A stretch of DNA of 64,000 nt. Source: an uncultured Phycisphaerales bacterium (lineage in GTDB: Bacteria > Planctomycetota > Phycisphaerae > Tepidisphaerales > Tepidisphaeraceae). The number at the start of each line of letters is the position of its first letter. The first letter of the stretch is position 1. The stretch spans positions 160,001 to 224,000 of the forward strand of contig CAVWVQ010000005.1 of NCBI GenBank assembly GCA_963758525.1, written 5' to 3'. This document shows positions 1 to 64,000 of this stretch, in pieces. Below the pieces are notes generated by a model. That model was given only the letters and a program-made list of their open reading frames with translations. It did not search any database and was not told the DNA's origin. Both the position numbers and the translations under genes were made by a program.

Positions 1-1595
1 CCGATCGCGACCAAAAAGTTGCCGATCGGTCCGGCTGCGACAAAGCGGCTGCTGGTGTCGTCGACCTGATTCGCCTGGACGGAGACCGTGTAGCTGCCAT
101 TGTATGCGGTCGTCCATCCGCCTGCGGGGGCGGGGATGCTGTAGGTGGCAACGCGGGTGTTTGAACCGGAATTTGAATCCACGCCAACGAAGGTGGCGAG
201 CTGGGTGAATCCGGGGCCGCTGACCTGCAGATCCGTGCTGCCCAGTGACGTGGTATCAATCGGCGAAAAACCGGCATACGTCACGACCAGCTTTTCCGCC
301 TGGCTGCCAGCGGCGTTGACGTTCGCTCCAGACGTCAGACTCGCGGTGGGATTTGCGCTTGCAACGACCGTCAGCGGGGCGGTGACGGCGGTATAGGCAT
401 ATCGCGTGTCCCCCTGCGCATCCGTCACTTTCGCGACAAGCCAATAAGTGCCCGGCGTCACGCCTGCGGTCGAGAGCGTAGAGGTGCTATTGGTAATCGT
501 GTTCGCCTGTGCCAGGTTCACACTGCCGAGCGTGTAGGCGAAGGCGTTGTTGTAGGGATTGCGGTCGGTGTCCAGATAGAACGTAACGGTGTCGGCACTG
601 TCGCGATCCTCATGGAGATAGCTGACCTGCATCGAGTTGTTGGTGGCGACAGTGTTGCCGCCCATGACTGCAAGATCGGTAACGTTGCCCCACTGCGTGC
701 CCACCTGACCGGCGGCAGTGCGCGTGCCGGTGCCCCCCGAGGCCGTCCAGACTCCGCTCAGAGGGCGAGCGCCGCCCTCGATGGCGGAATACAGGAAGCC
801 GGTGGCGTCGTGCGCCGGCATGGTGGGGGTGTTGCCGTACCAGTCGCTGTAGATCGGACCTTCGCCGCTGTAGGTGGCAGTCTGGTCGATCGTCCCGTTG
901 TAGTAGCCGGCGGGCGCAAGATGGGGCGTCGAGTAGCCGGCATCGTCGGTGTCGAGCCAATAGACGTTGAGGTTGTAGGCGCCGGCGACGGGGTCGCCGT
1001 CATTGATCTGGCTGGCACTTCCATCATTGCGCCAGTAGTTGTCCGAAAACGCGACGTTGTCATAGAGGGTCGTGGGCGCATCGCCCTGAGCGGCGATCGG
1101 ATCGGGGTCGCAATACGTTTCCTGATCGACCCAGATGCCCGCCTGCCCGAGTGTTTGCGAGATGCCGTCCATCAAAGACGCGCCGCGGCTGACGCCGACT
1201 TCGTGAATCGGCAGCGAGGCCAGGTCTATGCCGTCAACCGGAGTGCTCATCATGTAATTGGCGATGACCGAGCCGATGTAGCTTCCGGGGTAGATCGGGT
1301 TGGCGCTGATGTTGTAATAATCGATGATCAGGATGATCTCGCCGCTGGTGCTGGTTTGCGGGGTCGCTGTTCCACTCACATGAGAGATGCTTCCAAAGAG
1401 TTGTTCGTTGGCAGGGTTGGCGTCGACCGTCAGTACGTATTGCGGGACTTGAGAAGGGCCGCCCATTTTGGCGGTGATCTCAGCGGCCATTGTCTGGATC
1501 CAGCCGTTGGTTCCCCCGAGCCGTCCGGTAGCGAGGATGGTCACGCCCGCGAAGAGTGTTCGAGACTCCAGGGTTTCAACGAATGAGCGATTCAT
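1..1595 (-). CDS. Secreted LEPRxLL-type protein, copy 1 (alpha/beta-hydrolase-like domain plus Ig-like domains); 3' end runs off the window
   Basis: Hand translation from ATG at 1595 gives MNRSFVETLESRTLFAGVTILATGRLGGTNGW...IHEVGVSRGA...CDPDP...STPHLAP, open to the window edge (so absent from the ORF track). Close paralog of 1949-5058 and 9244-11726. Confidence 0.85.
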   Translation of the reverse strand, partial: MNRSFVETLESRTLFAGVTILATGRLGGTNGWIQTMAAEITAKMGGPSQVPQYVLTVDANPANEQLFGSISHVSGTATPQTSTSGEIILIIDYYNISANPIYPGSYIGSVIANYMMSTPVDGIDLASLPIHEVGVSRGASLMDGISQTLGQAGIWVDQETYCDPDPIAAQGDAPTTLYDNVAFSDNYWRNDGSASQINDGDPVAGAYNLNVYWLDTDDAGYSTPHLAPAGYYNGTIDQTATYSGEGPIYSDWYGNTPTMPAHDATGFLYSAIEGGARPLSGVWTASGGTGTRTAAGQVGTQWGNVTDLAVMGGNTVATNNSMQVSYLHEDRDSADTVTFYLDTDRNPYNNAFAYTLGSVNLAQANTITNSTSTLSTAGVTPGTYWLVAKVTDAQGDTRYAYTAVTAPLTVVASANPTASLTSGANVNAAGSQAEKLVVTYAGFSPIDTTSLGSTDLQVSGPGFTQLATFVGVDSNSGSNTRVATYSIPAPAGGWTTAYNGSYTVSVQANQVDDTSSRFVAAGPIGNFLVAI

Positions 1596-1948
1596 GATTG
1601 TCCGTGCCTTCTATGAGGGGTCGTGAGGATCTGAAGTTGCAACTCGATCCTGTCGCGGGTTCTAGACTCACGCGCGATCCACGTCCCATAGCTGAAAGAG
1701 CCGCATTTGCACTGTGCAGGCCAGCCAAATCAGCTTGCCCCAGAAACCCGGAAAAGCAAATTCCTGCCACGTCGGTTTCGATGCGTGGGCATGGCCGAAA
1801 AACGCCAGAAGTGACCAGATTGGAGGGGACCGTCCGTAGAGACCGCGGGATCCCATGAGACGCTGTCAAGGTGGGGAAGCCGGGCCAGTCCGGCGAGTCT
1901 TATGATGGTGACGAGCGCGGGTCCGGCGCGCCCGATTTCTGGTGCACC

Positions 1949-4900
1949 TCATCCAGCGACCAAGGCTGCCGCGATCAGATCCACGCTGCCGCCGTTTCCG
2001 TTGATGTTGGTGGATTTGACGTAACTGATGGTGAGCGTCTGTCCGGCCGAAGCGGCCTTGTAGGTGATGGTGTAGAGATTGGTGTAGAGGCCGTTGCCCG
2101 AGGCGCTGAGCACAACATCAGGGGCCGCTCCGCCGGAGAGATGGGCCGTGAGTGTGCTGCCGCTGGAATTTCCGCCGGCATAGACGTAAAGCGTGCGTGT
2201 GGTGGTGTCCGCCGGAACGGTGAAGGAATACCCGGCGCCGATGGCATTATTGGCCCAGATGTAGGCGTTGTCCGCCGAATCGCTTGCGGTCGGCGCGCCA
2301 TCATTCCAGGAAACCGCGCGGCTCGGATCGTAATACGACCCGACATTTCCCGATCCGAGAACGGTGACGTTGCTGATCTGCGAGGAGCCGGCGGCCTTGT
2401 GATCGAAATTGCCATAGACGTTGCCGCGTCCCCAATGGGCCCAGTCGCTGGTGCCGAGCGCGGTGAGATTGTAGCTGGAGGCGGCAACTGCCTGCACTCC
2501 GCTGAGGGAGCCGGCGCCGGAAGCGGGGATGGCGATTTGGAAATTTCCCAGCGTGGCCTGCACCGCAAAGTTGTTGCTGGTATCAGCGACGGAGCCGCCG
2601 ACAAGGGTGACGGTGTAGCTTCCGTTGGCGGCCATGGTCCAGCCGCCAGAGGGCGCGGCGACGGAGTAGGTCGCGGTGATCGTCGCGCCGTTGCCCGAAG
2701 GCGACGCGCTGACGAACTTGGCGGTCTGACTGGTTGGGCCGGTCAGCCCGATGTTGCCGCTGGCCAGACTGGACGCGTTCACTGCGACGTTATCGGTGTA
2801 GACGACTTTCAGCGTCACCGCTGTCGAAGAAGAGGTGATCGGGGGCACCGCCTGAAGAACGGCCTGCGGCTTGGTCGTATCGGCCACCGGCGCGCCTGCG
2901 AGGTATGCGGCGATGAGATCGACGCTGCCGCCGGTGCCGTTGATGTTAGTGCTCTTGACGTAGCTGATGGTCAGCTTCTGGCCCGCTGAAGCAGCCCTGT
3001 AGGTGATGGTGTAGAGGTTCGTGTAGAGAGCATTGCCCGAAGCGGTGAAGACCACATCGGCCGCCGATTTGTCGGAGAGATGGGCGGTGAGGGTTCCGCC
3101 GCTGGAGTATCCACCGGCATCGATGTAGAGCGTCCGCGTGGTGGTGTCCGCGGGAGCAGTGAAGGAGTAGCCGGCGCCGATGGCGTTGTTGGCCCAGATG
3201 TAGCCGTGCTCATTAGTGTCGGATGCGTCGGGCGTTCCATCGGTCCAGGAGGCATTGCGCGAGTTGTCGGAATAGCCGCCATAGCTGCCGTTACCGAGTG
3301 TGGTGACGTTGGAGATCTGTGAGCCGCCGGTCGCTTTGTGGTCGAAGTTGCCGAGGGTGGCTCCGCGGCCCCAGTAAGCCCAGTCAGCCGTGCCCAGAGT
3401 GGTCAGGTTGTAGCTGGAGGCGGGCGCGTTTTGAGAGCCGGCCAGAGAGCCGCCAAGCGCGACCGAGAAGCTGCCGATCATCCCTGAAGGAACGTACTGC
3501 TTGCTGGTGTCATAGACCTGGTTGGCCTGGACGGCAACGGTGTAAGCGCCGTTGTTGGCGGTAGTCCACCCGCCTGCGGGGGCGGGAATGCTGTAGGTGG
3601 CAACGCGCGTGTACGAGCCGCTGCTGGCACTAACGCCGACGTAGGTCGCCAATTGCTTGAAGCCGGGGCCGGTGACTTGCAGATCAGCGCTGTCGAGAGA
3701 AGTCACATTGATCGGAGCGGAACTCGCATAGGTAACCACGAGCTTCTCAGCCTGGCTGGCGGCGCCGCCGACGTTAATGTTCGGGGCGGAAGTCAGACTT
3801 GCGGTCGGTCCGGTGCTTGCGGTGACGGTAAGCGGAGCGGTGACGGCGTTGTAGGTGTAGCGTGTGTCTCCCTGAGCATCTGTCACCTTGGCGACCAGCC
3901 AGTAGGTGCCCGGCGTCACGCCGGCGGTGGAGAGCGCGGCGGTGCTCTTGGTGACCGTGTTCGTCTGTCCCAGATTCACACTGCCGAGTGTGTAAGCGAA
4001 TGCGTTGTTGTACGGATTGCGATCAGAGTCTAGATAGAACGTGATGGTGTCGGCACTGTCGCGGTCTTCGTGGAGATAGCTGACTTGCAATGAATTGCCG
4101 GTGGCGATGCTGCTGCCGCTGGTGACGGCAAGATCGGTCGCATCGCCCCATTGCGTGCCAGCCTGTCCGGCGGCGGTGCGCGTGCCGGTGCCTCCCGACG
4201 CCGTCCAGACTCCGCTCAAAGGGCGCACTCCGCCCTCAATCGCGGAATACAGAAATCCGGTGGCGTTGCGCCCGGCATGGTCGGCGTGTTGCCGTACCAG
4301 TCGCTGTAGATCGGGCCTTCGCCGCTCTGCGTGGCGGTGAGATCGATCGTGCCGTTGTAGTAGCCCGCGGGAGCAAGATGCGGCGTCGAGTAGCCCGCGC
4401 TATCGGTATCGAGAAAAGGCAGGTTCAAGTTGTAAGCGCCATTGACGGGGTCGCCGTCATTAATCTGGCTTGCGCTGCCGTCGTTGCGCCAGTAATTGTC
4501 GACGAATGCGACGTTGTCGTAGATGGTGGTCGCAGCGTCGCCCTGCGCGGCGATCGGATCTGGATCGAGATACGTTTCCTGATCGACCCAGACGCCTGCC
4601 TGACCGAGCGTTTGGGCCATGCCGTCCATCAACGACGATCCGCGGCTGACGCCCACCGCGTGAATCGGAAGGGACGCCAGCAGGATGCCATCCACGGGAG
4701 TGCTCATCATGTAATTGGCGATGACAGAACCGATATATGAGCCGGGATAGATCGGGTTGGCGCTGATGTTGTAATAATTGACAAGGACGATGATCTCGCC
4801 GCTGGTGTTGGTCTGCGGGGTCGCCGTTCCGCTCACGTGAGATATGCTCGCAAACAGTTGCTCGTTGGACGGGTTTGCATCGACCGTCAGCACGTACTGC

Positions 4901-5058
4901 GGAACCTGAGATGCGCCGCCCAGCTTGGCGGTGATCTCATTGGCCATGGTCTGCATCCAGCCGTTGGTGCCCCCGAGCCTTCCGGTGGCAAGGACGGTCA
5001 CCCCTGCAAAAAGTCTGCGCGGCTCCAATGTTTCGACGAATGAAAATGAGCGATTCAT
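1949..5058 (-). CDS. Secreted LEPRxLL-type protein, copy 2 (hydrolase-like domain, Ig-like domains, two C-terminal DWA(H/Y)WG repeat domains); one frameshift near 4272
   Basis: ORF 4216-5112 (MNRSFSFVETLEPRRLFAG... from ATG 5058) joins ORF 1949-4228. Alignment with copy 1 (MPAHDATGFLYS) shows one missing base in ATGCCGG-GCGCAAC. Confidence 0.85.
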
Positions 5059-5504
5059 GATTTTTCCCGAACTCCTGCACATGATGCCGAACAAGTGACG
5101 ACCCAGAAACATTGCACTTTTAAGTAGTCATTCCTAAAGATCTGAGGAGCTGGATCGGTCTGGCGAATGTTGCGCCGTCAGCATTGCGGATTGGATCAAT
5201 AAAGCAAGTCCTTGACTTTTCATTTTATAGGACCTGAACGTGGGCTAATACGCTCAAAAGCGTCATATTATGGATCAAGCCGCTGCCCCGGCGGGCAGTG
5301 CGATGAGTCCGCTGTTAAGCGGGGAAAGATCAGGCGTGGTTCTCGCTCCCTGATCGTCGATATAGGAACCGGATTCCTGATAATCCCTTTGACGGCCATG
5401 GGAAAAACGCAAATTGCAAAGCTGGTCTGACCGACTATCCAACATGGAGTGGGTCGTCGGCCCGACGTTGGCTCTCTCCTCGCCTCTGCAAAGTTGGTGT
5501 CATC

Positions 5505-6766
5505 ATGCGACGAACACTGGGTATCCTGCTTCTCACCGTTGCCGTCCTGCAGCTAGGGTTTCGGGGACTGCAACGCGTGCGCGCTGACGTGCCCGCCTGG
5601 GATTTTGCCTCGGTTTATGCCGCGGCGCGGACTTGGATGCATGGCGGAGATCCGTACGATCTGCCCGCCGTGGTCGCGACCTGGCGCGGCGCGGGGGCTT
5701 TCGCTCATCGCGATGTCAGCTACTTCGCGACCGTCTACCCACCAAGCTCGCTGGTGACGATCATGCCGCTGGCGGTGTTGCCCGCCGCTCCCGCAATGAT
5801 CCTGTGGATGGCACTGACCATCGCTTTGTTGGCACTGCAATTTCTGGCGCTGGGGGACATGGCGCATCTGGACCGGCGCGACCCGCGGATGCTCATTCTC
5901 ATCGGTGCGTCACTCGCCTCGGCGGCGCTGCAATTCGGCATTCTTTCGGGCCAACTCTCCATACCAGCGATATCGCTTTGCATCATCGCGTTCTGGTGCG
6001 CTGGCCGGCAACGCGACACGCTCGCCGGCGTTCTCCTCGGATTGGCGTGCGCGGTCAAGCCGCAGGTTGCGGCGCCGTTTGCCCTCTACTACATGATTCT
6101 TCGCAGGTTCAATCTGGTTGGATTCACCATCCTCATTGGGGCGGCGATCTGGATCGTGGCGCTGATCGCGATGCACGGTTCGCACGTCGACTGGATCGAT
6201 GGATGGAAACACAGCGTCGCCGAAACAACGCGCGTCGGCGGCGTGAACGATTATGGGTGGAGCAATCGTTTTCGCGATGAAATCGTGGACCTGAAAATGG
6301 TGCTCGTCGGGTTCCTGCATCGCCCGGCAGTTCTGCGCGCGGGGTGGAGAGCATCGTGGTCGTGCTCGTCGCCTGTTATGTAGCGTGGTTCCCCCGCGGC
6401 GAAAAGCGGACGTCGCGGAATGAGTTGCTGGCGCTGTCGGCTCTTGGAGCAATTTGCCTGCTCCCGGTCTATCACCGCGTGTATGACGTTGCCCTGCTCA
6501 CCACCGCCCTTGCGTGGGCTCTGGCCGAACTGGACGGGCCGCGGCGGGGCTATGCCAGGGCGCTGCTGATCCCGATGGCGTTTTTTCTCATCCCGTTCGA
6601 CAGCGTCAAATCGGTTGGCAACCGCCTGCATCGTCTTTCAGGACTTTCGCAAAAGTGGTGGTGGCAGTCCCTTGTCCTGCCGCATTATGCCTGGGCGCTG
6701 CTGGCGACAACGATCGTGCTGCTGCTGGCAATGCGGGCTTTATCTACCAAACCCAGTCAAAGGTAG
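5505..6766 (+). CDS. GT-C fold glycosyltransferase, GT87/DUF2029-like; frameshift near 6344
   Basis: Motifs DFASVYAAA..W..GGDPY, YPP, GQ and AVKPQ; multi-TM. ORF 5505-6383 continues as 6344-6766 (PVYHRVYD) after one missing G in a G run. Confidence 0.8.
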
Positions 6767-6783
6767 TGGGGGCGCGTAAAGGG

Positions 6784-6807
6784 AGCCGCGGATGTACATC
6801 CGCGGCT
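6784..6807. repeat. Perfect 24-bp palindrome (REP-like or bidirectional terminator)
   Basis: AGCCGCGGATGT-ACATCCGCGGCT, between the convergent GT87 and GT2 genes. Confidence 0.7.
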
Positions 6808-6865
6808 TAGATCTGTTTCCGTACATTTGTAACTAAACGGGAGAGAACTGCTCGGTGAGATCAAG

Positions 6866-7771
6866 TCACGCTATCAACTGCGGATTCTCGGCTTCCTCGA
6901 CCGCGTTCAGGTCGAAGGCAGTTCGCGAATGCTTGAGCTGCCAAAGCTCCTTGAACGTGCGCAGGATTACGCGAAGGTTGGCGCCGGTGGGTTTGCCGGC
7001 GGTGCGCGGATAATGCGGAACGGCAGTTTCGTCCCAGACAATCCTGGCGTTCTTCAGCGCGAAGAACATCTCCCCATTGATCAGCGCGCCGGTGGCATAG
7101 ACCGGGCGGATGGTTTTCCAAATCGACCGACGAAATAGTTTCATCCCGCAGTTCAAGTCCGAGGGGTGAACCCCCAGCATGGTGCGGACGAGCAAGTTGT
7201 ACAAACGGCTGTTCAGTTTCCGCTGGAACGTGTCGGCCCGCTTTTCGCGGAAGCCGGTGACGTAATCGGCTTGAGCGGTCAACGGGAAGAGCCGGCTGAT
7301 GTCGCTGGCATGGAACTGCCCGTCAGAGTCCATGAATGCAATCCAATTCTTCTCGGCCTGATCGCACCCGGACCGCACCGCCGCGCCATATCCCTGATTT
7401 TTCTCGTGATGGACCACTTTCAGCTTCGGTATTTCACTTTGGAGCTTCCGCAGAAGGTCGAGCGACCCGTCGCTCGACCCGTCATCAGTCACGATAATCT
7501 CGCCATCGATCTGCGCGGCGGCAAACCATTGCTGTGAATCGCGGATCGTCTTCTCGATATTCTGCACTTCGTTAAAGCATGGAAGCACCAAGGACAGGCC
7601 GCCCTCGACCAGCGTTCCCGATGCATCCGGGCGCGTTGGAGTTTGCGGCACGGCGTGCCGCAGGGCACCCGTTCCGGCGGCGGAACGCTGCTGTTCCGGC
7701 CACGCTTTGGCAACGCCGCCAGAGGCGTTTCCGTGCGCGGAAGGACGGTTCTGGATTTGAGCAATCGACAT
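6866..7771 (-). CDS. Glycosyltransferase family 2, DPM1/polyprenol-phosphate sugar synthase-like
   Basis: LSLVLPCFNE, TDDGSSDGS, HEKNQGYGAAVRSG, FMDSDGQF, DLNCGMKLFRR. Start uncertain (7771 or 7813). Confidence 0.85.
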   Translation of the reverse strand: MSIAQIQNRPSAHGNASGGVAKAWPEQQRSAAGTGALRHAVPQTPTRPDASGTLVEGGLSLVLPCFNEVQNIEKTIRDSQQWFAAAQIDGEIIVTDDGSSDGSLDLLRKLQSEIPKLKVVHHEKNQGYGAAVRSGCDQAEKNWIAFMDSDGQFHASDISRLFPLTAQADYVTGFREKRADTFQRKLNSRLYNLLVRTMLGVHPSDLNCGMKLFRRSIWKTIRPVYATGALINGEMFFALKNARIVWDETAVPHYPRTAGKPTGANLRVILRTFKELWQLKHSRTAFDLNAVEEAENPQLIA

Positions 7772-7942
7772 CAGCGTTCTCCAGCGGTTGGTTCCGCGCT
7801 TAGTATTCATCACCGCTCGCGATAGGACAAATACTTCTTCTGATTATTTGTTTCGGCATCGGGCTAAAGCAAGTTAACGCACCGGAATGTCCGATATTGC
7901 TAACGCTACGCGAAAGGCCCCCGCAGTCATCGCTAAGTGATC

Positions 7943-9022
7943 TTACCCATTTAACCACGCCGTACGCGGCGATCGCCCTAATACTAGCACCACTACGATC
8001 GACCCAATCAGCGTAAGGAAGAAGTTCAGCATGTCCAGTGCTGGCGAGGCAGGAAAATGCATGTGCGACACCAAGGCGCGAACGAACTCAGCAATCAGCA
8101 CATGGCATAGATAAATCCCATAGCTATATCGTCCAATCCGCGCCAAGATCGGAACCCACGCTCCGTTCCACGGCGCCAGTGCCGCAAGCATGCAACCCAG
8201 CCCCGACAGCGCACGAGGTACAAGTTGAATGCCGTTAATGGCTTGCTGCACGGAACAGACGGTTGCGAGAACGATCCCCACGATCCCCGTTGTCATCGAA
8301 ACGGAGTACACCACCGGCCCCGCTGTCATAAACCAGGCAAACGCCAAGCCCCAACACGCGGCAGGCAGCGCTCGCCAATCCTGCACGTAGGCGTAGGTCG
8401 GATTGTCAAACACCTGGTTCCAACTGGCGGGCATGTGAACATAGGCAATCACGGCGCCGGCCGCGACCGCAGTCAGGATCAGCGGCCAGCGGAACTTGCG
8501 ATGGTCCCGCAACACTGTCCAATGGATCAGAGCCAGCAGAATGGAGCCGGCCAGAAGAAACGGCAAAAACCAAAGGTGATATTCGATCCCCTTCCACAAG
8601 AGGCCGGGATGTAATCGAACCAGGCTCTTGTGCGCAAGGATCCTTCCCGCATCACGGGCAAAGAGATAAATCGCGCTCCAGGCGAGGAAGGGGTAATAAA
8701 GCCGCTTGACGCGCCCCAGAACGTACTGCCAAAACGTTTTGTCTGTTTTTCGGCGGAAAGAGAGCGACTGAAAGTAGAACGAGGCAAATAAGTAAAACGG
8801 CACGGCGAAGCGGAATAGGTCCCGTGAAGCATCCAGCGCCGGATACCTCACTGAATGGATGTAGACGATTCCCGCGGCAGCAACGAGCCTGATCACGTCA
8901 ATCGCTTCGTTGCGCGGCTTGGAACGCACAACCGGTTGCGACTCACCGCTAATGACGTCTTTGGCAGGGGGGTTGCTGCACAGCGCCGCCCCGGATGGCT
9001 GAACCGCGTATTCCGTGCTCAT
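7943..9022 (-). CDS. Acyltransferase family 3 (OafA-like membrane O-acyltransferase)
   Basis: RNEAIDVIR...H, RFAVPFY, RVKRLYYPFLAW, YHLWFL, GRYSYGIYLCH; multi-TM. Confidence 0.85.
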   Translation of the reverse strand: MSTEYAVQPSGAALCSNPPAKDVISGESQPVVRSKPRNEAIDVIRLVAAAGIVYIHSVRYPALDASRDLFRFAVPFYLFASFYFQSLSFRRKTDKTFWQYVLGRVKRLYYPFLAWSAIYLFARDAGRILAHKSLVRLHPGLLWKGIEYHLWFLPFLLAGSILLALIHWTVLRDHRKFRWPLILTAVAAGAVIAYVHMPASWNQVFDNPTYAYVQDWRALPAACWGLAFAWFMTAGPVVYSVSMTTGIVGIVLATVCSVQQAINGIQLVPRALSGLGCMLAALAPWNGAWVPILARIGRYSYGIYLCHVLIAEFVRALVSHMHFPASPALDMLNFFLTLIGSIVVVLVLGRSPRTAWLNG

Positions 9023-9243
9023 GATAGTTCGCATTCTCGGAACCGTTGGGGGCCGCTGTCAATTTTGAGCGAGAAGATTTCCCAAAGGATTCGGCGATCC
9101 TTTCCCTGACCTCGGTTTGCCTGCGTCCGTTTCTGTTGCATATTCAATTCGACGCACACAGCGCTGCCTGAGCCGGCTTTGCTCCGAATCGGAGATTGCC
9201 GTGCATCATCGGCGGGATGTGCCCGGGAATTTATTCCAAAGCC

Positions 9244-11726
9244 ATGCATAGCTCGATGATTGAAACCCTGGAGTCCCGCACGCTGTTCGCGGGTGTAACG
9301 ATTCTTGCCACTGGCAGGCTCGGCGGAACCAATGGCTGGATACAGACAATGTCGGACGCGATCACGACCCAACTCGGCGGGCCGTCGCAGGTCCCGCAAT
9401 ATGTGCTGTCGATCAACGCGGATCCCAACACCGAAGACCTGGTTCCCAGCATTCAGCATGTTGATGGCACCGCCACGCCGCAAACCAGCAGCAGCGGCGA
9501 GATCATCCTGGTGATCGACTATTACAACATCAGCGCCAACCCAATCTATTCGTCGACATACATCGGCTCGGTTATCGCTGATTACATGATGAATACCCCG
9601 GTCGATGGCATCCAACTCGCGTCGCTTCCGATCCACGAGATCGGCGTCAGTCGCGGAGCTGCAGTGATGGACGGGATCTCCCAGACCCTTGGACAGGCCG
9701 GCGTCTGGGTCGACCAGGAAACGTATTGCGATCCCGATCCGATCGCGGCGCAGGGGGATCCGCCATCCACCATTTATGACAACGTTGCTTTTGTCGACGA
9801 CTACTGGCGCAACGATGGAAGCGCGAGTCAGATCAACGACGGCAATCCCGTCAACGGCGCATCGAACCTGAATGTGTACTGGCTGGATAGTGACGATGCC
9901 GGCTACTCCACTCCGCATCTTGCCCCTGCTGGCTATTACGTCGGCACAATCGACCAAAATGCCACCTACAGCGGCGAAGGTCCGATTTACAGCGATTGGT
10001 ATGGGACCACGCCTGACATGCCCGCACGCGATCAAACCGGATGGATTTATTCCAGCATCGTCGGGGCGGCCCGCCCGCTGAGCGGCGTGTGGGCAGCCTC
10101 GGGCGGCACGGGCACGCGCACCGCCGCCGGGCAGACAGACGCACAATGGGGCAACGCAACGGACCTGGCCGTCAGTGGAGGTAACACAGTCACTGCCAAC
10201 AACTCGATGCAGGTGAGCTACATCCATCAGGATCGCGACAGCGCGGACACAATCACGTTTTATCTGGACTCTGATCGCAATCCCTGCAACAACGCATTCG
10301 CTTACACGCTCGGCAGCGTGAACCTGCCGGAGACGGATCTGATCACCAAGAGCACTGCCAGGCTTTCCACCGCGGGCGTGGCGCCCGGCACGTACTGGCT
10401 GTGCGCGAAGATTACCGATGCCCAGGGAAATACGCGCTACACCTACAATGCGGTGACATCGCCGCTCACGGTGCAGCGCCCGGCGCCATCAGCGGCAGGG
10501 TCTTCAATGACGTGAACGCCGACGGCGTACTTGACGCAGGCGACCACGGCGCGGCCGGTCGAGTGGTCTACGTCGATCTCGAGGGAAGCGGACAGGATCA
10601 GCCGGCCGATCCTTGCGCGGTCACGGACGCCAACGGCAATTACACCATCACCGGCCTGACGCCTGGAATCGCGCTGACCGTGCGCGAGGTCGTACCTGCC
10701 GGAATGCGGCAGACCGCTGCGCCGTCATCAACGGTGACGCTCTCCGCCGGGCAGACAGCGACCGTCGCCAACTTCGCAACAACTCAAATTCTGGGCGGCC
10801 TGCGCGGCACGGTGTTCAACGACCTGGACGGCAACGGTGTCTTGGACCCCGGCGAGCCTGGTTTGGCGGGGCGCATGGTATACGTCGACCTGGACGGAAG
10901 CGGCCAATACAAAACAACCGATCCGTCTGCAATCACCGACGCGAACGGCAACTACACGATCAACGGCTTGACCCCCGGGGGGGCAGTTATTGTCCGGGAA
11001 GCAGTCCCGGCTGGAATGCGCGAGACGACGGCCCCAGCCAGTGCCGTGACCATCGTTCCGAGCGAGATTGTGACCGTCGCTGATTTCGCAACAACCCAGA
11101 TTCCTGCCGCCGTCACTGGCAGGTCCTTCGACGACACCAACGGCAACGGCGTGCAGGATGCCGGCGAAGCGAGCGTCGCCGGACTCCTGGTCTACGTCGA
11201 TCTGGACGGCAGTGGGAAATACGAATCGAACGATCCGTCTGCTGTCACCGACGCGAACGGCAATTATGCGATCACGGGCTTGGCGCCCGGTGTTCCGCTG
11301 ATCATTGACGCGGTCATCCCCAGCGACATGCGACAGACGGCGGCGCCCGCCGCGCCCTTGACCCTCTCGGCAGGGCAGACGTTGAGCGGCGCTGACTTTG
11401 GAATCACCCAAACCGCGCTGATCCGCGGAGTTGTCGTCCTCAAGGACATTCCCGACACCCCGGCGCTGAGTTCGCCGAACGGCTTCGAGCTGATTCTCAC
11501 GCAGCATCCACTGCGCGGGAAGGTGAAGAAGTTCATCAGCTTCACGAATCCTGACGGAACTTTCGCCTTCAATGGCATCGAACCCGATGCAAGCGACACT
11601 CTGCAGCTTGTGAAACGGAAAGGATTTAAGCTCGCACCACACTCCCGCGATCGTTACAAACTGCGCATCAGTGATGGGGAGGTGGCAAACGGGATTGTCT
11701 TCTCACAGGTTCCGGTGTTCCGGTGA
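9244..11726 (+). CDS. Secreted LEPRxLL-type protein, copy 3 (hydrolase-like domain, Ig-like domain, three SdrD-B-like repeats); frameshift near 10473
   Basis: MHSSMIETLESRTLFAG... in ORF 9196-10515 joins ORF 10401-11726, which has three G.VF.D..G.G..D.GE..(V)YVDL.GSG repeats. One missing base at GTG-CAGCG. Confidence 0.85.
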
Positions 11727-11869
11727 TCCCTCCTGCGAGTCGCGTGCGGTTGAATAGAGAGGTTTTCGGTACACTGATACGATAACGCACGTCTGGCCAG
11801 TAGCCGACTCGGAATCAGCCCGATAATGTTACAATCCGGTCCTGCTGCTTGGCGGCGGCCGTTGGACCG

Positions 11870-13095
11870 ATGACTAGCTCGTCGATGAGTCTCTCCCTGA
11901 AAGAATCCTCGCCGGCCTCCGCGGCGCGCCCGGCCGCGGAGAGCATCAGGAAGTTTGCTGTCGCGATGTCGCTGGTCGCGGCGCTTCGCCTCTGTGTGCT
12001 CTGCACCGGGCTGCTGTCGGTGCATCTGGCGCCCAAAGGCACCGAGCCGCTCTTCAACTTTGCCCATCCCTGGCTGGCGTTCGATGCGCGCAGCTACCGC
12101 GAACTGGCTTTGCATGGCTATGCGGCAGACCGGAAGGGCACCCCATATCTTGACGGAACCACATTCACCCTGATCGCATACTTCCCGGCTTGGCCGTTCG
12201 TCAGCAGGGTGCTGTCGTTGATCCTGCCGATCGACGTCGCGATGGTGCTCCTGTCCAATGTCTGTTCAATCATTGGATTCGGCTTCCTATATGCGTGGGC
12301 ACGCCGGCTGGCGGGCGCTCGCGCAGCGTTGATCTGTGTTCTCATCGCCGCCACCTTCCCTGGAGCCGTCTCCTTTGCCGCCGGAATGACCGAGGGCCCG
12401 TTCTTCATGCTGGTCACGATCACCCTCTGGCTGCTGGAAAGCGAACGGTTCTACTCCGCCGCCGTCCTGGCCGGCATCGCGACTGCCACCCGTCCGACGG
12501 GGCTCGCCTTGGCAATGATCGTGCCGATGTACGCATGGCTGCGTCACGGGAGCGTTCCACTGCAAAAGCGAGTGACGACCTTCGCCATCCTCAGCGCGAT
12601 CGGCCTAACCGGGATCGTCGGATACGAAGCGTTCCTATGGCACCGTTACGATTCACCCACGGCATATTTCGAAGCGCAAAAACATTGGAACCACCTGGAA
12701 GAACGAAGGCTTCAAGCCGAGGCTGCGAATCACATCAATCGCCATTCCCCCGACTTTTTCCTCGAAAGCATGACGCGCCCGCAGGTCTGGAATCGGGGGA
12801 TCGCCATCGCAACGCTGATCGTCATTCTCGCCGGACTGCTCAAGCCGGGCGCATTCCCCGCGTCACGTTATTGCTGCCACTGATCATCTTTGTGATGACA
12901 AGTCTTCCGGGACGGGGGCTGCGCATCAGCTCCGTGCCGCGATACGAATCGGCCGCCGCGCCCCTGTTCCTGCTGATCGCAATCTGGCTGTTTCCGCGAC
13001 GCCGGCTGGTCGTTTTGCTCGGTCTCCTCCTGATTCAGTTTTCGATTCAGATCTACTACGCCGCCCTTTTCCCCAGAGAGATCTGGGTTGGCTGA
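11870..13095 (+). CDS. GT-C fold mannosyltransferase-like protein (PIG-V/GT76-like); frameshift near 12850
   Basis: FDARSYRELALHGY, AYFPAWP, FPGAVSF.AGMTEGPF, ATATRPTG, AQKHW. The C-terminus (SVPRY...WVG) is in ORF 12190-13095. Confidence 0.75.
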
Positions 13096-13139
13096 ATGGG
13101 AAGTGAAATCAGCGGTCTTCTCTTACGTCCCAGAGCACG

Positions 13140-13178
13140 CCCGTACCCTTCGCGCGAACGGTGCGCGAAGGGTACGGG
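13140..13178. terminator. 16-bp perfect stem-loop between convergent genes (likely bidirectional terminator)
   Basis: CCCGTACCCTTCGCGC-GAACGGT-GCGCGAAGGGTACGGG. Confidence 0.7.
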
Positions 13179-13199
13179 ACATGAATCCGAGGCGTCAGA

Positions 13200-15533
13200 T
13201 TATGCCAACGCCGCTGCGATGAGATCAACACTGCCGCCGGAGCCGTTGATGTTGGTGCTCTTCACATAGCTGAGCGTCAACTTCTGTCCGGCGGATGCCG
13301 CCTTGTAGGTGATGGTGTAGAGATTCGTGTAAAGCCCGTTGCCCGACGCGGTGATGACAACGTCAGGCGCCGATCCATCGGAGAGATGGGCGGTGAGGGT
13401 GCTGCCGCTGGAGTTGCCGCCGGCATAAACGTACAGCGTTCGCGTGGTCGTGTCGGCAGGAGCCGTGAAGGCGTAGCCCGCGCCGATCGCGTTGTTGGCC
13501 CAGATGTAGCTGTGATCCGAGTCACTCGAGGTGGGGGTGCCGTCGCTCCATTGGACCGTGCGGGAGGAATCGTAATATGCGCCCTCGCTTCCCGAGCCGA
13601 GCACCTGGACGTTGCTGATCTGCGACCCGCCGCTGGCTTTGTGATCGAAGTTGCCGTAGCCGTTGCCGCGGCCCCAATGAGCCCAGTCCCTGGCGCCGAT
13701 CGCGGTGAGGTTGTACGACGAAGCGGCGGACACCATCTTCCCCGAGAAAGAACCCGAGCCCGACGAAGTATTTGAGCTGCTCGGAGTGCTCGTCTGTGCG
13801 GGGGCCGAATTCGTCGAACCACCCGTCAGATACGCCGCGACCAGGTCCGCGCTGCCGTTGGTGCCGACCACGTTGGCGGTTTTCAGCAGCGTGACGGTCA
13901 GATGCTGATTGGCCGACGACGCGTGATACGTGATCGTGTACTGCTTGGTGTAGATCCCCGAGGCAGAGCTGGTGGCGGTGAAGTCCGCCGACGACCCATC
14001 GGAGAGATGAGCCGTGAGCGTCGTTCCCGTGTTGTTGCCGCCTGCGATGACCGTCAACGTCCGGGTGGTCGTGTCGGCCGGAACGTTGAACGAAAAGCCC
14101 GTGTTCAGGGCGCCATTGCTCCAGATATAGCCGTTGTCATTGGAGTCCGAACCCGCCGGGCTTCCGTCGCTCCACGATGCACTGCGCGAGCCGTCGGAAT
14201 AACCCCCGGAGTTGGCTCCGCTGCCGACGGTGCTCACATTGGAGATCTGCGATCCGCCGCTCGATTTATGATCGAAGTTGCCGGAATTGCCGCCGCGGCC
14301 CCAGTGTGCCCAGTCGCTGCTGCCCAGCGACGTGAGATTGTACGACGAGGGCGCGTTGGCAACCTGGCCGGACAGCGAGTTGCTGCCGGAGGAAACCGTC
14401 GTGGTCGGCGTTGTGGAGGTGTTGGTGTTGGTGTTGGTGTTTGTCGAACCGGATGACGCCTGCACGTTTGCGCCGGCGTTCGTCGGCATCGAAGGAGGAT
14501 TGGAACTGCCGAGGGAAACGAGGTGATCGCCCGAACCGCTGATCGGCCCGATGTTCCACGGGACGCTGTCCAACGCAGAGCGCTGTCCGCCGACCACCGT
14601 GTTGTTATTGCTGCTGACGCCGCCGTAAGCGCCGTTCAGAATGTAATTTCCCCAGTTCCAGACATAATTGTTGTTCATGGTAATACCGCTGTACCCCATG
14701 ATCTCCACAGCGGATTTGGCCCACACCTGCACGTTTTGCGCCGGTCCGCTCTGAACCAGCACGTTGTTGCTGATGTTGATGTTCTGACCCTGGTCGGTGT
14801 ACGGCGCGTTCCCGCTGCCGCCATCCGTGCAGGAGATGCCGATATGTGAATCCTCGCCACCCGAACCCTGCTGGAGCCAGTCGCTCATGTAGTTGTTGGT
14901 GACGGTCAGATTATTGATCGAGTGCTGCAATTCGAAGCCGAAGCGGGTCGCATGCGTGACGACGTTGCCCGAGATCTCCAGCCCGTTGGCGGGGGAGTAG
15001 GAAACAAAGTGGATCGGCTCGATGACGTAATCAAAACGGTTATTGTCGACCTTGTTCCCTCCGGAGGGATAACCGTAGACGCCGCAGTTCAGATTGGTGA
15101 ACGTATTGTTGCTGACGCTGCTGTTGGCCATTGCGGTGTTGACGAATCCGCCGGCCGTTGACGAGTTTTCGACGAGGTTGTTGTGGAAATTGAGATTGTT
15201 CGTGTAGTCGGCCGAGACTTCCGCGCCGTTGAAGACAAATCCCGAGAGATTGACGTTGCTGGTGTAGCCGACGTTCACGATCGACCCGCTCCCGCCCTGG
15301 AAGACCGCGCCATTGCCCACGTACGTGCGGTTCCCCGGCAACTGCACCGTCGCACCTCCGTTTACCCCATAGGTGCCCGAAGAGAAATTAATCGTGTCCC
15401 CGTTATTGCTCCCATTGATGGCGGCAATGTAATTCCCGGGGTTCACGTTCACGACGCTGAACATCTGTCGTGCTTCGAGCCTCTCGGTGTGAACGGAGCA
15501 GCGAACGAAGCGCTGTTTGCGCTGAAATCCCAT
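13200..15533 (-). CDS. Secreted LEPRxLL-type protein with right-handed parallel beta-helix, Ser/Thr linker and two DWAHWG repeat domains
   Basis: RBS AAGGAGG before ATG 15533; ERLEARQMFS; GDTINFSSGTY followed by Asn-ladder repeats (ISGNVV, VTNNYM, ISNNVL). C-terminal domains are near-identical to those of copy 2. Confidence 0.85.
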   Translation of the reverse strand: MGFQRKQRFVRCSVHTERLEARQMFSVVNVNPGNYIAAINGSNNGDTINFSSGTYGVNGGATVQLPGNRTYVGNGAVFQGGSGSIVNVGYTSNVNLSGFVFNGAEVSADYTNNLNFHNNLVENSSTAGGFVNTAMANSSVSNNTFTNLNCGVYGYPSGGNKVDNNRFDYVIEPIHFVSYSPANGLEISGNVVTHATRFGFELQHSINNLTVTNNYMSDWLQQGSGGEDSHIGISCTDGGSGNAPYTDQGQNINISNNVLVQSGPAQNVQVWAKSAVEIMGYSGITMNNNYVWNWGNYILNGAYGGVSSNNNTVVGGQRSALDSVPWNIGPISGSGDHLVSLGSSNPPSMPTNAGANVQASSGSTNTNTNTNTSTTPTTTVSSGSNSLSGQVANAPSSYNLTSLGSSDWAHWGRGGNSGNFDHKSSGGSQISNVSTVGSGANSGGYSDGSRSASWSDGSPAGSDSNDNGYIWSNGALNTGFSFNVPADTTTRTLTVIAGGNNTGTTLTAHLSDGSSADFTATSSASGIYTKQYTITYHASSANQHLTVTLLKTANVVGTNGSADLVAAYLTGGSTNSAPAQTSTPSSSNTSSGSGSFSGKMVSAASSYNLTAIGARDWAHWGRGNGYGNFDHKASGGSQISNVQVLGSGSEGAYYDSSRTVQWSDGTPTSSDSDHSYIWANNAIGAGYAFTAPADTTTRTLYVYAGGNSSGSTLTAHLSDGSAPDVVITASGNGLYTNLYTITYKAASAGQKLTLSYVKSTNINGSGGSVDLIAAALA

Positions 15534-16481
15534 TTTGCCTCCTTGGCGGTTATCGAAGGCTGTGGAATCGGCCTGCGCACGGGCGGCAAGCGTCCAGCCT
15601 TCGGGGTGCAACGACTCAGTTGTGATTGCGGGGATCGGAATGATGTTCACCAATCCCGCGAGTCGGCTTATAGCGGCATCTCCAAACGATGTCAGCCCAA
15701 ATCCAGACGAAAAATAAAAAAATTTGCCGCGCGATTCATACACGTGCTGTTGTTTCACGCGGATATGGACAGCAATAATTTGAAATCGTCTAGCAATAAT
15801 ATGCTATGGCGAAAAGACCCTCCCCGCCGGGTGCAGTCTCCGCGCGCGAAGCTGAAAAACGCGTGGAAACAAGGGGTCTGCGGCCGTGATTTCCCTGAAA
15901 TTAAAATCGACGATCACGTCATTCGCCCGTTGTTGCGGGAAGGTTCAGGCGACGCCTCAAGTCCGTGATTCGCGGGCGCCGCAGCGCGCCCCCCGTGGCG
16001 GCAAAAAAAATTTGCTATCCCTCCCCCGAATTGGGTTGTTGAATCCAACAAAGCAATTCCGCATCCGCTGTGCAATATAAAGCACGAACCCAATGTTTGC
16101 AGTGAGCTAAAAGGGGACATGATCAAAAATGCCTATGTTGAATCGAAAATATATATTTTTTCCGCTGCCCAGGTGGTGAAACTGTCAGTTTCGGCAACTT
16201 AGGTGTATGAGATAAAAGGCTGACTCCAGAGCGGAGAAAAAAACTCAAAAAAAATCCAGATGGTGCGGTGCAATGGCACAGGAAAAAAATCTTTTATTTT
16301 TGAGATGACTGGGCCGCGTCCGGAGGCCCCCGGCAAACGTGCGTTCTCCTAAAGAAACGCCCGACAAGGCTGCCGTATTTAACATGCGGAGAACGCGGGC
16401 ATCATCCCGGCCTCTCTGCTACCATTGGCCGCACCTTCCTGGCGGCGTTCGGGATCGTGCGGCAGGAACGAGGCAACGCTT

Positions 16482-17807
16482 ATGTCCGAGAAAATTATCC
16501 GCGATCCGGTGCACGACGTGATCGCGTTCCGAACCTCCCGTCCCGCCGAGATGCTCCTCTTCAAGCTGCTGGGAGCTGCCGAATTCCAACGCCTGCGCCG
16601 CGTGCGCCAGTTGGGCATGGCTCACCTGGCTTACCCGGGCGCAGATCATTCGCGTTACGGACACAGTCTGGGTGCGATGGAGACCGCGCGCCGCATCCTC
16701 GATTGCCTGCGGCGGGATCACCCCATCGACGAAGCCGGCGAAGTCGTCTGCCTTGCGGCAGTGCTGCTTCACGACCTCGGGCACGGCCCGTTCAGTCACG
16801 TCTTTGAACGCGTCAGTGGCATTCATCACGAAAAGATCACCCGCCAGATCATCGAAGACGCGGACGGGGAGGTTTATCAGTTGCTTGCCGAGTACGATCC
16901 GCAACTGCCGCGCAAGGTAGCCGACCTGCTGGGAGATTCCGGTCCGCCGTCACTCTTCCACGACATTCTCTCCAGCCAGCTCGACGCCGATCGGCTCGAT
17001 TATCTGCTGCGCGACAACCTCATGACCGGAAGCCGTTATGGCGACTATGATCTCAACTGGCTTCTGCACGCGCTGACGGTCGATCAGGCGACTAATCGCC
17101 TCGCCATCACGTGGAAGGGGATCAGTGCCGTCGAGGCGTATCTGCAATCGCGTTATCACATGTATCGCAATGTCTATTTTCACAAGGTCGTCCGCAGTGC
17201 CGAGGGAATGGTGAAGCTCGCGCTGCAACGCGCCAAAAGACTGGCCGTTCAGGACCGTCTTCCGTGGCCTTTGCGGGAACAGGTCGTTTTCAAAGCCCTG
17301 CTCGGACAGCGCCTGAGCACCGCGGAGTTCACCGACCTCGACGACGTCTCGTTGATGCACTGTTTCAAAGTCTGGTCGACCTCCGACGACGCGCCGCTCG
17401 CCGGCCTGTGTCGAGGATTGCTCTACCGCAGGCTTTTCAAAACGATCGATCTGACCTCGCTGGAGCAACAATCTGCAACCGCCGCCGCGGCCGCCGCCGC
17501 CGCGGCGATCGAAGCAGCCGGCGGAGATCCCCAGTATGACCTGATTTACGATCAGCCGGCGGACACCCCGTACGAACTCGGCCTTCACTCCCAGGACATC
17601 GAGATTCAAGTCCGCGACCCCAGCGGCCGGCTCGTTCCGTTCGCTTCTCTTTCTCCGCTCCCGGCCGCGCTCAATCAGCGGCTAGAATTCCGCCGCCTTC
17701 ACGTGGCCGAACCATGGAAGCAGATCGCCCTGCGCAGACTGAACCTTTTCTGCAGAGATGCTGAGCTTCGAAAATCACCGCTCAAACGCCGCTTCGTTCG
17801 CCGGTAA
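16482..17807 (+). CDS. HD-domain phosphohydrolase (SAMHD1/dNTPase-like family)
   Basis: IRDPVH, FQRLRRVRQLG, YPGADHSRYGHSLG, LLHDLGHGPFSH, LDADRLDYLLRD, MYRNVYFHK. Confidence 0.9.
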   Translation: MSEKIIRDPVHDVIAFRTSRPAEMLLFKLLGAAEFQRLRRVRQLGMAHLAYPGADHSRYGHSLGAMETARRILDCLRRDHPIDEAGEVVCLAAVLLHDLGHGPFSHVFERVSGIHHEKITRQIIEDADGEVYQLLAEYDPQLPRKVADLLGDSGPPSLFHDILSSQLDADRLDYLLRDNLMTGSRYGDYDLNWLLHALTVDQATNRLAITWKGISAVEAYLQSRYHMYRNVYFHKVVRSAEGMVKLALQRAKRLAVQDRLPWPLREQVVFKALLGQRLSTAEFTDLDDVSLMHCFKVWSTSDDAPLAGLCRGLLYRRLFKTIDLTSLEQQSATAAAAAAAAAIEAAGGDPQYDLIYDQPADTPYELGLHSQDIEIQVRDPSGRLVPFASLSPLPAALNQRLEFRRLHVAEPWKQIALRRLNLFCRDAELRKSPLKRRFVRR

Positions 17808-18341
17808 GTTCTGCTCCTTCAAATGCTCGATCAGCAGCGACACATAACTCGCCTTGATCGCCGGCCGTGCGCTCAGCCCGAGCGATTCCCGGACGCGCAT
17901 CACCGCTGATTCACCCGGTCCCTCAATCTCGACAAACCGCCCCAGCCTCGGCAGTTCGTCCAATTCCACCTTGCAATCCGCCAGTTCCCACGTTTCCCGA
18001 TGTTTCTCAAATGTGAAGACCGGACCGTAACCAAGCGTCCCCAGAAATCGCAACGCTTCGTCCACGCTGGCAACGGTCAATTCGTTTTCCTCCCGGCTCT
18101 TGAGCGGCCCGGGCTGAAGCGGACCCTTGATCGTCAGAACCACGTCCTCGCTTTGATCGGCCAGATTGCGATTGACGCGGACGCGCAGTCCCTTTCCGGA
18201 CCGCTGCAACGCGTGATCGGCCGTGTCGAGAATGTGATTGATCTCGAACACCTTGCTGACCTGCCGCGCGCCGCTCGCAACCAGAGCGCTGCGTACGGCG
18301 TCGTGATCCTCCACCGCCATCTTCGCTTCGATTTCCACCAT
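17775..18341 (-). CDS. CYTH domain protein (class IV adenylate cyclase-like)
   Basis: EIEAK (ExExK), LRVR, TIKGP, REENE, FEKHRETW, FVEIEG, SY. Confidence 0.9.
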   Translation of the reverse strand: MVEIEAKMAVEDHDAVRSALVASGARQVSKVFEINHILDTADHALQRSGKGLRVRVNRNLADQSEDVVLTIKGPLQPGPLKSREENELTVASVDEALRFLGTLGYGPVFTFEKHRETWELADCKVELDELPRLGRFVEIEGPGESAVMRVRESLGLSARPAIKASYVSLLIEHLKEQNLPANEAAFER

Positions 18342-18465
18342 ACTGTAAAACGGGTTTCTCACCCGTTCCCGCTGCTATTGGAGAGAGAAACCCCCGATCC
18401 CTGCTTCCCATCCACTTCCGTCCAAATGTCCGCCGCCACGGACGGGTTGGAAGCCGGTGCTACCG

Positions 18466-21390
18466 TCAAACGACCACAAAATTCACCAGCTTCTTCGGCA
18501 CATACAACTTCTTCCTCATCGATTTGCCCTCGATCCACGGCCGCACCTTCTCCGCTCTGATCGCCATTTCCAGGATCGACGCCTCGTCCGCGTCCTGCGC
18601 CACGGTAATCTTGTCCCGCAGCTTCCCGTTCACCTGAACCGGCAATTCCATCGTCGACTCGATGAGCTTGCTTTCGTCCACCGTCGGCCAGGGCCTGTGC
18701 GACAGACTGCGGTGGTGCCCAAGCCGTTCCCACAACTCCTCGGCAATGTGCGGCGCAAATGGCGCAAGCATCAGCACCAGATTCTCCGCCAGTTCGCGGG
18801 GCACACCGGAAAGACCGGTGATTGCGTTGTTCAACTTGATCAACTCCGCGATCGCCGTGTTAAAACGCAAAACAGCAATGTCGTCGGCAACTTTTTTGAT
18901 GGTCCGGTGCATCTGCCGCTCCAGTGCCTCGGGGATCGCGCCGTCAACCACGCGCATCGGCGCATTCTGATCTTCGCTGTCGCCTGCCAGATTGCGCCAA
19001 ACGGAGTTGAGGAATCGTGACATCCCGACGATGTCGCGCGTATTCCACGGCTTCTGCGCCTCCAGCGGACCCAGATACATTTCATAGAGCCGGAATGCGT
19101 CGGCTCCATAGTCCCCGACGATCCGGTCGGGGTTGACCACGTTGCCGCGGCTTTTGCTCATCTTGAAACTGCGGCCGTCCACTCGAATCCCCGTCTCTCC
19201 GCGCAGCCGATATCCTTCGCTCGATTTCTCGATATCCTGTTCCGTCAGCCGCCGTCCGATCAGCCGCTCTCCCGTCGTCTGATGAAACGCGATCACCTTC
19301 ACCCCCTCTTCGTCCGCCTCTTCCTCGACATCGCGCACATCGCTCAAGCTGACCAACGCGCCCGTTGCTGTCTCGAATACCTGATATTCCGTCTCGCCCA
19401 GGATCAATCCCTGATTGATCAGCCGCGCGAACGGCTCGGCCGTGCTGACGTGTCCCAGATCGAACAGCACCTTGTGCCAGAACCGCGCGTACAGCAGATG
19501 CAGCACCGCGTGCTCGACGCCGCCGATGTAGAGATCGACCGGCATCCAGTATCGCTCCTTCGCCCGGTCCACAAACGCGCTCTCATTGAGCGGATCGATA
19601 TACCTCAGGTAATACCAGCACGAACCCGCCCATTGAGGCATCGTGTTGGTTTCGCGCGTGTACTGTTTCCCGTCAATCTCCACGCGCATCCAGTCCTTCG
19701 CTTTGCTTAACGGCGGCTCCGGCGTGCCCGTCGGACGAAAGTCGGTCAGCTCCGGCAACGTCACCGGCAGCGCCGACTCCGGGAGCGCATGCGCATTCCC
19801 CTGGTCATCCAGCACCAGCGGAAAGGGTTCGCCCCAATACCGCTGCCGGCTGAAAAGCCAGTCGCGCAACTTATAATTCACCGACCCGTGCCCGACCTCC
19901 TTCTCCTCCAGCAGGGCGATCATCTTCTCTTTCGCCGCAGCGGTCGGAAGCCCGTTCAGCTCCCCTGAGTTCACCGCAATTCCCTCTTTTGTATATGCAG
20001 CGCTCCCGGGGACATCCGAACCGTCCGCCGGCGCCACGACGATGCGAATCGGCAGATTGAATTTGACGGCGAACTCGTAATCCCGCTCATCGTGCCCTGG
20101 AACCGCCATGATCGCGCCCGTGCCGTAGCCCATCAGCACGTAGTCCGCGATGTAAATTGGGAGCCGTTCACCGTTGACCGGATTAATCGCAAACGCCCCG
20201 AGGAAAACGCCCGACTTGTCTTTTGTTTCGATCTGCCGATCGCGCTCGCTCTTGCCCGCCACGACCGTGCGATACGCTTCAATCGTCTCGCGGTGCGCAT
20301 CAGGCGTGATGCGATCCACCAGGGGATGCTCCGGCGCCAGCACCAGGTACGTCGCCCCATACAGGGTGTCCGGCCGGGTCGTGAAGACGGTGAGGGTCAG
20401 CTCTTCGTCAGCATCGTCGTCGATCTCGCCGCGACGTTCGTCGCTCGCGATCGTCTTCGCGTCCGGCGGAGCGATCTCAAAATCCACCTCCGCGCCGATG
20501 CTCCTTCCGATCCAGTTCCGCTGCATCTCCTTGAGCGATTCGGGCCATTGCAGCGTATCCAGGTCGGCGAGCAGCCGATCCGCGTACGCCGTGATGCGCA
20601 GCATCCACTGCCGCATCGGCCGTCGCTCAACCGCAAACCCGCCCACCTCGCTCTTGCCGTCGATCACTTCTTCATTGGACAAAACCGTTCCCAGCCCCGG
20701 ACACCAATTGACCGGCACCTCATCCGTATACGCCAATCGCTGCGCGTCGATCACGTCGCGCTGCTCCTGGGGCGGCAGTTCTCGCCACAGCCGCTCGACG
20801 CGCACGTCCCCGCTCACCTCCTGCAATCCCTCCGCCACCGGATTCAGCACCACCGTGTTATCCGGCGCGACCACCAGCGACTCATTCAACAGCGCCTCGC
20901 GCAGGTGCGCAATGGGCATTGCCTTTTGGCTGATGGGATCGAAATAGCTGTTGAACAGTTGCAGGAAGATCCACTGCGTCCAGCGGTAATATTTCGGATC
21001 GGTGGTATCGACCTCGCGATCCCAGTCGTAGCTGAGACCCAGCATCTGGATCTGCCGCCGAAAGTTCGCGATGTTGTTCTCGGTGGTTTCCCGCGGGTGC
21101 GTGTTGTTCTTGATGGCATACTGCTCTGCCGGCAACCCAAACGCGTCCCATCCCATCGGATGCAGCACGTTGTACCCCTTCATCCGCAGGTAGCGCGACA
21201 CGATATCCGTGGCCGTATAACCCTCCGGATGCCCAACATGGAGCCCCGCGCCGCTGGGGTAAGGGAACATGTCCAGCACGTACGCTTTGGGCATCCCCCC
21301 GGCATCCTGCGGCTCCAGCGCCCGGAATGTCTTGTTCTCCAGCCAGTAGCGCTGCCATTTCTTCTCAATTGACGTGAAGTTATAGGCCAT
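18466..21390 (-). CDS. leuS: Leucine--tRNA ligase
   Basis: [49 protein letters not shown]-terminal [13 protein letters not shown]. Confidence 0.98.
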
Positions 21391-21457
21391 GGGCTGTCGT
21401 GTTCCTTTGCGCAAAAAGCTAAGGCGTCATCATCCATGAGCGTCACTGAAAAATCGA

Positions 21458-21645
21458 GCGGGGATAGCAAAAACCCGAACGAAGAAATGGGAAATGTGGA
21501 TCAAAATCCGAAGAATTCCACCCCCAGAGGGGGTGGCTTTTCTGATGCGCCTGAAAGCCACCCCCTCCGGGGGTGGAGCATCCTTTTGATCTATTCCTCG
21601 TTTGGGGTTTCGTCTTTTGCCCCCTTCGAATTCTCGCTATCCCGC
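21458..21645. repeat. REP doublet (REPIN-like) within a long imperfect inverted repeat
   Basis: TCCACCCCCAGAGGGGGTGGCTTT (21517-21540) is inverted against AAAGCCACCCCCTCCGGGGGTGGA (21554-21577), 1 mismatch. The outer arms are also complementary. Confidence 0.8.
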
Positions 21646-21696
21646 CCCTCCCTCCGCCTATAACAAAAATTCCACGCATCTTCTCAAGTTTTCCTC

Positions 21697-21723
21697 CAAG
21701 GCCGAGGCGAACCGTTCCGATAA
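21697..21723 (+). promoter_or_regulatory. Putative sigma-28-like promoter of the PilZ gene
   Basis: CAAG-N15-TCCGATAA, compared with the FliA consensus TAAA-N15-GCCGATAA. Confidence 0.45.
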
Positions 21724-21814
21724 CCACCATGGGAGACGACCCGCAACCCGTGGCGAACACTCCCGCCGGACTTTTCCCACGGGCTGCTGAGTCGAGATCG
21801 ACGGAGGTATCGCT

Positions 21815-22195
21815 ATGACACTGTTACTCTCTACAGCCGACTTGGAACTGAACGACGAGCCCGGCTCTGAGCGGCGGCGCGGATTGCGCATCCGCCAGCA
21901 GCGTCCCGTGAAAATTTTCGAACCCATGGCCGGCCGATACTTCGGCGGGCAGACCGAAGACGTCAGCTCCACCGGGCTGCGCCTCGAACTGCCTGTCTCT
22001 GCCAGCGTCCGTCCCGGCGAATCGCTCAACATTCACGTCGGCCTCAACGAGAACGGCCAGTCCCTCGCCAACCGGCGCCAGATGCTCGCGGCCCGCGTCG
22101 TCTGGGTCAGCCGCAATCGCTCCCGCAAAACCGGCAAAATGGAGGCCGGCGTCGAATTCCTCTCCAGCATCGCCGCCCATCTGGACGCGGCCTGA
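21815..22195 (+). CDS. PilZ domain protein (c-di-GMP receptor)
   Basis: RBS GGAGGT; RRGLR (RxxxR) and DVSSTG (DxSxxG); ARVVW and GVEF. Confidence 0.85.
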   Translation: MTLLLSTADLELNDEPGSERRRGLRIRQQRPVKIFEPMAGRYFGGQTEDVSSTGLRLELPVSASVRPGESLNIHVGLNENGQSLANRRQMLAARVVWVSRNRSRKTGKMEAGVEFLSSIAAHLDAA

Positions 22196-22299
22196 ACTCA
22201 ACGAGAAGCGCAGAAGCCAGGAGTCTGTGGATCTCCCAAAGCCAGCGGATTGCCATCAGTTGGGACTTGATCTGGGCTTTGACCGCTCGAGCCTCTCGA

Positions 22300-22602
22300 T
22301 CAGAGGAAGAGCCACTCGATGAGCGCGGTCAGGATCAGTAGCGCGCCGATCAAATACATGCAGAGGATGGTGTAGTAAAAGGCGAGCGGGTTGCTTTCGC
22401 GGTTGATCCCGGCAGGCGGAGGTTCATCACCTTGATAGCCGGTGGTCAATAACCAGTCGGACAAGTAGCGGGGGCGCGGGGGGCCAGTCAGCGCGCCGGT
22501 TTTTGCGGCGGCGAAACCGAGAATGACCAGTACCAGCCCGATGATGAGCGGAACGGCCGGGAAAGAGGGATCGGATTGCGTGGCGGCCAAAGCCCAGCCC
22601 AT
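22300..22602 (-). CDS. Small two-TM hypothetical membrane protein
   Basis: Two hydrophobic segments flanking a loop with INRESNPLAFY; co-oriented with the upstream NDT gene. Confidence 0.55.
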   Translation of the reverse strand: MGWALAATQSDPSFPAVPLIIGLVLVILGFAAAKTGALTGPPRPRYLSDWLLTTGYQGDEPPPAGINRESNPLAFYYTILCMYLIGALLILTALIEWLFL

Positions 22603-22703
22603 GAGATCGGCATCGGCTCTTGGGCGCGGGTACTTGATGGGACTGAGCGCCAAACGTCCAGAAAGCGACGTTGGACGCGCTTCGCTTCGGCTTCGCGGCG
22701 CGG

Positions 22704-23432
22704 CTAGGAGCCCGTTTCAGAACTTGGAGCGCTACCTGCCCCCGCTCCCAATAACCTTTCGCGTGCGCGGCGATACTCGTCGCTGAGGTGCCGTTGTTTT
22801 TTCTTTTCCAGAATCTCCCGCACCGCTGCCGCATCCAGCTTCAGGTTACGGACCAGCGCCACCTGCCATGACGCATATTCTTCGGGCGCCGCAGTCTGCG
22901 TGTCCTCAAAGGCCAGCTTGATCCCGCGCACGGCAGCGATCGCGAGCCTGTGCAGAAACTTCTCCAGGCTGCCCGAGTCCTTGTACAGCTCCATCGAATT
23001 CACGTAGACCATCGAGGAGTCGTCGTAGCCAAGCATCAGATTGTACGGCACATCCGTCGTCTTCCGAACCGTGACGCCGGATGGAAAGTTCGTGCGCACA
23101 TCGCCCACGTTTCGGAAATCCGAGCGGAACTGCACGCGCGGCATGCCGAGCATGCTCGCCACCACGTACTCGGCGACCGTCCCCGAATCCAATTCCGTTC
23201 CGTTCATATTGGCAAAGACAAAATCACGCTGAATCATTCCCAGGTAGTCGGCCGACCGCGTTGCCGCGCCGTCGCCGGTCTCCTGTGTCGATAAATCCTG
23301 CGGCAAATCCATCTGAATGATCCCTTGCGACACGCGGTTGATCTCATCCGCCAGGACGCGATTGCCCTGCAGTTCCTGCGCGGAGAAAAGAGCGCCCGCG
23401 AAATAACCGGTGAGTTTGAATTCCTCAGACAT
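22704..23432 (-). CDS. Nucleoside 2-deoxyribosyltransferase family protein
   Basis: YFAGALFS..E, LPQD, D...M...D, ELDSGTVAE, RSDFR, YNLM. Confidence 0.8.
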   Translation of the reverse strand: MSEEFKLTGYFAGALFSAQELQGNRVLADEINRVSQGIIQMDLPQDLSTQETGDGAATRSADYLGMIQRDFVFANMNGTELDSGTVAEYVVASMLGMPRVQFRSDFRNVGDVRTNFPSGVTVRKTTDVPYNLMLGYDDSSMVYVNSMELYKDSGSLEKFLHRLAIAAVRGIKLAFEDTQTAAPEEYASWQVALVRNLKLDAAAVREILEKKKQRHLSDEYRRARERLLGAGAGSAPSSETGS

Positions 23433-23615
23433 CACCGCGACTCTAGCGAAAGTCGAATGAACCGCAAAGATTCGCCGTCGAAAAAGACGCGGCCGCGCAC
23501 ATCAACGGAAGGAGGCGCATTCTGTGCAGCACCCGCGCATGTTTGAGCCACAAATTTCAGGCGGGCACGCTCACCGGCTACACTGACCTCTGGGCGTCAA
23601 AATGAGTATCGATCG

Positions 23616-24341
23616 ATGACTGAGAGAACACTTCCCCAGATGGACCCGCACGCGGACAACTCAAGTTGGCGCACCTCCGGATGGTCGGCACTGATCCGCC
23701 TCTCTCCGGTGAAAATGCTCGTCGCGCTGGTGCTGTACATCGTCAGCGCTCCGTTTGTCGACCAGGTCCGCCACGGTCCGGTCATCAGCTCCCTCTTCAT
23801 GACAGGGGTACTGATTACCGCAACCCTGGCGATGGGCAGCCGGAAGTGGACTCTTCTTGTGGCCCTGTTCCTGGTGATCCCCGCGCTGGCAGCCCGCTGG
23901 GCGGCTCATCTGCGACCCGACTTGGTTCCGCCGGAGGTCTTCTCGACGGCGGGCATTCTGTTCGTCGGCTTTGTCGCGGCCAACATCGTCTATTTCATCC
24001 TTCACGCACCCGAAGTCAGTTCCGACGTCCTGTGCGCAGGCATCTCCGGCTACCTGCTGCTCGGATTGCTGTGGGCTTTTGCGTACACGCTGGTCTTTAA
24101 ATTGTCTCCAGACGCATTTGAATTTACCGCCAGAACTTCCGCGAGCCATGTGATGCAGGGTTTCACGGCAACCTACTTCAGCTACATCACGCTCTGCTCC
24201 GTCGGCTACGGCGACATCGTCCCTGTATCGCCCCCGGCGCGGATGCTTGCGATGATGGAAGCCATGACCGGAACGTTTTACGTGGCGGTGATGATCGCCA
24301 GGCTGGTCGCTTTGCATTCATCACGAAGGCCGCGCGGATGA
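23616..24341 (+). CDS. Potassium channel family protein (Ion_trans_2)
   Basis: YFSYITLCSVGYGDIVP filter region, GYLLLGLLWA, EAMTG.FYVAVMIARLV. Confidence 0.85.
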   Translation: MTERTLPQMDPHADNSSWRTSGWSALIRLSPVKMLVALVLYIVSAPFVDQVRHGPVISSLFMTGVLITATLAMGSRKWTLLVALFLVIPALAARWAAHLRPDLVPPEVFSTAGILFVGFVAANIVYFILHAPEVSSDVLCAGISGYLLLGLLWAFAYTLVFKLSPDAFEFTARTSASHVMQGFTATYFSYITLCSVGYGDIVPVSPPARMLAMMEAMTGTFYVAVMIARLVALHSSRRPRG

Positions 24342-24468
24342 ACCGCAATCTCAGCGAACCGGAGTGTTGAAACGAGAAGGCGCAAGACCGGGCATCCACC
24401 GCAACCGCGTACCACGCCGCGGCGTTTGCCCGTTACAGATGAATATCGCCTGGTGTTACGCTCACGAC

Positions 24469-24783
24469 ATGGAACCAATGAAACCCATGAAACCGATGAA
24501 GCCGATGCAACCCATGAAGCCGATGGCTCCGATGGAGCAGTGGTGGCCTGACGAACTGGGCCAGCCGAATTCGATCGGCAGTCAGAACGACCTGCGATAC
24601 GCCTACTTCGCCGATAGCCGCCGCCTGGCGGTGCAGCGTGGCGGCAAGACAACTCTCTACGATACCGGCGAACACCGTATCGGCGGGGTTTCGCAACAGC
24701 AGCAGAATAACGACGGCGGGGCGACCTTTACCAGTCAGATTGGGGATGTGAGGCTGGAGGATCTGAAGGTTGTCGAGAATTGA
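24469..24783 (+). CDS. Small conserved hypothetical protein with N-terminal (M-x-P)n repeat
   Basis: MEPMKPMKPMKPMQPMKPMAPMEQ followed by WWPDELGQP...QNDLRYAYF...YDTGEHRIGGVSQQQ, a motif I recall from SHOCT-associated proteins. Confidence 0.75.
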   Translation: MEPMKPMKPMKPMQPMKPMAPMEQWWPDELGQPNSIGSQNDLRYAYFADSRRLAVQRGGKTTLYDTGEHRIGGVSQQQQNNDGGATFTSQIGDVRLEDLKVVEN

Positions 24784-24852
24784 GCTGCTGCCGCCGCAAC
24801 AGCTCGTCGAGTGCGGCGCGCGAGACTCGAAAATGGCTGGCACCGCGAACGT

Positions 24853-25839
24853 TTACTTCGGCGCCGGAACAGTGGTCGGCACGGGAACTCCGGCCACAGC
24901 GGGGGCGGTTGCGGGCGCGACTTCCCATCCCGTGTTGATCACCAGCGTTGGGATCGCCTTTTTCAGCTCTTCCACACCGGCCGGCGTCACCTTGGTTTCC
25001 CAGAGATATAGCTGCCTGAGATTCTTCAGCGCCGCAAGCTGCGCCAGGCCGGCGTCGCTCACGCCAGTGGAATAGAGATTGAGATAGCCGAGATTCGTCA
25101 GGCCTTTGAGATGAGCCAGGCCCGAATCGGTGATCGGGGTTCTTTCCAGGTGAAGCTTGCGGAGATTTCGCAGCGGCTCGAGCGCGGCCAGTCCGTTGTC
25201 GGTGATCCTGGTGCCAGCGAGATTCAGCCAGAATACCTGCGGCGCGATGGGAGCGAGCGAGGCAAGCTGGGCGTCGGTGATCTTGTCGCCACCCATTTGG
25301 AATCCGATGTCGAGGAAATTGGTGTTCTGCGCGATCGGCATCGCCAGGGCGCCGGCTTTCTGGACGGCGGCAATGGCGGCGGGGTCGGCGGCGGCGACCG
25401 GCGGGAGTTGCGGATCGGCCAGAGCGGCGGGAGAGGTCGTCGGGCCGGTGGTCGCTGCCACCGCGTCCATCTTCCAATCACCGAACTTCGCCCCTTCGCT
25501 GATCCATCGCTTGATCAGATCGGTTTGCGCCCTGGCGAGCATCTCGCCCTTGGGGGGCATTCGCTCATCCGAATCTTTCGCCGCGGTGATGCGTGCATAC
25601 AGATCGCTCTTCGAAGGATCACCCGGCGCGACGGACAGGTCGTCCTTTCCGCCTTTGAGGATAGCCGCGGCGCTGTCGAGCTGCAGGCCGCCCTTGTGTT
25701 TGTCGCCGGCGTGGCACTTGTAGCAGCTCGCGGCGAAGATCGGACGAATCTGCCTGGCGAAATCGACGCTGTCGCCTCGCGTCAATACGCTTGTCAGAGA
25801 GATGCAGGCGGCGAAGCTGAGCACGATGCGCTGATTCAA
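24853..25839 (-). CDS. Planctomycete cytochrome c domain plus leucine-rich repeat protein, secreted
   Basis: RBS AAGGGAG before TTG 25839; signal-like N-terminus; VDFARQIRPIFAASCYKCH, RMPP, WISEGA; LRR units LxxLxLxxTxITDxGL. Confidence 0.85.
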   Translation of the reverse strand: MNQRIVLSFAACISLTSVLTRGDSVDFARQIRPIFAASCYKCHAGDKHKGGLQLDSAAAILKGGKDDLSVAPGDPSKSDLYARITAAKDSDERMPPKGEMLARAQTDLIKRWISEGAKFGDWKMDAVAATTGPTTSPAALADPQLPPVAAADPAAIAAVQKAGALAMPIAQNTNFLDIGFQMGGDKITDAQLASLAPIAPQVFWLNLAGTRITDNGLAALEPLRNLRKLHLERTPITDSGLAHLKGLTNLGYLNLYSTGVSDAGLAQLAALKNLRQLYLWETKVTPAGVEELKKAIPTLVINTGWEVAPATAPAVAGVPVPTTVPAPK

Positions 25840-25981
25840 TCGACTCCCTTTCGAGTAATGCGGTGAATATAGCATCTTCCCGGGTCCCACGATCGATCGT
25901 GCCTCATCAAGCAGAATTACAGTACACGCGATCTTGCGTTGCAAGGTCCGGAAAGCGAACAGAGTGCGAACCAGCAGGAGG

Positions 25982-26821
25982 TCAGGCGAAACACCGGCTG
26001 AGAAATTGATGGCTCTTGAGGGCCGCTTGCTGGGGGTTGTCGGTGTGGGTGTACAGTTCAACGGTGAGAAATCGTCTGTAGTCGGTTGCTTCCAGCGCTC
26101 TGCGCAGCCCGGCCCAGTCCATCGTCCCTTCGCCGGGAACCATGTGGTAATGCTTGCGGCCGGGGATGTCTTCCACGTGCAAATTCCAGATTCGCCCGTG
26201 CAGCTTCTTCACTGACTCTGGAACGGATTCTCCGATGACCTGGCAGTGTCCCACGTCCAGATTCGCGCCAAGCCGCGCGTGCCCGAGCCGGGCGATCCAA
26301 TCGCTCAGCTCGTCAACGTATTCCAGAAACAACCCCGGCTCGCACTCGATCCCGACATCAATCCCCAGTTGATCCGCGCGATCGAGGATCGGGCGAATCG
26401 ACCTGGCAAATTGCTCCGCGGCCGGCCCGGGAGGCATTCCGCCGAGCATTCGGCCGCTGGTGATGCTGATGTTCGCCGCTCCGACATCCTTCGCAAATTG
26501 AAGAGTCCGCAGGATCATTTCCGTACGGTCCGCCCGGTGCTTCGGATTTGGGCTGATCAGGCTCGGCTCGAAATAGGCTTCGGGCGGCGCGTCTTTCCAG
26601 TAGCCGAACGAGCAGTTGCAGTTGATGTTGCTGACCTGCAGCGACAGCTCTTCCAATGCTCGGCAGACGCCAGAGGTTAGTTCTTCGGTCATCTGCGGCG
26701 GATATGCGTGGGGAACGTCTGCAAGAATCTCCACGCCGGCAAACCCTGCCGCCTTGATCCCCCGCAGCGCATCGAGCAGCGGGAAGCGTGTGTAAGCATT
26801 GGTCGAAAACGCGAGCTTCAT
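25982..26821 (-). CDS. Sugar phosphate isomerase/epimerase (xylose isomerase-like TIM barrel)
   Basis: AGFAGVEI, IECEPG, NLDVGH, LHVED, HMVPGEG..DW, VELY. Confidence 0.85.
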   Translation of the reverse strand: MKLAFSTNAYTRFPLLDALRGIKAAGFAGVEILADVPHAYPPQMTEELTSGVCRALEELSLQVSNINCNCSFGYWKDAPPEAYFEPSLISPNPKHRADRTEMILRTLQFAKDVGAANISITSGRMLGGMPPGPAAEQFARSIRPILDRADQLGIDVGIECEPGLFLEYVDELSDWIARLGHARLGANLDVGHCQVIGESVPESVKKLHGRIWNLHVEDIPGRKHYHMVPGEGTMDWAGLRRALEATDYRRFLTVELYTHTDNPQQAALKSHQFLSRCFA

Positions 26822-26829
26822 GTTGGCGA

Positions 26830-28101
26830 TTACGCTGACGTGAGTTGCGATTCCAACTGCGTCAACTGATCCGCGACGTCGCGCTCGGTCTTGGCGTCGG
26901 AGTCGACGGTTCGCACCGCGTGAAGCACGGTAGTGTGATCGCGCCCGCCGAAGTAGCCGCCGATCTCTTCCAGCGAGTAGCGGGTATAGCGCCGCGCGAG
27001 GTACATGCAGACCTGGCGGGGAAACGCGATGCTCTTGTGGCGGCGCTTTCCCTGCAGGTCGCTGAGACGCACATTGTAATACTTGGTGACTGCGTCGAGG
27101 ATCTGCTGAATCGTGATCCGCTTCTGCTCCGGCACCACCGAGTCGCCCAGTGCGCTCTTGGCGAGCTCGAGGTCGATTCGCCCGTCCTGCAGCATGCCAA
27201 GGCCCTGCAGCTTGGTGATCGCCCCTTCCAATTCACGGGTGTTGTTCTCCACCTTGGCGGCGATGTAGCAGACTACATCGTCCGGCAGCGTCAGCCCGCG
27301 CATCCGCGCTTTCTTCTGCAGGATCGCCACGCGTGTTTCGTAGCACGGCTTCTCGATCCGAGCGACAAGGCCCCAGTTGAAGCGGCTCACCAGCCGTTCT
27401 TCGAGCTCGGGAATTTCGCTGGGCGGGCAGTCGGCGGAGAGAATGATCTGCTTATGCTGTTGATAAAGTGTGTTAAACGTGTGGAAAAACTCTTCTTGTG
27501 TGCGATCGCGTCCCGCCAGGAAGTGAATGTCGTCAATGACCAGCAGATCGAGATGGCGATACCTGGTGCGGAAGTGGTGCATGTCGCCGTTTTCGATCGC
27601 GAGGATGAACTGATTGATGAACGCGTCGCAGGAGAGATAGAGGATGCGCGCATCCTGCTTGTGCAGCAGCACTTTCTGGCAGATCGCCTGGAGCAGGTGC
27701 GTTTTGCCCAGCCCGACCCCGCCATGGATGAACAGGGGGTTGTATGCGTTGCCCGGTTGCTCGGCGACGGCCAGCGACGCGGCGTGCGGGAGGCGGTTGC
27801 ACGGGCCGGTCACGAAATTCTCAAAAAGATAATCCGGGTTCAGCGGCAGCGGCTCGTCCCCCTCGTTGAAGACGCCGCCGCGCGGAAGGCTGTTGCAGTG
27901 AAAGCTGACGGCGATCAACCGCCCGGTGACCGCCTGTGCGGCGATGGTGAACGGCTGCTGGCACTGGCTCTGACAGAAGTTGAGCTGCGCGGGCGTCGCC
28001 ACGGTGACCTGTACAATCCCGTGGGTGAGCTGACGCGGGCTCATCTCATCGAACCAGGTTCGGTTGAGGCTCGGGTGCTGCGAGCGCACCTGCTGCAGCA
28101 T
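26830..28101 (-). CDS. dnaA: Chromosomal replication initiator DnaA (true start probably upstream, near 28184, through an indel)
   Basis: LNPDYLFENFV.G, YNPLFIHGGVGLGKTHL, LLVIDDIHFL, QEEFFHTFN, SRFNWGL, RELEGA, RQVCMYL, FGGRDHTTVLHA. Confidence 0.95.
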   Translation of the reverse strand: MLQQVRSQHPSLNRTWFDEMSPRQLTHGIVQVTVATPAQLNFCQSQCQQPFTIAAQAVTGRLIAVSFHCNSLPRGGVFNEGDEPLPLNPDYLFENFVTGPCNRLPHAASLAVAEQPGNAYNPLFIHGGVGLGKTHLLQAICQKVLLHKQDARILYLSCDAFINQFILAIENGDMHHFRTRYRHLDLLVIDDIHFLAGRDRTQEEFFHTFNTLYQQHKQIILSADCPPSEIPELEERLVSRFNWGLVARIEKPCYETRVAILQKKARMRGLTLPDDVVCYIAAKVENNTRELEGAITKLQGLGMLQDGRIDLELAKSALGDSVVPEQKRITIQQILDAVTKYYNVRLSDLQGKRRHKSIAFPRQVCMYLARRYTRYSLEEIGGYFGGRDHTTVLHAVRTVDSDAKTERDVADQLTQLESQLTSA

Positions 28102-28299
28102 GCGCTGCCAGACGGCGGAGTCAAAAGAGGGTTCTGGGGCGCGACGAATATTTTGCGCGTCGAAAGCGGTTGGGTCGTTGTCATGGCGTTAAAGGAGACT
28201 GGTGAAAATCCTGCTCGTAACTTGCGGCGCGAATCAACCGCTCGAATGTGAACGAATGAAGGCGGCACTGTAGCGATGAACCCGCGCGACGCAAAGGAA

Positions 28300-29373
28300 T
28301 TATTCTCCCGCGCGCGAGATTTGTTTTTGCGCGCGCCTGCCAAAGAAAAAAGCGCGCGACAAGTTGCGTCTGCATCGCATCGTGCGCGCCGCCGCTGCAA
28401 ATGTTTCCGACGCCGCGCGCCTGTCGCGGAGGAAAATCCGGGAAGAATTTTTCATGGCGTCTGCTCTGGTGATCTGCGCGGGACCGGGAAGCGAGAGCAA
28501 TTCCATCACCTGCTTCAGATCGCTCCATACCGCCGCTCGTGTCTGTTCCGTGTACACGCGCAATACGTAGGACGGATGGTACGTCGGCATCAGTTTGATT
28601 CCGCGCCATGAGTGAAAACGCCCACGCATCGACCCCATGCTCGCGTTGGACTGCAGCATGTAGCGCGTGGCGGGCAGTCCGAGGGTGACGATTGCTTTGG
28701 GTTGCACGATCTCGAGTTGCCGCTCAAGGTACGGCGTGCAACTCTTCACTTCTTCGGGCGCCGGCACGCGATTGCCTGGAGGCCTGCATTTGACGATGTT
28801 GGCGATGAATACCTGATCCCGCCGCAGACCCATTGCGGCGATCATCCTCTCCAGCAGTTGCCCCGCTTTGCCGACGAACGGACGACCGGTGAGATCTTCG
28901 GTTTCTCCCGGGCCTTCGCCGATAAAAAAAATGTTCGCGTCGGGATCACCCTCGCCGAAGACCGTCTGGGTGCGCGTCTTGCAGAGAACGCACTTGGTGC
29001 AGCCGCGCACCTGCGACTCATCCAACGCCGCAAGCTCTGCGCGTTTTTCCTCGACGGAAAGTTCGGGACGATCGTGGCGCGCGGGTTCCACCAGTGCGCT
29101 TGCCGCAGAAGGCGCAGCCATCAGGGCGGCGTGCTGAGCCGGGCCACCGCCACGGGGCCGCGCCGCGATCGGTTCCGGCTCCGCTGCACTTGCGCGGACG
29201 GGTTCGCCGGCGCGGCCCAACACTGAAATGTCCGCGGCTGAATCCATTTGTGCCGTGCCGCGCGGCAGCGCGATGGAGCGCGGCACGCGGCGAACGCGAC
29301 GCACCGTCGAAAGCCCCATCGCCCGCTCGCTTCGCAGCCACAACTCTGCACGATGTCGCGCCGGATGACTCAT
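28300..29373 (-). CDS. Uracil-DNA glycosylase family 4
   Basis: CTKCVLC, VFGEG, GEGPG..ED..GRPFVG.AG, NIVKCRPP.NR, TYHPSY. The long C-terminal tail past the domain may reflect an indel. Confidence 0.9.
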   Translation of the reverse strand: MSHPARHRAELWLRSERAMGLSTVRRVRRVPRSIALPRGTAQMDSAADISVLGRAGEPVRASAAEPEPIAARPRGGGPAQHAALMAAPSAASALVEPARHDRPELSVEEKRAELAALDESQVRGCTKCVLCKTRTQTVFGEGDPDANIFFIGEGPGETEDLTGRPFVGKAGQLLERMIAAMGLRRDQVFIANIVKCRPPGNRVPAPEEVKSCTPYLERQLEIVQPKAIVTLGLPATRYMLQSNASMGSMRGRFHSWRGIKLMPTYHPSYVLRVYTEQTRAAVWSDLKQVMELLSLPGPAQITRADAMKNSSRIFLRDRRAASETFAAAARTMRCRRNLSRAFFFGRRAQKQISRAGE

Positions 29374-29460
29374 GATCGGCGGCATCGTATGCATCACCGA
29401 CCCACAGAACAACGTGACAAAATTTTCGCGTTGGAAACACGATTTTTCGCGCGCGAACCC

Positions 29461-29488
29461 TTGACGGCCCGCCGATATTTTATACGCT
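29461..29488 (+). promoter_or_regulatory. Putative sigma-70 promoter of the DHS-like gene
   Basis: TTGACG-N16-TACGCT, directly upstream of a structured leader. Confidence 0.55.
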
Positions 29489-29496
29489 ACTTTTGT

Positions 29497-29602
29497 AAAG
29501 CCACCACGAGCCGCAATGGCGGGTGCCCCCAATGAAGGGATGCACACCGTAGCGGGTCGCGGTGGCTTTTTGCGTTGATGGTGCCGTGCAAGGCACCAAC
29601 GC
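29497..29602 (+). promoter_or_regulatory. Candidate structured cis-regulatory RNA leader
   Basis: Long bulged hairpin AAAGCCACC...GGTGGCTTT with a T tail, then a second hairpin GCGTT..GGTGCC/GGCACC-AACGC before the RBS GAGGTG. Confidence 0.6.
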
Positions 29603-29637
29603 GAACAGCCGATCTTCAGAGCAGAGCGAGGTGTATT

Positions 29638-30687
29638 ATGGCAACCGCCAAGACCAAGAAGGATTTTCTTCATCAGACGATCGAGCACATCGATGTCACC
29701 AAACACAACGTCATCCCCGTCGTCGAGGCGATGTCGCACATGGCGTTCAGCGCCCGCGACCTGGCCCGCGCTGCCGACATTTATGACCGGATGCTCCGCG
29801 ACGCCGACTGCGGCATCATCCTCTGCCTCGCCGGATCTCTGATCAGCGCCGGGCTCAAGAAGGTGTTCGTCGACATGCTTCGCAACAATATGGTTGACGC
29901 CATCGTCAGCACCGGCGCCAACATCGTCGACCAGGATTTCTTCGAGGCCTTGGGGTTCCATCATTGGGTCGGCAGCCCCTACTATGACGACGCCACCCTC
30001 CGCGATCTGCACATCGACCGCATTTACGACACGCTGATCGACGAGGACGAGCTGCGCATCTGCGACGAGACGACACAGAAGATCGCCGACGAGCTCGATC
30101 CGCGGCCCTACTCCTCGCGCGAGTTCATTCGCGAGATGGGCGCCTATCTCCAGAAGATCGGCTGCAAGAGTCCCGACAGCATCGTCTATGAGGCGTACAA
30201 GCGCGACGTCCCGATTTTCTGTCCCGCGTTCAGCGACTGCTCCGCCGGCTTCGGCTTGGTCGCTCATCAGCACGCGCGCGGCGATCAGCCGAAAGTCAGC
30301 ATTGACAGCGCCAAAGATTTTTACGAATTGACGCAACTCAAGATCAAGAATGCCGAGACCGGCCTCTTCATGATCGGCGGGGGGGTTCCGAAGAATTTCG
30401 CGCAGGATATCGTCGTGGCCGCGGAAGTGCTCGGCAACGACGCTCCGATGCACAAGTACGCCGTTCAGATCACCGTCGCGGACGTGCGCGACGGCGCCCT
30501 CTCCGGCAGCACGCTCAAGGAAGCCAGCAGTTGGGGCAAGGTTGACACGGTCTTCGAGCAGATGGTCTACAGCGAAGCCACAATCGCCGTCCCGCTGATC
30601 GTCGGCTACGCGTATCACAAAGCCTCCTGGAAGAGCCGCACGGGGCGCAAGTGGAATCAGGCGCTTGAGCCGGCGGCGGTTGGGTAG
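29638..30687 (+). CDS. Deoxyhypusine synthase-like protein (bacterial polyamine/homospermidine pathway, SpeY-like)
   Basis: LAGSLISAG, IVSTGAN, IDRIYD, FCPAFSD, IGGGVPKNF, DGALSGSTLKEASSWGKV with the catalytic Lys retained. Confidence 0.92.
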   Translation: MATAKTKKDFLHQTIEHIDVTKHNVIPVVEAMSHMAFSARDLARAADIYDRMLRDADCGIILCLAGSLISAGLKKVFVDMLRNNMVDAIVSTGANIVDQDFFEALGFHHWVGSPYYDDATLRDLHIDRIYDTLIDEDELRICDETTQKIADELDPRPYSSREFIREMGAYLQKIGCKSPDSIVYEAYKRDVPIFCPAFSDCSAGFGLVAHQHARGDQPKVSIDSAKDFYELTQLKIKNAETGLFMIGGGVPKNFAQDIVVAAEVLGNDAPMHKYAVQITVADVRDGALSGSTLKEASSWGKVDTVFEQMVYSEATIAVPLIVGYAYHKASWKSRTGRKWNQALEPAAVG

Positions 30688-30713
30688 ATTCTGCCAGCTT
30701 CTGCAAAGTGAGA

Positions 30714-31411
30714 TCTGCCCGCTAAAGCGGGCAGACCGGCGGGAGCGAATGGACGTGCGCTGGCGCTCAAAGGGTGTCTGGGTGCGAAGGTTTCGGGTGC
30801 GACCCTGTCGGGCGGAAGAGTATCATGCGGGCGGCCACCGCTTCGAGCACTGGTACCGCGATAACTCCGTTTATTTCATCACCTCGCGCTGCCGCGATCG
30901 CTACCCGGCTTTCGAATCCGAACGTGCAGCGGGCGTATTCTGGGATCGGTTCGATCATTACGCACAGCTCTACGGATTCGTTCCGTGGGTCACGACGCTG
31001 CTCAACAACCACTATCACACGCTCGGATACCTGAAGGTCGGGGAAAACCTCGGGCCCATGGTGCAGCGAATACATGGATCCGTTGCGAAACTGGTGAATG
31101 ATTTGTTGCCCCAGCGGCGCTTGCCCTTCTGGCGCGGAAGCGGTCGGCGAGATTATTTTGATGGATGCATTCGCGACGAGGTCCAGTGTCGTCGGGCTTA
31201 CCGTTACACCCTCCTTCAGAGCGTTCGCGCGGGTCTGTGTCGAGATTGGCGCGACTACCCTCATACGCATCGCAAAAGCGACGTGGAGGTGGGGATTAAG
31301 CGTGCGCACGAGCTTAACGCGTTCATGGAGGGCGTTGCGTACAAGCGATATGAGCGCGGAAAGGAAAGCTGACGAGGTGCCTCCACCGGTCTGCCCGCTT
31401 CAGCGGGCAGA
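30714..31411 (+). mobile_element. REP-flanked RAYT-like cassette
   Basis: TCTGCCCGCTAAAGCGGGCAGACCGG (30714-30739) and its inverted copy CCGGTCTGCCCGCTTCAGCGGGCAGA (31386-31411) bracket the gene. Confidence 0.8.
30749..31372 (+). CDS. REP-associated tyrosine transposase-like HUH (Y1) nuclease
   Basis: VYFITSRC, NHYH (HUH), FW...YFD..IRD, AYRY...VRAGL..W.DYP. RBS GGGAG before ATG 30749. Confidence 0.8.
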   Translation: MDVRWRSKGVWVRRFRVRPCRAEEYHAGGHRFEHWYRDNSVYFITSRCRDRYPAFESERAAGVFWDRFDHYAQLYGFVPWVTTLLNNHYHTLGYLKVGENLGPMVQRIHGSVAKLVNDLLPQRRLPFWRGSGRRDYFDGCIRDEVQCRRAYRYTLLQSVRAGLCRDWRDYPHTHRKSDVEVGIKRAHELNAFMEGVAYKRYERGKES

Positions 31412-31590
31412 ATGAGTCACGCTAATGACCTGAGTCACCGATCGGACACTACGAAAATAATCGGGGCTCGCGGAAATGCATGAGCGAACCGGACGGTAGC
31501 CGAGATTCCGCCGGGTTCTCGATTGCCGCACGGTCGGTGCGATGCAGCTCGGATTTGGATTTCGACGCCCGCCGGGGACACCGGCGCAGT

Positions 31591-31928
31591 TCAGGCGTTT
31601 ACAAGCTGCCGCTCGCTCTGAGCGCCGCGCAGTTGAGCGAGGGCGTAGACGGCGGCTTCACGCTCGCAGGCGCCGACTACGGTCCCGTGGCGTTCGTCGG
31701 CGGCGCGCGACGGATCGAGCGGTTCGCCAGCCGGACCCCATGTCGCCCGATAACAACCAAACATCAGGTTGTGCTTGATGGAAAGCTCGAGTCCCGCGCG
31801 GGCGAACTCCCGCTGCACGGTGAGCACGGAAGGAAAACTGCGGCCATCGGGGAGGCATCCAGATCAATCTCGCCAAAGGGGATCCAGCCGCTGTCCAGCA
31901 GACGATCTACCGCATATTCCAGATTCAT
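31591..31928 (-). CDS. Small hypothetical protein; frameshift near 31857
   Basis: RBS GGAGGAG; MNLEYAVDRLLDSGW... joins LPDGRSFPSVLTVQREF...EAAVYALAQLR after one missing base. Confidence 0.65.
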
Positions 31929-32060
31929 ATTGCTCCTCCCAGACACCCCCCAACATGAGTTCGATCCGGCATGATGATATCGGCCGCTAAAGGGGGGTAG
32001 CAAGCAAAATAGGGGAGGAATCGAGGTATTTTTCCCTGGCGGACCGACGTGCGGCGGTCC

Positions 32061-32474
32061 TCAGCAAGGAAAATTTTCGTGAATCAAATGCAGCAAATGC
32101 TCAAAATTGATCGGCTTGCGCAGATACCCAAGATGATTCTCCTGGATCTGCCAACGCAGGTCGGGCGAATCATTGGCGGTAATCAGAACGGCAAAGACCC
32201 CCGCATCCCGTTCGCGAAGCTGAGCGATCAAGTCCAGACCGTCCATTCCCGGGAGGTTCAAATCGACCAAAGCCAACGCTGGGCGGTCACCCCGATTGGA
32301 GTCGAGCAAGCGTAGGGCATCCTCTGCCGACCCGGCGGCTCGAATCTGGTGCCCGGCCGCGCGAAGCAGAGCGGCCAATGCCCGCCTTGATGCCCGTTCG
32401 TCCTCGACTAAAAGGATCGAAAGCGGCCGGGTTGCGGGTTCAGTTTCGAGGGATTTGCCCAAGGTTGCCAACAT
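32061..32474 (-). CDS. Single-domain response regulator (receiver)
   Basis: ILLVEDE, LVDLNLPGMDG, LITA, YLRKP. Confidence 0.88.
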   Translation of the reverse strand: MLATLGKSLETEPATRPLSILLVEDERASRRALAALLRAAGHQIRAAGSAEDALRLLDSNRGDRPALALVDLNLPGMDGLDLIAQLRERDAGVFAVLITANDSPDLRWQIQENHLGYLRKPINFEHLLHLIHENFPC

Positions 32475-32611
32475 GAAGCCTACAAGCCGCAAAGACTGTG
32501 CCGACTCCAGCGGCCATCGTGCCGCTCTGGCGACGGAGCGTCCGATAACGTATTCTCTCTTGACATCAATTGGGGCGGTGACAAAAGCAGACGCAAGCAG
32601 GATACATTTGC

Positions 32612-33949
32612 ATGGATGTGGCACCTGACGCTCAGACTGGCAGAAACTGGAGGAAGCAACGCGGCTCGCGCACCGATCATCGGTCGCGCAGCCATGACTC
32701 CGCCCACGCCGAGGGTGACGATTCCGCGGCGCAGAATAAACCGATGGAACATCCGATGGTGCCGCGCGGTGAAGCGGCGCTGATCACGTCCGCTGACTCG
32801 CTGTCGCAGTTGATCGAACGATTGCGCACCGTCGGCAGCTTCGCGTACGACAGCGAGTTCATCGGAGAGCTCACGTATTTCCCAAAACTTTGCCTGATTC
32901 AGGTTGCATCGTGCGAGGAGATCGCGCTGATCGATCCGCTGGCAAATCTCTCGTTGACGCCATTCTGGGATTTGCTATGCGATCCGGGCGTTGAAAAGAT
33001 CGTGCACGCCGGCTCGCAGGACATCGAGCCGGTCGTGCGCCACACGGGCCGTACCGCGGCGAACATCTTTGACACGCAGGTCTCCGCCGGCTTCGCATCA
33101 ATGCCATACCCGGTGTCGCTCTCCAAACTGGTGATGGAACTGACCGGGGCGCGCCTGGGGAAGGGGCTCACTTTTTCGCATTGGGACAAGCGGCCGCTCT
33201 CAGCAATGCAATTGCGATACGCAGCCGATGACGTGCGATATCTTCCGCTGGTGCGGCAGAAAATTGGCGATCGTCTTCGGGCGCTGGGCCACGAGCACTG
33301 GGCCGCGGAGCAATGCGCGGCGTTGTGCGATGTCACGGTCTATCGCTTTGATCCGGCGACGCAGTACGCGCGCGTTCGCGGAGCCGCGTCATTGCTGCCG
33401 AGAAATCTGGCGGTGCTGCGGGAGCTGACGGCATGGCGCGACGCATCGGCCCGGGCGCACGACGTTCCGCCGCGGACATTCCTGCGCGACGAGGTGATGC
33501 TTGAGCTGGCTCGCAATCCGGTGAAGTCGGTGGAGAAGCTCGATCGCGTCCGCGGGCTGCCGCGTCCGGTGGAACATGCGCACGGGGCGCAGATCGTGGA
33601 AATGACACTGCGGGCGCTGGCGCTTCCCGCGGCCGAGCTTCCTCCGCCGCGCGACGCCGAGCCTTCCCCAGGGGAGAAATTCTCCGCCGAGGCGCTCTGG
33701 GCCGCGGCCCAGTGCTTGTGCGCCGGAAAGTCGATCGATCCTGGCGTGGCGACAGACCGCCAGGAGGTCGGTGAGTTCGTGCGCGCGTTTCATTCCAAGG
33801 GTCTCCAGTCACATCGTTTGATGACCGGCTGGCGCTGCGAAGCGATCGGAGCTGATCTGGCGGCACTGCTCGCCGGCACCGCGCGTTTGGAGCTCTCGTG
33901 GTCGGAGGGTTTGTTGAAGGCTCAGGTGACGCCGAAATCCAACCCTTGA
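32612..33949 (+). CDS. rnd: Ribonuclease D family (3'-5' exonuclease plus HRDC)
   Basis: AYDSEF, LCLIQVA, KIVHA..QD, IFDTQ, W.KRPLS..QLRYAADDV, HRDC segment WRD..AR..DVPP. Confidence 0.88.
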   Translation: MDVAPDAQTGRNWRKQRGSRTDHRSRSHDSAHAEGDDSAAQNKPMEHPMVPRGEAALITSADSLSQLIERLRTVGSFAYDSEFIGELTYFPKLCLIQVASCEEIALIDPLANLSLTPFWDLLCDPGVEKIVHAGSQDIEPVVRHTGRTAANIFDTQVSAGFASMPYPVSLSKLVMELTGARLGKGLTFSHWDKRPLSAMQLRYAADDVRYLPLVRQKIGDRLRALGHEHWAAEQCAALCDVTVYRFDPATQYARVRGAASLLPRNLAVLRELTAWRDASARAHDVPPRTFLRDEVMLELARNPVKSVEKLDRVRGLPRPVEHAHGAQIVEMTLRALALPAAELPPPRDAEPSPGEKFSAEALWAAAQCLCAGKSIDPGVATDRQEVGEFVRAFHSKGLQSHRLMTGWRCEAIGADLAALLAGTARLELSWSEGLLKAQVTPKSNP

Positions 33950-33974
33950 CGCATGCCGCGAAAATTTCGATTTG

Positions 33975-35054
33975 CTACTGGCGACTTGAGCCGTTGAGCG
34001 ACAGCAGCGAGTCGATCCCCGTCGCATCGCTGACGATCTGGATCCGGTATCGGTAGCGGCGCACGCCCCCAGCCTCAATGAAATCGAGTTGGTTTGTCGC
34101 ACGGTCGCGCCAGCGGCCGTCGATGGTTCCGTTCATCGGCTCCAGCGCCGTGACATACTCGCCCGGACCAAAGTGCTGCCAGTTGCCGCAGCGGGGGAAT
34201 TGCCTGGTGTTGTAGTGAACCGCCGCGCCCAGGCCGAGCGAGCGATTGACGATGCCGACCGTGGTTCGGCCGGCGGCGTCGATCGGGCGCGGAAAAAGAT
34301 ACGCAACGGCCGAGTCGGGGCCGCGATGGGATTCGAGCGGAGCCGTGACGCGCTTATAGTCGATCGAATCCTTGAACCGCGCGATCGAAGCCGCCGCCTC
34401 GGTCGGCTGCACCCGTGGCGAATCGAAACAAAGCTCCGCCCCCTCGTCGACCAGCGGATACCCGAAGTTGATGTGAAGGAGCCAGGCGTGCGGAGCCGGC
34501 TGGTTTCCCAGGTTGCGAAATTCATCGATCACATCGATCGCGTTCCCGCCTAATGGCGACGCGATGGTCCGCCGTAGTTCCAGACACGGGCCGTAAAGTC
34601 CGCCGTAACGGACGACGCCGGTGATCGACATTGTCGGTCTGTTTGATTGCACATCTGGCTGATGCACCGCTTCCAGCGCCGCCGCGGAGTTGGAATGGGG
34701 CCCGTGCAGGCCCAATTCTTCGTCACCGTCCTGACCCGGTGGCCCAATATTCGTGGGGCCGCAACTGGTGAGCAGTCCGCCGGGAAATCCCTTGAGCCAG
34801 TCGAGCCCGCGGTCCAGCCCCTGACTCGCGGTGGTGGGGCCTTTGTGCGTGAGAAAGCAGATGCTGTGTTGGTTGAAGAAGGCCTGGTCAATATCGAGCC
34901 CGCGGTCGACCAGCACGCGATAACGCAGTCCTGCGCCGGTGTTGACACACAGTGCCCGCACCCCGCGCCCGGCCCCGTCGTCTATCGTGTAGCGCTCGAT
35001 TCCGCCGATCTGGCTGGTATTGATGAATCTATCGGGTTTGAAATGTCGGCTCAT
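33975..35054 (-). CDS. Aldose 1-epimerase-like protein (DUF4432 family)
   Basis: G.GRGVR, TGAGLRY.VL.DRGLDI, GGLLTSCG, LHG, HINFGYPL, YVTALEP. Confidence 0.8.
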   Translation of the reverse strand: MSRHFKPDRFINTSQIGGIERYTIDDGAGRGVRALCVNTGAGLRYRVLVDRGLDIDQAFFNQHSICFLTHKGPTTASQGLDRGLDWLKGFPGGLLTSCGPTNIGPPGQDGDEELGLHGPHSNSAAALEAVHQPDVQSNRPTMSITGVVRYGGLYGPCLELRRTIASPLGGNAIDVIDEFRNLGNQPAPHAWLLHINFGYPLVDEGAELCFDSPRVQPTEAAASIARFKDSIDYKRVTAPLESHRGPDSAVAYLFPRPIDAAGRTTVGIVNRSLGLGAAVHYNTRQFPRCGNWQHFGPGEYVTALEPMNGTIDGRWRDRATNQLDFIEAGGVRRYRYRIQIVSDATGIDSLLSLNGSSRQ

Positions 35055-35142
35055 CGTTTTCGTCACTTTGTGGTTGTGAGCGTACAATAACGCCAGCGGC
35101 CGCCTCGGCCAATTGATTTTCCGGATCTGTCAGGAGTTGAAC

Positions 35143-35376
35143 GTGCCAATTTACGAATACACCTGTGATGCATGCGGCGAAAGCTTTGAGCAACTTGTGT
35201 GGAGCATGAATGGCGAGCACAAAGTGCCTTGTCCGAAATGCGCATCCGACAAGACGAAACGCGCGCTGAGTGTGTTTGCCGTTGCCAGTGAATCGGGCAG
35301 TCGGAGCGGCGAATCCGCCGGCCCAGGAATGTGCGGGCGCTGCGGTGGCCCGGGACCCTGCGCGAGCGGGGATTAG
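35143..35376 (+). CDS. FmdB family zinc ribbon protein
   Basis: RBS AGGAG, GTG start; PIYEYTCDACG..FE, CPKC.S; extra C-terminal CGRCGGPGPC. Confidence 0.88.
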   Translation: MPIYEYTCDACGESFEQLVWSMNGEHKVPCPKCASDKTKRALSVFAVASESGSRSGESAGPGMCGRCGGPGPCASGD

Positions 35377-35443
35377 TAGAAGCGGTTTCCAAACCCTCCA
35401 ATCCGCTCGCGACGCCGAGTCCCGATACTCCCAAGGCTCGGAT

Positions 35444-37507
35444 TTATCTCGCGGCCTTTCGTGCGCCGCGCTTGGGCGTTTTGGGACGCCAGATCTTATT
35501 TTCTTCGGAAGGGGGGATGCTGTCTGAACCGCTTTTGATGGTCGGCGCCCCGGCGATTTCCTTGAGCTTGTCGCGTAACTGCGCGGCGCGTTCGAATTCG
35601 AGATTCTTGGCCGCTTCAAGCATTTCCTCTTCCAACAGACGCACCAGTTCCGTCTGATCGTATTCTGTGCTGCCGGAATGAATGGCTTCCTGGGCGACCC
35701 GGCGAGCCTTGGACTCGGATTCCAGCGAGGCGTGGATTGCCTTCTTGACCGTCTGCGGGGTGATTCCATGCTCGGCGTTGTACGCAAGCTGCAGCACCTT
35801 GCGCCGCGCCGTCTCATCGATCGCCTTCTGCATGGCCGGCGTCACGGTGTCGGCATAGAGAATGACTTTCGCGTTCACGTTTCGCGCGGCACGGCCGATC
35901 ATTTGGATGATGGACGTCTCGCTGCGGAGAAACCCTGCCTTGTCGGCGTCGAGAATCGCCACCATCGACACTTCCGGCAAATCGAGCCCCTCGCGCAGCA
36001 GATTCACGCCCACAAGCACATCGAAGTTGCCCTGCCGCAGTTCGTTGAGAATTTCCACGCGCTCGAGCGTTTGGATTTCGCTGTGCAGATACCGGCATTT
36101 GAAGCCGGCCTCCTGGATGTAGGCGCTCAGATCCTCCGCCAAACGCTTGGTGAGCGTTGTCACGAGCACGCGCTCGCCCGCGGCGGAGCGGGCGCCGATC
36201 TGCGCCAGAAGATGCGGCACCTGCCCCTGCGCCGGTTGGACCAGAATCTCGGGGTCTACAAGGCCGGTGGGGCGGATGACCTGCTCGACCACCTCACCGC
36301 CGCAGTTTTCCAGCTCGACTTTGCCCGGGGTCGCGGAAACGTAAAGGACCTGGTTCCACATCTGCTCGAATTCTTCATATTTTAGTGGTCGGTTATCCAT
36401 CGCGCTGGGCAAGCGGAAGCCGTGATCCACCAGCACCTGCTTGCGCTGTTGATCTCCGTTGTACATTGCCTTGATCTGCGGAATCGTCACATGCGATTCG
36501 TCGAGGATCAGCAGGAAGTCCTTGGGGAAATAATCGATGAGGGTATATGGCTTTTGCCCCGGCTGGCGGCCGTCCAGGTGCCGGCTGTAATTCTCGATGC
36601 CGGAGCAAACGCCCACTTCCGCCATCATCTCCAGGTCATATCTCGTTCGCGCCAGCAGCCGTTGAGCTTCCAGCAGCTTTCCCTCTCCGCGCAATGTCAT
36701 GACGCGCAGATCCAGTTCCTGCTTGATCGATTCCAACGCGCCGGCAAGCTTGTCCTCCGGCATCACATAATGGACGGCGGGGTAGATGAACAGTTGCTCT
36801 TCGCTTTTGAGCAATTCGCCGGTGAGGGGGTTGATGGCGTCAATGTTGGTAACCTGGTCGCCGAAAAACTCGATGCGATAGGCGAAGTCCTCGTACGCGG
36901 GGTGCAATTCGACGACGTCGCCGCGCACGCGGAACGTGGCGCGCTTGAAGTCGATGTCGTTGCGGGTGTACTGCAGGTCGATCAGCTTGCGGAGCATCTC
37001 ATCACGATCTGTTTCAACATCCTTGCGGATCGGCAGAACGCTCTTTTGATATTCCATGGGCGAGCCGAGCCCGAAGATGCAGCTCACCGACGACACCAGC
37101 AGCACGTCACGCCGGCTGACGAGATTGCTGGTGGCAGAAAGACGAAGCCGATCCAGATCGTCGTTGCGGCTGGCGTCTTTCTCGATGTAAATGTCGCGCT
37201 GCGGGATGTACGCCTCCGGCTGGTAATAGTCGTAATAGCTGACGAAATAGCCGACGGCATTGTGCGGGAAGAGATCCTTGAACTCCTCGTACAGTTGTGC
37301 GGCAAGCGTCTTATTATGACTGATGACCAGCGTCGGCCGATTGACCCGCGCGATGGTTTGCGCCATCGTGAATGTCTTGCCCGACCCGGTGACTCCCATC
37401 AGCGTCTGAAATTTCCGGCCCGAGTTGAGACCCGTCACGAGCTGCTCGATCGCCGCCGGCTGATCGCCTTGCGGAGCGTAGGGACTGACGACCTTAAAAT
37501 CCGGCAT
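35444..37507 (-). CDS. uvrB: Excinuclease ABC subunit B
   Basis: [51 protein letters not shown]-terminal UVR domain. Confidence 0.98.
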
Positions 37508-37573
37508 GCGTACCTCGCGTTCGGCTGAAATGTTCGCATATATCATAGGATCGTGCCGTGGCACGGGCAGCAT

Positions 37574-37966
37574 TCAGGGCTTGCGAACCGGCCGCGTCGT
37601 TGGAGGAAACAAGAGATACGGCTCCAGATTCGCAGCTGTCGACGGGCCGATCCCCTTGATGCGCGTCAGATCCATGGCTGCGCGAAACACCATTTTGCCG
37701 CGTCCGCTGGCGATGGCCTTCTCCCGATACGCGACGATCAGATGTGCTCGTTTTTCCCCGAGGGATGGAATTGCGGCAAGTGTTTGCCAGTCGGCGGTGT
37801 TGGGATCAATCCGATTTGCCAGCTCATCGGCGCGCGGCGAGGGAACATCGATTCCCTCCGGCAAATACGCCCGGTCGCGTGCCCATCGCACCACCAGCAT
37901 GAGCCAGACGCATCCGCCCAAAAGAAGCAGTGCGCGACGTTGCGGCCTGTTCCAGAAGGGAAACAT
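37574..37966 (-). CDS. ComEA-like helix-hairpin-helix DNA-binding protein with N-terminal TM
   Basis: IDPNTA....L..IPSLGEKRA..IV.YRE, DL.RIKGIGP.T. Confidence 0.85.
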   Translation of the reverse strand: MFPFWNRPQRRALLLLGGCVWLMLVVRWARDRAYLPEGIDVPSPRADELANRIDPNTADWQTLAAIPSLGEKRAHLIVAYREKAIASGRGKMVFRAAMDLTRIKGIGPSTAANLEPYLLFPPTTRPVRKP

Positions 37967-37982
37967 TCAGACGCGGCCCGTT

Positions 37983-39497
37983 CTATTTTTTCGGTGAGGA
38001 GTCGCGTTTGATCTTGTCACGGAGCATCTGCAGCTTCTGGAAAGCGGGCTTGGGACGCAGCGATTCATCGAGCAAGCCTCCGCCAGGCAGCACCTGCCGG
38101 ATGTCGGCAAGACTGGACCAGGCAATCGACTCGACGAAAGGCTTGCTCATCGCGACCTGATAGACGGCTTCCATCCACTCTGCCTGCAGAGTGGGATCCC
38201 ACGGCCTGCGCCATCGCCCTGCGATGGAAGGATCGCGATGCCCTTCGGAGACATCGTCCGGGTCGGGAGTCGACCTTCCCGGCACGCCCACTGCCGTAAT
38301 GAATACCGGCCGGCCCAGCGTCGCGAAACGATCCAGCAGGCAGCTCAATTGAAACAAGTCGCGTGTGAACATGCCCTGCGAAGGAACACCGAGCTCCAGT
38401 TCAAGGCCGAAGGCTTCGAAGTTGATGCCGGCCTGCGCGACCATCTCCGCGTAGAGAATCGGTGGAACGCTGGTGCGCCCGCGAGCGTGATATTCGCCGA
38501 ACGGCTGGGTGATGGTGACCATCGTGCGGGCGTTGGGAATCAACGTTTTCACCTGGGAAACCAGCAGCCGCGTCAACTCGATCACCTGCTCGAAGTTGAG
38601 GGTGAAAGCCGCGTTGGTCGGCAATCCCGCAACGACGTTCCACGCGGAAACGGCCCGCCGATAGCGCTGCACGACCTTCTGCACAAACTCGTAGGACATC
38701 TCGCGCAGCATGTCGAAGTCGTGTTCCCAGATGACCATCCAGTCGGGAACCGTCGCCTCGTCGAGTCGAACAATCGGGCCCATCACGGTCGGCACGCGGC
38801 GCTTGGCCAACAGCTCCACCCATTCATCCAGGGCTTCGCTGTTGAACGCGTGCTCCTCCGGCTGAAGCTGCTTCCACGGGACAGGGACAGCGATGTAGTC
38901 GAACTGCGTGGTAGCCGCCTCACGGTATTTCTCGCTGCGCACCTGCGGATCGATTCGCGCTCCGAAAATGTGCTTCACAAATCCGTTGGCGGCTCGACGC
39001 CGATTCAAAAACAGATCGGCGTGAAAAATTGCCAGTTGTTCGGACACTTCCATCGCCAGTTCCAGAGCCCGGTCGGCGAGCTTCGAGGCTTCGCCCGGTT
39101 GGTCGAGCTTGCCCAGCGCCTCGGCGAAAATATTCTGAGCTTCCAGGAACTTCTGCGTGTGTTTCTCGATTTTCGGGAAATCGAACAGGTTCCAGTCTTC
39201 CTGCTTCTGCATGATCTTCATCAGGCGGAAACGGGCCAATTCGATGTTGAGGTTGTAAGGCTTGTCGCGCGACTGAAGACGCGTGGTCTCCAGCACGAAG
39301 CTTCCCTGCGAGCCCACGTCCCACAGGAGCGAAAGCCCGCTGGCATGCTCGTCGCGGCGGCTGAGGACCAGAAGTCCCTCGCGGAAAGAGATGTCACCGG
39401 AAATCGGCACGCTCTCCGGGCCGACGGCGGTCGCCGCAGTCGGCTCGAAGGACATGACCCGGCTGCCTTCGCGATAGATCTCAAACTTCAGTGCCAT
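37983..39497 (-). CDS. GH10 (endo-1,4-beta-xylanase)-like TIM barrel protein, apparently lacking both catalytic glutamates
   Basis: W..LQPEE..FN, VPDW, V.RY...V.AWNVV, LDRFA.LG.PVFIT, GLLD....PKPA. Confidence 0.7.
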   Translation of the reverse strand: MALKFEIYREGSRVMSFEPTAATAVGPESVPISGDISFREGLLVLSRRDEHASGLSLLWDVGSQGSFVLETTRLQSRDKPYNLNIELARFRLMKIMQKQEDWNLFDFPKIEKHTQKFLEAQNIFAEALGKLDQPGEASKLADRALELAMEVSEQLAIFHADLFLNRRRAANGFVKHIFGARIDPQVRSEKYREAATTQFDYIAVPVPWKQLQPEEHAFNSEALDEWVELLAKRRVPTVMGPIVRLDEATVPDWMVIWEHDFDMLREMSYEFVQKVVQRYRRAVSAWNVVAGLPTNAAFTLNFEQVIELTRLLVSQVKTLIPNARTMVTITQPFGEYHARGRTSVPPILYAEMVAQAGINFEAFGLELELGVPSQGMFTRDLFQLSCLLDRFATLGRPVFITAVGVPGRSTPDPDDVSEGHRDPSIAGRWRRPWDPTLQAEWMEAVYQVAMSKPFVESIAWSSLADIRQVLPGGGLLDESLRPKPAFQKLQMLRDKIKRDSSPKK

Positions 39498-39654
39498 AAG
39501 CGGTTGGCCGAATCAGACGTGAAAACGCCTGCCTGGGCATCGTATGCGCCATCTTAGCAGAGAGCAGGCGCGGGACAAACGGGATTGCACATTGCCGCCG
39601 ATCGAAGCTAACCGAAGCCGGGTGATTGGAACGGGACAGGAGAGGGGAATACGG

Positions 39655-39854
39655 GAGGGACAAAGGGACGAAGGGACGAAGGGACGAAGGGACAGAGGGA
39701 CGAAGGGACAGAGGGACAGAGGGACAGAGGGACAGAGGGACAGAGGGACAGAGGGACAGAGGGACAGAGGGACAGAGGGACAGAGGGACAGAGGGACGAA
39801 GGGACGGAGGGACAAAGGGACGAAGGGACAAAGGGACAGAGGGGCGAAGTGCCG
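39655..39854 (+). repeat. Octamer tandem repeat RAGGGACR, 23 units plus 2 degenerate
   Basis: GAGGGACA/AAGGGACG units from 39655 to 39838, in the divergent spacer between the GH10-like gene and purC. Confidence 0.95.
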
Positions 39855-39979
39855 AAGTGAGAAGACAGCAGACAAGGTCCGATGCCGACCTTGCCGGCGA
39901 CACGGTCGTGGCTTGCCCTTCGCGGACTCTTCAGCCCCGACGCTGGAACGCCAGGCAGCGCGGGGCTATTTTGCAGGAG

Positions 39980-40882
39980 ATGAATCCTGCTCTTCTCTCC
40001 ACGGACCTTCCCTTCCCGGTGCGACGAGGGAAGGTGCGCGATGTCTACGATCTGGGTCAGACGCTGCTGATCGTCGCGACCGATCGCATCAGCGCGTTTG
40101 ACGTCGTCATGCCAAACGGCATCCCCGACAAGGGTAAAATGTTAACGGCACTGAGCCTGTTCTGGTTTGAAAAGTTTGCCGGCGAATTTCCCAACCATCT
40201 CCTGGCGACGGAGGTAAACGATTATCCCAAAAGCCTGCATGACTATCGCGATCAGATAGCCGGCAGATCGATGCTGGTGCGCAAGGCGGAGGTGGTGCCG
40301 ATCGAATGCGTCGCGCGCGGATATCTGGCCGGATCGGGGTGGAAGGAGTACCGCCAAAACAGCACCGTTTGCGGCATTCGCCTTCCCGCGGGCCTCAGGC
40401 AATGCGAGCAGCTTGCCACGCCGATCTTCACGCCGGCCACGAAGGAAAACACCGGGCACGACATCAACGTTTCGTTTGAGGAAGCCGCCCGCAGCGCGGG
40501 CGCCGAGGTGATGAAGGAGCTTCGTGATCGGACGATTCGTCTTTACACGCAGGCGGCCCAGTATGCGCGCACCCGCGGTGTCATTATCGCCGACACGAAG
40601 TTCGAATTTGGAAAGCTCCCCGACGGCAGTTTAATTTTGATCGACGAAGTGCTCACCCCCGACAGCAGCCGATTCTGGCCCGCCGATCGGTACGAGCCCG
40701 GCCGCGACCAGGAGAGCTTCGACAAGCAATTCGTGCGCAACTGGCTGGAGCGCCAACCGTGGGACAAGACACCGCCTGCGCCGATGCTGCCGACCGAAGT
40801 GGTTGAGGGAACTCGAAAGAGATACATGGAAGCAGTTGAGCGGTTGGCGGGGAAGTCGTTTACGTCATGCGCGGTCGGGTGA
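39980..40882 (+). CDS. purC: Phosphoribosylaminoimidazole-succinocarboxamide synthase
   Basis: RBS AGGAG; GKVRDVY, ATDRISAFD, ECVARGYLAGSGW, IADTKFEFG, DEVLTPDSSRFW, DKQFVR. Confidence 0.97.
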   Translation: MNPALLSTDLPFPVRRGKVRDVYDLGQTLLIVATDRISAFDVVMPNGIPDKGKMLTALSLFWFEKFAGEFPNHLLATEVNDYPKSLHDYRDQIAGRSMLVRKAEVVPIECVARGYLAGSGWKEYRQNSTVCGIRLPAGLRQCEQLATPIFTPATKENTGHDINVSFEEAARSAGAEVMKELRDRTIRLYTQAAQYARTRGVIIADTKFEFGKLPDGSLILIDEVLTPDSSRFWPADRYEPGRDQESFDKQFVRNWLERQPWDKTPPAPMLPTEVVEGTRKRYMEAVERLAGKSFTSCAVG

Positions 40883-41051
40883 TTGGTGATTGGAACGTGA
40901 CAGAAAGAAGATGCGCAAAAACGCGCGACGGACGCAGGACCTGCGGAATTCGAACTGGACTCGAACTCGCCTACACCATCCGCCGTGGCTTGCCCTTCGC
41001 GGCAGCGAAGATCCAATCCGCGTTCCTCGCGCGCCCACCGAAAAATCGCGG

Positions 41052-42010
41052 CTACGGCACCAACACAATCTTCCCCCGCGCCCCGTTCAGCAGAATCAGC
41101 TCATGAGCCCGGGCGGCCTCCGCGAGCGGCAATTCTCTGGCGACAACGGGACGAAGTGAGCGATTTTCCAGACCGGCGATGATCGCGGCATGAATTTCCG
41201 TCAGTTGCTCCTCGGTGGCGTTCATGAGTGACATGCCGCGAATGTCGGCGTTGCGCGTCATCGTGCCGCGCGGATCGATTTCGATTGGGCCGCGGCTGCC
41301 AATCACAATGACGCGGCCGTTCCTTGCCAGGACATCAAGGTCCTTCCCGAGATTGAGGTGGGCCGCCATCTCCAGAATCAGATCGACGCCCTTGCCCTTC
41401 GTCAGCTCCATCAGCTTCGCGAGATAGCCGTTGGCGCGGTGATCGAGCACAAAGTCGGCTCCTTGATCCGCGACGATATCACGTCCCTCATCGGTTCCCG
41501 CGGTGCCGATGATCGTGCAGCCCAGAGGGCGGGCGAGTTGCACGGCTGCAATTCCGACGCCGCCCGACGCGCCGTGGATGAGCAACGTTTCGCCGGCGCG
41601 CACCGCGCCCGGAGAAACAGCCCATAGTATGCGGTGGCGTATGGCACGCCCAACGCGGCCCCTTGCGCAAATGTGACATGCGCCGGAAGGGGATGAACGC
41701 TCTGCGCAGAACAGAGCGCCTTTTGGGCATAGGCTCCGCTGATCGTCGACGCAGTGTAGACCCGATCGCCCGGCTTCACGCGGGTCACTTCAGTGCCAAT
41801 CGCCTCGACGATCCCCGCCGCGTCCGAGCCTGGCGTATAGGGAAAAGTGCGGGGGCCATACTTGCCGGTGCGGATATAGGTCTCGACCGGATTGACGCCG
41901 GCGGCGCTGATCTGCACGAGGACCTGTCCCGCCGCCGGCTGGGGGTCGGGGACATCCTCGAGCTTCAGTTCCTCCGGGCCGCCGAAGCGGTGAACGCGAA
42001 TCGCCTTCAT
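41052..42010 (-). CDS. NADPH:quinone reductase (zeta-crystallin/Qor family); frameshift near 41608
   Basis: MKAI....FGGPE.L, GVNPVE, PG.D.AG; after the shift LIHGASGGVG and GKIVL. Confidence 0.88.
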
Positions 42011-42388
42011 TCAGCCTCCGGTTCTCCGCGGGACGCCGGATCGGTTGACGTCGGCTCCAAAGGTCTGACCGCGGCTTCTCTGGTTTTGCGCGCCGAAGGT
42101 CTGACCGCTCTTTTTGTTTGGCGCCGTGCTTTGGATGAATCCCGAGACGCCGCCGCCGGCGGGCTTGCTCAGACCTTCCTTCAGCCGTTTGAACGCCGCA
42201 CTCTCAGCGTGCTCGCCGGTCGCGGTCGCAGGCGAACCGTGCGCGACCATCTTCGCCGCTGCGGCGGCGGCAAGGGATGTATCGATCGGGCTGGGCTTTT
42301 GAGCTGCCGCTGGTTTCTTTTCCGCAGGCGCCTCGGCTTTGCTCTTTGCCGCCGCGCCGGACTTCTTTCCTTTTTTCGTTTCCGCCAT
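42011..42388 (-). CDS. Lys/Ala-rich low-complexity hypothetical protein
   Basis: RBS GGAGA; MAETKKGKKSGAAAKSKAEAPAEKK. Its stop abuts the qor-like start (TGA-ATG). Confidence 0.7.
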   Translation of the reverse strand: MAETKKGKKSGAAAKSKAEAPAEKKPAAAQKPSPIDTSLAAAAAAKMVAHGSPATATGEHAESAAFKRLKEGLSKPAGGGVSGFIQSTAPNKKSGQTFGAQNQRSRGQTFGADVNRSGVPRRTGG

Positions 42389-42575
42389 ATCTGTTTCTCC
42401 GTTGTCAGCGATTCTATTCGCACAAGCATTCAAAGCCGCGAGGCCAAAAAGCGGTTTCGCGCGTCTATTCCCCCAGTTTCGGGAATTGGCAAAGGCATTG
42501 CAATCTCGCGCCGCGAAATTGTATCACGCGACCGAACGCTTTGCCGCCGTCACCGCGCCGCAGTAATGTGCAAAC

Positions 42576-43286
42576 ATGCGCCCGCTCGTTGGCATCACCG
42601 TAGACACCGCCGACGATCAGCCGCCGCAGTATGAATCGCCGATGGCGTACGCAACTGCCGTCGAGAAGGCGGGGGGCCTGCCGGTGCTTTTGCCGTATCA
42701 GATCGACCACGCGTTGATTCCGCAGATGGTCGATCGACTGCAAGGCGTTCTGTTCAGCGGCGGGAACGACCTGGACCCGGCGATCTACGGCGAAACGTAT
42801 CACCCTAAAGCGGTCCCCATCGATCCGAATCGCCAGCGTTTCGAGCTGGCGCTGATGGCGGAGGTGGAAAAAAGGCGAATGCCAGCACTGGGCGTCTGTC
42901 TGGGCTCCCAACTGATGAACGTCTATCGCGGCGGAAGTCTCAATCAATTTCTTCCCGATATTCCCCGCGCCGACGCGATCGAGCATCGCAATCTGGAGAG
43001 ATCCTACCCCAGGCACGGCATCCGCCTGGTGCCCGGGTCGATCGCGGCTGCCGTCATCGGACACGCCGACGTCGATGGAAACACCGCCCACAAGCAATCC
43101 GTCAAAACGCCGGGCCGCGGGCTGCGAATCATCGCGACGTCGCCCGACGGCGTCATCGAAGGAATCGAAGACCCGACCTTTCCTCTCTTCCTCGGCGTCC
43201 AATGGCACCCCGAGCGGCTGCATGCCGAAAAGGATCATCTCGCCCTCTTCAAGCTGCTGGTCGATAAGGCAGCCGCACAGTCCTGA
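42576..43286 (+). CDS. Gamma-glutamyl-gamma-aminobutyrate hydrolase family (peptidase C26)
   Basis: RPLVGIT, SGGNDLDP..YG, LGVCLGSQL.NV..GG.L.Q, DGVIEGIE, GVQWHPE. Confidence 0.92.
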   Translation: MRPLVGITVDTADDQPPQYESPMAYATAVEKAGGLPVLLPYQIDHALIPQMVDRLQGVLFSGGNDLDPAIYGETYHPKAVPIDPNRQRFELALMAEVEKRRMPALGVCLGSQLMNVYRGGSLNQFLPDIPRADAIEHRNLERSYPRHGIRLVPGSIAAAVIGHADVDGNTAHKQSVKTPGRGLRIIATSPDGVIEGIEDPTFPLFLGVQWHPERLHAEKDHLALFKLLVDKAAAQS

Positions 43287-43304
43287 GGCGGCTGCCGTGT
43301 CATG

Positions 43305-44444
43305 TTAGGGCAGGATCGTCAACATCTGCCGCGTCTTCTTCTCCGCGGCATCCGCCAGCAAGGTCCCCGCGTTTTGCAGGCAATGCTCGATGGACATCGA
43401 GGCGTCTTGCAGCGCGAGGTATTCCGTCAACCCTTCGTCGCGGGCCGCCTCCGCGCCTTCTCCGACCGACCCGACGAGCGCGACGCACTTCACTCCCAAC
43501 TCCCGGCAAAGGCGCGCGACGCCGATCGGCGCCTTCCCATGCAGGCTCGATGCATCCAGCCGACCTTCTCCGGTGATACAAAGATCCGCGCCGGCCAATC
43601 TGCGTCGCAGCCCGGTCGCTTCGAGGACAAGCTCGGCGCCCGGCCGAAGCGTCGCTCCAAAAAACGCGATCATTGCGAAGCCCAGTCCGCCGGCCGCGCC
43701 GGCGCCCGGCGTCATCGCCGCCGCGAGTTTCCCGGTGCGTTGGGCGAGCTGGCGCAGCGCGCCATCCAGAAATTCCACCTGCGACGGGGTCGCGCCCTTT
43801 TGTGGCCCATAGACCTGGGCTGCGCCCTGCGGTCCAAACAATGGATTGCACACATCACACGCCACGGTGATGTGAACGCGCTCGATCGCGCTGCCGCGGC
43901 CATGTTTGATCAGCAGTACCCGAGGAAGATCGGCTGCCGTGAGCGGCTCGGTCAACGAAAGCGGCTCGCCGTCCTGCAGGAGCACGGGCAACTCGCACGC
44001 CTGGGCGCAGCCGATGCCTCCGTCGACCGTCGCGCTTCCGCCGATCCCGAGAATAATGCGCTTCGCCCCAAGACGCATGGCCGCGGCGAGCAGCTCGCCG
44101 GTGCCAAACGTCGTCGTATACATCGGATTTCGCTCGTCGGCCGCCAGCAGCGCCAGCCCGCTTGCGGCGGACATTTCGACCACTGCTGTCTGCCCGTCGC
44201 CCAACATTCCGAACGTGGCGTCGACTTTTCTTTCCGGAAGGGGGCTCGTGACCCGGCATGTATGAAGTGTTCCCCGCGTGGCGGCAACCAGCGCGGCGAC
44301 CGTTCCTTCGCCGCCGTCCGCGATCGGGCACAGATCCACCTCCGCCTCGGGCGCGGTACGGCGAACGCCCGCCGCGATCGCGCGGCATGCTTCGTCAGCA
44401 GTGAGGGACCCGCGAAATTTGTCGGGAGCAATGACGATTCTCAC
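43305..44444 (-). CDS. Glycerate kinase (GlxK/GarK family)
   Basis: IVIAPDKFRGSL.A, PIADGGEGT, TTFGTGEL, GIGGSAT.DGG.G, GPQKGAT, ITGEGRLD..SL.GK. Confidence 0.93.
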   Translation of the reverse strand: MRIVIAPDKFRGSLTADEACRAIAAGVRRTAPEAEVDLCPIADGGEGTVAALVAATRGTLHTCRVTSPLPERKVDATFGMLGDGQTAVVEMSAASGLALLAADERNPMYTTTFGTGELLAAAMRLGAKRIILGIGGSATVDGGIGCAQACELPVLLQDGEPLSLTEPLTAADLPRVLLIKHGRGSAIERVHITVACDVCNPLFGPQGAAQVYGPQKGATPSQVEFLDGALRQLAQRTGKLAAAMTPGAGAAGGLGFAMIAFFGATLRPGAELVLEATGLRRRLAGADLCITGEGRLDASSLHGKAPIGVARLCRELGVKCVALVGSVGEGAEAARDEGLTEYLALQDASMSIEHCLQNAGTLLADAAEKKTRQMLTILP

Positions 44445-44450
44445 GGAGTG

Positions 44451-45772
44451 TCAAAACTCCAGAATTCCAAATCCAATTTGTTCGCCCCTGAGCACCCCGA
44501 TTCGCACCTGCCCGCTCTTGGGAAGGCGGTGCAGCAGCGCACAAAGTCGTCGAGCGTGCCGACGCGATACCGTCCCAATTGCACCACGACATCGCCCGGC
44601 TGAAGTCCCGCGCGGGCGGCAATGCTGTCGCGCGCCACCTCATTCACGAAAATGCCCTCTTCCAGAGATAAATGATACTTCTCGGCCAGTGCCGGCGTGA
44701 CTGGAACAACCGCGATCCCCAGGAGCTTGTTTGCCTCGACGATTGCATCCGGCGTGGCAACCGCCCGTGGAATGATGGTCTCCCCTTTTTCGCCGGCAGC
44801 GCAGACGATCTTGATCGGCTGATCGCGCCTGCTCCGCAGCAGCACCGCGTACGCGTCGATGATGTCATTCACCGGCTGCCCGTCGATGGATGTCACGGTT
44901 CGCGGCTTGGGCTCATCGATCATCACGCGACATGCCACCGCCGCCGGCGGCGTCAGATCGCGTATCTCCTTCAGCCGGATCGGAACGTCGACCTTGCTGG
45001 CCGACGCCGGGTTCATCAGTTCGGGGATCAGGTCGCGGAGCCGATTGATGGGAATGGAAAACCCGATGTTCTGCGCGTCGCTCCGCACGGCGGTGTTGAT
45101 CCCGATGACTTCGCCGTAGGCATTGAGCAACGGGCCGCCCGAGTTTCCGGGATTGATAGCCGCGTCCGTCTGGATCAGATCGCGCAATGCCGTCGGCTCG
45201 TCCGAATCCTTCAGATCGCGATGCACCGCCGAGACGATTCCCGTGCTGACCGTGTGGCTGTATCCCAGCGGATTGCCCACCGCGATCACCGGCTCGCCGA
45301 TCATCAGGTCGCTGCTGTCCCCCAACGAAATGGTCGGGAATGGCTTATCACTGGAGATTTTCAGAACCGCCAGATCGGCGTCCGCGTCCGTGCTGATGAG
45401 ATCCGCCGGCAGTTTGCGTCCATCGGCCAGTTCCACGGTGATCTGCCGGGCGCGGTCGATCACGTGGTTGTTCGTCACCACATACCCGTCGCGATGAATG
45501 ATGAATCCGCTCCCCAGCGCATTAGCCGGCACCTGAACCGCCTGCCCGCCCTGAAAGAGCTGCCAAAACGGATCGTTCCCAAACGGCGAGACGCGTTTGC
45601 TGATCATTTTCGTCGCCGAGATGTTCACCACCGCGTTCTTCGTCTTCTCCACCACCTCCACCGTCACCGTCCGTCGAAGGTTGATCGCCTCCGGCCCGGC
45701 GCCGACGGCGGCTCGCGACGCCGCGATCGCCGAACAGACAACGAATCCAACTAACATCAGCCAGCGTTTCAT
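44451..45772 (-). CDS. HtrA/DegP-like serine protease with PDZ domain; frameshift near 44541
   Basis: Signal peptide, GSGFII, TNNHV, DLAVLKI, IQTDAAINPGNSGGPL, AGLQPGDVV. The corrected C-terminus ALLHRLPKSGQVRIGVLRG...LEF ends at 44451. Confidence 0.9.
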
Positions 45773-45995
45773 GATCACCTTTCAGCTCCGCGGAAGCAGC
45801 GTCCCGCTTGATCGATGATAGCTCCAAACTACGCACATTCAGTGTCCCGTGCATTTACCCTGGCCGGAATACCGGGAGGGGGCAGGCGCAGAGACGGTCT
45901 TACACTCGTTGCACGAGCCCGCCCTGCCTATTATTCTCTATCCGGCAGTTCGCGTACTTGGGGTGGTCGCATGTCTCTCAGCCTTGGGGTAACAA

Positions 45996-47621
45996 ATGAA
46001 TGGATTTGCATCAAAGTTGATTTTTCTTTCGGCAATGTTGCTTGTCGCCGCGGCTTCCGCGCCCGCGGACAAGATCACGCTCAATGACGGAACGGTTCTG
46101 CAGGGTCGCACGATCCGGCAAAGCGATGGCTACTGGATCAAGCTCGACGACGGGACCACGCAGACGATCCCCAATGATCAGATTCGCAGCGTCGAGAGGG
46201 CAACTGCGCCCGCTCCGTCCGCGAGCGGGTCCGCTCCGAACGCTTCCGCGCCGCCGGCGGCAGCGCCGCAATTGGGCAGCTCGCTGGCGGCGGTCAAGCG
46301 CCGGGCCGACGCCGTGCGCGCGCCATTGGCGGGTGTTGCCATCTGGCAGCAGTTCATCGACTCCAAACCGCCTCCGAGCGACGCCGACCTGAAAGTGGCG
46401 CACGACCAGCTCGCTCAGTGGCAGAAGCTGGCCGATGCGGGCGCAATGCGCATCAAGGGCCGATGGATCACTGGCGAAGAGCTGACGCAAACCCGCGACA
46501 AGCTCAAGCAACTCATGACAGAGCACATCCAATTGCTCCGCGAGAATCAGACGCTCGCAGCCATTAAAAAGCTTGAAGAGGCGTATGCCATCTATCCCGA
46601 TTCGTATCACATCACGTTTGAGCTCGGCTATGTATCGATGCTGGAGCACGATCAGGACAAGGCCATTCGTTACTTTGAGGAGGCCTTGAAAATCCAGCCC
46701 GGTCTGGCAGCCGCCACCGGGAACGTGGGGCTTTGTCTCATCGCGAAAAAGAAGCTCATGGAAGGCGTTATGAAGCTTCAGCAGGCGGCGCAGCAGCAGG
46801 ATTCGCCGCAACTCTCTCACGATCTGACGCTGGCGCTGTTGCGCGTTCCCCCCGAGCAGCACGAGAGCGAACGCCTGAAACCGGCGATTGCGACGGCATC
46901 ATTGCTGGAATCAAAGTATGCGGCGTTGCCGCCCAATACGTTTGTCCCCGACAAATATGTGTTGCTGGAACTGACCATCGCGCCGTCGGCCGGTGCCGAA
47001 GGTCCTAAAATGTGGAGCGGCACCGGCTTTCTGATCAACAAGGACGGCTTGATCCTCACCAATCGGCACGTCGCCAAGGACGCAAAGACACTGATGATCA
47101 CGCTCGACGGCGGCGAGCAGACCACCGCCGAGGTTGTCGTGATCGACGACGAGCAGGACCTGGCGCTGTTGCGGATCGATCCCGCGACGTCAAAGCATGC
47201 GTTCGTCAAATTTGCCCCGGAGAAGACACCCGCAGCCGGCGCGGATTGCACGGTCATGGGTTTCCCCCTGGCCGATCGGCTTGGCGCCAACATCAAAGTC
47301 ACGCGCGGCATCGTCACGGGGATTCAATCCGAAGGCCTCGACGCGGATGTCCTGGTTGACGCCAAGGTCAATCCCGGCAACAGCGGCGGCCCCATGCTCG
47401 ACAAAAACGGGGACGTGATGGCCATCGTCAGCATGAAGACGCAGAGCAATTCCCGCGAAGACACTTACGGCATCGGCATCAGCGCAGGGCTCATCCGCCG
47501 GTTCCTCGACAAGAATCACGTGAAAGTTCCCAAGGCCGACGCGAAAGAAACCGCGATGTCCACCGAGGATATTGCCGCCAAGACCCGGCCGGCGGTGGTA
47601 ATGATTTTTGCGACGCAGTAG
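45996..47621 (+). CDS. Secreted TPR plus trypsin-like peptidase domain protein
   Basis: Signal peptide, DKITLNDG..LQG, TPR-like helices, SGTGF, LTNRHV, DLAL, NPGNSGGP. Confidence 0.85.
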   Translation: MNGFASKLIFLSAMLLVAAASAPADKITLNDGTVLQGRTIRQSDGYWIKLDDGTTQTIPNDQIRSVERATAPAPSASGSAPNASAPPAAAPQLGSSLAAVKRRADAVRAPLAGVAIWQQFIDSKPPPSDADLKVAHDQLAQWQKLADAGAMRIKGRWITGEELTQTRDKLKQLMTEHIQLLRENQTLAAIKKLEEAYAIYPDSYHITFELGYVSMLEHDQDKAIRYFEEALKIQPGLAAATGNVGLCLIAKKKLMEGVMKLQQAAQQQDSPQLSHDLTLALLRVPPEQHESERLKPAIATASLLESKYAALPPNTFVPDKYVLLELTIAPSAGAEGPKMWSGTGFLINKDGLILTNRHVAKDAKTLMITLDGGEQTTAEVVVIDDEQDLALLRIDPATSKHAFVKFAPEKTPAAGADCTVMGFPLADRLGANIKVTRGIVTGIQSEGLDADVLVDAKVNPGNSGGPMLDKNGDVMAIVSMKTQSNSREDTYGIGISAGLIRRFLDKNHVKVPKADAKETAMSTEDIAAKTRPAVVMIFATQ

Positions 47622-47725
47622 AGAACTGACTGGAGTCCGGGCTCGACGTGAAGTCGAGCTGCGTTGTTGAGGAATGGGATCGGTATTGGGCCGCGACGAC
47701 GGACTGACGCCCATCTCCGATTGAT

Positions 47726-48571
47726 TTAGCGCAGGCTAGCAGCGGGCTGAGACGTGGGCTGCGCGGCATTTGACGCATCATTGGCTGAGAGCGGTTGTGT
47801 CGTCGCCGAGGTTCGGCGGTCCTGGCGGTCCTGCAGCAAGGTCGCGGTCGCTTCAACCTCAACGCGGCGGTTCTGAGCCTGGGCGTCGGGGACGTAAACG
47901 CGCTGCACGATCGGCTCGAAGGTGGAGCAACCCTGCACGCGCAGGATGGCCGGCTCGACGCCATGCTGCGTCAGAAAATCGGCGACTTTCTGCGCGCGGC
48001 GAATCGAGAGATCCATCTTCTGCTCTGGGCCGGTCCCGTCGGGAAAGTCGTCCAGCGATGTATTTCCCTTTACCAGCACGATGTTGTAGTGACCGCGCAC
48101 CTGGTCCGCGATCTGGCCCAGCATGGCCGTCGTCTCCGGCGTGAGGGTGGCGCTCGCCGGGTCGAATAACAGCCGGCCACCAACAATCGCCTCAAGTCCC
48201 TGCCGAATCGTCGTTACTTCCGGATCAGTCCCTTCCGCCCCCTGGCGGCGCAGCTTCGTTTCGCCGCCTTCCCCGGGACTTTTGAGCGGCAGGTGAAGCT
48301 GCTCAATTTTCTTCATGAGCATAAACATATCGATCGGGTCTTTGCTTTTCGTATCCGGAATGTACTTGAAAGCCTCGCGGATCTTCGCGACCGTTTCCAG
48401 CCATTTCTCGTCCAGCGTGCGCTGGTTCTCCTTCCCCGCCGGCGGCTTGAGCACCCAGAGGATCACGAAGAACCCCATCATGAGCATGACAAGATCCGCG
48501 AACGTGAAGATCCACTCGGGGCATTCTTCGCATTCGCAAGCCTTCGCTTTTTTGCATCCGCATTTAGCCAT
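47726..48571 (-). CDS. motB: Flagellar motor stator protein MotB (OmpA-like C-terminal domain)
   Basis: PEWIFTFADLVMLMMGFFVIL, LFDP.SA.L, LS.RRA..V...L, NRRVEV; downstream of motA. Confidence 0.85.
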   Translation of the reverse strand: MAKCGCKKAKACECEECPEWIFTFADLVMLMMGFFVILWVLKPPAGKENQRTLDEKWLETVAKIREAFKYIPDTKSKDPIDMFMLMKKIEQLHLPLKSPGEGGETKLRRQGAEGTDPEVTTIRQGLEAIVGGRLLFDPASATLTPETTAMLGQIADQVRGHYNIVLVKGNTSLDDFPDGTGPEQKMDLSIRRAQKVADFLTQHGVEPAILRVQGCSTFEPIVQRVYVPDAQAQNRRVEVEATATLLQDRQDRRTSATTQPLSANDASNAAQPTSQPAASLR

Positions 48572-48572
48572 G

Positions 48573-48988
48573 GCGTCGCTGCGCTCCGAAATCCGAATGA
48601 CGAAACCCTGCGCGTCGCTGCGCTCCGAAACCCGAATGACGAAATCCGAATCCCCGAATCAAACTGCTCTGCTGAATTCCTCTCGCCGTCGCTTGTTTTC
48701 CCCCTCCCCTGGTACTCCGGGGGAGGGTTGGGGTGGGGGTTTGCAGGCGCAACGACAAGGATTTCAGCAGAGCAGAATCAAACCAGAATGACCGAATGAC
48801 GAATGACTGAAACGGAGTCCAGCTTTGTGTGCCTCAAGAAATTACGTCACCGCGCGTATCGCGCGACGATACCGATATCAGTAGCTACTGTTATCGGCGG
48901 GAGTTTGGGGTTCACGAGCTAGCTTTCGACATTCGGTCATTCGTCATTCGGGCTTGATTCTGATTTCTGGTTTCGTCATTCGGACTTC
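48573..48988. repeat. Composite intergenic repeat: 39-bp tandem duplication and GAATGAC/GTCATTC heptamer arms in inverted orientation
   Basis: GCGTCGCTGCGCTCCGAAA.CCGAATGACGAAA occurs twice; the right arm (48929-48988) is complementary to the left arm; internal palindrome at 48872-48897. Confidence 0.8.
48664..48775. mobile_element. 112-bp MITE with 18-bp terminal inverted repeats and 7-bp target-site duplication
   Basis: TIRs CTGCTCTGCTGAATTCCT and AGGATTTCAGCAGAGCAG (1 mismatch), flanked by AATCAAA at 48657-48663 and 48776-48782. Contains CCCCTCCCCTGGTACTCCGGGGGAGGG. Confidence 0.8.
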
Positions 48989-49012
48989 CGCCTGACGCTC
49001 CGCGTCATGGCG

Positions 49013-49791
49013 TCAAGCGGCTTTTGGCATCGCTGCCTGCTGCTTGTTGCTCAGGAAGCTCAGCAACTGCATTTCCACCACGCGGGGATTGTTGCCGGCT
49101 TGAATGCTCAAGACGCCCTGCAGGATGATTTCCTTGGCAAATGCCTCTTCCTGGGAACGCAGCAGCAGCTTCTCGGCGATCGGGCCGGCAACGAGGTTTT
49201 GCAGCATGCACCCGTAGAGCGTTCCGGTGAGAGCGATGGCCAGCGCGTTTCCGATGACGCTGGCGTCGCCGCCGAGGCTGCGGAACATCGCGACCTGGGC
49301 GATGAGCGTCGCCATCAGACCAAAGCCGGGGCCGAACTTGGCCAGCGTGTGAAAGAGATGTTTGCCGTGCTTGTGGCGTTCGACCATCGCATCGATTTCG
49401 ATGCGGAGGATGCGCTCGATCAAATCGGGGTCGGTGCCGTCGATGGTGAGCTGCAGGCCGCGGCGAAGGAACGGATCGGGCGCCTCGCGGGCGACGGTTT
49501 CCAGCGCCAGCACCCCGTCGCGGCGGGCGGTTTCCGCGTATTGCACCATTTCCTTGATAACGTGCTCAATGTGAGCGTCTTTGTTGAACAGCCACTTTTT
49601 GACATAGGAGACAACATTGGTGATGTTGTGCAGCGGCATCGAGAGGACGCCGCCCCGATCGATCCGCCGAACACCAGCAGCATTTCCGGCGGTTTGAAAT
49701 AGGCCTCGAGATGCCCTTCGGATGCGTGGAACATCGAAAAGACAACGGCTCCCCACGCGAGCACGATGCCGATCACACTGGCCAGATCCAT
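49013..49791 (-). CDS. motA: Flagellar motor stator protein MotA; frameshift near 49649
   Basis: MDLASVIGIVL, LLVFGGSIGA, ARRDGVLALE, DPFLRRGLQL.IDG, PGFG, GTLYG, GVLSIQAG.NPR. Confidence 0.92.
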
Positions 49792-50008
49792 TGCCGGTTC
49801 CTCGAATGCGAAGGCCGCACGATCGGCCTGGAATCGAACGACAGTGGTGGTTTACCACTATCCTCATTTCGGCATTCGGCAGCATGAGAATTGAACTATT
49901 ATCGGAACCGGCACGTCGCAGTGCCTCTGCGTGTGGCCGCCGAGCTTGCTCGCGGTCCGCGGCGTAATCACGCGAGACGTTTCCAATGACCCCAAAGGAC
50001 ATTGACCG

Positions 50009-50353
50009 ATGACCGAACAAACACCTCCACCGTCCCCCGTCCTCGCTCTGGTTCGCGACCTGCTTTTTGCCTCGAAGATCACCGGCACAGCCAAGGCTGC
50101 AGGAATTCCTGTCAAGATCATTCGCGATCCGAGCCACCTCGCAGGGCAGGCCGGCCGGCGTCTGCTGGTCGATCTCACGCTCGAAGGCGCGATCGACGCC
50201 GCCGTCGCATGGCACCAGCAGACCGGTCTGGACGTCGTTGGCTTTGCCGGTCACGTCGACGCCGATACCCTTTCCCGCGCCAAGTCCGCGGGCATCCCGA
50301 AAATTGTCTCAAAAGGCCAGTTCGTCCAGATGCTGCCGGAACTCGTCGCTTGA
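50009..50353 (+). CDS. Hypothetical protein with degenerate receiver-like fold
   Basis: RBS AAAGGA; ALVRDLLFASKI, LLVDL, VGFAGHVD....A..AG...V.KGQF. Confidence 0.7.
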   Translation: MTEQTPPPSPVLALVRDLLFASKITGTAKAAGIPVKIIRDPSHLAGQAGRRLLVDLTLEGAIDAAVAWHQQTGLDVVGFAGHVDADTLSRAKSAGIPKIVSKGQFVQMLPELVA

Positions 50354-50386
50354 TCAACACTTCCGATTGCCAAAAACCCGCAAAAA

Positions 50387-50415
50387 TTGACAGGACCTAC
50401 TCCACGAATTAGCTT
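50387..50415 (+). promoter_or_regulatory. Putative sigma-70 promoter of rnc
   Basis: TTGACA-N17-TAGCTT. Confidence 0.65.
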
Positions 50416-50460
50416 TTTACTCAGTTGAGGCCCTCATCCGAAGGGCATCCGTAACGTCTG

Positions 50461-50533
50461 GGAGCTGGTGGAGTTCAAGTTTGCCTGATCGCACTTGAAG
50501 CGATCATTCAAACTCGCATTCCATTTCTGCTCC
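50461..50533 (+). promoter_or_regulatory. Long imperfect hairpin in the rnc leader (rncO-like)
   Basis: Nested pairings GGAGC/GCTCC, GGTGGAGT/ATTCCATT, AGTTTG/CAAACT, TGATCGC/GCGATCA. Confidence 0.6.
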
Positions 50534-50573
50534 GGCTTCTGCCGGCGGCATCTGGCCGCAAAGGTGAATTAGC

Positions 50574-51311
50574 GTGAATACCGAAGCTCGCGTGCGTGCC
50601 GAGGAAATTCTCGGTTACACGTTCAAAAATCCCGCCCTGCTCAAGGAATCGCTCACGCATGCCTCGATTGCCGACCATCGGCTCGAGAGCAACGAGCGAA
50701 TGGAGTTTCTCGGCGACGCCGTGCTCGACCTGATCATCTGCGAACTGCTGTACCGCAAGTTTCCTGAATATCAGGAAGGGGACCTGACCAAGATCAAGTC
50801 GGCGGTTGTGTCGCGAAAGACCTGCGCCGAGGTCGCCAATGAGACGGGTCTGACCGACATGCTGATCATCGGCAAAGGCATCAGTTCGCGCAGCGCCATG
50901 CCGAGCTCCCTGGCCGCGGCTGTCTACGAGTCCATCGTGGCCGCGGTCTACCTCGACGGCGGTTTTGACGTCGTCAAGGACTACGTGATCCGTACGATGA
51001 GCCCCAAGGTCGAAAGCATCGCGGCCAATGCACATCAGCAAAACTACAAAGCCGTTCTCCAGCAACACGCGCAGCGCGTGATGGCTGCCACCCCCGTGTA
51101 CGAGCTTCTCGACGAAAAAGGCCCGGATCACAGCAAGTGTTTCGAGGTGTGCGTCACGATTGACGGCCGCCGATTCACCCCTGCCTGGGGCCCCAACAAG
51201 AAGATGGCGGAGCAGAAAGCCGCGCTGCTCGCGTTGGAAGATCTCGGGGTTTTCGCGGCAAACGAACTCGATCGGGCGATTGAAGCGATTGCTGACGTGA
51301 AGGAGGAGTAG
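50574..51311 (+). CDS. rnc: Ribonuclease III
   Basis: LTHAS, NERMEFLGDAVL, EGDLT, YES..AAVYLDGG; dsRBD NYK..LQ, GPDH.K.F, KK.AEQ.AA. Confidence 0.97.
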   Translation: MNTEARVRAEEILGYTFKNPALLKESLTHASIADHRLESNERMEFLGDAVLDLIICELLYRKFPEYQEGDLTKIKSAVVSRKTCAEVANETGLTDMLIIGKGISSRSAMPSSLAAAVYESIVAAVYLDGGFDVVKDYVIRTMSPKVESIAANAHQQNYKAVLQQHAQRVMAATPVYELLDEKGPDHSKCFEVCVTIDGRRFTPAWGPNKKMAEQKAALLALEDLGVFAANELDRAIEAIADVKEE

Positions 51312-51473
51312 GGTTCAGGGTTCAGGGTTCAGGGTGTCAGGGTTCAGGGTGTCAGGGTTCAGGGTTCAGGGTGTCAGGATTCAGGGTGTGAGGGTTCAGG
51401 GTTCGGCAAAAAACCGAGATCCTAAAATCCTGAACCCTGAACCCTGAACCCTGAACCCTGACACCCTGAACCC
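51311..51473. repeat. Inverted heptamer/octamer tandem arrays (GGGTTCA/GGGTGTCA x13; TGAACCC x6)
   Basis: Arms at 51311-51405 and 51431-51473, between convergent rnc and pyrE. Confidence 0.92.
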
Positions 51474-51509
51474 TCAACTGAAAACCGCCGAAGGGTCGGA
51501 AAACGTCCT

Positions 51510-52031
51510 CTAAACCACCCCCAAATCCTTCGTCGTAAACAGGCTCTCAAACACATACCCCGCCGACTCGAGATTCTGTCGTGCGCCCTCCATCCGATCG
51601 ATCACGGCCACAATTCGATCGATCTTCGCGCCCGCTTGCTCCAGCGTCCTGGCGGCTTCGAGGACTTGTCCGCCGGTGGTCAAAACGTCCTCCACAATCA
51701 GCACTCGCTCGCCGGCGTTGAGTGTCCCTTCGAGCAGTTTGCTGGTGCCGTAATCCTTCTTCTGATTGCGGATGATGACAAACGGCTTCCCGCACTCGAT
51801 TGCGGTCGTCGCGGCCAGCGCCACCGCTCCAAGCTCGGCGCCGGCGATGCGATCGACATTGCTGTTCACGCGGTTGGCGAACAATTTTCCCAATGCCACC
51901 AGAATATCCGGCTGCGTTTCGAAGAGATATTTATCGAGGTAGTAGTTGCTCTTGCGCCCGCTGCGGAGCGTGAATTCACCGCGCAATAAAGAAGCCTCGG
52001 CGATCCGCTTTGCCAGTTCTGCTTGGGTCAT
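51510..52031 (-). CDS. pyrE: Orotate phosphoribosyltransferase
   Basis: GEFTLRSGRKSNYYLDK, AG.ELGAV, KKDYGT, VLIVEDVLTTGG, VIDR.EG. Confidence 0.95.
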   Translation of the reverse strand: MTQAELAKRIAEASLLRGEFTLRSGRKSNYYLDKYLFETQPDILVALGKLFANRVNSNVDRIAGAELGAVALAATTAIECGKPFVIIRNQKKDYGTSKLLEGTLNAGERVLIVEDVLTTGGQVLEAARTLEQAGAKIDRIVAVIDRMEGARQNLESAGYVFESLFTTKDLGVV

Positions 52032-52080
52032 GGGCGCAATATTGCGATTGGGGTCGGCGGAGTCAAATCGTTTCGGCGCC

Positions 52081-52115
52081 GAAGCTGAAAGCCCACGGCT
52101 TAGCCGTGGGCTTTG
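52081..52115 (+). repeat. REP copy 1 (27-nt palindrome within a 35-bp repeat)
   Basis: GAAGCTGAAAGCCCACGGCTTAGCCGTGGGCTTTG, identical to 52550-52584. Confidence 0.9.
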
Positions 52116-52160
52116 TCCCGTGGATTTGCATCCGAAATTGTCGCGCGCGACACTTGATGC

Positions 52161-52727
52161 ATGCCGATCGCGTCACGTGCCGCGCCCGCATGGAACAACT
52201 GGTACCACGTCACCGTGCACGTCTACGGCTCGTGGCTTCGCGGCGATCCGCGCGGCTGGCGCGCCCGTCACCACCGCGAGCACGTCGAAGGGGATTACCG
52301 AAGTCCGCCTCCGGCGGGAGCCTTCGACCACCTCTACCGGCTCTCCAAAGCGTTGATGAAGCGCGATCGAATCCGGGTTGCTGCCGGTTTTCGCGAGTTT
52401 ATCGCCCGTGCCATTGCGGAGAAATTGCAGATCGATGCTATCGAAGTGCTGATCGTTTCGATGAGCGACAAACATCTGCATCTCCTGGCGCGGTTTCCGG
52501 ATCGGAATCCGCGGGAGATGCTCGGGTATGCCAAGAAATACGCGACGCAGAAGCTGAAAGCCCACGGCTTAGCCGTGGGCTTTGACCTCTAACTCGGAGA
52601 AGGCATCTGGGCGAAACGCTCCCACGCCGAACCCATCAGAAGTCGGGCGCATCAGATCCAGACCTTCCGGTATATCCTCGATCACAGGAAGGAGGGCGCG
52701 GAGGTTTGGCGATTCGACCGCCAGTGA
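52161..52727 (+). pseudogene. RAYT/TnpA-like HUH (Y1) transposase interrupted by an in-frame TAA at 52590-52592
   Basis: WYHVT.HVYGSWLRGDPRGW, DKHLHLL (HUH), K.YAT..L. The same frame continues past the TAA with LGEGIWAKRSHAEPI......TFRYILDH to TGA 52727. Confidence 0.8.
52550..52584 (+). repeat. REP copy 2, inside the transposase coding frame
   Basis: Exact 35-bp direct repeat of 52081-52115; translates as KLKAHGLAVGF. Confidence 0.9.
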
Positions 52728-52899
52728 GACACGGGGAGACACGCACGCCGGGGGCCATCTCAGTTTCCGTCGAAGCTTCGCACGGAGAAAGGTTGCGGCA
52801 ATTCTCGCCATCGAAGCGGTTGCGGCGCAGCGACCGAGTTTCCTTCGAGCTTGATTCGAAAACCTCCTGCGGCTATCGTGATTGAAGCGGAGAATGCTC

Positions 52900-52975
52900 C
52901 GGGGCGTAGCTCAGCTTGGTTTAGAGCACCAGACTGGGGGTCTGGGGGTCGCAGGTTCAAATCCTGTCGCCCCGA
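52900..52975 (+). tRNA. tRNA-Pro(GGG)
   Basis: Acceptor stem CGGGGCG/CGCCCCG, discriminator A; anticodon arm CCAGA-CTGGGGG-TCTGG; T arm GCAGG-TTCAAAT-CCTGT. CCA is not encoded. Confidence 0.96.
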
Positions 52976-53272
52976 TTCGACGAAACAAAAAGCCCTTTGG
53001 CGTTCATGTCATCTGGGTTCAACGCAGAGGGGTCGTTGTTTATCCCGCGCGCGAACCGTACGGCAGCGGGAGGCACCCATGCCTCACCGCCGGCGAATTG
53101 TGAGAAGGGCGCGTGGGGGCCGTTTCGGAGCCGCTCTTTGCGGAATGCCATCGGCGCCCGCAAATGCGCCTTGTTCCTCTTCCCCCAACTTTTCGCGCAA
53201 AAAAGTATTGATTGTGGCGCGGGAGGGAGACGACGCGCGTATAGTTTTCCATGTGGTACCAAGGCGGTTCCT

Positions 53273-53921
53273 ATGGAAGTAACAATTGTTCTTGCCGACG
53301 ATCATGAAATGATTCGATCCGGGCTCCGCGCTGCTCAAGCGGGAGAACGGATTGGTGGTGGTTGGAGAGGCCAAAGACGGGCGCGGCGCCGTCAAAATGG
53401 TCAGCGAGTTGCAGCCGCAGGTCGTGGTCATGGATCTGCACATGCCGGACCTCAACGGCATCGAAGCGGCTCGGCAGGTGCGGGCGGCCAGTCCGCGGGT
53501 CAAGGTGATCGGGCTCTCAGCCAGTTCTGATGAACATTCGGCTCACGAGATGCTCGACGCAGGCGCAGCGGGCTACGTTGGCAAGGCATCTGCCTTCGAG
53601 GACCTGGTCGCGGCCATCCGGACCGTGATGAGCAACAAGGTGTATATCAGCGAAGGCGTCGCCCGGGCGCATCCCCGTGCCGCAGCGGCAGGCGGCGTGA
53701 CGTCGACTGAATCAGCATTCGCGCCGGCCCTGTCGGCTCGCGAACGCGAGGTGCTGCAGTTGCTCGCCTCGGGAAAGGCCACGAAGGAAGTTGCGGCGGT
53801 GCTGCACATCAGCGTCAAGACGGCAGAGACGCATCGCCGCAATCTGATGGAGAAGCTGCAGATCGACAACGTTGCCGAGCTGACCAAGTACGCGATCTGC
53901 GAGGGGATCATCGCGCTGTAG
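53273..53921 (+). CDS. NarL/LuxR family response regulator; frameshift near 53330
   Basis: IVLADDH..IRSGLR, then LL.RE.GL.VVGEA.DG, VMDLHMP.LNG, LSAREREVLQL, TAETHRRNLM.KL. Confidence 0.9.
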
Positions 53922-53929
53922 CCCGGGCA

Positions 53930-56900
53930 TCATCCGGCCGCCTGCGAAGGATCAGGCAACAGTGACTTGACCACCGCGAGCAGTTGATCGGGATCGATCG
54001 GTTTCCCCAGATGTTGCTGAAACCCCGCGTCCAGCGCCCGTTGGCGATGGCCATCACCGGCAAACGCCGTAAGAGCCACCGCCGGGACCGGAGTCAGCCC
54101 GCTGGATTGCTCCCATTCCCTCAGGCCGCGCAGCAGGGAATATCCGTCTTCTCCTGGAAGGCCAATGTCGCTGATCAGCAGATCCGGCCGGGACTGCTTG
54201 AGGGCCAGCGTTGCGGTGGCGGCCCTCTCGGCCGCGATGACAACCGCACCGGCCTGCCGCATCAATTTGATCAGCGCGTTGCGGGTTGCCGCGTCATCTT
54301 CCACGATCATGATTCGCTTATCCGTCAGATCGACCGGATCCCTGGGCCCGGCGGGTTTCTTCTTCCTCCCCGCCTGCTTCAGTTTTGGCAGCGGCAGCCG
54401 AACGACAAACGTGGCGCCCCGCCCGATTCCGTCGCTGTGCGCGTTGATCGTCCCGCCGTGGAGTTCTACGAGCTGTTTTGCGATCGCCAGCCCCAGTCCC
54501 AGGCCGCCTTCCGTGCGCGTCGATGCAGGCTCAAACTGCCGGAACCTCTCAAAAACGTGAGGCAGAAATTCCGGGGAAATCCCGCGCCCGTCGTCCTTGA
54601 CGATCATTTCGATCTCATCCTGATTCCGCCAGAGCCGGACTTGGATGCTTCCGCCGACGCCCGTGAATTTGACGGCATTGTTCAGCAGATTCCAGGCGAT
54701 CTGACGGAATCGTTCGGCGTCCAATTCCACGACGCCGACGTTCTCGTCGAGCTCCGCGGTGACGGCAATGGTCTTGGCCATCGCGGCGGGGGCGATGTTG
54801 TCAAGGGCATCCTTCAGGATCGGCACCAGCTCGACGTTCCTGACGGCCAGGCGCAACTTCCCGCTGGTGATGCGGGAGACATCCAGCAGATCCTCGATCA
54901 GTCCCCGCTGATCTTCCGCGCTGCTCTTGATCGCGCCTAATCCCTCGCGAAGCTGCTCGTCGTTATGGTTGCGATTTTCGCCCAGCAGCTTCGCCCATAG
55001 AATGATCGCCGACAGCGGCGTCCGCAATTCGTGACTCAGGGCGGCGAGGAACTCGTCCTTCAGATGATTGGCTGCTTCGGCCTCCGTTCGGGCCGCCTGC
55101 TCGCGCCGCAGCAGTTGAGCGCGATCCATCTCGATCTGCTTTCGGTCGGTGATATCCAGAACTCCGCCGATCAGGCGAAGCACTTTTCCGTCCACTTTCG
55201 CGGTCGGGCGTCCATATCCGGCGATCCATCGGATGGCGCCGTCGGGATGCAGGGCGCGGAAGTCGGCGGCGTAGTCGCTGCCCTGGGTGAGGGCGTGTTC
55301 CAGCGCGCTCGACACGTTGCTGCGGTCGTCCGGATGGATGCAGGCGATGAACTGCTCGAGTGTGCCGGTGGTTTGGTCCAATGGAATCCCCATGAGGCGG
55401 TTGTGCGTCCGTTCCCACGTGATGACGCCCTTCGCAACGTCCCAGTCCCAGAAGCCCATGTGGGCTGCCTCGATGGCAACGCGAAAGCGCTGCTCGCTTT
55501 CGAGCAGCGCCTGCTCGGCGCGCATTCGCTCGATGAGGTGCGCCGCAAGCCGCGCGTATAACCCAGTCACCCGGAGGATGCGCTGCGGCGGCCGATGCGG
55601 CTCGCTGGCGTACGTCGTCAGGACTCCCTGCAACTCTCCCTGCCGCGTCATCAGCGGCGCGGCCTGCGCGGATCGTTGGCCCAGCGCGGCCGCGGCGCTG
55701 CGAGCGGCGACGTAATCTCGAGCCGTTTCAAAGTCCTCGACGATCACTTGCTGCCCTGCGCGAATCGTCTCGGCGGCCGCCGAACCGAGCAGCGTTTCGT
55801 TAAAACCGGGCTCAGAAACCGTTGCGGGGGTAAAGCCGCGATGGGCCGCGAGCCGCAACGACTTGCTCGCCGGGTCGAAGATCTGGATCGCCCCCATGCT
55901 CGTCTCATGCAGCGTGAGAGCGGCATCCAGAATTTCGTCCAGCGCCGAGGACAGATTGGGCCGTGCCATCAGCCGTTCGGTCAGCTCGTGCAGGCGTGTC
56001 AGAGTTGTCAGCTCCGCGGCGAGGCGTGACTCGCTTTCGCCCAGGTCGGCGGCGGCGCGGACCCGCGTGATCGCGTCCCAGACCCGGTGGGCCACATCCT
56101 CGGCGATCGCGACCTCGGCGGGTGTCCAGTCGCGTTCCGTCGCCTGGGCGATGCACAACACACCGGCAAGCCGGGCGTTTTCCATCCGAGGCACAGTGAT
56201 GTGGGCACGAATCCGCAACATCTCATAAGCAGATCGCTGCTTCCTGGAAAGACTTGCCTCCTTCAACACGTTGCAAACAACAACCGTTTTCCCGGCGCGG
56301 AGCTGTTCCAACAGCGCGGCGTCATAGCCATTAAAATCGTATCGTGCCCCCGGGCTCACACCCTCGCTGACGAATTCGCGGACGAACGTGATGGTGCCGT
56401 TCGGCGCAACCTCGCCGAAAGCCACCCGGCTGGCGCAGGCGCGCACCCAGCAATCGGCTTGATTCAGCCCTGATCTCCTCCGAATCGGTCAACAAGCGCA
56501 GCGTGTCGGAAAGGACAACCAGAAAGGCGTCCCGTTCGGCCATCTGCCGCAGCGACTCCTCCGATTCCTTGCGCCGGGTGATGTCAACAAAGGTGACAAC
56601 GACACCATCGATTCGGTTGTCGGTGGTTCGGTACGGAGTGATCCGCCGCAGATACCAACGGTTGGTGTCCGCGGGAATTTCCCGCTCGCAGGTGATCAGA
56701 CGCTCCAGTGCGGCTTGGGCATCATGGGTGAGATCGGGGTCGGAAAACTTCCGGGCAAGATCGCTGAGCGGCCGGCCGATATCGGAAGCCAGCAGATCCA
56801 GCAGATCCTTCACCGGCGGAGTGAAGCGGCGAATGCGAAAGCGGCTGTCCAGAAACAGCACTGCGATGTCGGTGCTCGTCAGCAGGCTGCTCAGATCGTT

Positions 56901-59156
56901 CCGCGCCGCCTGATGTTCCTCGATCTTCGCCTGCAACTGGCTGTTCACCGTCGACAGCTCCTCATTGAGCGACTGCATCTCCTCGCGGCTGGTCTCCAGC
57001 TCTTCGTTGGTGCTTTGCAGCTCCTCGTTGGTGCTCGTCACCTCCTCGTGGGACGCCTTGAGCTCTTCGTTGCTGGTCTGCAGCTCTTCGACCGTGCTCT
57101 GGAGCTCGTCGCGCACGCTCCGCAACTCTTCGTTCGCCTCTTGAGCGTCGCCTTGCGGAGGCGCTTCGCCGGGCTCGGCGCGCATCTCGCCGTACTCCCG
57201 GAAGCTGACCAGGAAATGATCGGGCGCGGATTTGAGATCCAGCGGCGAAGCAGTCACCGCAATACGCACGCGATGCCCCGGCTCCTTCTCGATCCATCCG
57301 TCCATCACCGACACGGCGGCATTTTCCGCCATCGCGCGATGCAGCGCCGTGCGAATCGGCGCCGCGCGCGCTTTCGCGCGCACAGCGCCAGCAGATCGCG
57401 GGTCGGCTCGCCGCGGGGAGCACTCAAGAACGCTTCGGTGCTGCCATGATAAAAGACGATGCGGTGATCGCGGTCGACCGCCACCGCGGCAGGCGTGTGG
57501 TCCTCGAGGAGCGCGCGAGTGATCAACTGTGGAAGCGACGGGCGGACGCCGGGCGGCCGGGCGTCGGGGGAGGTGCGGGTGTTGCGACCGGCGCCCGCCA
57601 CGACGGGCAGGGGAAACTCCACCGCGCCGTGCCGTGTTGGGCCGACGCGACGGAAGATGCGTGCCTTCTTGTCGAGGGGCTCGAACATGTCGTCGACGGC
57701 GCTGACCGCGGTTTCGCTGGTTCCCAGAAAAAGCGCCCCCTTCGCGAAGCCCAAAGTGCAGCAGCCGGAGCACGCGCTGCTGCACGGACGGCTCCAGATA
57801 AATCAGCAGATTGCGGCAGGTGGCGATGTCGAGCCGGGAAAAGGGCGGATCCTGCAGCAGGTTTTGCGGCGCGAAGACCACGTATTCCCGCAATTCCTGG
57901 CGAACGCGGTAAACGGCATCTTCCCTCTGAAAAAAGCGTTCGAGCCGCGCCGGCGACATCTCCGTCTCGATGCCTCCCGGATAGACCCCGCTCCGCGCGT
58001 TCTGCAGCGTTCGTTCCGCCATGTCGGTGGCAAACACCTTGATATCGAGGCGCTTCCCGCTTTTCTCCGCTTCCTCTGCCAGCAGAATGGCCAGCGTATA
58101 CGCCTCTTCGCCGCTCGAGCAGGCGGTCACCCAGCAGCGTACCGACGATTCATTTTCCCGCGCGGCGATTAACGGCGCGATCACTCGCTCGCGCAGCGTC
58201 TCCCACGCCTCTGGATCGCGAAAGAACCCCGTTACATGGATCAGCAGATCATCCGCCAGCGCCGTCACCTCCGAGGGGCTTTGCCGAAGCAGTTTCGCAT
58301 ACTCCCCGATCTCTGTGAGCCGGCTCAGGCCCATCCGCCGCTGGATCCGGCGGAGCACCGTGGGCTTTTTGTACCCGTTGAAATCCTGCCGCGTGCGGGT
58401 GCGCAGAACCGCGAGGATCTCGCGGACGTGCTGTTGTTCGCGCGCGAGCAATTGCGCCGCGTCCGTCTCCCGGCCGCCACGCGCATAAGGATGATCGGCA
58501 TAGGCCATCAGCACGCCGGCCATGTCTTCGGGGCGCAGAATGTAGTCGGCATAGCCCGCGTCGATCAGATGCCGGGGCATCGAGGGATATTGCGCCGATT
58601 CGGGATCCTGCGCGATGCACAATCCGCCGACCACCTTGATCGCCTGCGCGCCGGCCGAGCCGTTGCTCCCCATCCCGGACATAATGATGCCGATGGCCCG
58701 CTCGCGCTGTTCCTCTGCAAGAGATCGGAAGAAGTCGTCCACCGGCCGATTGTTCCCGGGTGTCGCGAGCCGTTCGCCCAGATGGAGCACTCCGTCTTTG
58801 ATTGTCAGCGTGTGACCGGGGCGGATCACATAAACATGGTCGGGCTCGATGGCAAGCCCCTCCTCCACCTCGCCGACATGCATGGACGTTCTTTTGGAAA
58901 GAATCTCAACCATCATGCTGTCGCGGTCAGGCGGGAGATGCTGAATCACCACATAGGCCATCCCGCTGTTGGGACGCACTGTTCGAAAGAATTCCCCCAG
59001 CGATTCGAGGCCGCCGGCGGACGCGCCAATGCCGACCACGGGAAACGGCAACCGCGGCGGAGCCTCGGCATCAATGGGCTGAACTTCCCTCTCGTCCGCA
59101 GCTCCCGCCGTCGCGGGCAAGTCGTTGGGGGCAATGGTCTCCTCATTGTCGGACAT
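53930..59156 (-). CDS. CheB-CheR-PAS-GAF hybrid sensor histidine kinase with receiver domain; frameshifts near 57735, 57370 and 56440
   Basis: CheB GIGASAGG/QHL; CheR VTGFFRD, ACSSGEEAY, CRNLLIYL; EELQSTNEEL coiled coil; PAS and GAF domains; HELRTPL H-box, N and G boxes; receiver SDIGLPGEDG. Confidence 0.9.
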
Positions 59157-59397
59157 GATTTGACTTTCTGCAGAGGCCAAGCGTGATGGAACGCAAGAGC
59201 CAGTCACATATATCTGCTCACTCTACCCTAAATCGTACGCCCGCCAACAACTGGCTGAGTGAGTTCGGCCGTTAACTAATTCGCGAGCGGGCCGGAGGCG
59301 ACCCTCCTCAATTTTACCGGTTCCGCGGATCGTCGGGGGGGCGTAAGTTTTTTGATTCGGAAAATGAGGGAGCCGTCATCTGATAAAGGAGGATCTC

Positions 59398-60321
59398 ATG
59401 AGTGCCCGCACCGATCAAAAGAACGGAAAGCCCGCACGAGCGCAAAACGGTAAACAGAACGAGCCCGAACCTGCTTTTCCCCGGCAACACCAGAGTAAGC
59501 CCGGGCTGGAACACAAAATGAACCCCAGACCGCGCTATGCGGCGCCGCGATACCGCGCGGCCGGCAAGCTCGAGGGCAAAGTCGCCCTGATCACCGGCGG
59601 CGACAGCGGGATTGGGCGGGCCATCGTGAACCTGTACGCGCGCGAGGGCTCCGACGTCGCCATCGTGTTTCTCCCAGCAGAGACCACTGACGCGCAGGAG
59701 ACCAAGCGGATCGTGGAAGCCTGCGGGCGCGAATGCCTGCTGCTGCCCGGCGATCTGACGGATCGCGCATTCTGCGAGGAGGCGGTCGCGCGAACCGTGC
59801 GCGAGTTCGGCAAGCTCGACATTCTGATTAGCAACGCTGCGTACCAGAATCGTGTTCCCGCATTGGAGAAAGTGACCGACGAAGAGTTCGATCGCACATT
59901 CAAGACCAATGTCTATGCCTGCTTCTATCTATGCCGTGCCGCGGTGAAACACATGCCGCCAGGCTCGGCAATTATCGTCACCAGTTCGGAGACGGGGCTC
60001 GAAGGCTCCGAGCAACTCGTGGCGTACTCCGCGACAAAAGGCGCGATCAATGCGTTTACGAAAACGCTGGCGATGGAACTGGTGGGAAAAGGGATTCGCG
60101 TGAACGCCGTCGCGCCGGGGCCGGTGTGGACTCCGCTCAACACCGCCGACAAGGGAAACCCCGCGGTCAAGGTCAGCAAGTTTGGACAAAAAACGATGTT
60201 CGGCCGGCCCGCCCAGCCCGAGGAGATTGCGCCAGCATACGTGTTCCTGGCGAGTGAAGCCGACTCAAGCTTCATTACCGGCATCGTTCTTGCAGAAATG
60301 GGAAAGACCAAAGCGGGCTGA
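59398..60321 (+). CDS. SDR family oxidoreductase (general stress protein YdaD/YghA-like)
   Basis: RBS AAGGAGG; Q.KPG.E..M.P.P, ITGGDSGIG, YSATKGA, NAVAPGPVWTP, GRPAQPEE. Confidence 0.92.
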   Translation: MSARTDQKNGKPARAQNGKQNEPEPAFPRQHQSKPGLEHKMNPRPRYAAPRYRAAGKLEGKVALITGGDSGIGRAIVNLYAREGSDVAIVFLPAETTDAQETKRIVEACGRECLLLPGDLTDRAFCEEAVARTVREFGKLDILISNAAYQNRVPALEKVTDEEFDRTFKTNVYACFYLCRAAVKHMPPGSAIIVTSSETGLEGSEQLVAYSATKGAINAFTKTLAMELVGKGIRVNAVAPGPVWTPLNTADKGNPAVKVSKFGQKTMFGRPAQPEEIAPAYVFLASEADSSFITGIVLAEMGKTKAG

Positions 60322-60354
60322 TGCCCGGAGATAACTCATTCAAAGAGGTGTCCT

Positions 60355-60645
60355 ATGCCACGCGGCGACAAGTCGTCTTACACAGACAAGCAGAAGCGGC
60401 AGGCCGAACATATTGAAGAGGGATATGAAAAGCGCGGAACGTCGAAAAAGGAAGCCGAGCGTCGCGCCTGGGCGACGGTGAACAAGGAGACCGGCGGCGG
60501 CAAGAAGAGCGGATCGGGGCGTGGAAAGAAGGAAGACCACTCGCCGTCGCGAAAGGGCGGTCGGATCGGCGGGTCGAGTCAGTCTCGATCAACCCGCGCC
60601 AAAGCCGGAAAAAAGGCAGCACGCACGCGTGCGAAAAGCCGGTAG
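60355..60645 (+). CDS. Small basic conserved protein (commonly labelled plasmid stabilization protein)
   Basis: MPRGDKSSYTDKQKRQAEHIEEGY...EAERRAWATVNK..GGG.KSGSGRG; RBS GAGGTG. Confidence 0.85.
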   Translation: MPRGDKSSYTDKQKRQAEHIEEGYEKRGTSKKEAERRAWATVNKETGGGKKSGSGRGKKEDHSPSRKGGRIGGSSQSRSTRAKAGKKAARTRAKSR

Positions 60646-60813
60646 GCGGCGTGATGGCGCGAATGGCGAAGGGGGCCCCGGCGACCCTATCGATCCGAGC
60701 TCGCGGGGGACACGCCGCATCTTGTTTCAGGGTTCCTCAGGACAAAACTGAGAGCAGAGGGAACGGCAATTGCCGGCTGCGCCGCGTCGTTTCTCTCAGA
60801 GGAGATAGTAGCT

Positions 60814-61725
60814 ATGTCCATTTCGCTCAAGCCAATCGATCAGCAGGTCATCGTCATTACTGGAGCGTCAAGCGGCATTGGGTTGGCCACCGCCAAAGAA
60901 GCCGCCAAGCGCGGCGCCCGAGTAGTAGTCGCCGCGCGCAGCCATGGCCTTCTGAACGACCTCGTGTCGCAGCTCAATGACGAAGGACATGAGGCAATTG
61001 CGGTGGAATGCGATGTGTCAAATCGCGAGCAAGTCGATCGCGTTGCACAAGCGGCAATCGACCAGTTCGGCCGCATCGATACCTGGATCAATAACGCGGG
61101 GGTCTCAGTCTATGGCAGACTGGACGAGGTCAGCGAACAGGACAGTCGCCGTGTATTCGAGACCAACTTCTGGGGAATCTACAACGGATCGCTGGCGGCA
61201 CTGCCGTATTTAAAACGCCAGGGCGGAGCTTTGATTAATTTGGGCAGCGAAGTGTCAGAAGCCGTTGTGCCACTCCAAGGCATCTATTCCGCTTCCAAAC
61301 ATGCAGTGAAGGGATTCACCGACGCTCTGCGGATTGAAATAGAGGAAGTGGACAAAGCGCCGGTTTCGATCACCCTGATCCAGCCCACCGCCGTGAACAC
61401 CCCTTATCCGCAGCATGCCAAGAATTACATGGATCGAGAGCCGAAGCTCCCGTCGCCGCAGATCGAGGCCCAGCAGGTGGCCGAAGCGATTCTGGAAGCC
61501 GCCGTAAAACCGACACGACACACAAAAGTGGGCCTGATGTCGAAGGTCAACACGACGATGTCCAACGTTCTGCCTGGTGTTGCTGACAAGATGTCCGCGA
61601 AACAAATCGATCGGCAGCAGTACAGCGAGCGGCCTCGCAACCCCGACGGCGCGCTCTATCAGCCGAGCGAAATGACGGGCGTCGCCGGACAGACTCAGGG
61701 AGCCGGCGGACGTGAATCGAAGTAA
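60814..61725 (+). CDS. SDR family oxidoreductase
   Basis: RBS AGGAG; ITGASSGIG, WINNAG, YSASKHAVKGFTDALR. Confidence 0.92.
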   Translation: MSISLKPIDQQVIVITGASSGIGLATAKEAAKRGARVVVAARSHGLLNDLVSQLNDEGHEAIAVECDVSNREQVDRVAQAAIDQFGRIDTWINNAGVSVYGRLDEVSEQDSRRVFETNFWGIYNGSLAALPYLKRQGGALINLGSEVSEAVVPLQGIYSASKHAVKGFTDALRIEIEEVDKAPVSITLIQPTAVNTPYPQHAKNYMDREPKLPSPQIEAQQVAEAILEAAVKPTRHTKVGLMSKVNTTMSNVLPGVADKMSAKQIDRQQYSERPRNPDGALYQPSEMTGVAGQTQGAGGRESK

Positions 61726-61784
61726 CGTTCCGTAGCGCCGCCGGCAATGGCGGCAGTTTTCGTGGTCACCTCTTTTGACCGGAT

Positions 61785-63230
61785 TCATCGCAACTGCGAC
61801 GATGGCACTTGCTCCGGCCCGACGTGTGAGATGAATTCCGGGTATCCCGGCGCGCCCATCTCCGGAATATCCAGCCCGGCAATCTCCACCTCGGGCGTAA
61901 CGCGGTTGGTGCCGCCTTCAAATCGTGCAATCAGAATGAGGGTGAGCAGGCCGGCCCCGAGGGAATGGGCGATGCAGACGACCACCGCAATGATCTGACA
62001 GAGCAACTGGCCGGCGCCCCCTCCGTAGAACAATCCTGTTACCGGTCCGGCAACGCCGTTGTAACCATCGCCAAAGGTGCCATTGGCAAAAAGTCCGACG
62101 GCAAGCGTTCCCCAGATGCCGCAAAAGCCATGGACACTGATTGCGCCGACCGGATCATCGACTCCGCGCCGCTCGAGGTACAACACGCCGATGGCCGCCA
62201 GCAGCCCCGCAATCCCGCCCACGAAAAACGCGGCAGAGGGTGAGAGAAACGCGCAACCCGCGGAGCTTGCGACGAGCCCGCCGAGCATCCCGTTGCACAT
62301 CACCGACGGGTCGGGTTTGCCGTAAAGGCTCCACATGTAGAATACCGCGCCCAGCGCCCCGGCGACCGATGCCAGAGCGGTATTCATCCCGATGATTCCG
62401 GCTTGTCCGTCGCCGGCCGCAATCGATCGCCCGCTGTTGAGCGCGAACCAGCCGAAGGCGATGATCAGGGTGCCGAGGATGACCATCGGAACGTGATGGC
62501 CGAAGATCGGCCGGGGCCTGCCGTTTTCGTCATACTTCCCAAGGCGCGGGCCCATCGCGATTGACACGGCAAATGCGAGGGACCCGCCGGTCAATTGAAT
62601 CACGGCCGAGCCGCTGTAATCGACCACGCCGTGCCCCAGGCCGCCGTTGATTCCAAGTTGGGCGAGCCATCCCCCGCCCCACACCCAGCAGGCATATAAC
62701 GGAAAGATCACGCCCCCGGCCACCGCGCTGAACACCACGAAGCTCTTGATCTTCCATCTCTCGATGTTGGCGCCGCTTGGGACGCTCGCCGCGATGCTCA
62801 TGAAAACCGCCATGAGCAGAAACCAGCTCGCCGACGGCGCGCTATGGGCAATGCTCCCGAGAAAAAATCCTTTGGCGCCGAAGATGCCCCAGCGATGCGC
62901 GCCAATGCTGAGCGAGACTAACTTGTCGGCGGTCACCTGTGCGTCGAGCGGGCCGGTGACGGCGGCGGCGCCCTTGCTCCCGATGCCGCCGCACATCAGC
63001 GCATATCCGCAGACGAAGAATCCCGTCATGCCCAGGACATACACGAGCATGTTCATCGACATCGTGTGGGCGACGTTTTTTGCGCGTCCCAAGCCGGTTT
63101 CGACCAGGCCAAAACCCGCCTGGATCAACACGACCATCGCAGCAAGCAACGGCGAGTAAGAGATCAGCGACGGAGATGCCATCGCGATCACCGAGCCGGC
63201 ATCTGGGGGAAAACTCAAGAGGTGCATCAT
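61785..63230 (-). CDS. amt: Ammonium transporter (Amt family), divergent pore residues
   Basis: QAGF.LVETG..RAKN, ER, WVWGGGWL, D.SGS, GPRLGKY, NG.L.GLVA, DDPVGAISVHG, E..GLD..E.G..GY. Start uncertain. Confidence 0.9.
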   Translation of the reverse strand: MMHLLSFPPDAGSVIAMASPSLISYSPLLAAMVVLIQAGFGLVETGLGRAKNVAHTMSMNMLVYVLGMTGFFVCGYALMCGGIGSKGAAAVTGPLDAQVTADKLVSLSIGAHRWGIFGAKGFFLGSIAHSAPSASWFLLMAVFMSIAASVPSGANIERWKIKSFVVFSAVAGGVIFPLYACWVWGGGWLAQLGINGGLGHGVVDYSGSAVIQLTGGSLAFAVSIAMGPRLGKYDENGRPRPIFGHHVPMVILGTLIIAFGWFALNSGRSIAAGDGQAGIIGMNTALASVAGALGAVFYMWSLYGKPDPSVMCNGMLGGLVASSAGCAFLSPSAAFFVGGIAGLLAAIGVLYLERRGVDDPVGAISVHGFCGIWGTLAVGLFANGTFGDGYNGVAGPVTGLFYGGGAGQLLCQIIAVVVCIAHSLGAGLLTLILIARFEGGTNRVTPEVEIAGLDIPEMGAPGYPEFISHVGPEQVPSSQLR

Positions 63231-63323
63231 TGGAAATCTACTCTTCCGTGGCACGGGCTTCCAGCGTGTCCAGCCTCCGATGTCCGGTCGGGTGTGGCGC
63301 TCGAAAGTGGCGATCGGCTCCGA

Positions 63324-63391
63324 GTAGGGCGGGATTCATCCCGCCGATTTGTTGGCCGGCTGAGAAAACGGCGGGATGAATCCCGCCCTAC
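63324..63391. repeat. GTAG-type REP doublet (REPIN)
   Basis: GTAGGGCGGGATTCATCCCGCCG (63324-63346) and its exact inverse CGGCGGGATGAATCCCGCCCTAC (63369-63391). Confidence 0.88.
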
Positions 63392-63602
63392 GATCGCAAA
63401 ATCTGCAATCGCCACAAATAAAAGTTACACCCTGTCCGGTCCCCGGGGTTAGCCGCGACGCGCAGCGGAGCGCGTATTCGAGCGTCAGAGGCCTGGTTGA
63501 TGATCTGCCCTCCCATGACTCATGCTCTCGCATTTTCATTCCGCTCCACATCGCTAACATGTGCCAGCCGCGCAAGCCGCCCGTGTTACGGAGAAAAGCT
63601 TC

Positions 63603-64000
63603 ATGCGAATCACCTATGCGGGACTCAGCAGTCCCGGGCCGGTCCGCCAAAATAACGAAGACAGTCTTGCCTTCTGGCAGCCGATCATGGATGACGACTG
63701 GCGGCACCGGGGCGCGCTGATCGTCTTGGCAGACGGCGTGGGCGGACATGGAAAGGGAGAGGTCGCAAGCGCACTGGCCTGCCAGAAAAGCGTGGACACG
63801 TTTACGTCCTCATCCTCGGGGACGCCGCCCGCCCAGTTGCTGGATCAGATGTTCACCGCCGCGAACATTGCGGTGTACGACACGGGCATGGTGCAGCGCG
63901 ATGAAGCCCGGCGGATGATGACGACGCTCACCATCAGCCTGTTCCGCAACAATGAGATCAGCATCGGGCACGTCGGCGACTGCCGCGCGTTTGTCATTCA
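63603..64000 (+). CDS. PP2C-family Ser/Thr protein phosphatase; 3' end runs off the window
   Basis: Hand translation: MRITYAGLSSPGPVRQNNEDS...LADGVGGHGKGEVAS...MTTLT...IGHVGDCR. Confidence 0.9.
   Translation, partial: MRITYAGLSSPGPVRQNNEDSLAFWQPIMDDDWRHRGALIVLADGVGGHGKGEVASALACQKSVDTFTSSSSGTPPAQLLDQMFTAANIAVYDTGMVQRDEARRMMTTLTISLFRNNEISIGHVGDCRAFVI

What the first reader, a model, noticed from the sequence alone, without database searches (positions are those of the whole stretch)
1..15533. Candidate surface glycosylation system: GT-C enzymes, a lipid-sugar synthase and an acyltransferase interleaved with four secreted modular proteins
Seen: a DPM1-like GT2, two different GT-C fold transferases (GT87-like, PIG-V/GT76-like) and an acyltransferase-3 alternate with four LE(P/S/A)RxxF-type, Ser/Thr-rich secreted proteins. 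No Wzx/Wzy or ABC exporter lies in this part of the window. Known: GT-C enzymes use polyprenol-phosphate sugars made by DPM1-like GT2s and act outside the cytoplasm, as in PIM and GPI assembly. Inference: the locus builds an acylated glycan or glycolipid, which either decorates the neighbouring proteins or is remodelled by their hydrolase domains. The gene set loosely parallels GPI-pathway roles (donor synthase, two mannosyltransferases, acylase, deacylase); this is an analogy, not demonstrated homology.
Basis: partly seen in the sequence, partly recalled or inferred. Interest (0 to 1): 0.72.

Follow-up and report, generated by a model that had tools for sequence, protein, structure and literature searches.

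The report
Surface-decorating cassette with secreted lipase-like partner
A soil-type planctomycete carries a small, patchily shared gene set that likely adds sugars and acyl groups to a cell-surface glycan and likely trims them with a secreted lipase-like enzyme; this is a variant of known bacterial surface-modification systems, not a GPI pathway.

Summary
The eight genes are real: GT87, a DPM1/ArnC-type GT2, a stand-alone AT3, a PIG-V-like GT-C and four LExRxL proteins. Five of them are frameshifted, at a rate compatible with this assembly's errors. Three of the four secreted proteins are recent paralogues (74-87% identical) of one unnamed lipase-like alpha/beta-hydrolase. Their repeated 180-aa module folds like a carbohydrate-binding module. 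The fourth protein has a beta-helix instead.

The linkage is conserved. The five-gene order recurs intact in L037/L038, and GT87-AT3-hydrolase recurs in L039 and G075. The two same-genus genomes lack the set, and G052 holds the orthologues unlinked. The conserved core is GT87 + AT3 + hydrolase domain. The Ser/Thr-rich tails are not conserved and are ordinary for this genome's LExRxL proteins, so glycosylation of the neighbours is not favoured.

Best reading: a three-component-type module that decorates and O-acylates an envelope glycan or glycolipid made elsewhere, with a co-inherited secreted esterase that likely edits it. The GPI parallel is an analogy only. Sugar, acceptor and hydrolase substrate are untested.

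The parts
1..1595 (-). SP1, N-terminal part: LExR motif and lipase-like alpha/beta-hydrolase domain. It continues out of the window to G000:C5:157196 with three CBM-like repeats; frameshift near C5:158700
1949..5058 (-). SP2: LExR motif, hydrolase domain (87% identical to SP1), two CBM-like repeats; frameshift near 4272
5505..6766 (+). GT87 GT-C glycosyltransferase; frameshift near 6343; intact 423-aa orthologue in L037 (73%); invariant Asp33 in the first outer loop
6866..7681 (-). GT2 of the ArnC/GtrB/DPM-synthase type, predicted polyprenol-phosphate sugar synthase, no C-terminal membrane helices (longest ORF starts at 7813)
7943..9034 (-). Stand-alone AT3 membrane acyltransferase, no SGNH domain; head-to-head with the hydrolase gene
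9244..11726 (+). SP3: LExR motif, hydrolase domain (Ser130, Asp157, His219 in alignment A2 numbering), three SdrD_B repeats; frameshift near 10479
11849..13095 (+). PIG-V/Gpi18-like GT-C (WxAxD...Y...GY, IAxFP, TEGPF motifs); frameshift near 12845; intact 407-aa orthologue in L037
13200..15533 (-). SP4: LExR motif, right-handed beta-helix domain, Ser/Thr linkers, two CBM-like repeats; no hydrolase domain; not seen in the syntenic relatives

Best explanation
This is a patchily inherited gene module whose conserved core is GT87, a stand-alone AT3 and a secreted-type lipase-like hydrolase; it likely decorates an envelope glycan or glycolipid made elsewhere with sugar branches and O-acyl groups, and the hydrolase likely trims ester-linked acyl groups from it. 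Shown: gene content, synteny, folds and conserved catalytic-type residues. From established knowledge: GT-C enzymes use polyprenol-phosphate sugars outside the cytoplasm, GT2s of this type make those donors, and stand-alone AT3s acylate surface glycans. Inferred: the local GT2 (or the GT2-GtrA gene just left of the window) supplies and flips the donor; GT87 and, in this sub-lineage, the PIG-V-like enzyme add one or two sugars; AT3 acylates the product; the exported hydrolase binds surface glycan through CBM-like modules and removes acyl groups. The acceptor could be LPS (lpxB is present) or another glycolipid. The sugar is unknown; mannose is only the family default.
For: Exact order GT87(+) GT2(-) AT3(-) hydrolase-SdrD(+) GT-C(+) with intact ORFs at 61-73% identity in L037; the near-identical L038 ends inside the hydrolase gene. 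GT87-AT3-hydrolase-hydrolase recurs in L039 and G075:C149, with AT3 and hydrolase head-to-head in all. All four linked hydrolases fall in one clade (SH-aLRT 100, quick tree, 26 of 53 rows), in which GHSRG is replaced by GVSRG/SISRG-type motifs. Pairwise identities of GT87, AT3 and hydrolase rank alike over 5 sources (Spearman 0.66-0.86, 10 non-independent pairs). The two same-genus genomes (LeuRS 75-76%) give no hydrolase, AT3 or PIG-V-like match at the thresholds used, while G075 (LeuRS 68%) has the set. Hydrolase model pLDDT 90.6, best folds DUF915-type hydrolases, phospholipase A1 and pancreatic lipases (Z 14-15.7). Its partners in homologues are carbohydrate-binding-type domains: NPCBM, F5/8C, DUF1349, and the repeat modelled here as a CBM-like jelly roll (pLDDT 96.4, Z 10.3 to CBM61). 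GT87 lies within 6.5 kb of the hydrolase in 3 of 37 loci of 29 family genomes against 0.24 expected. No polymerase or exporter lies in the locus, and the genome's only GtrA match is 4 kb left of the window.
Against: G052 holds the next-best orthologues of GT87, AT3, hydrolase and PIG-V-like enzyme on four different contigs with other neighbours. 34 of 37 family hydrolase loci have no GT87 nearby. All Pfam-confirmed GT-C together give 5 of 37 loci against about 2.0 expected (P about 0.05, kin not independent). No GT-C or AT3 was recognised at 10 of 10 loci outside the family. A fourth paralogue in this genome (C3:4841838) has no such neighbours. The GT2 has a match in only 1 of 140 family genomes (34%; at most 18 candidates scored per genome), so L039 and G075 must use another donor synthase. 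No substrate was tested, and a shared fold shows no function.
Confidence: 0.5

Rival explanations
1. The hydrolases are independent secreted esterases for outside polymers or lipids. They sit beside GT87 and AT3 only because a small surface-gene island has been inherited as a block, and GT87 and AT3 modify the envelope on their own.
For: Most family members are unlinked (34 of 37 loci without GT87). G052 is unlinked. The paralogue on C3 stands alone. The paralogues have expanded and shuffled their tails. Only three other lineages show the linkage.
Against: The head-to-head AT3-hydrolase arrangement persists at about 50-65% protein identity in genomes of different genera while GT2, the PIG-V-like gene and all flanking genes change. 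Other LExR genes are not enriched near GT-C genes (1 of 68).
Confidence: 0.22
2. The GT-C enzymes glycosylate the neighbouring Ser/Thr-rich proteins, for example by extending O-mannose started by a PMT-type enzyme encoded elsewhere.
For: GT87 PimE extends mannose chains on mycobacterial glycoproteins (PMC12757957, passages). GtrB with a GT-C glucosylates Ser/Thr-rich regions in streptococci (PMC12041528, abstract and passages). The genome has 5 PMT matches elsewhere. SP1, SP2 and SP4 are about 25% Ser+Thr.
Against: Syntenic relatives carry other tails: SdrD (17% Ser+Thr), RTX repeats (10-14%) or NPCBM (21%). The Ser/Thr level is ordinary for this genome's LExR proteins, and most of it lies in folded beta-sandwich repeats. 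Neither GT-C matches PF02366. AT3 would be left unexplained.
Confidence: 0.15
3. The hydrolase is an acyl-transfer partner rather than an eraser: AT3 passes an acyl group across the inner membrane to the serine of the alpha/beta domain, which places it on the glycan, as the SGNH domain does in AT3-SGNH fusions.
For: AT3 has no SGNH domain and is head-to-head with the hydrolase in all four linked lineages. The linked clade keeps Ser, Asp and His but changes the nucleophile elbow, and its inner clade also loses the His of the N-terminal THG motif. Whether stand-alone AT3s need a partner is raised as an open question in PMC9558356 (passages).
Against: The same review concludes that stand-alone AT3s can work alone. 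LExR proteins are thought to be surface-exposed (PMC8567305, passages), and 19 of 38 homologue ORFs carry RTX-like repeats, which places the enzyme away from an inner-membrane AT3. G052 separates the two genes.
Confidence: 0.09
4. The locus is a bacterial GPI-like pathway that builds an acylated mannosyl glycolipid and attaches it to the neighbouring proteins as an anchor.
For: Role-for-role resemblance: DPM1-type GT2, GT87, PIG-V homologue, AT3 and alpha/beta-hydrolase.
Against: No PGAP1 match in 34 of 34 hydrolases at E<=0.1. No GWT1 match for AT3 at E<=0.05. No Peptidase_C13 above cut-off in the genome. The hydrophobic C-termini are the last strand of the repeat and recur internally. The GT2 and the PIG-V-like gene are absent from the locus in L039 and G075.
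Confidence: 0.03

Closest known systems
Three-component extracytoplasmic glycosylation systems (GtrA/GtrB/GT-C; Citrobacter GT136 system; Gram-positive LTA systems)
   Same: Lipid-linked donor synthase, flippase candidate (GtrA-fused GT2 just outside the window) and GT-C transferase, without polymerase; modifies a glycan made elsewhere (PMC11127046, abstract).
   Different: The GT-Cs are GT87 and PIG-V-like. An AT3 and a secreted lipase-like protein are the conserved partners, and the GT2 and flippase are not part of the conserved core.
Stand-alone AT3 O-acyltransferases (Shigella Oac, WbaK, GumF/G, ExoZ/H, TmaT)
   Same: AT3-only architecture; predicted acylation of a surface glycan or glycolipid (PMC9558356, passages).
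   Different: Consistently head-to-head with an alpha/beta-hydrolase and tail-to-tail with GT87; no phage context found.
Mycobacterial PIM/mannoprotein extension (Ppm1 + PimE, GT87)
   Same: GT87 acting with a polyprenol-phosphate sugar from a DPM1-type GT2.
   Different: Diderm LPS-bearing planctomycete; only a weak match to the PimE-type model NF009915 (29.8 bits, cut-off 413); acceptor unknown.
Eukaryotic GPI biosynthesis (DPM1, PIG-M, PIG-V, PIG-W, PGAP1)
   Same: One true homologue family (PIG-V/Gpi18-like) and matching enzyme classes.
   Different: No transamidase above cut-off, no anchor signal, no PGAP1 or GWT1 profile match; the PIG-A, PIG-L and ethanolamine-phosphate transferase steps are not in the locus.
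Planctomycete LExRxL (PF07595) surface proteins
   Same: N-terminal motif and modular beta-rich tails; 72 such genes in this genome by pattern.
   Different: The catalytic domain and the 180-aa repeat have no Pfam family, and this subfamily is tied to glycan-modifying genes.

Membership tests
Three-component extracytoplasmic glycosylation system | GT-A/GT2 polyprenol-phosphate sugar synthase | tested here: met
   PF00535 95.8 bits; best solved matches are ArnC, with GtrB and DPM synthase also listed. Activity untested.
Three-component extracytoplasmic glycosylation system | GT-C transferase with acidic residue in the first outer loop | tested here: met
   GT87 78.7 bits with invariant D33; second GT-C PMT_2 35 bits with invariant D71.
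Three-component extracytoplasmic glycosylation system | GtrA-type or other flippase linked to the system | tested here: inconclusive
   The genome's only GtrA match (28.4 bits) is fused to another GT2 4 kb left of the window; no homologue of that gene was found at L037, L038, L039 or G075:C149.
Three-component extracytoplasmic glycosylation system | Acts on a glycan assembled by a separate pathway | not testable with these tools
   No polymerase or exporter in the locus; lpxB present elsewhere; acceptor not determined.
GT87 (PF09594) | Profile score above cut-off over the family length | tested here: met
   Window fragment 78.7 bits; intact orthologue covers model positions 2-234 of 237.
GT76 / PIG-V (PF04188) | Profile match to Mannosyl_trans2 | tested here: inconclusive
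   No direct match; 12 of 49 homologues carry PF04188, mostly the distant ones; no solved relative by sequence.
AT3 (PF01757), stand-alone | Full-length AT3 domain, no SGNH fusion | tested here: met
   96.9 bits over model positions 2-324 of 326 in a 363-aa protein; R-x10-H in helix 1 visible in the alignment (motif name recalled).
Alpha/beta-hydrolase, lipase-like | Fold and Ser-Asp-His triad | tested here: met
   Fold Z 14-15.7 to lipases and DUF915-type hydrolases; S130, D157 and H219 conserved in at least 90% of 34 rows; Ser and Asp align with the GHS and LDP motifs of pancreatic lipase-related protein 2 in a weak profile alignment (E 0.2). Triad geometry not measured.
GPI biosynthesis pathway | GPI8-type transamidase and C-terminal anchor signal | tested here: not met
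   One Peptidase_C13 match below cut-off, 70 kb away (genome 91% complete); C-termini are the repeat's last strand.
GPI biosynthesis pathway | PGAP1-family deacylase and PIG-W/GWT1 acylase | tested here: inconclusive
   No PGAP1 profile match in 34 of 34 and no GWT1 match; PGAP1 not among listed fold matches, which does not exclude it.
Protein O-mannosylation (GT39 PMT) | PMT-family initiating transferase in the system | tested here: not met
   The five PF02366 matches lie on C3, none in this locus.
LExRxL / PF07595 exported proteins | N-terminal LExRxL[LF] motif | tested here: met
   Motif in all four; PF07595 weakly matched by 12 of 34 homologues, best E 0.0019. Export itself not tested.

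The most novel reading that the evidence does not exclude
A Tepidisphaeraceae lineage makes a PIM/GPI-like acylated, mannosylated glycolipid on its surface. GT87 and a true PIG-V homologue add the sugars, and AT3 works with a dedicated, active-site-altered lipase subfamily as a writer-eraser pair or a two-protein acyl relay, which would be the first alpha/beta-hydrolase partner described for a stand-alone AT3.
Probability: 0.12. Interest if true: 0.75.

Novelty: new variant of a known kind. Interest (0 to 1): 0.42.

Why it matters
Planctomycete envelopes carry many GT-C genes of unknown role (12-38 PMT_2 matches per genome in 29 genomes). This module names a small testable set and ties an unnamed secreted lipase subfamily to GT87 and AT3. 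If the hydrolase acts on the AT3 product, it bears on an open question in the AT3 field: whether stand-alone AT3s work with a partner. It also yields two widespread domains without a Pfam family: the hydrolase, and a CBM-like repeat with 2,779 representatives.

Tried and rejected
Complex prediction AT3 + hydrolase: no answer, score 0.01; no evidence either way.

Sequencing runs: one low-share DNA run, no RNA holder listed; its contigs did not cover the frameshift sites usefully.

Decay of the locus: 5 frameshifts in about 5,600 aa against 2.0 expected from 27 in 75,581 aa of 193 control genes (P 0.05). With the two breaks in the GT2-GtrA gene it is 7 against 2.3 (P 0.009). lpxB is split too. 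Assembly error is favoured; decay is not excluded.

Export by a type I system, suggested by RTX repeats in 19 of 38 homologue ORFs: no HlyD match above cut-off in this genome, so not used as an argument.

Phage origin: no hydrolase relative in viral contigs; the GT87 scan did not run, so that part is open. No tRNA at the locus or in L001, L037, L038, L039, L054. No conserved motif seen in the AT3-hydrolase intergenic DNA of 4 loci.

C-mannosylation of the repeat's WxxW motif: rejected, because the repeat is absent from syntenic relatives and neither GT-C resembled DPY19 in the Pfam scans.

Equal contig lengths hint at further linked pairs (P0074/P0026, P0097/P0052, P0034/P0009), but no coordinates were available; not counted.

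The ESM Atlas gave only unnamed clusters for the repeat; sequence searches of PDB found nothing for it or for the PIG-V-like family. The HD and beta-helix queries were mis-framed; only their positions were used, and HD was scanned correctly.

Earlier findings of the scan: four look-ups, nothing. Literature searches listed no paper describing this gene set; only titles and abstract starts were seen for most.


Full report
Source and anatomy. The window is G000:C5:160001-224000. Close homologues are labelled Tepidisphaeraceae. Bases 1-15533 hold, left to right: SP1(-), SP2(-), GT87(+), GT2(-), AT3(-), SP3(+), a second GT-C(+) and SP4(-). Pfam confirms GT87, Glycos_transf_2, Acyl_transf_3 and PMT_2 above cut-off. 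The second GT-C has no direct PF04188 match, but 12 of its 49 homologues do and 2 are named Gpi18-like, so PIG-V-like is fair. The GT2 is closest to ArnC, with GtrB and DPM synthase also among its 10 solved matches. SP1 continues past the left edge. Beyond it lie an AlgH/YqgE gene, a split GT2-GtrA gene that is the genome's only GtrA match, and a DUF2079 membrane protein.

Frameshifts. SP1, SP2, GT87, SP3 and the PIG-V-like gene are each split once. In 193 control genes 26 are split (27 breaks in 75,581 aa), giving 2.0 expected against 5 seen (P 0.05). lpxB is also split, and the orthologues in L037 are intact. Assembly error is the likelier cause; decay is not excluded.

The secreted proteins. 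SP1-SP3 share a 400-aa N-terminal region at 74-87% identity, with a fourth paralogue on C3. Its first 300 aa have no Pfam family above cut-off. They model confidently (pLDDT 90.6) as an alpha/beta-hydrolase closest to DUF915-type hydrolases, phospholipase A1 and pancreatic lipases (Z 15.7, 14.4, 14.2; rmsd 3.5-4.3 over about 200 residues). Ser130, Asp157 and His219 are conserved in at least 90% of 34 rows. A 180-aa repeat occurs 7 times here and 7 times on C3 and has 2,779 representatives at E<=0.001. It models as a CBM-like jelly roll (pLDDT 96.4; Z 11.4 to a tailspike domain, 10.3 to CBM61); binding is untested. SP3 ends in three SdrD_B repeats and SP4 has a beta-helix instead of the hydrolase. 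The LExRxL motif is thought to be a planctomycete export signal (PMC8567305, passages; one passage of 10.64898/2026.03.19.712371). The genome has 72 such genes by pattern, and their Ser/Thr content matches that of the proteins here.

Is the linkage more than chance? Inside the genome, 1 of 68 other LExR genes is near a listed GT-C and none near an AT3. The metagenome scan gave 5 loci. L037 has the five-gene order intact at 61-73%, and the near-identical L038 repeats it up to its contig end inside the hydrolase gene. L039 has GT87-AT3-hydrolase-hydrolase. L040 and L041 are too short to judge. Among 140 family genomes, orthologues at 50% or more of GT87 and AT3 occur in 2: G075, where they flank two hydrolase genes, and G052, where GT87, AT3, hydrolase and PIG-V-like genes are on four contigs. 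In G052 the hydrolase pair adjoins a different, PMT_2-like GT-C and GT87 lies near a different AT3. The two same-genus genomes gave no match for the hydrolase, AT3 or PIG-V-like gene and only 27-29% GT87 matches (completeness 94% and 81%). They keep LeuRS-CYTH-HD but continue with other genes, so the locus sits at a synteny break. In a quick IQ-TREE tree (the careful search did not finish) all linked hydrolases fall in one clade with SH-aLRT 100, which has replaced GHSRG; the inner clade has also lost the THG histidine. For the wider family the tie is weak. GT87 is within 6.5 kb in 3 of 37 loci (0.24 expected). Any Pfam-confirmed GT-C is near 5 of 37 (about 2.0 expected, P about 0.05; the last 5 loci were checked for GT87 but not scanned for PMT_2). 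None was recognised at 10 loci outside the family (judged by helix count and NCBIfam). Kin are not independent in these counts.

Mechanism. What is conserved is GT87 + AT3 + hydrolase domain; GT2, the PIG-V-like enzyme, SP4 and the tails vary. From known systems, a GT2, flippase and GT-C without polymerase modify a glycan made elsewhere (PMC11127046, abstract), and stand-alone AT3s acylate O-antigen, exopolysaccharide and glycolipids (PMC9558356, passages). I infer an envelope-decorating module that adds sugars and an O-acyl group, with an exported esterase that binds glycan and likely removes acyl groups (0.5). Hitch-hiking of an unrelated esterase remains possible (0.22). Protein glycosylation has precedent for GT87 (PMC12757957, passages) and for GtrB/GT-C pairs (PMC12041528, abstract and passages), but the supposed acceptors are the least conserved part (0.15). 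An acyl relay from AT3 to the hydrolase is attractive but meets a location problem (0.09). A GPI-like anchor lacks its defining steps (0.03); GT family assignments for PIG-M and PIG-V were read in PMC6801728 (passages). PMC9833829 was seen as a search listing only. No supplements were read.

Verdict. It works like three-component glycosylation plus AT3 acylation, with an unusual co-inherited secreted lipase subfamily. My literature searches showed no description of it, but the library lacks most subscription journals. New variant of a known kind; interest 0.42.

Noticed in passing
L001:5338-8356 (G000:C5:153338-156356, left of the window): A DUF2079 membrane protein divergent from a split GT2-GtrA gene, the genome's only GtrA match; it may supply the flippase for the cassette but was not found at the syntenic loci.
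   Followed up: partly
window:13200-13742 and 13 other copies in G000: An unnamed 180-aa CBM-like domain with a conserved DWxxWG motif; 2,779 representatives; fused in homologues to Ig, Fn3, GDSL, GH59 and GHL15 domains.
   Followed up: partly
L091:2076-13408 (G052:C1) and L087:7031-19999 (G064:C248): A second recurring context of the hydrolase family: methyltransferase plus two related large membrane proteins without Pfam match, one PMT_2-like in the Atlas.
   Followed up: partly
L089, L101, L109, L110: Distant hydrolase homologues lie near a conserved GT2 + methyltransferase pair, with an LPG_synthase_TM gene in three of the four; a UbiA-like gene is near the hydrolase in L065, L091, L100, L109, L110.
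   Followed up: no
L067 (G000:C3:4838423-4841863): Fourth hydrolase paralogue with an expanded SdrD_B array and no glycosyltransferase neighbours.
   Followed up: yes
G000 genome-wide: 26 of 193 sampled genes are frameshifted, including lpxB; split ORFs in this genome should be read with that in mind.
   Followed up: yes
L037:9644-10753: A type II/IV secretion ATPase follows the PIG-V-like gene in this relative; not present at the window's locus.
   Followed up: no
window:28300-30618: 772-aa ORF with a uracil-DNA glycosylase domain only at its C-terminus, next to dnaA (26830-28101); the N-terminal 550 aa had no Pfam match at E<=1e-8.
   Followed up: no
window:47726-59207: MotA/MotB-like pair, tRNA-Pro (52900-52975), a hybrid histidine kinase and a CheB-CheR-PAS fusion; ordinary.
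   Followed up: no

Follow-up and report, generated by a model that had tools for sequence, protein, structure and literature searches.

The locus and its two repeat copies

A gene of the RAYT (TnpA-REP) type lies in the window, the 64,000-nucleotide stretch of DNA analyzed here, together with two copies of a hairpin-forming repeat. The features, by window coordinate and strand, are:

51510..52031, minus: divergent neighboring gene, phosphoribosyltransferase (pyrE-like); context
52081..52115, plus: upstream repeat copy, with 7 nt of probably coding-derived flank, foot AAAG (52088-52091) and a CTTT extension
52092-52110, plus: upstream 19-nt core, 8-bp stem and 3-nt loop
52126..52154, plus: predicted sigma-70-type promoter (TTGCAT, 17 nt, GACACT), with its end 6 nt upstream of the ATG
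52161..52727, plus: RAYT / TnpA-REP gene of 188 codons, TAA-interrupted, of a Y-x-x-x-H family of Planctomycetota
52473..52481, plus: HUH motif, H105-L-H107
52539..52607, plus: mosaic segment, residues 127-149 (YATQKL-KAHGLAVGF-DL*LGEGI), covering the latter half of predicted helix alphaC plus the loop that leads to strand beta4
52550..52584, plus: internal repeat copy, in frame, with foot AAAG (52557-52560) and core 52561-52579
52590..52592, plus: premature TAA, private to the window's copy
52671..52685, plus: catalytic Tyr171 and His175 (Y-x-x-x-H), past the stop (Y in 188/191 loci, H in 179/191)
52900..52975, plus: tRNA-Pro(GGG); context

The exact 35-bp direct repeat described in a first-pass annotation of the sequence is present at 52081-52115 and 52550-52584, with a spacing of 469, and can be extended to 45 nt at 93% identity. 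Its 27-nt palindrome likewise stood, with a corrected fold: instead of a loop of 1 nt, both copies form a 12-bp stem closed by a 3-nt TTA loop (folding z -4.0 and -3.7). As first described, the internal copy is translated in frame, with KAHGLAVGF (KLKAHGLAVGF in the first-pass annotation) between the HUH motif and the tyrosine, and a TAA stands two codons past the repeat, after which the same frame resumes with IWAKRS...FRYILDH. The open reading frame 52161-52592 ends ...QKLKAHGLAVGFDL*, and the same frame runs onward as LGEGIWAKRS...FRYILDH to a TGA at 52725-52727; across the internal repeat and the stop it reads ...KKYATQKLKAHGLAVGFDL*LGEGIW...FRYILDH. Counted genome-wide with up to five mismatches allowed, the 27-mer occurs at two places only in the 6.47-Mb genome.

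A transcript from the predicted promoter would be leaderless. A loose form of the promoter pattern occurs in 16 of 27 near relatives versus 4 of 107 coding windows; a stricter promoter scan did not find the one at 52126..52154. The gene has the upstream repeat copy only, with no REP between its end and the tRNA-Pro gene. A 12-bp palindrome at 52072-52083 adjoins the upstream repeat and may explain part of the outer 5' similarity. For the pyrE-like gene, three family genomes gave matches of 68-80%, and the two genomes of the same genus gave only 33-34%. A search for an empty site found pyrE and tRNA-Pro not adjacent in five relatives; synteny is not kept.

A RAYT family with footed REPs

The first-pass assignment to HUH enzymes was borne out. 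The protein is a RAYT/TnpA-REP with a Y1-HUH fold, in which a single catalytic Tyr goes with an RRM-like architecture. Among 191 non-redundant loci, H105 and H107 are each kept in 190 and Y171 in 188, and 179 have His at Y+4; in the window's own copy the TAA cuts off the catalytic Tyr. The set was drawn from 291 loci, of which 262 had a hit; 20 were left out as partial, leaving 242 near full length, and 51 as near-duplicates, while genes with long insertions were kept. A structural model of an intact homolog (P0003; pLDDT 77.5) gave Foldseek and VIA matches to IS608 and ISDra2 TnpA and to E. coli TnpA-REP (4er8; Z 9.6, rmsd 4.3, 130 aligned). A sequence search of the PDB returned nothing relevant, so that the fold search alone gave relatives. 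Against the profile NF047646, the window protein scores 23.8 bits versus a curated cut-off of 80, a weak match shared by 47 of 48 members, and the PF01797 match also lies under its curated cut-off. At E<=0.001, 539 proteins match, many of them labeled RayT at source, and the Atlas gives automatic transposase names only; the named loci belong to Phycisphaerae and other Planctomycetota, the closest to Tepidisphaeraceae.

A footed flanking hairpin accompanies 125 of the 191 loci. The 4-nt foot, first found without prior assumption, is AAAG or AACG, rarely AAGG, and the sequence 5' of it is not conserved. In some relatives the short REP is dispersed: of 141 family genomes, 38 gave a match, with strand hits reaching 44, and the control gave 0. 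The window's genome holds only two copies of the gene's own REP; its 82 footed hairpins (versus 7 in a reversed control) are of other types. Paralogs in this genome are 41-61% identical, with no near-identical copies and no tnpB, and no conserved cleavage tetranucleotide of the IS608 type was found within 30 nt of the hairpin among 124 oriented REPs. An IS200/IS605 insertion sequence was rejected as an identification: there are no near-identical copies, no Y---Q motif, and no defined cleavage sites.

Several further arrangements of footed hairpins were recorded. Three paralogous RAYT genes share the window's genome (L002-L004; G000:C3:1697312, 3451436, 333634), one of them without its 5' end; each has 22-nt AAAG-family REPs, of two types with 21 and 14 dispersed copies. 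A dispersed repeat of ~230 bp, found at G000:C3:3845131-3846197 and about 20 other places, has at its end a 19-nt hairpin with an AAAG foot and a different sequence; it has 10 footed copies, lies at C3:3845131-3846197 inside a 534-bp tandem duplication, and is adjoined by no member of the window gene's RAYT family. REPIN-like inverted pairs of AAAG-footed 19-nt hairpins, of two further types, occur at window 21518-21576, G000:C3:376619-376675, C3:3043512-3043601, and C5:75431-75514. Five loci (L011, L099, L270, L279, L283) have 320-625 open codons upstream in frame and may sit inside host genes. In another genome (G067, L339-L353), many dispersed short REPs are part of a longer conserved unit, about 100 bp in size, and their loop, CCG, is that of the internal copy in the same genome.

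An inherited in-frame hairpin

The peptide KAHGLAVG or a variant occurs in 42 of the 119 top homologs, and an internal REP at the same site and in the same frame is found in 26 of 191 loci and in one partial gene. Carriers share 37 to 91% of their amino acids pairwise (median 49%). The AHGLAVG segment and its palindrome, or variants of them, recur in intact genes, the point on which the first-pass annotation had proposed an alignment of homologs; on this comparison of sequences, the internal hairpin is an inherited feature and not a one-off. In genes that lack it, the segment is shorter by about five residues, as in HASHSVRQHGLRTEEGG. A degenerate pattern for the internal copy retrieved only the window's genome among 401 genomes of the phylum, in which family f1 is hardly sampled, and none in viral contigs.

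Nine other loci have an in-frame match to their own flanking REP (reversed control, 0 of 157 at that score). In eight the match lies just past the HUH strand, with all three frames represented; the ninth, L165, has it at the window's site but in a different frame. These separate insertions in other lineages support the suggestion, made at first pass, that the enzyme put a REP into its own gene. That suggestion stands for an ancestral event; for a recent one it fails against the shared site in 26 of 191 loci at a median identity of 49%. In L072, L062, and L056, extra sequence lies just before the internal REP; in L056 and L062 the insert follows a duplicated KAH/KTH-like start, which suggests repeated events at one site.

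Probable constraint on the stem as DNA

A perfect 8-bp stem is present in 21 of 27 genes, versus 0.13 expected given the amino acids and codon usage; the other 6 stems are imperfect or decayed. Across 24 distinct sequences, with L241 excluded from the pair counts because of a deletion in its stem, 97.4% of cells are paired, with nine two-sided changes, no one-sided change, and no G-T wobble (0 of 500 shuffles). These compensatory changes alter amino acids: His/Val to Gln/Leu or His/Met, and Gly to Cys or Arg. Decay is seen in the four outer pairs (9, 19, 11, and 11 of 24), so the kept unit is the foot plus the 8-bp stem. At its edge, C6 is fixed in 27 of 27 genes; next to it, pair 4-24 has Watson-Crick pairing in only 10 of 27, even though the change restoring it would be synonymous. 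The Lys codon of the unpaired foot is AAA in 15 of 18 genes, and in 7 of 7 where its partner is lost. Codons beside the stem have mostly changed (same-codon identity 0.14-0.57), which speaks against a recent origin as the whole explanation, a point tempered by two invariant codons outside the stem (Ile 9/9, Arg 7/7).

Genes with an internal copy mostly have a single flanking REP. Both flanking REPs are present in 2 of 14 genes with an internal REP versus 58 of 97 others (Fisher p=0.003, on genes that are not independent), and none of the 4 genes in the window's clade has a downstream REP. Three internal-REP genes (L060, L064, L241) keep both flanks.

The main rival to selection on the stem is template switching, reported to keep perfect inverted repeats without selection (PMC5941160, PMC8794818). 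Under such a neutral history, a tolerated insertion would be kept as protein, template switching and occasional gene conversion would keep its DNA palindromic, and the hairpin would have no role. Protein constraint and symmetry correction together would yield the same codons; wobble intermediates are absent, a TTT/AAA loop inversion within one clade fits template switching, decayed copies persist in open genes (L241, L124, L036), and the published account of comparable insertions suggests that they affect the protein little (PMC6006769). The sharp boundary at C6, the conservation of a foot that is not paired, and the tendency of a flanking REP to be missing where an internal one is present speak against it, and we regard neutrality as unlikely, though a serious competitor. 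Boundary and foot favor selection on the stem as DNA, with the qualification that the sequences are related and the counts therefore overstate independence.

Probable exchange between internal and flanking copies

Internal cores resemble the flank of their own gene more than expected: identity averages 16.65 of 19 versus 15.20 in permutations (23 loci, 0 of 5000), and within clades 17.0 versus 16.13 (21 loci, p=0.00025). At 17 of 20 loci the internal foot is the same as that of the own flank. In the window, the upstream copy shares a further 7 nt beyond the foot, which encode the conserved K-L of the helix, and in L126 the shared stretch is 9 nt. Such 5' matches of at least 7 nt occur at 2 loci among 36 own pairs versus 6 of 9441 cross pairs, four of the six being L126's flank against its sister genes. 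Because the shared flank is conserved coding sequence, copying at these two loci likely ran from gene to flank, and the window's upstream copy was likely re-copied from the gene.

A flank copied from coding sequence, as the first-pass annotation had proposed, is therefore upheld locally by the 7 nt of coding flank. The extension of that proposal to the origin of REPs is unsupported, because REPs of the same family also flank the genes of relatives that have no internal copy. Internal and flanking cores are identical at only 4 of 23 loci (5 after reverse-complement rescoring), and the members of the L043/L115 pair resemble their own flanks no more than they do each other's; since many loci differ from their own flank, exchange appears to be occasional. 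From locus to locus, the flanking copy differs in spacing and in orientation. The dispersed REPs of genomes G067 and G075 (20 loci) carry no coding flank, which leaves the internal copy unsupported as template of genome-wide spread.

A mosaic segment and REP length

On a tree built without the insert columns (65 rows), carriers need six changes and a single carrier clade is rejected (AU p=0.0001); a 191-row quick tree agrees. The window's clade is placed within non-carriers, next to two paralogs from its own genome. Its residues 127-149 are 12-24% identical to those of sister genes, 61-94% to those of two distant carrier clades (L053 and L115), and 28-50% to those of a third (L010/L240). By these comparisons the segment around the internal REP is mosaic across clades, and the tree is compatible with gain or with repeated loss.

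The REP is 19 nt long in 20 of 20 carrier loci and 20-23 nt long in 102 of 105 non-carrier loci; the three 19-nt non-carriers (L061, L068, L129) have the long segment without the REP. This association comprises only two independent pairs (sign test p=0.5). Predicted helix alphaC spans 23 residues in the model of a carrier and 18 in that of a non-carrier. In E. coli TnpA-REP, alphaC enters the hairpin's minor groove (PMC3479197); the correspondence was drawn through the KK and W motifs and not by residue alignment.

These patterns raise the possibility that residues 127-149 set REP stem length while carrying the matching REP, so that recombination into a paralog would transfer both and the internal copy would then seed flanking REPs. 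The six changes and the rejected single clade, the segment's resemblance to distant carriers over sisters, the length association, the longer alphaC with its minor-groove counterpart, and the gene-to-flank copying in the window's gene (L001) and L126 all point this way. The two independent pairs, the three exceptions, the lower identity to the L010/L240 clade, and a tree that allows gain or repeated loss point the other way, and the proposal is for now doubtful. It is compatible with the binding-site reading set out below, and does not exclude it. Were it true, the same 27 bases would encode a helix extension selecting short-stem REPs and be the matching substrate; one recombined segment would bring a new specificity with its target and then seed flanking REPs, and a RAYT could change REP type without loss of substrate.

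The premature stop

At the stop position, 27 of 31 homologs of the same spacing have K, Q, or E, whose codons are one change from TAA, and none of 119 homologs ends there. Among 64 matched ORFs (23,965 aligned residues), we counted 7 frame changes and 12 in-frame stops, the latter all in 7 ORFs judged by eye to be antisense shadows. In the window, motA-like, response-regulator, and CheR-like genes (49013-50254, 53271-53921, 56331-59207) look frameshifted; with the frame changes, this is as in an assembly with indel errors. The real genes sampled contain no in-frame stop, which makes a nonsense change likelier than a base-call error at the TAA, the two possibilities between which the first-pass annotation had left the choice. 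The TAA probably arose by a recent single-base nonsense change, through which this copy would have lost the catalytic Tyr and become a pseudogene; it is unrelated to the hairpin and likely a case of ordinary recent decay. Programmed read-through was considered and rejected, as no homolog has a stop there.

The direct repeats had also been read as a self-excising or self-limiting unit, in which the 469-bp segment is cut out or the stop is a built-in limit on the enzyme. Two copies in the same orientation, with an internal site that the enzyme could cut, would suit excision. A limited search for a deletion product found no remnant of REP plus C-terminus in 30 REP loci, 20 partial hits, or 5 REP-rich genomes, and the flanking copy is inconstant in spacing and orientation; for limitation, stops are no commoner in carriers (1/26 versus 5/165, p=0.59), and no homolog ends at the site. 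We consider this reading improbable. An assembly artefact is scarcely credible: indel-type breaks affect the assembly (7 of 64 matched ORFs) and two read runs (0.05 word share) both fail to cover the gene, but the sampled real genes are free of in-frame stops, the duplication is real because the internal hairpin is present in many unrelated data sets, and an error in the stop alone keeps a minor though appreciable chance.

Interpretation and relation to known systems

We favor, as probable though well short of certain, the reading that an old in-frame REP at the predicted end of alphaC has been kept as a working binding site replacing one flanking REP. The lineage would long ago have gained the REP in frame, likely through the enzyme's own activity. 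Its 4-nt foot and 8-bp stem would serve as a DNA binding site standing in for one of two flanking REPs; the enzyme might bind this internal site when the coding strand is single-stranded. Internal and flanking copies would exchange sequence, the latest transfer at this locus having gone from gene to flank—by gene conversion, template switch, or the enzyme—and the segment may move between paralogous genes through recombination. The hairpin is the finding; the stop is of little interest.

The finding bears on the copying of REPs and on how a RAYT and its REP keep fitting each other while both change; the accessible parts of the literature examined demonstrate no REP movement. A REPIN is described as able to establish only where a compatible RAYT resides (bioRxiv 2021.07.10.451892). 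The family offers natural paired variants, with and without the 5-residue helix extension, with 19-nt or 20-23-nt hairpins, and with a foot other than GTAG; the window's copy adds a dated trace, a flanking REP bearing coding flank. A literature search outside subscription journals found nothing on this REP family, on the fixed alphaC insertion, or on its concerted evolution with the flank. What is new is the Y-x-x-x-H family with AAAG/AACG-footed REPs, the fixed alphaC site, and the concerted evolution; in-gene REPs were already known.

The first-pass statement that hairpins flank and never lie within such genes was wrong, for in-gene hairpins of tnpA-REP are published: Quentin et al. 2018 (PMC6006769) describe in-frame REP insertions as unique to subclass 2.4 (Bertels group 4). 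The window family resembles subclass 2.4 in having in-frame insertions between HUH and Y, and its second site, just after the HUH strand, matches the beta3-alphaC site of 2.4. In that description, however, 2.4 insertions are variable and remote from the DNA surface, whereas those of the window family are fixed in site and frame at the alphaC end. The motifs differ (xHuH, W[AG], and Y-I-x-x-H here; NH[IFV]H, WQ, and YIxNNP in 2.4), as do the feet (AAAG/AACG; GT[AG]G), and the accessible part of Table S1 of PMC6006769 lists no AAGCCC-type REPs. TnpA-Y1 class 3 of the same study is similar in being mostly from Planctomycetes and in its extended conserved N-terminus, and the window family's profile matches distant homologs with class-3-like motifs (L005, L025). 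Class 3, as described, has NHVH, W[TA], Y----Q, bulged REPs, and a CnGA foot; the window family has Y---H and perfect stems, and a CnGA foot, considered because CTGA precedes the window's hairpin, was rejected as not conserved. Set against these published descriptions, the window family appears, in its motifs and its foot, to belong to neither subclass 2.4 nor class 3.

Other systems share single traits. REPtron Sm of Stenotrophomonas maltophilia (group 3 / subclass 2.5) has a 23-nt REP with an 8-bp perfect stem, a 3-nt loop, and a conserved tetranucleotide, as here, but its foot is GTAG, and the available description mentions no internal copy (PMC8266576). IS608 TnpA (IS200/IS605) has the same fold, and its left-end guide tetranucleotide, AAAG, is the commonest foot here (PMC3201880); unlike IS608, the window family is without tnpB, near-identical copies, or a conserved cleavage tetranucleotide. 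Intragenic REPs and the RPEs of Rickettsia are, as here, palindromic repeats translated in frame; those described lie in unrelated host genes (PMC3733652), whereas here the repeat lies in the enzyme's own predicted binding helix.
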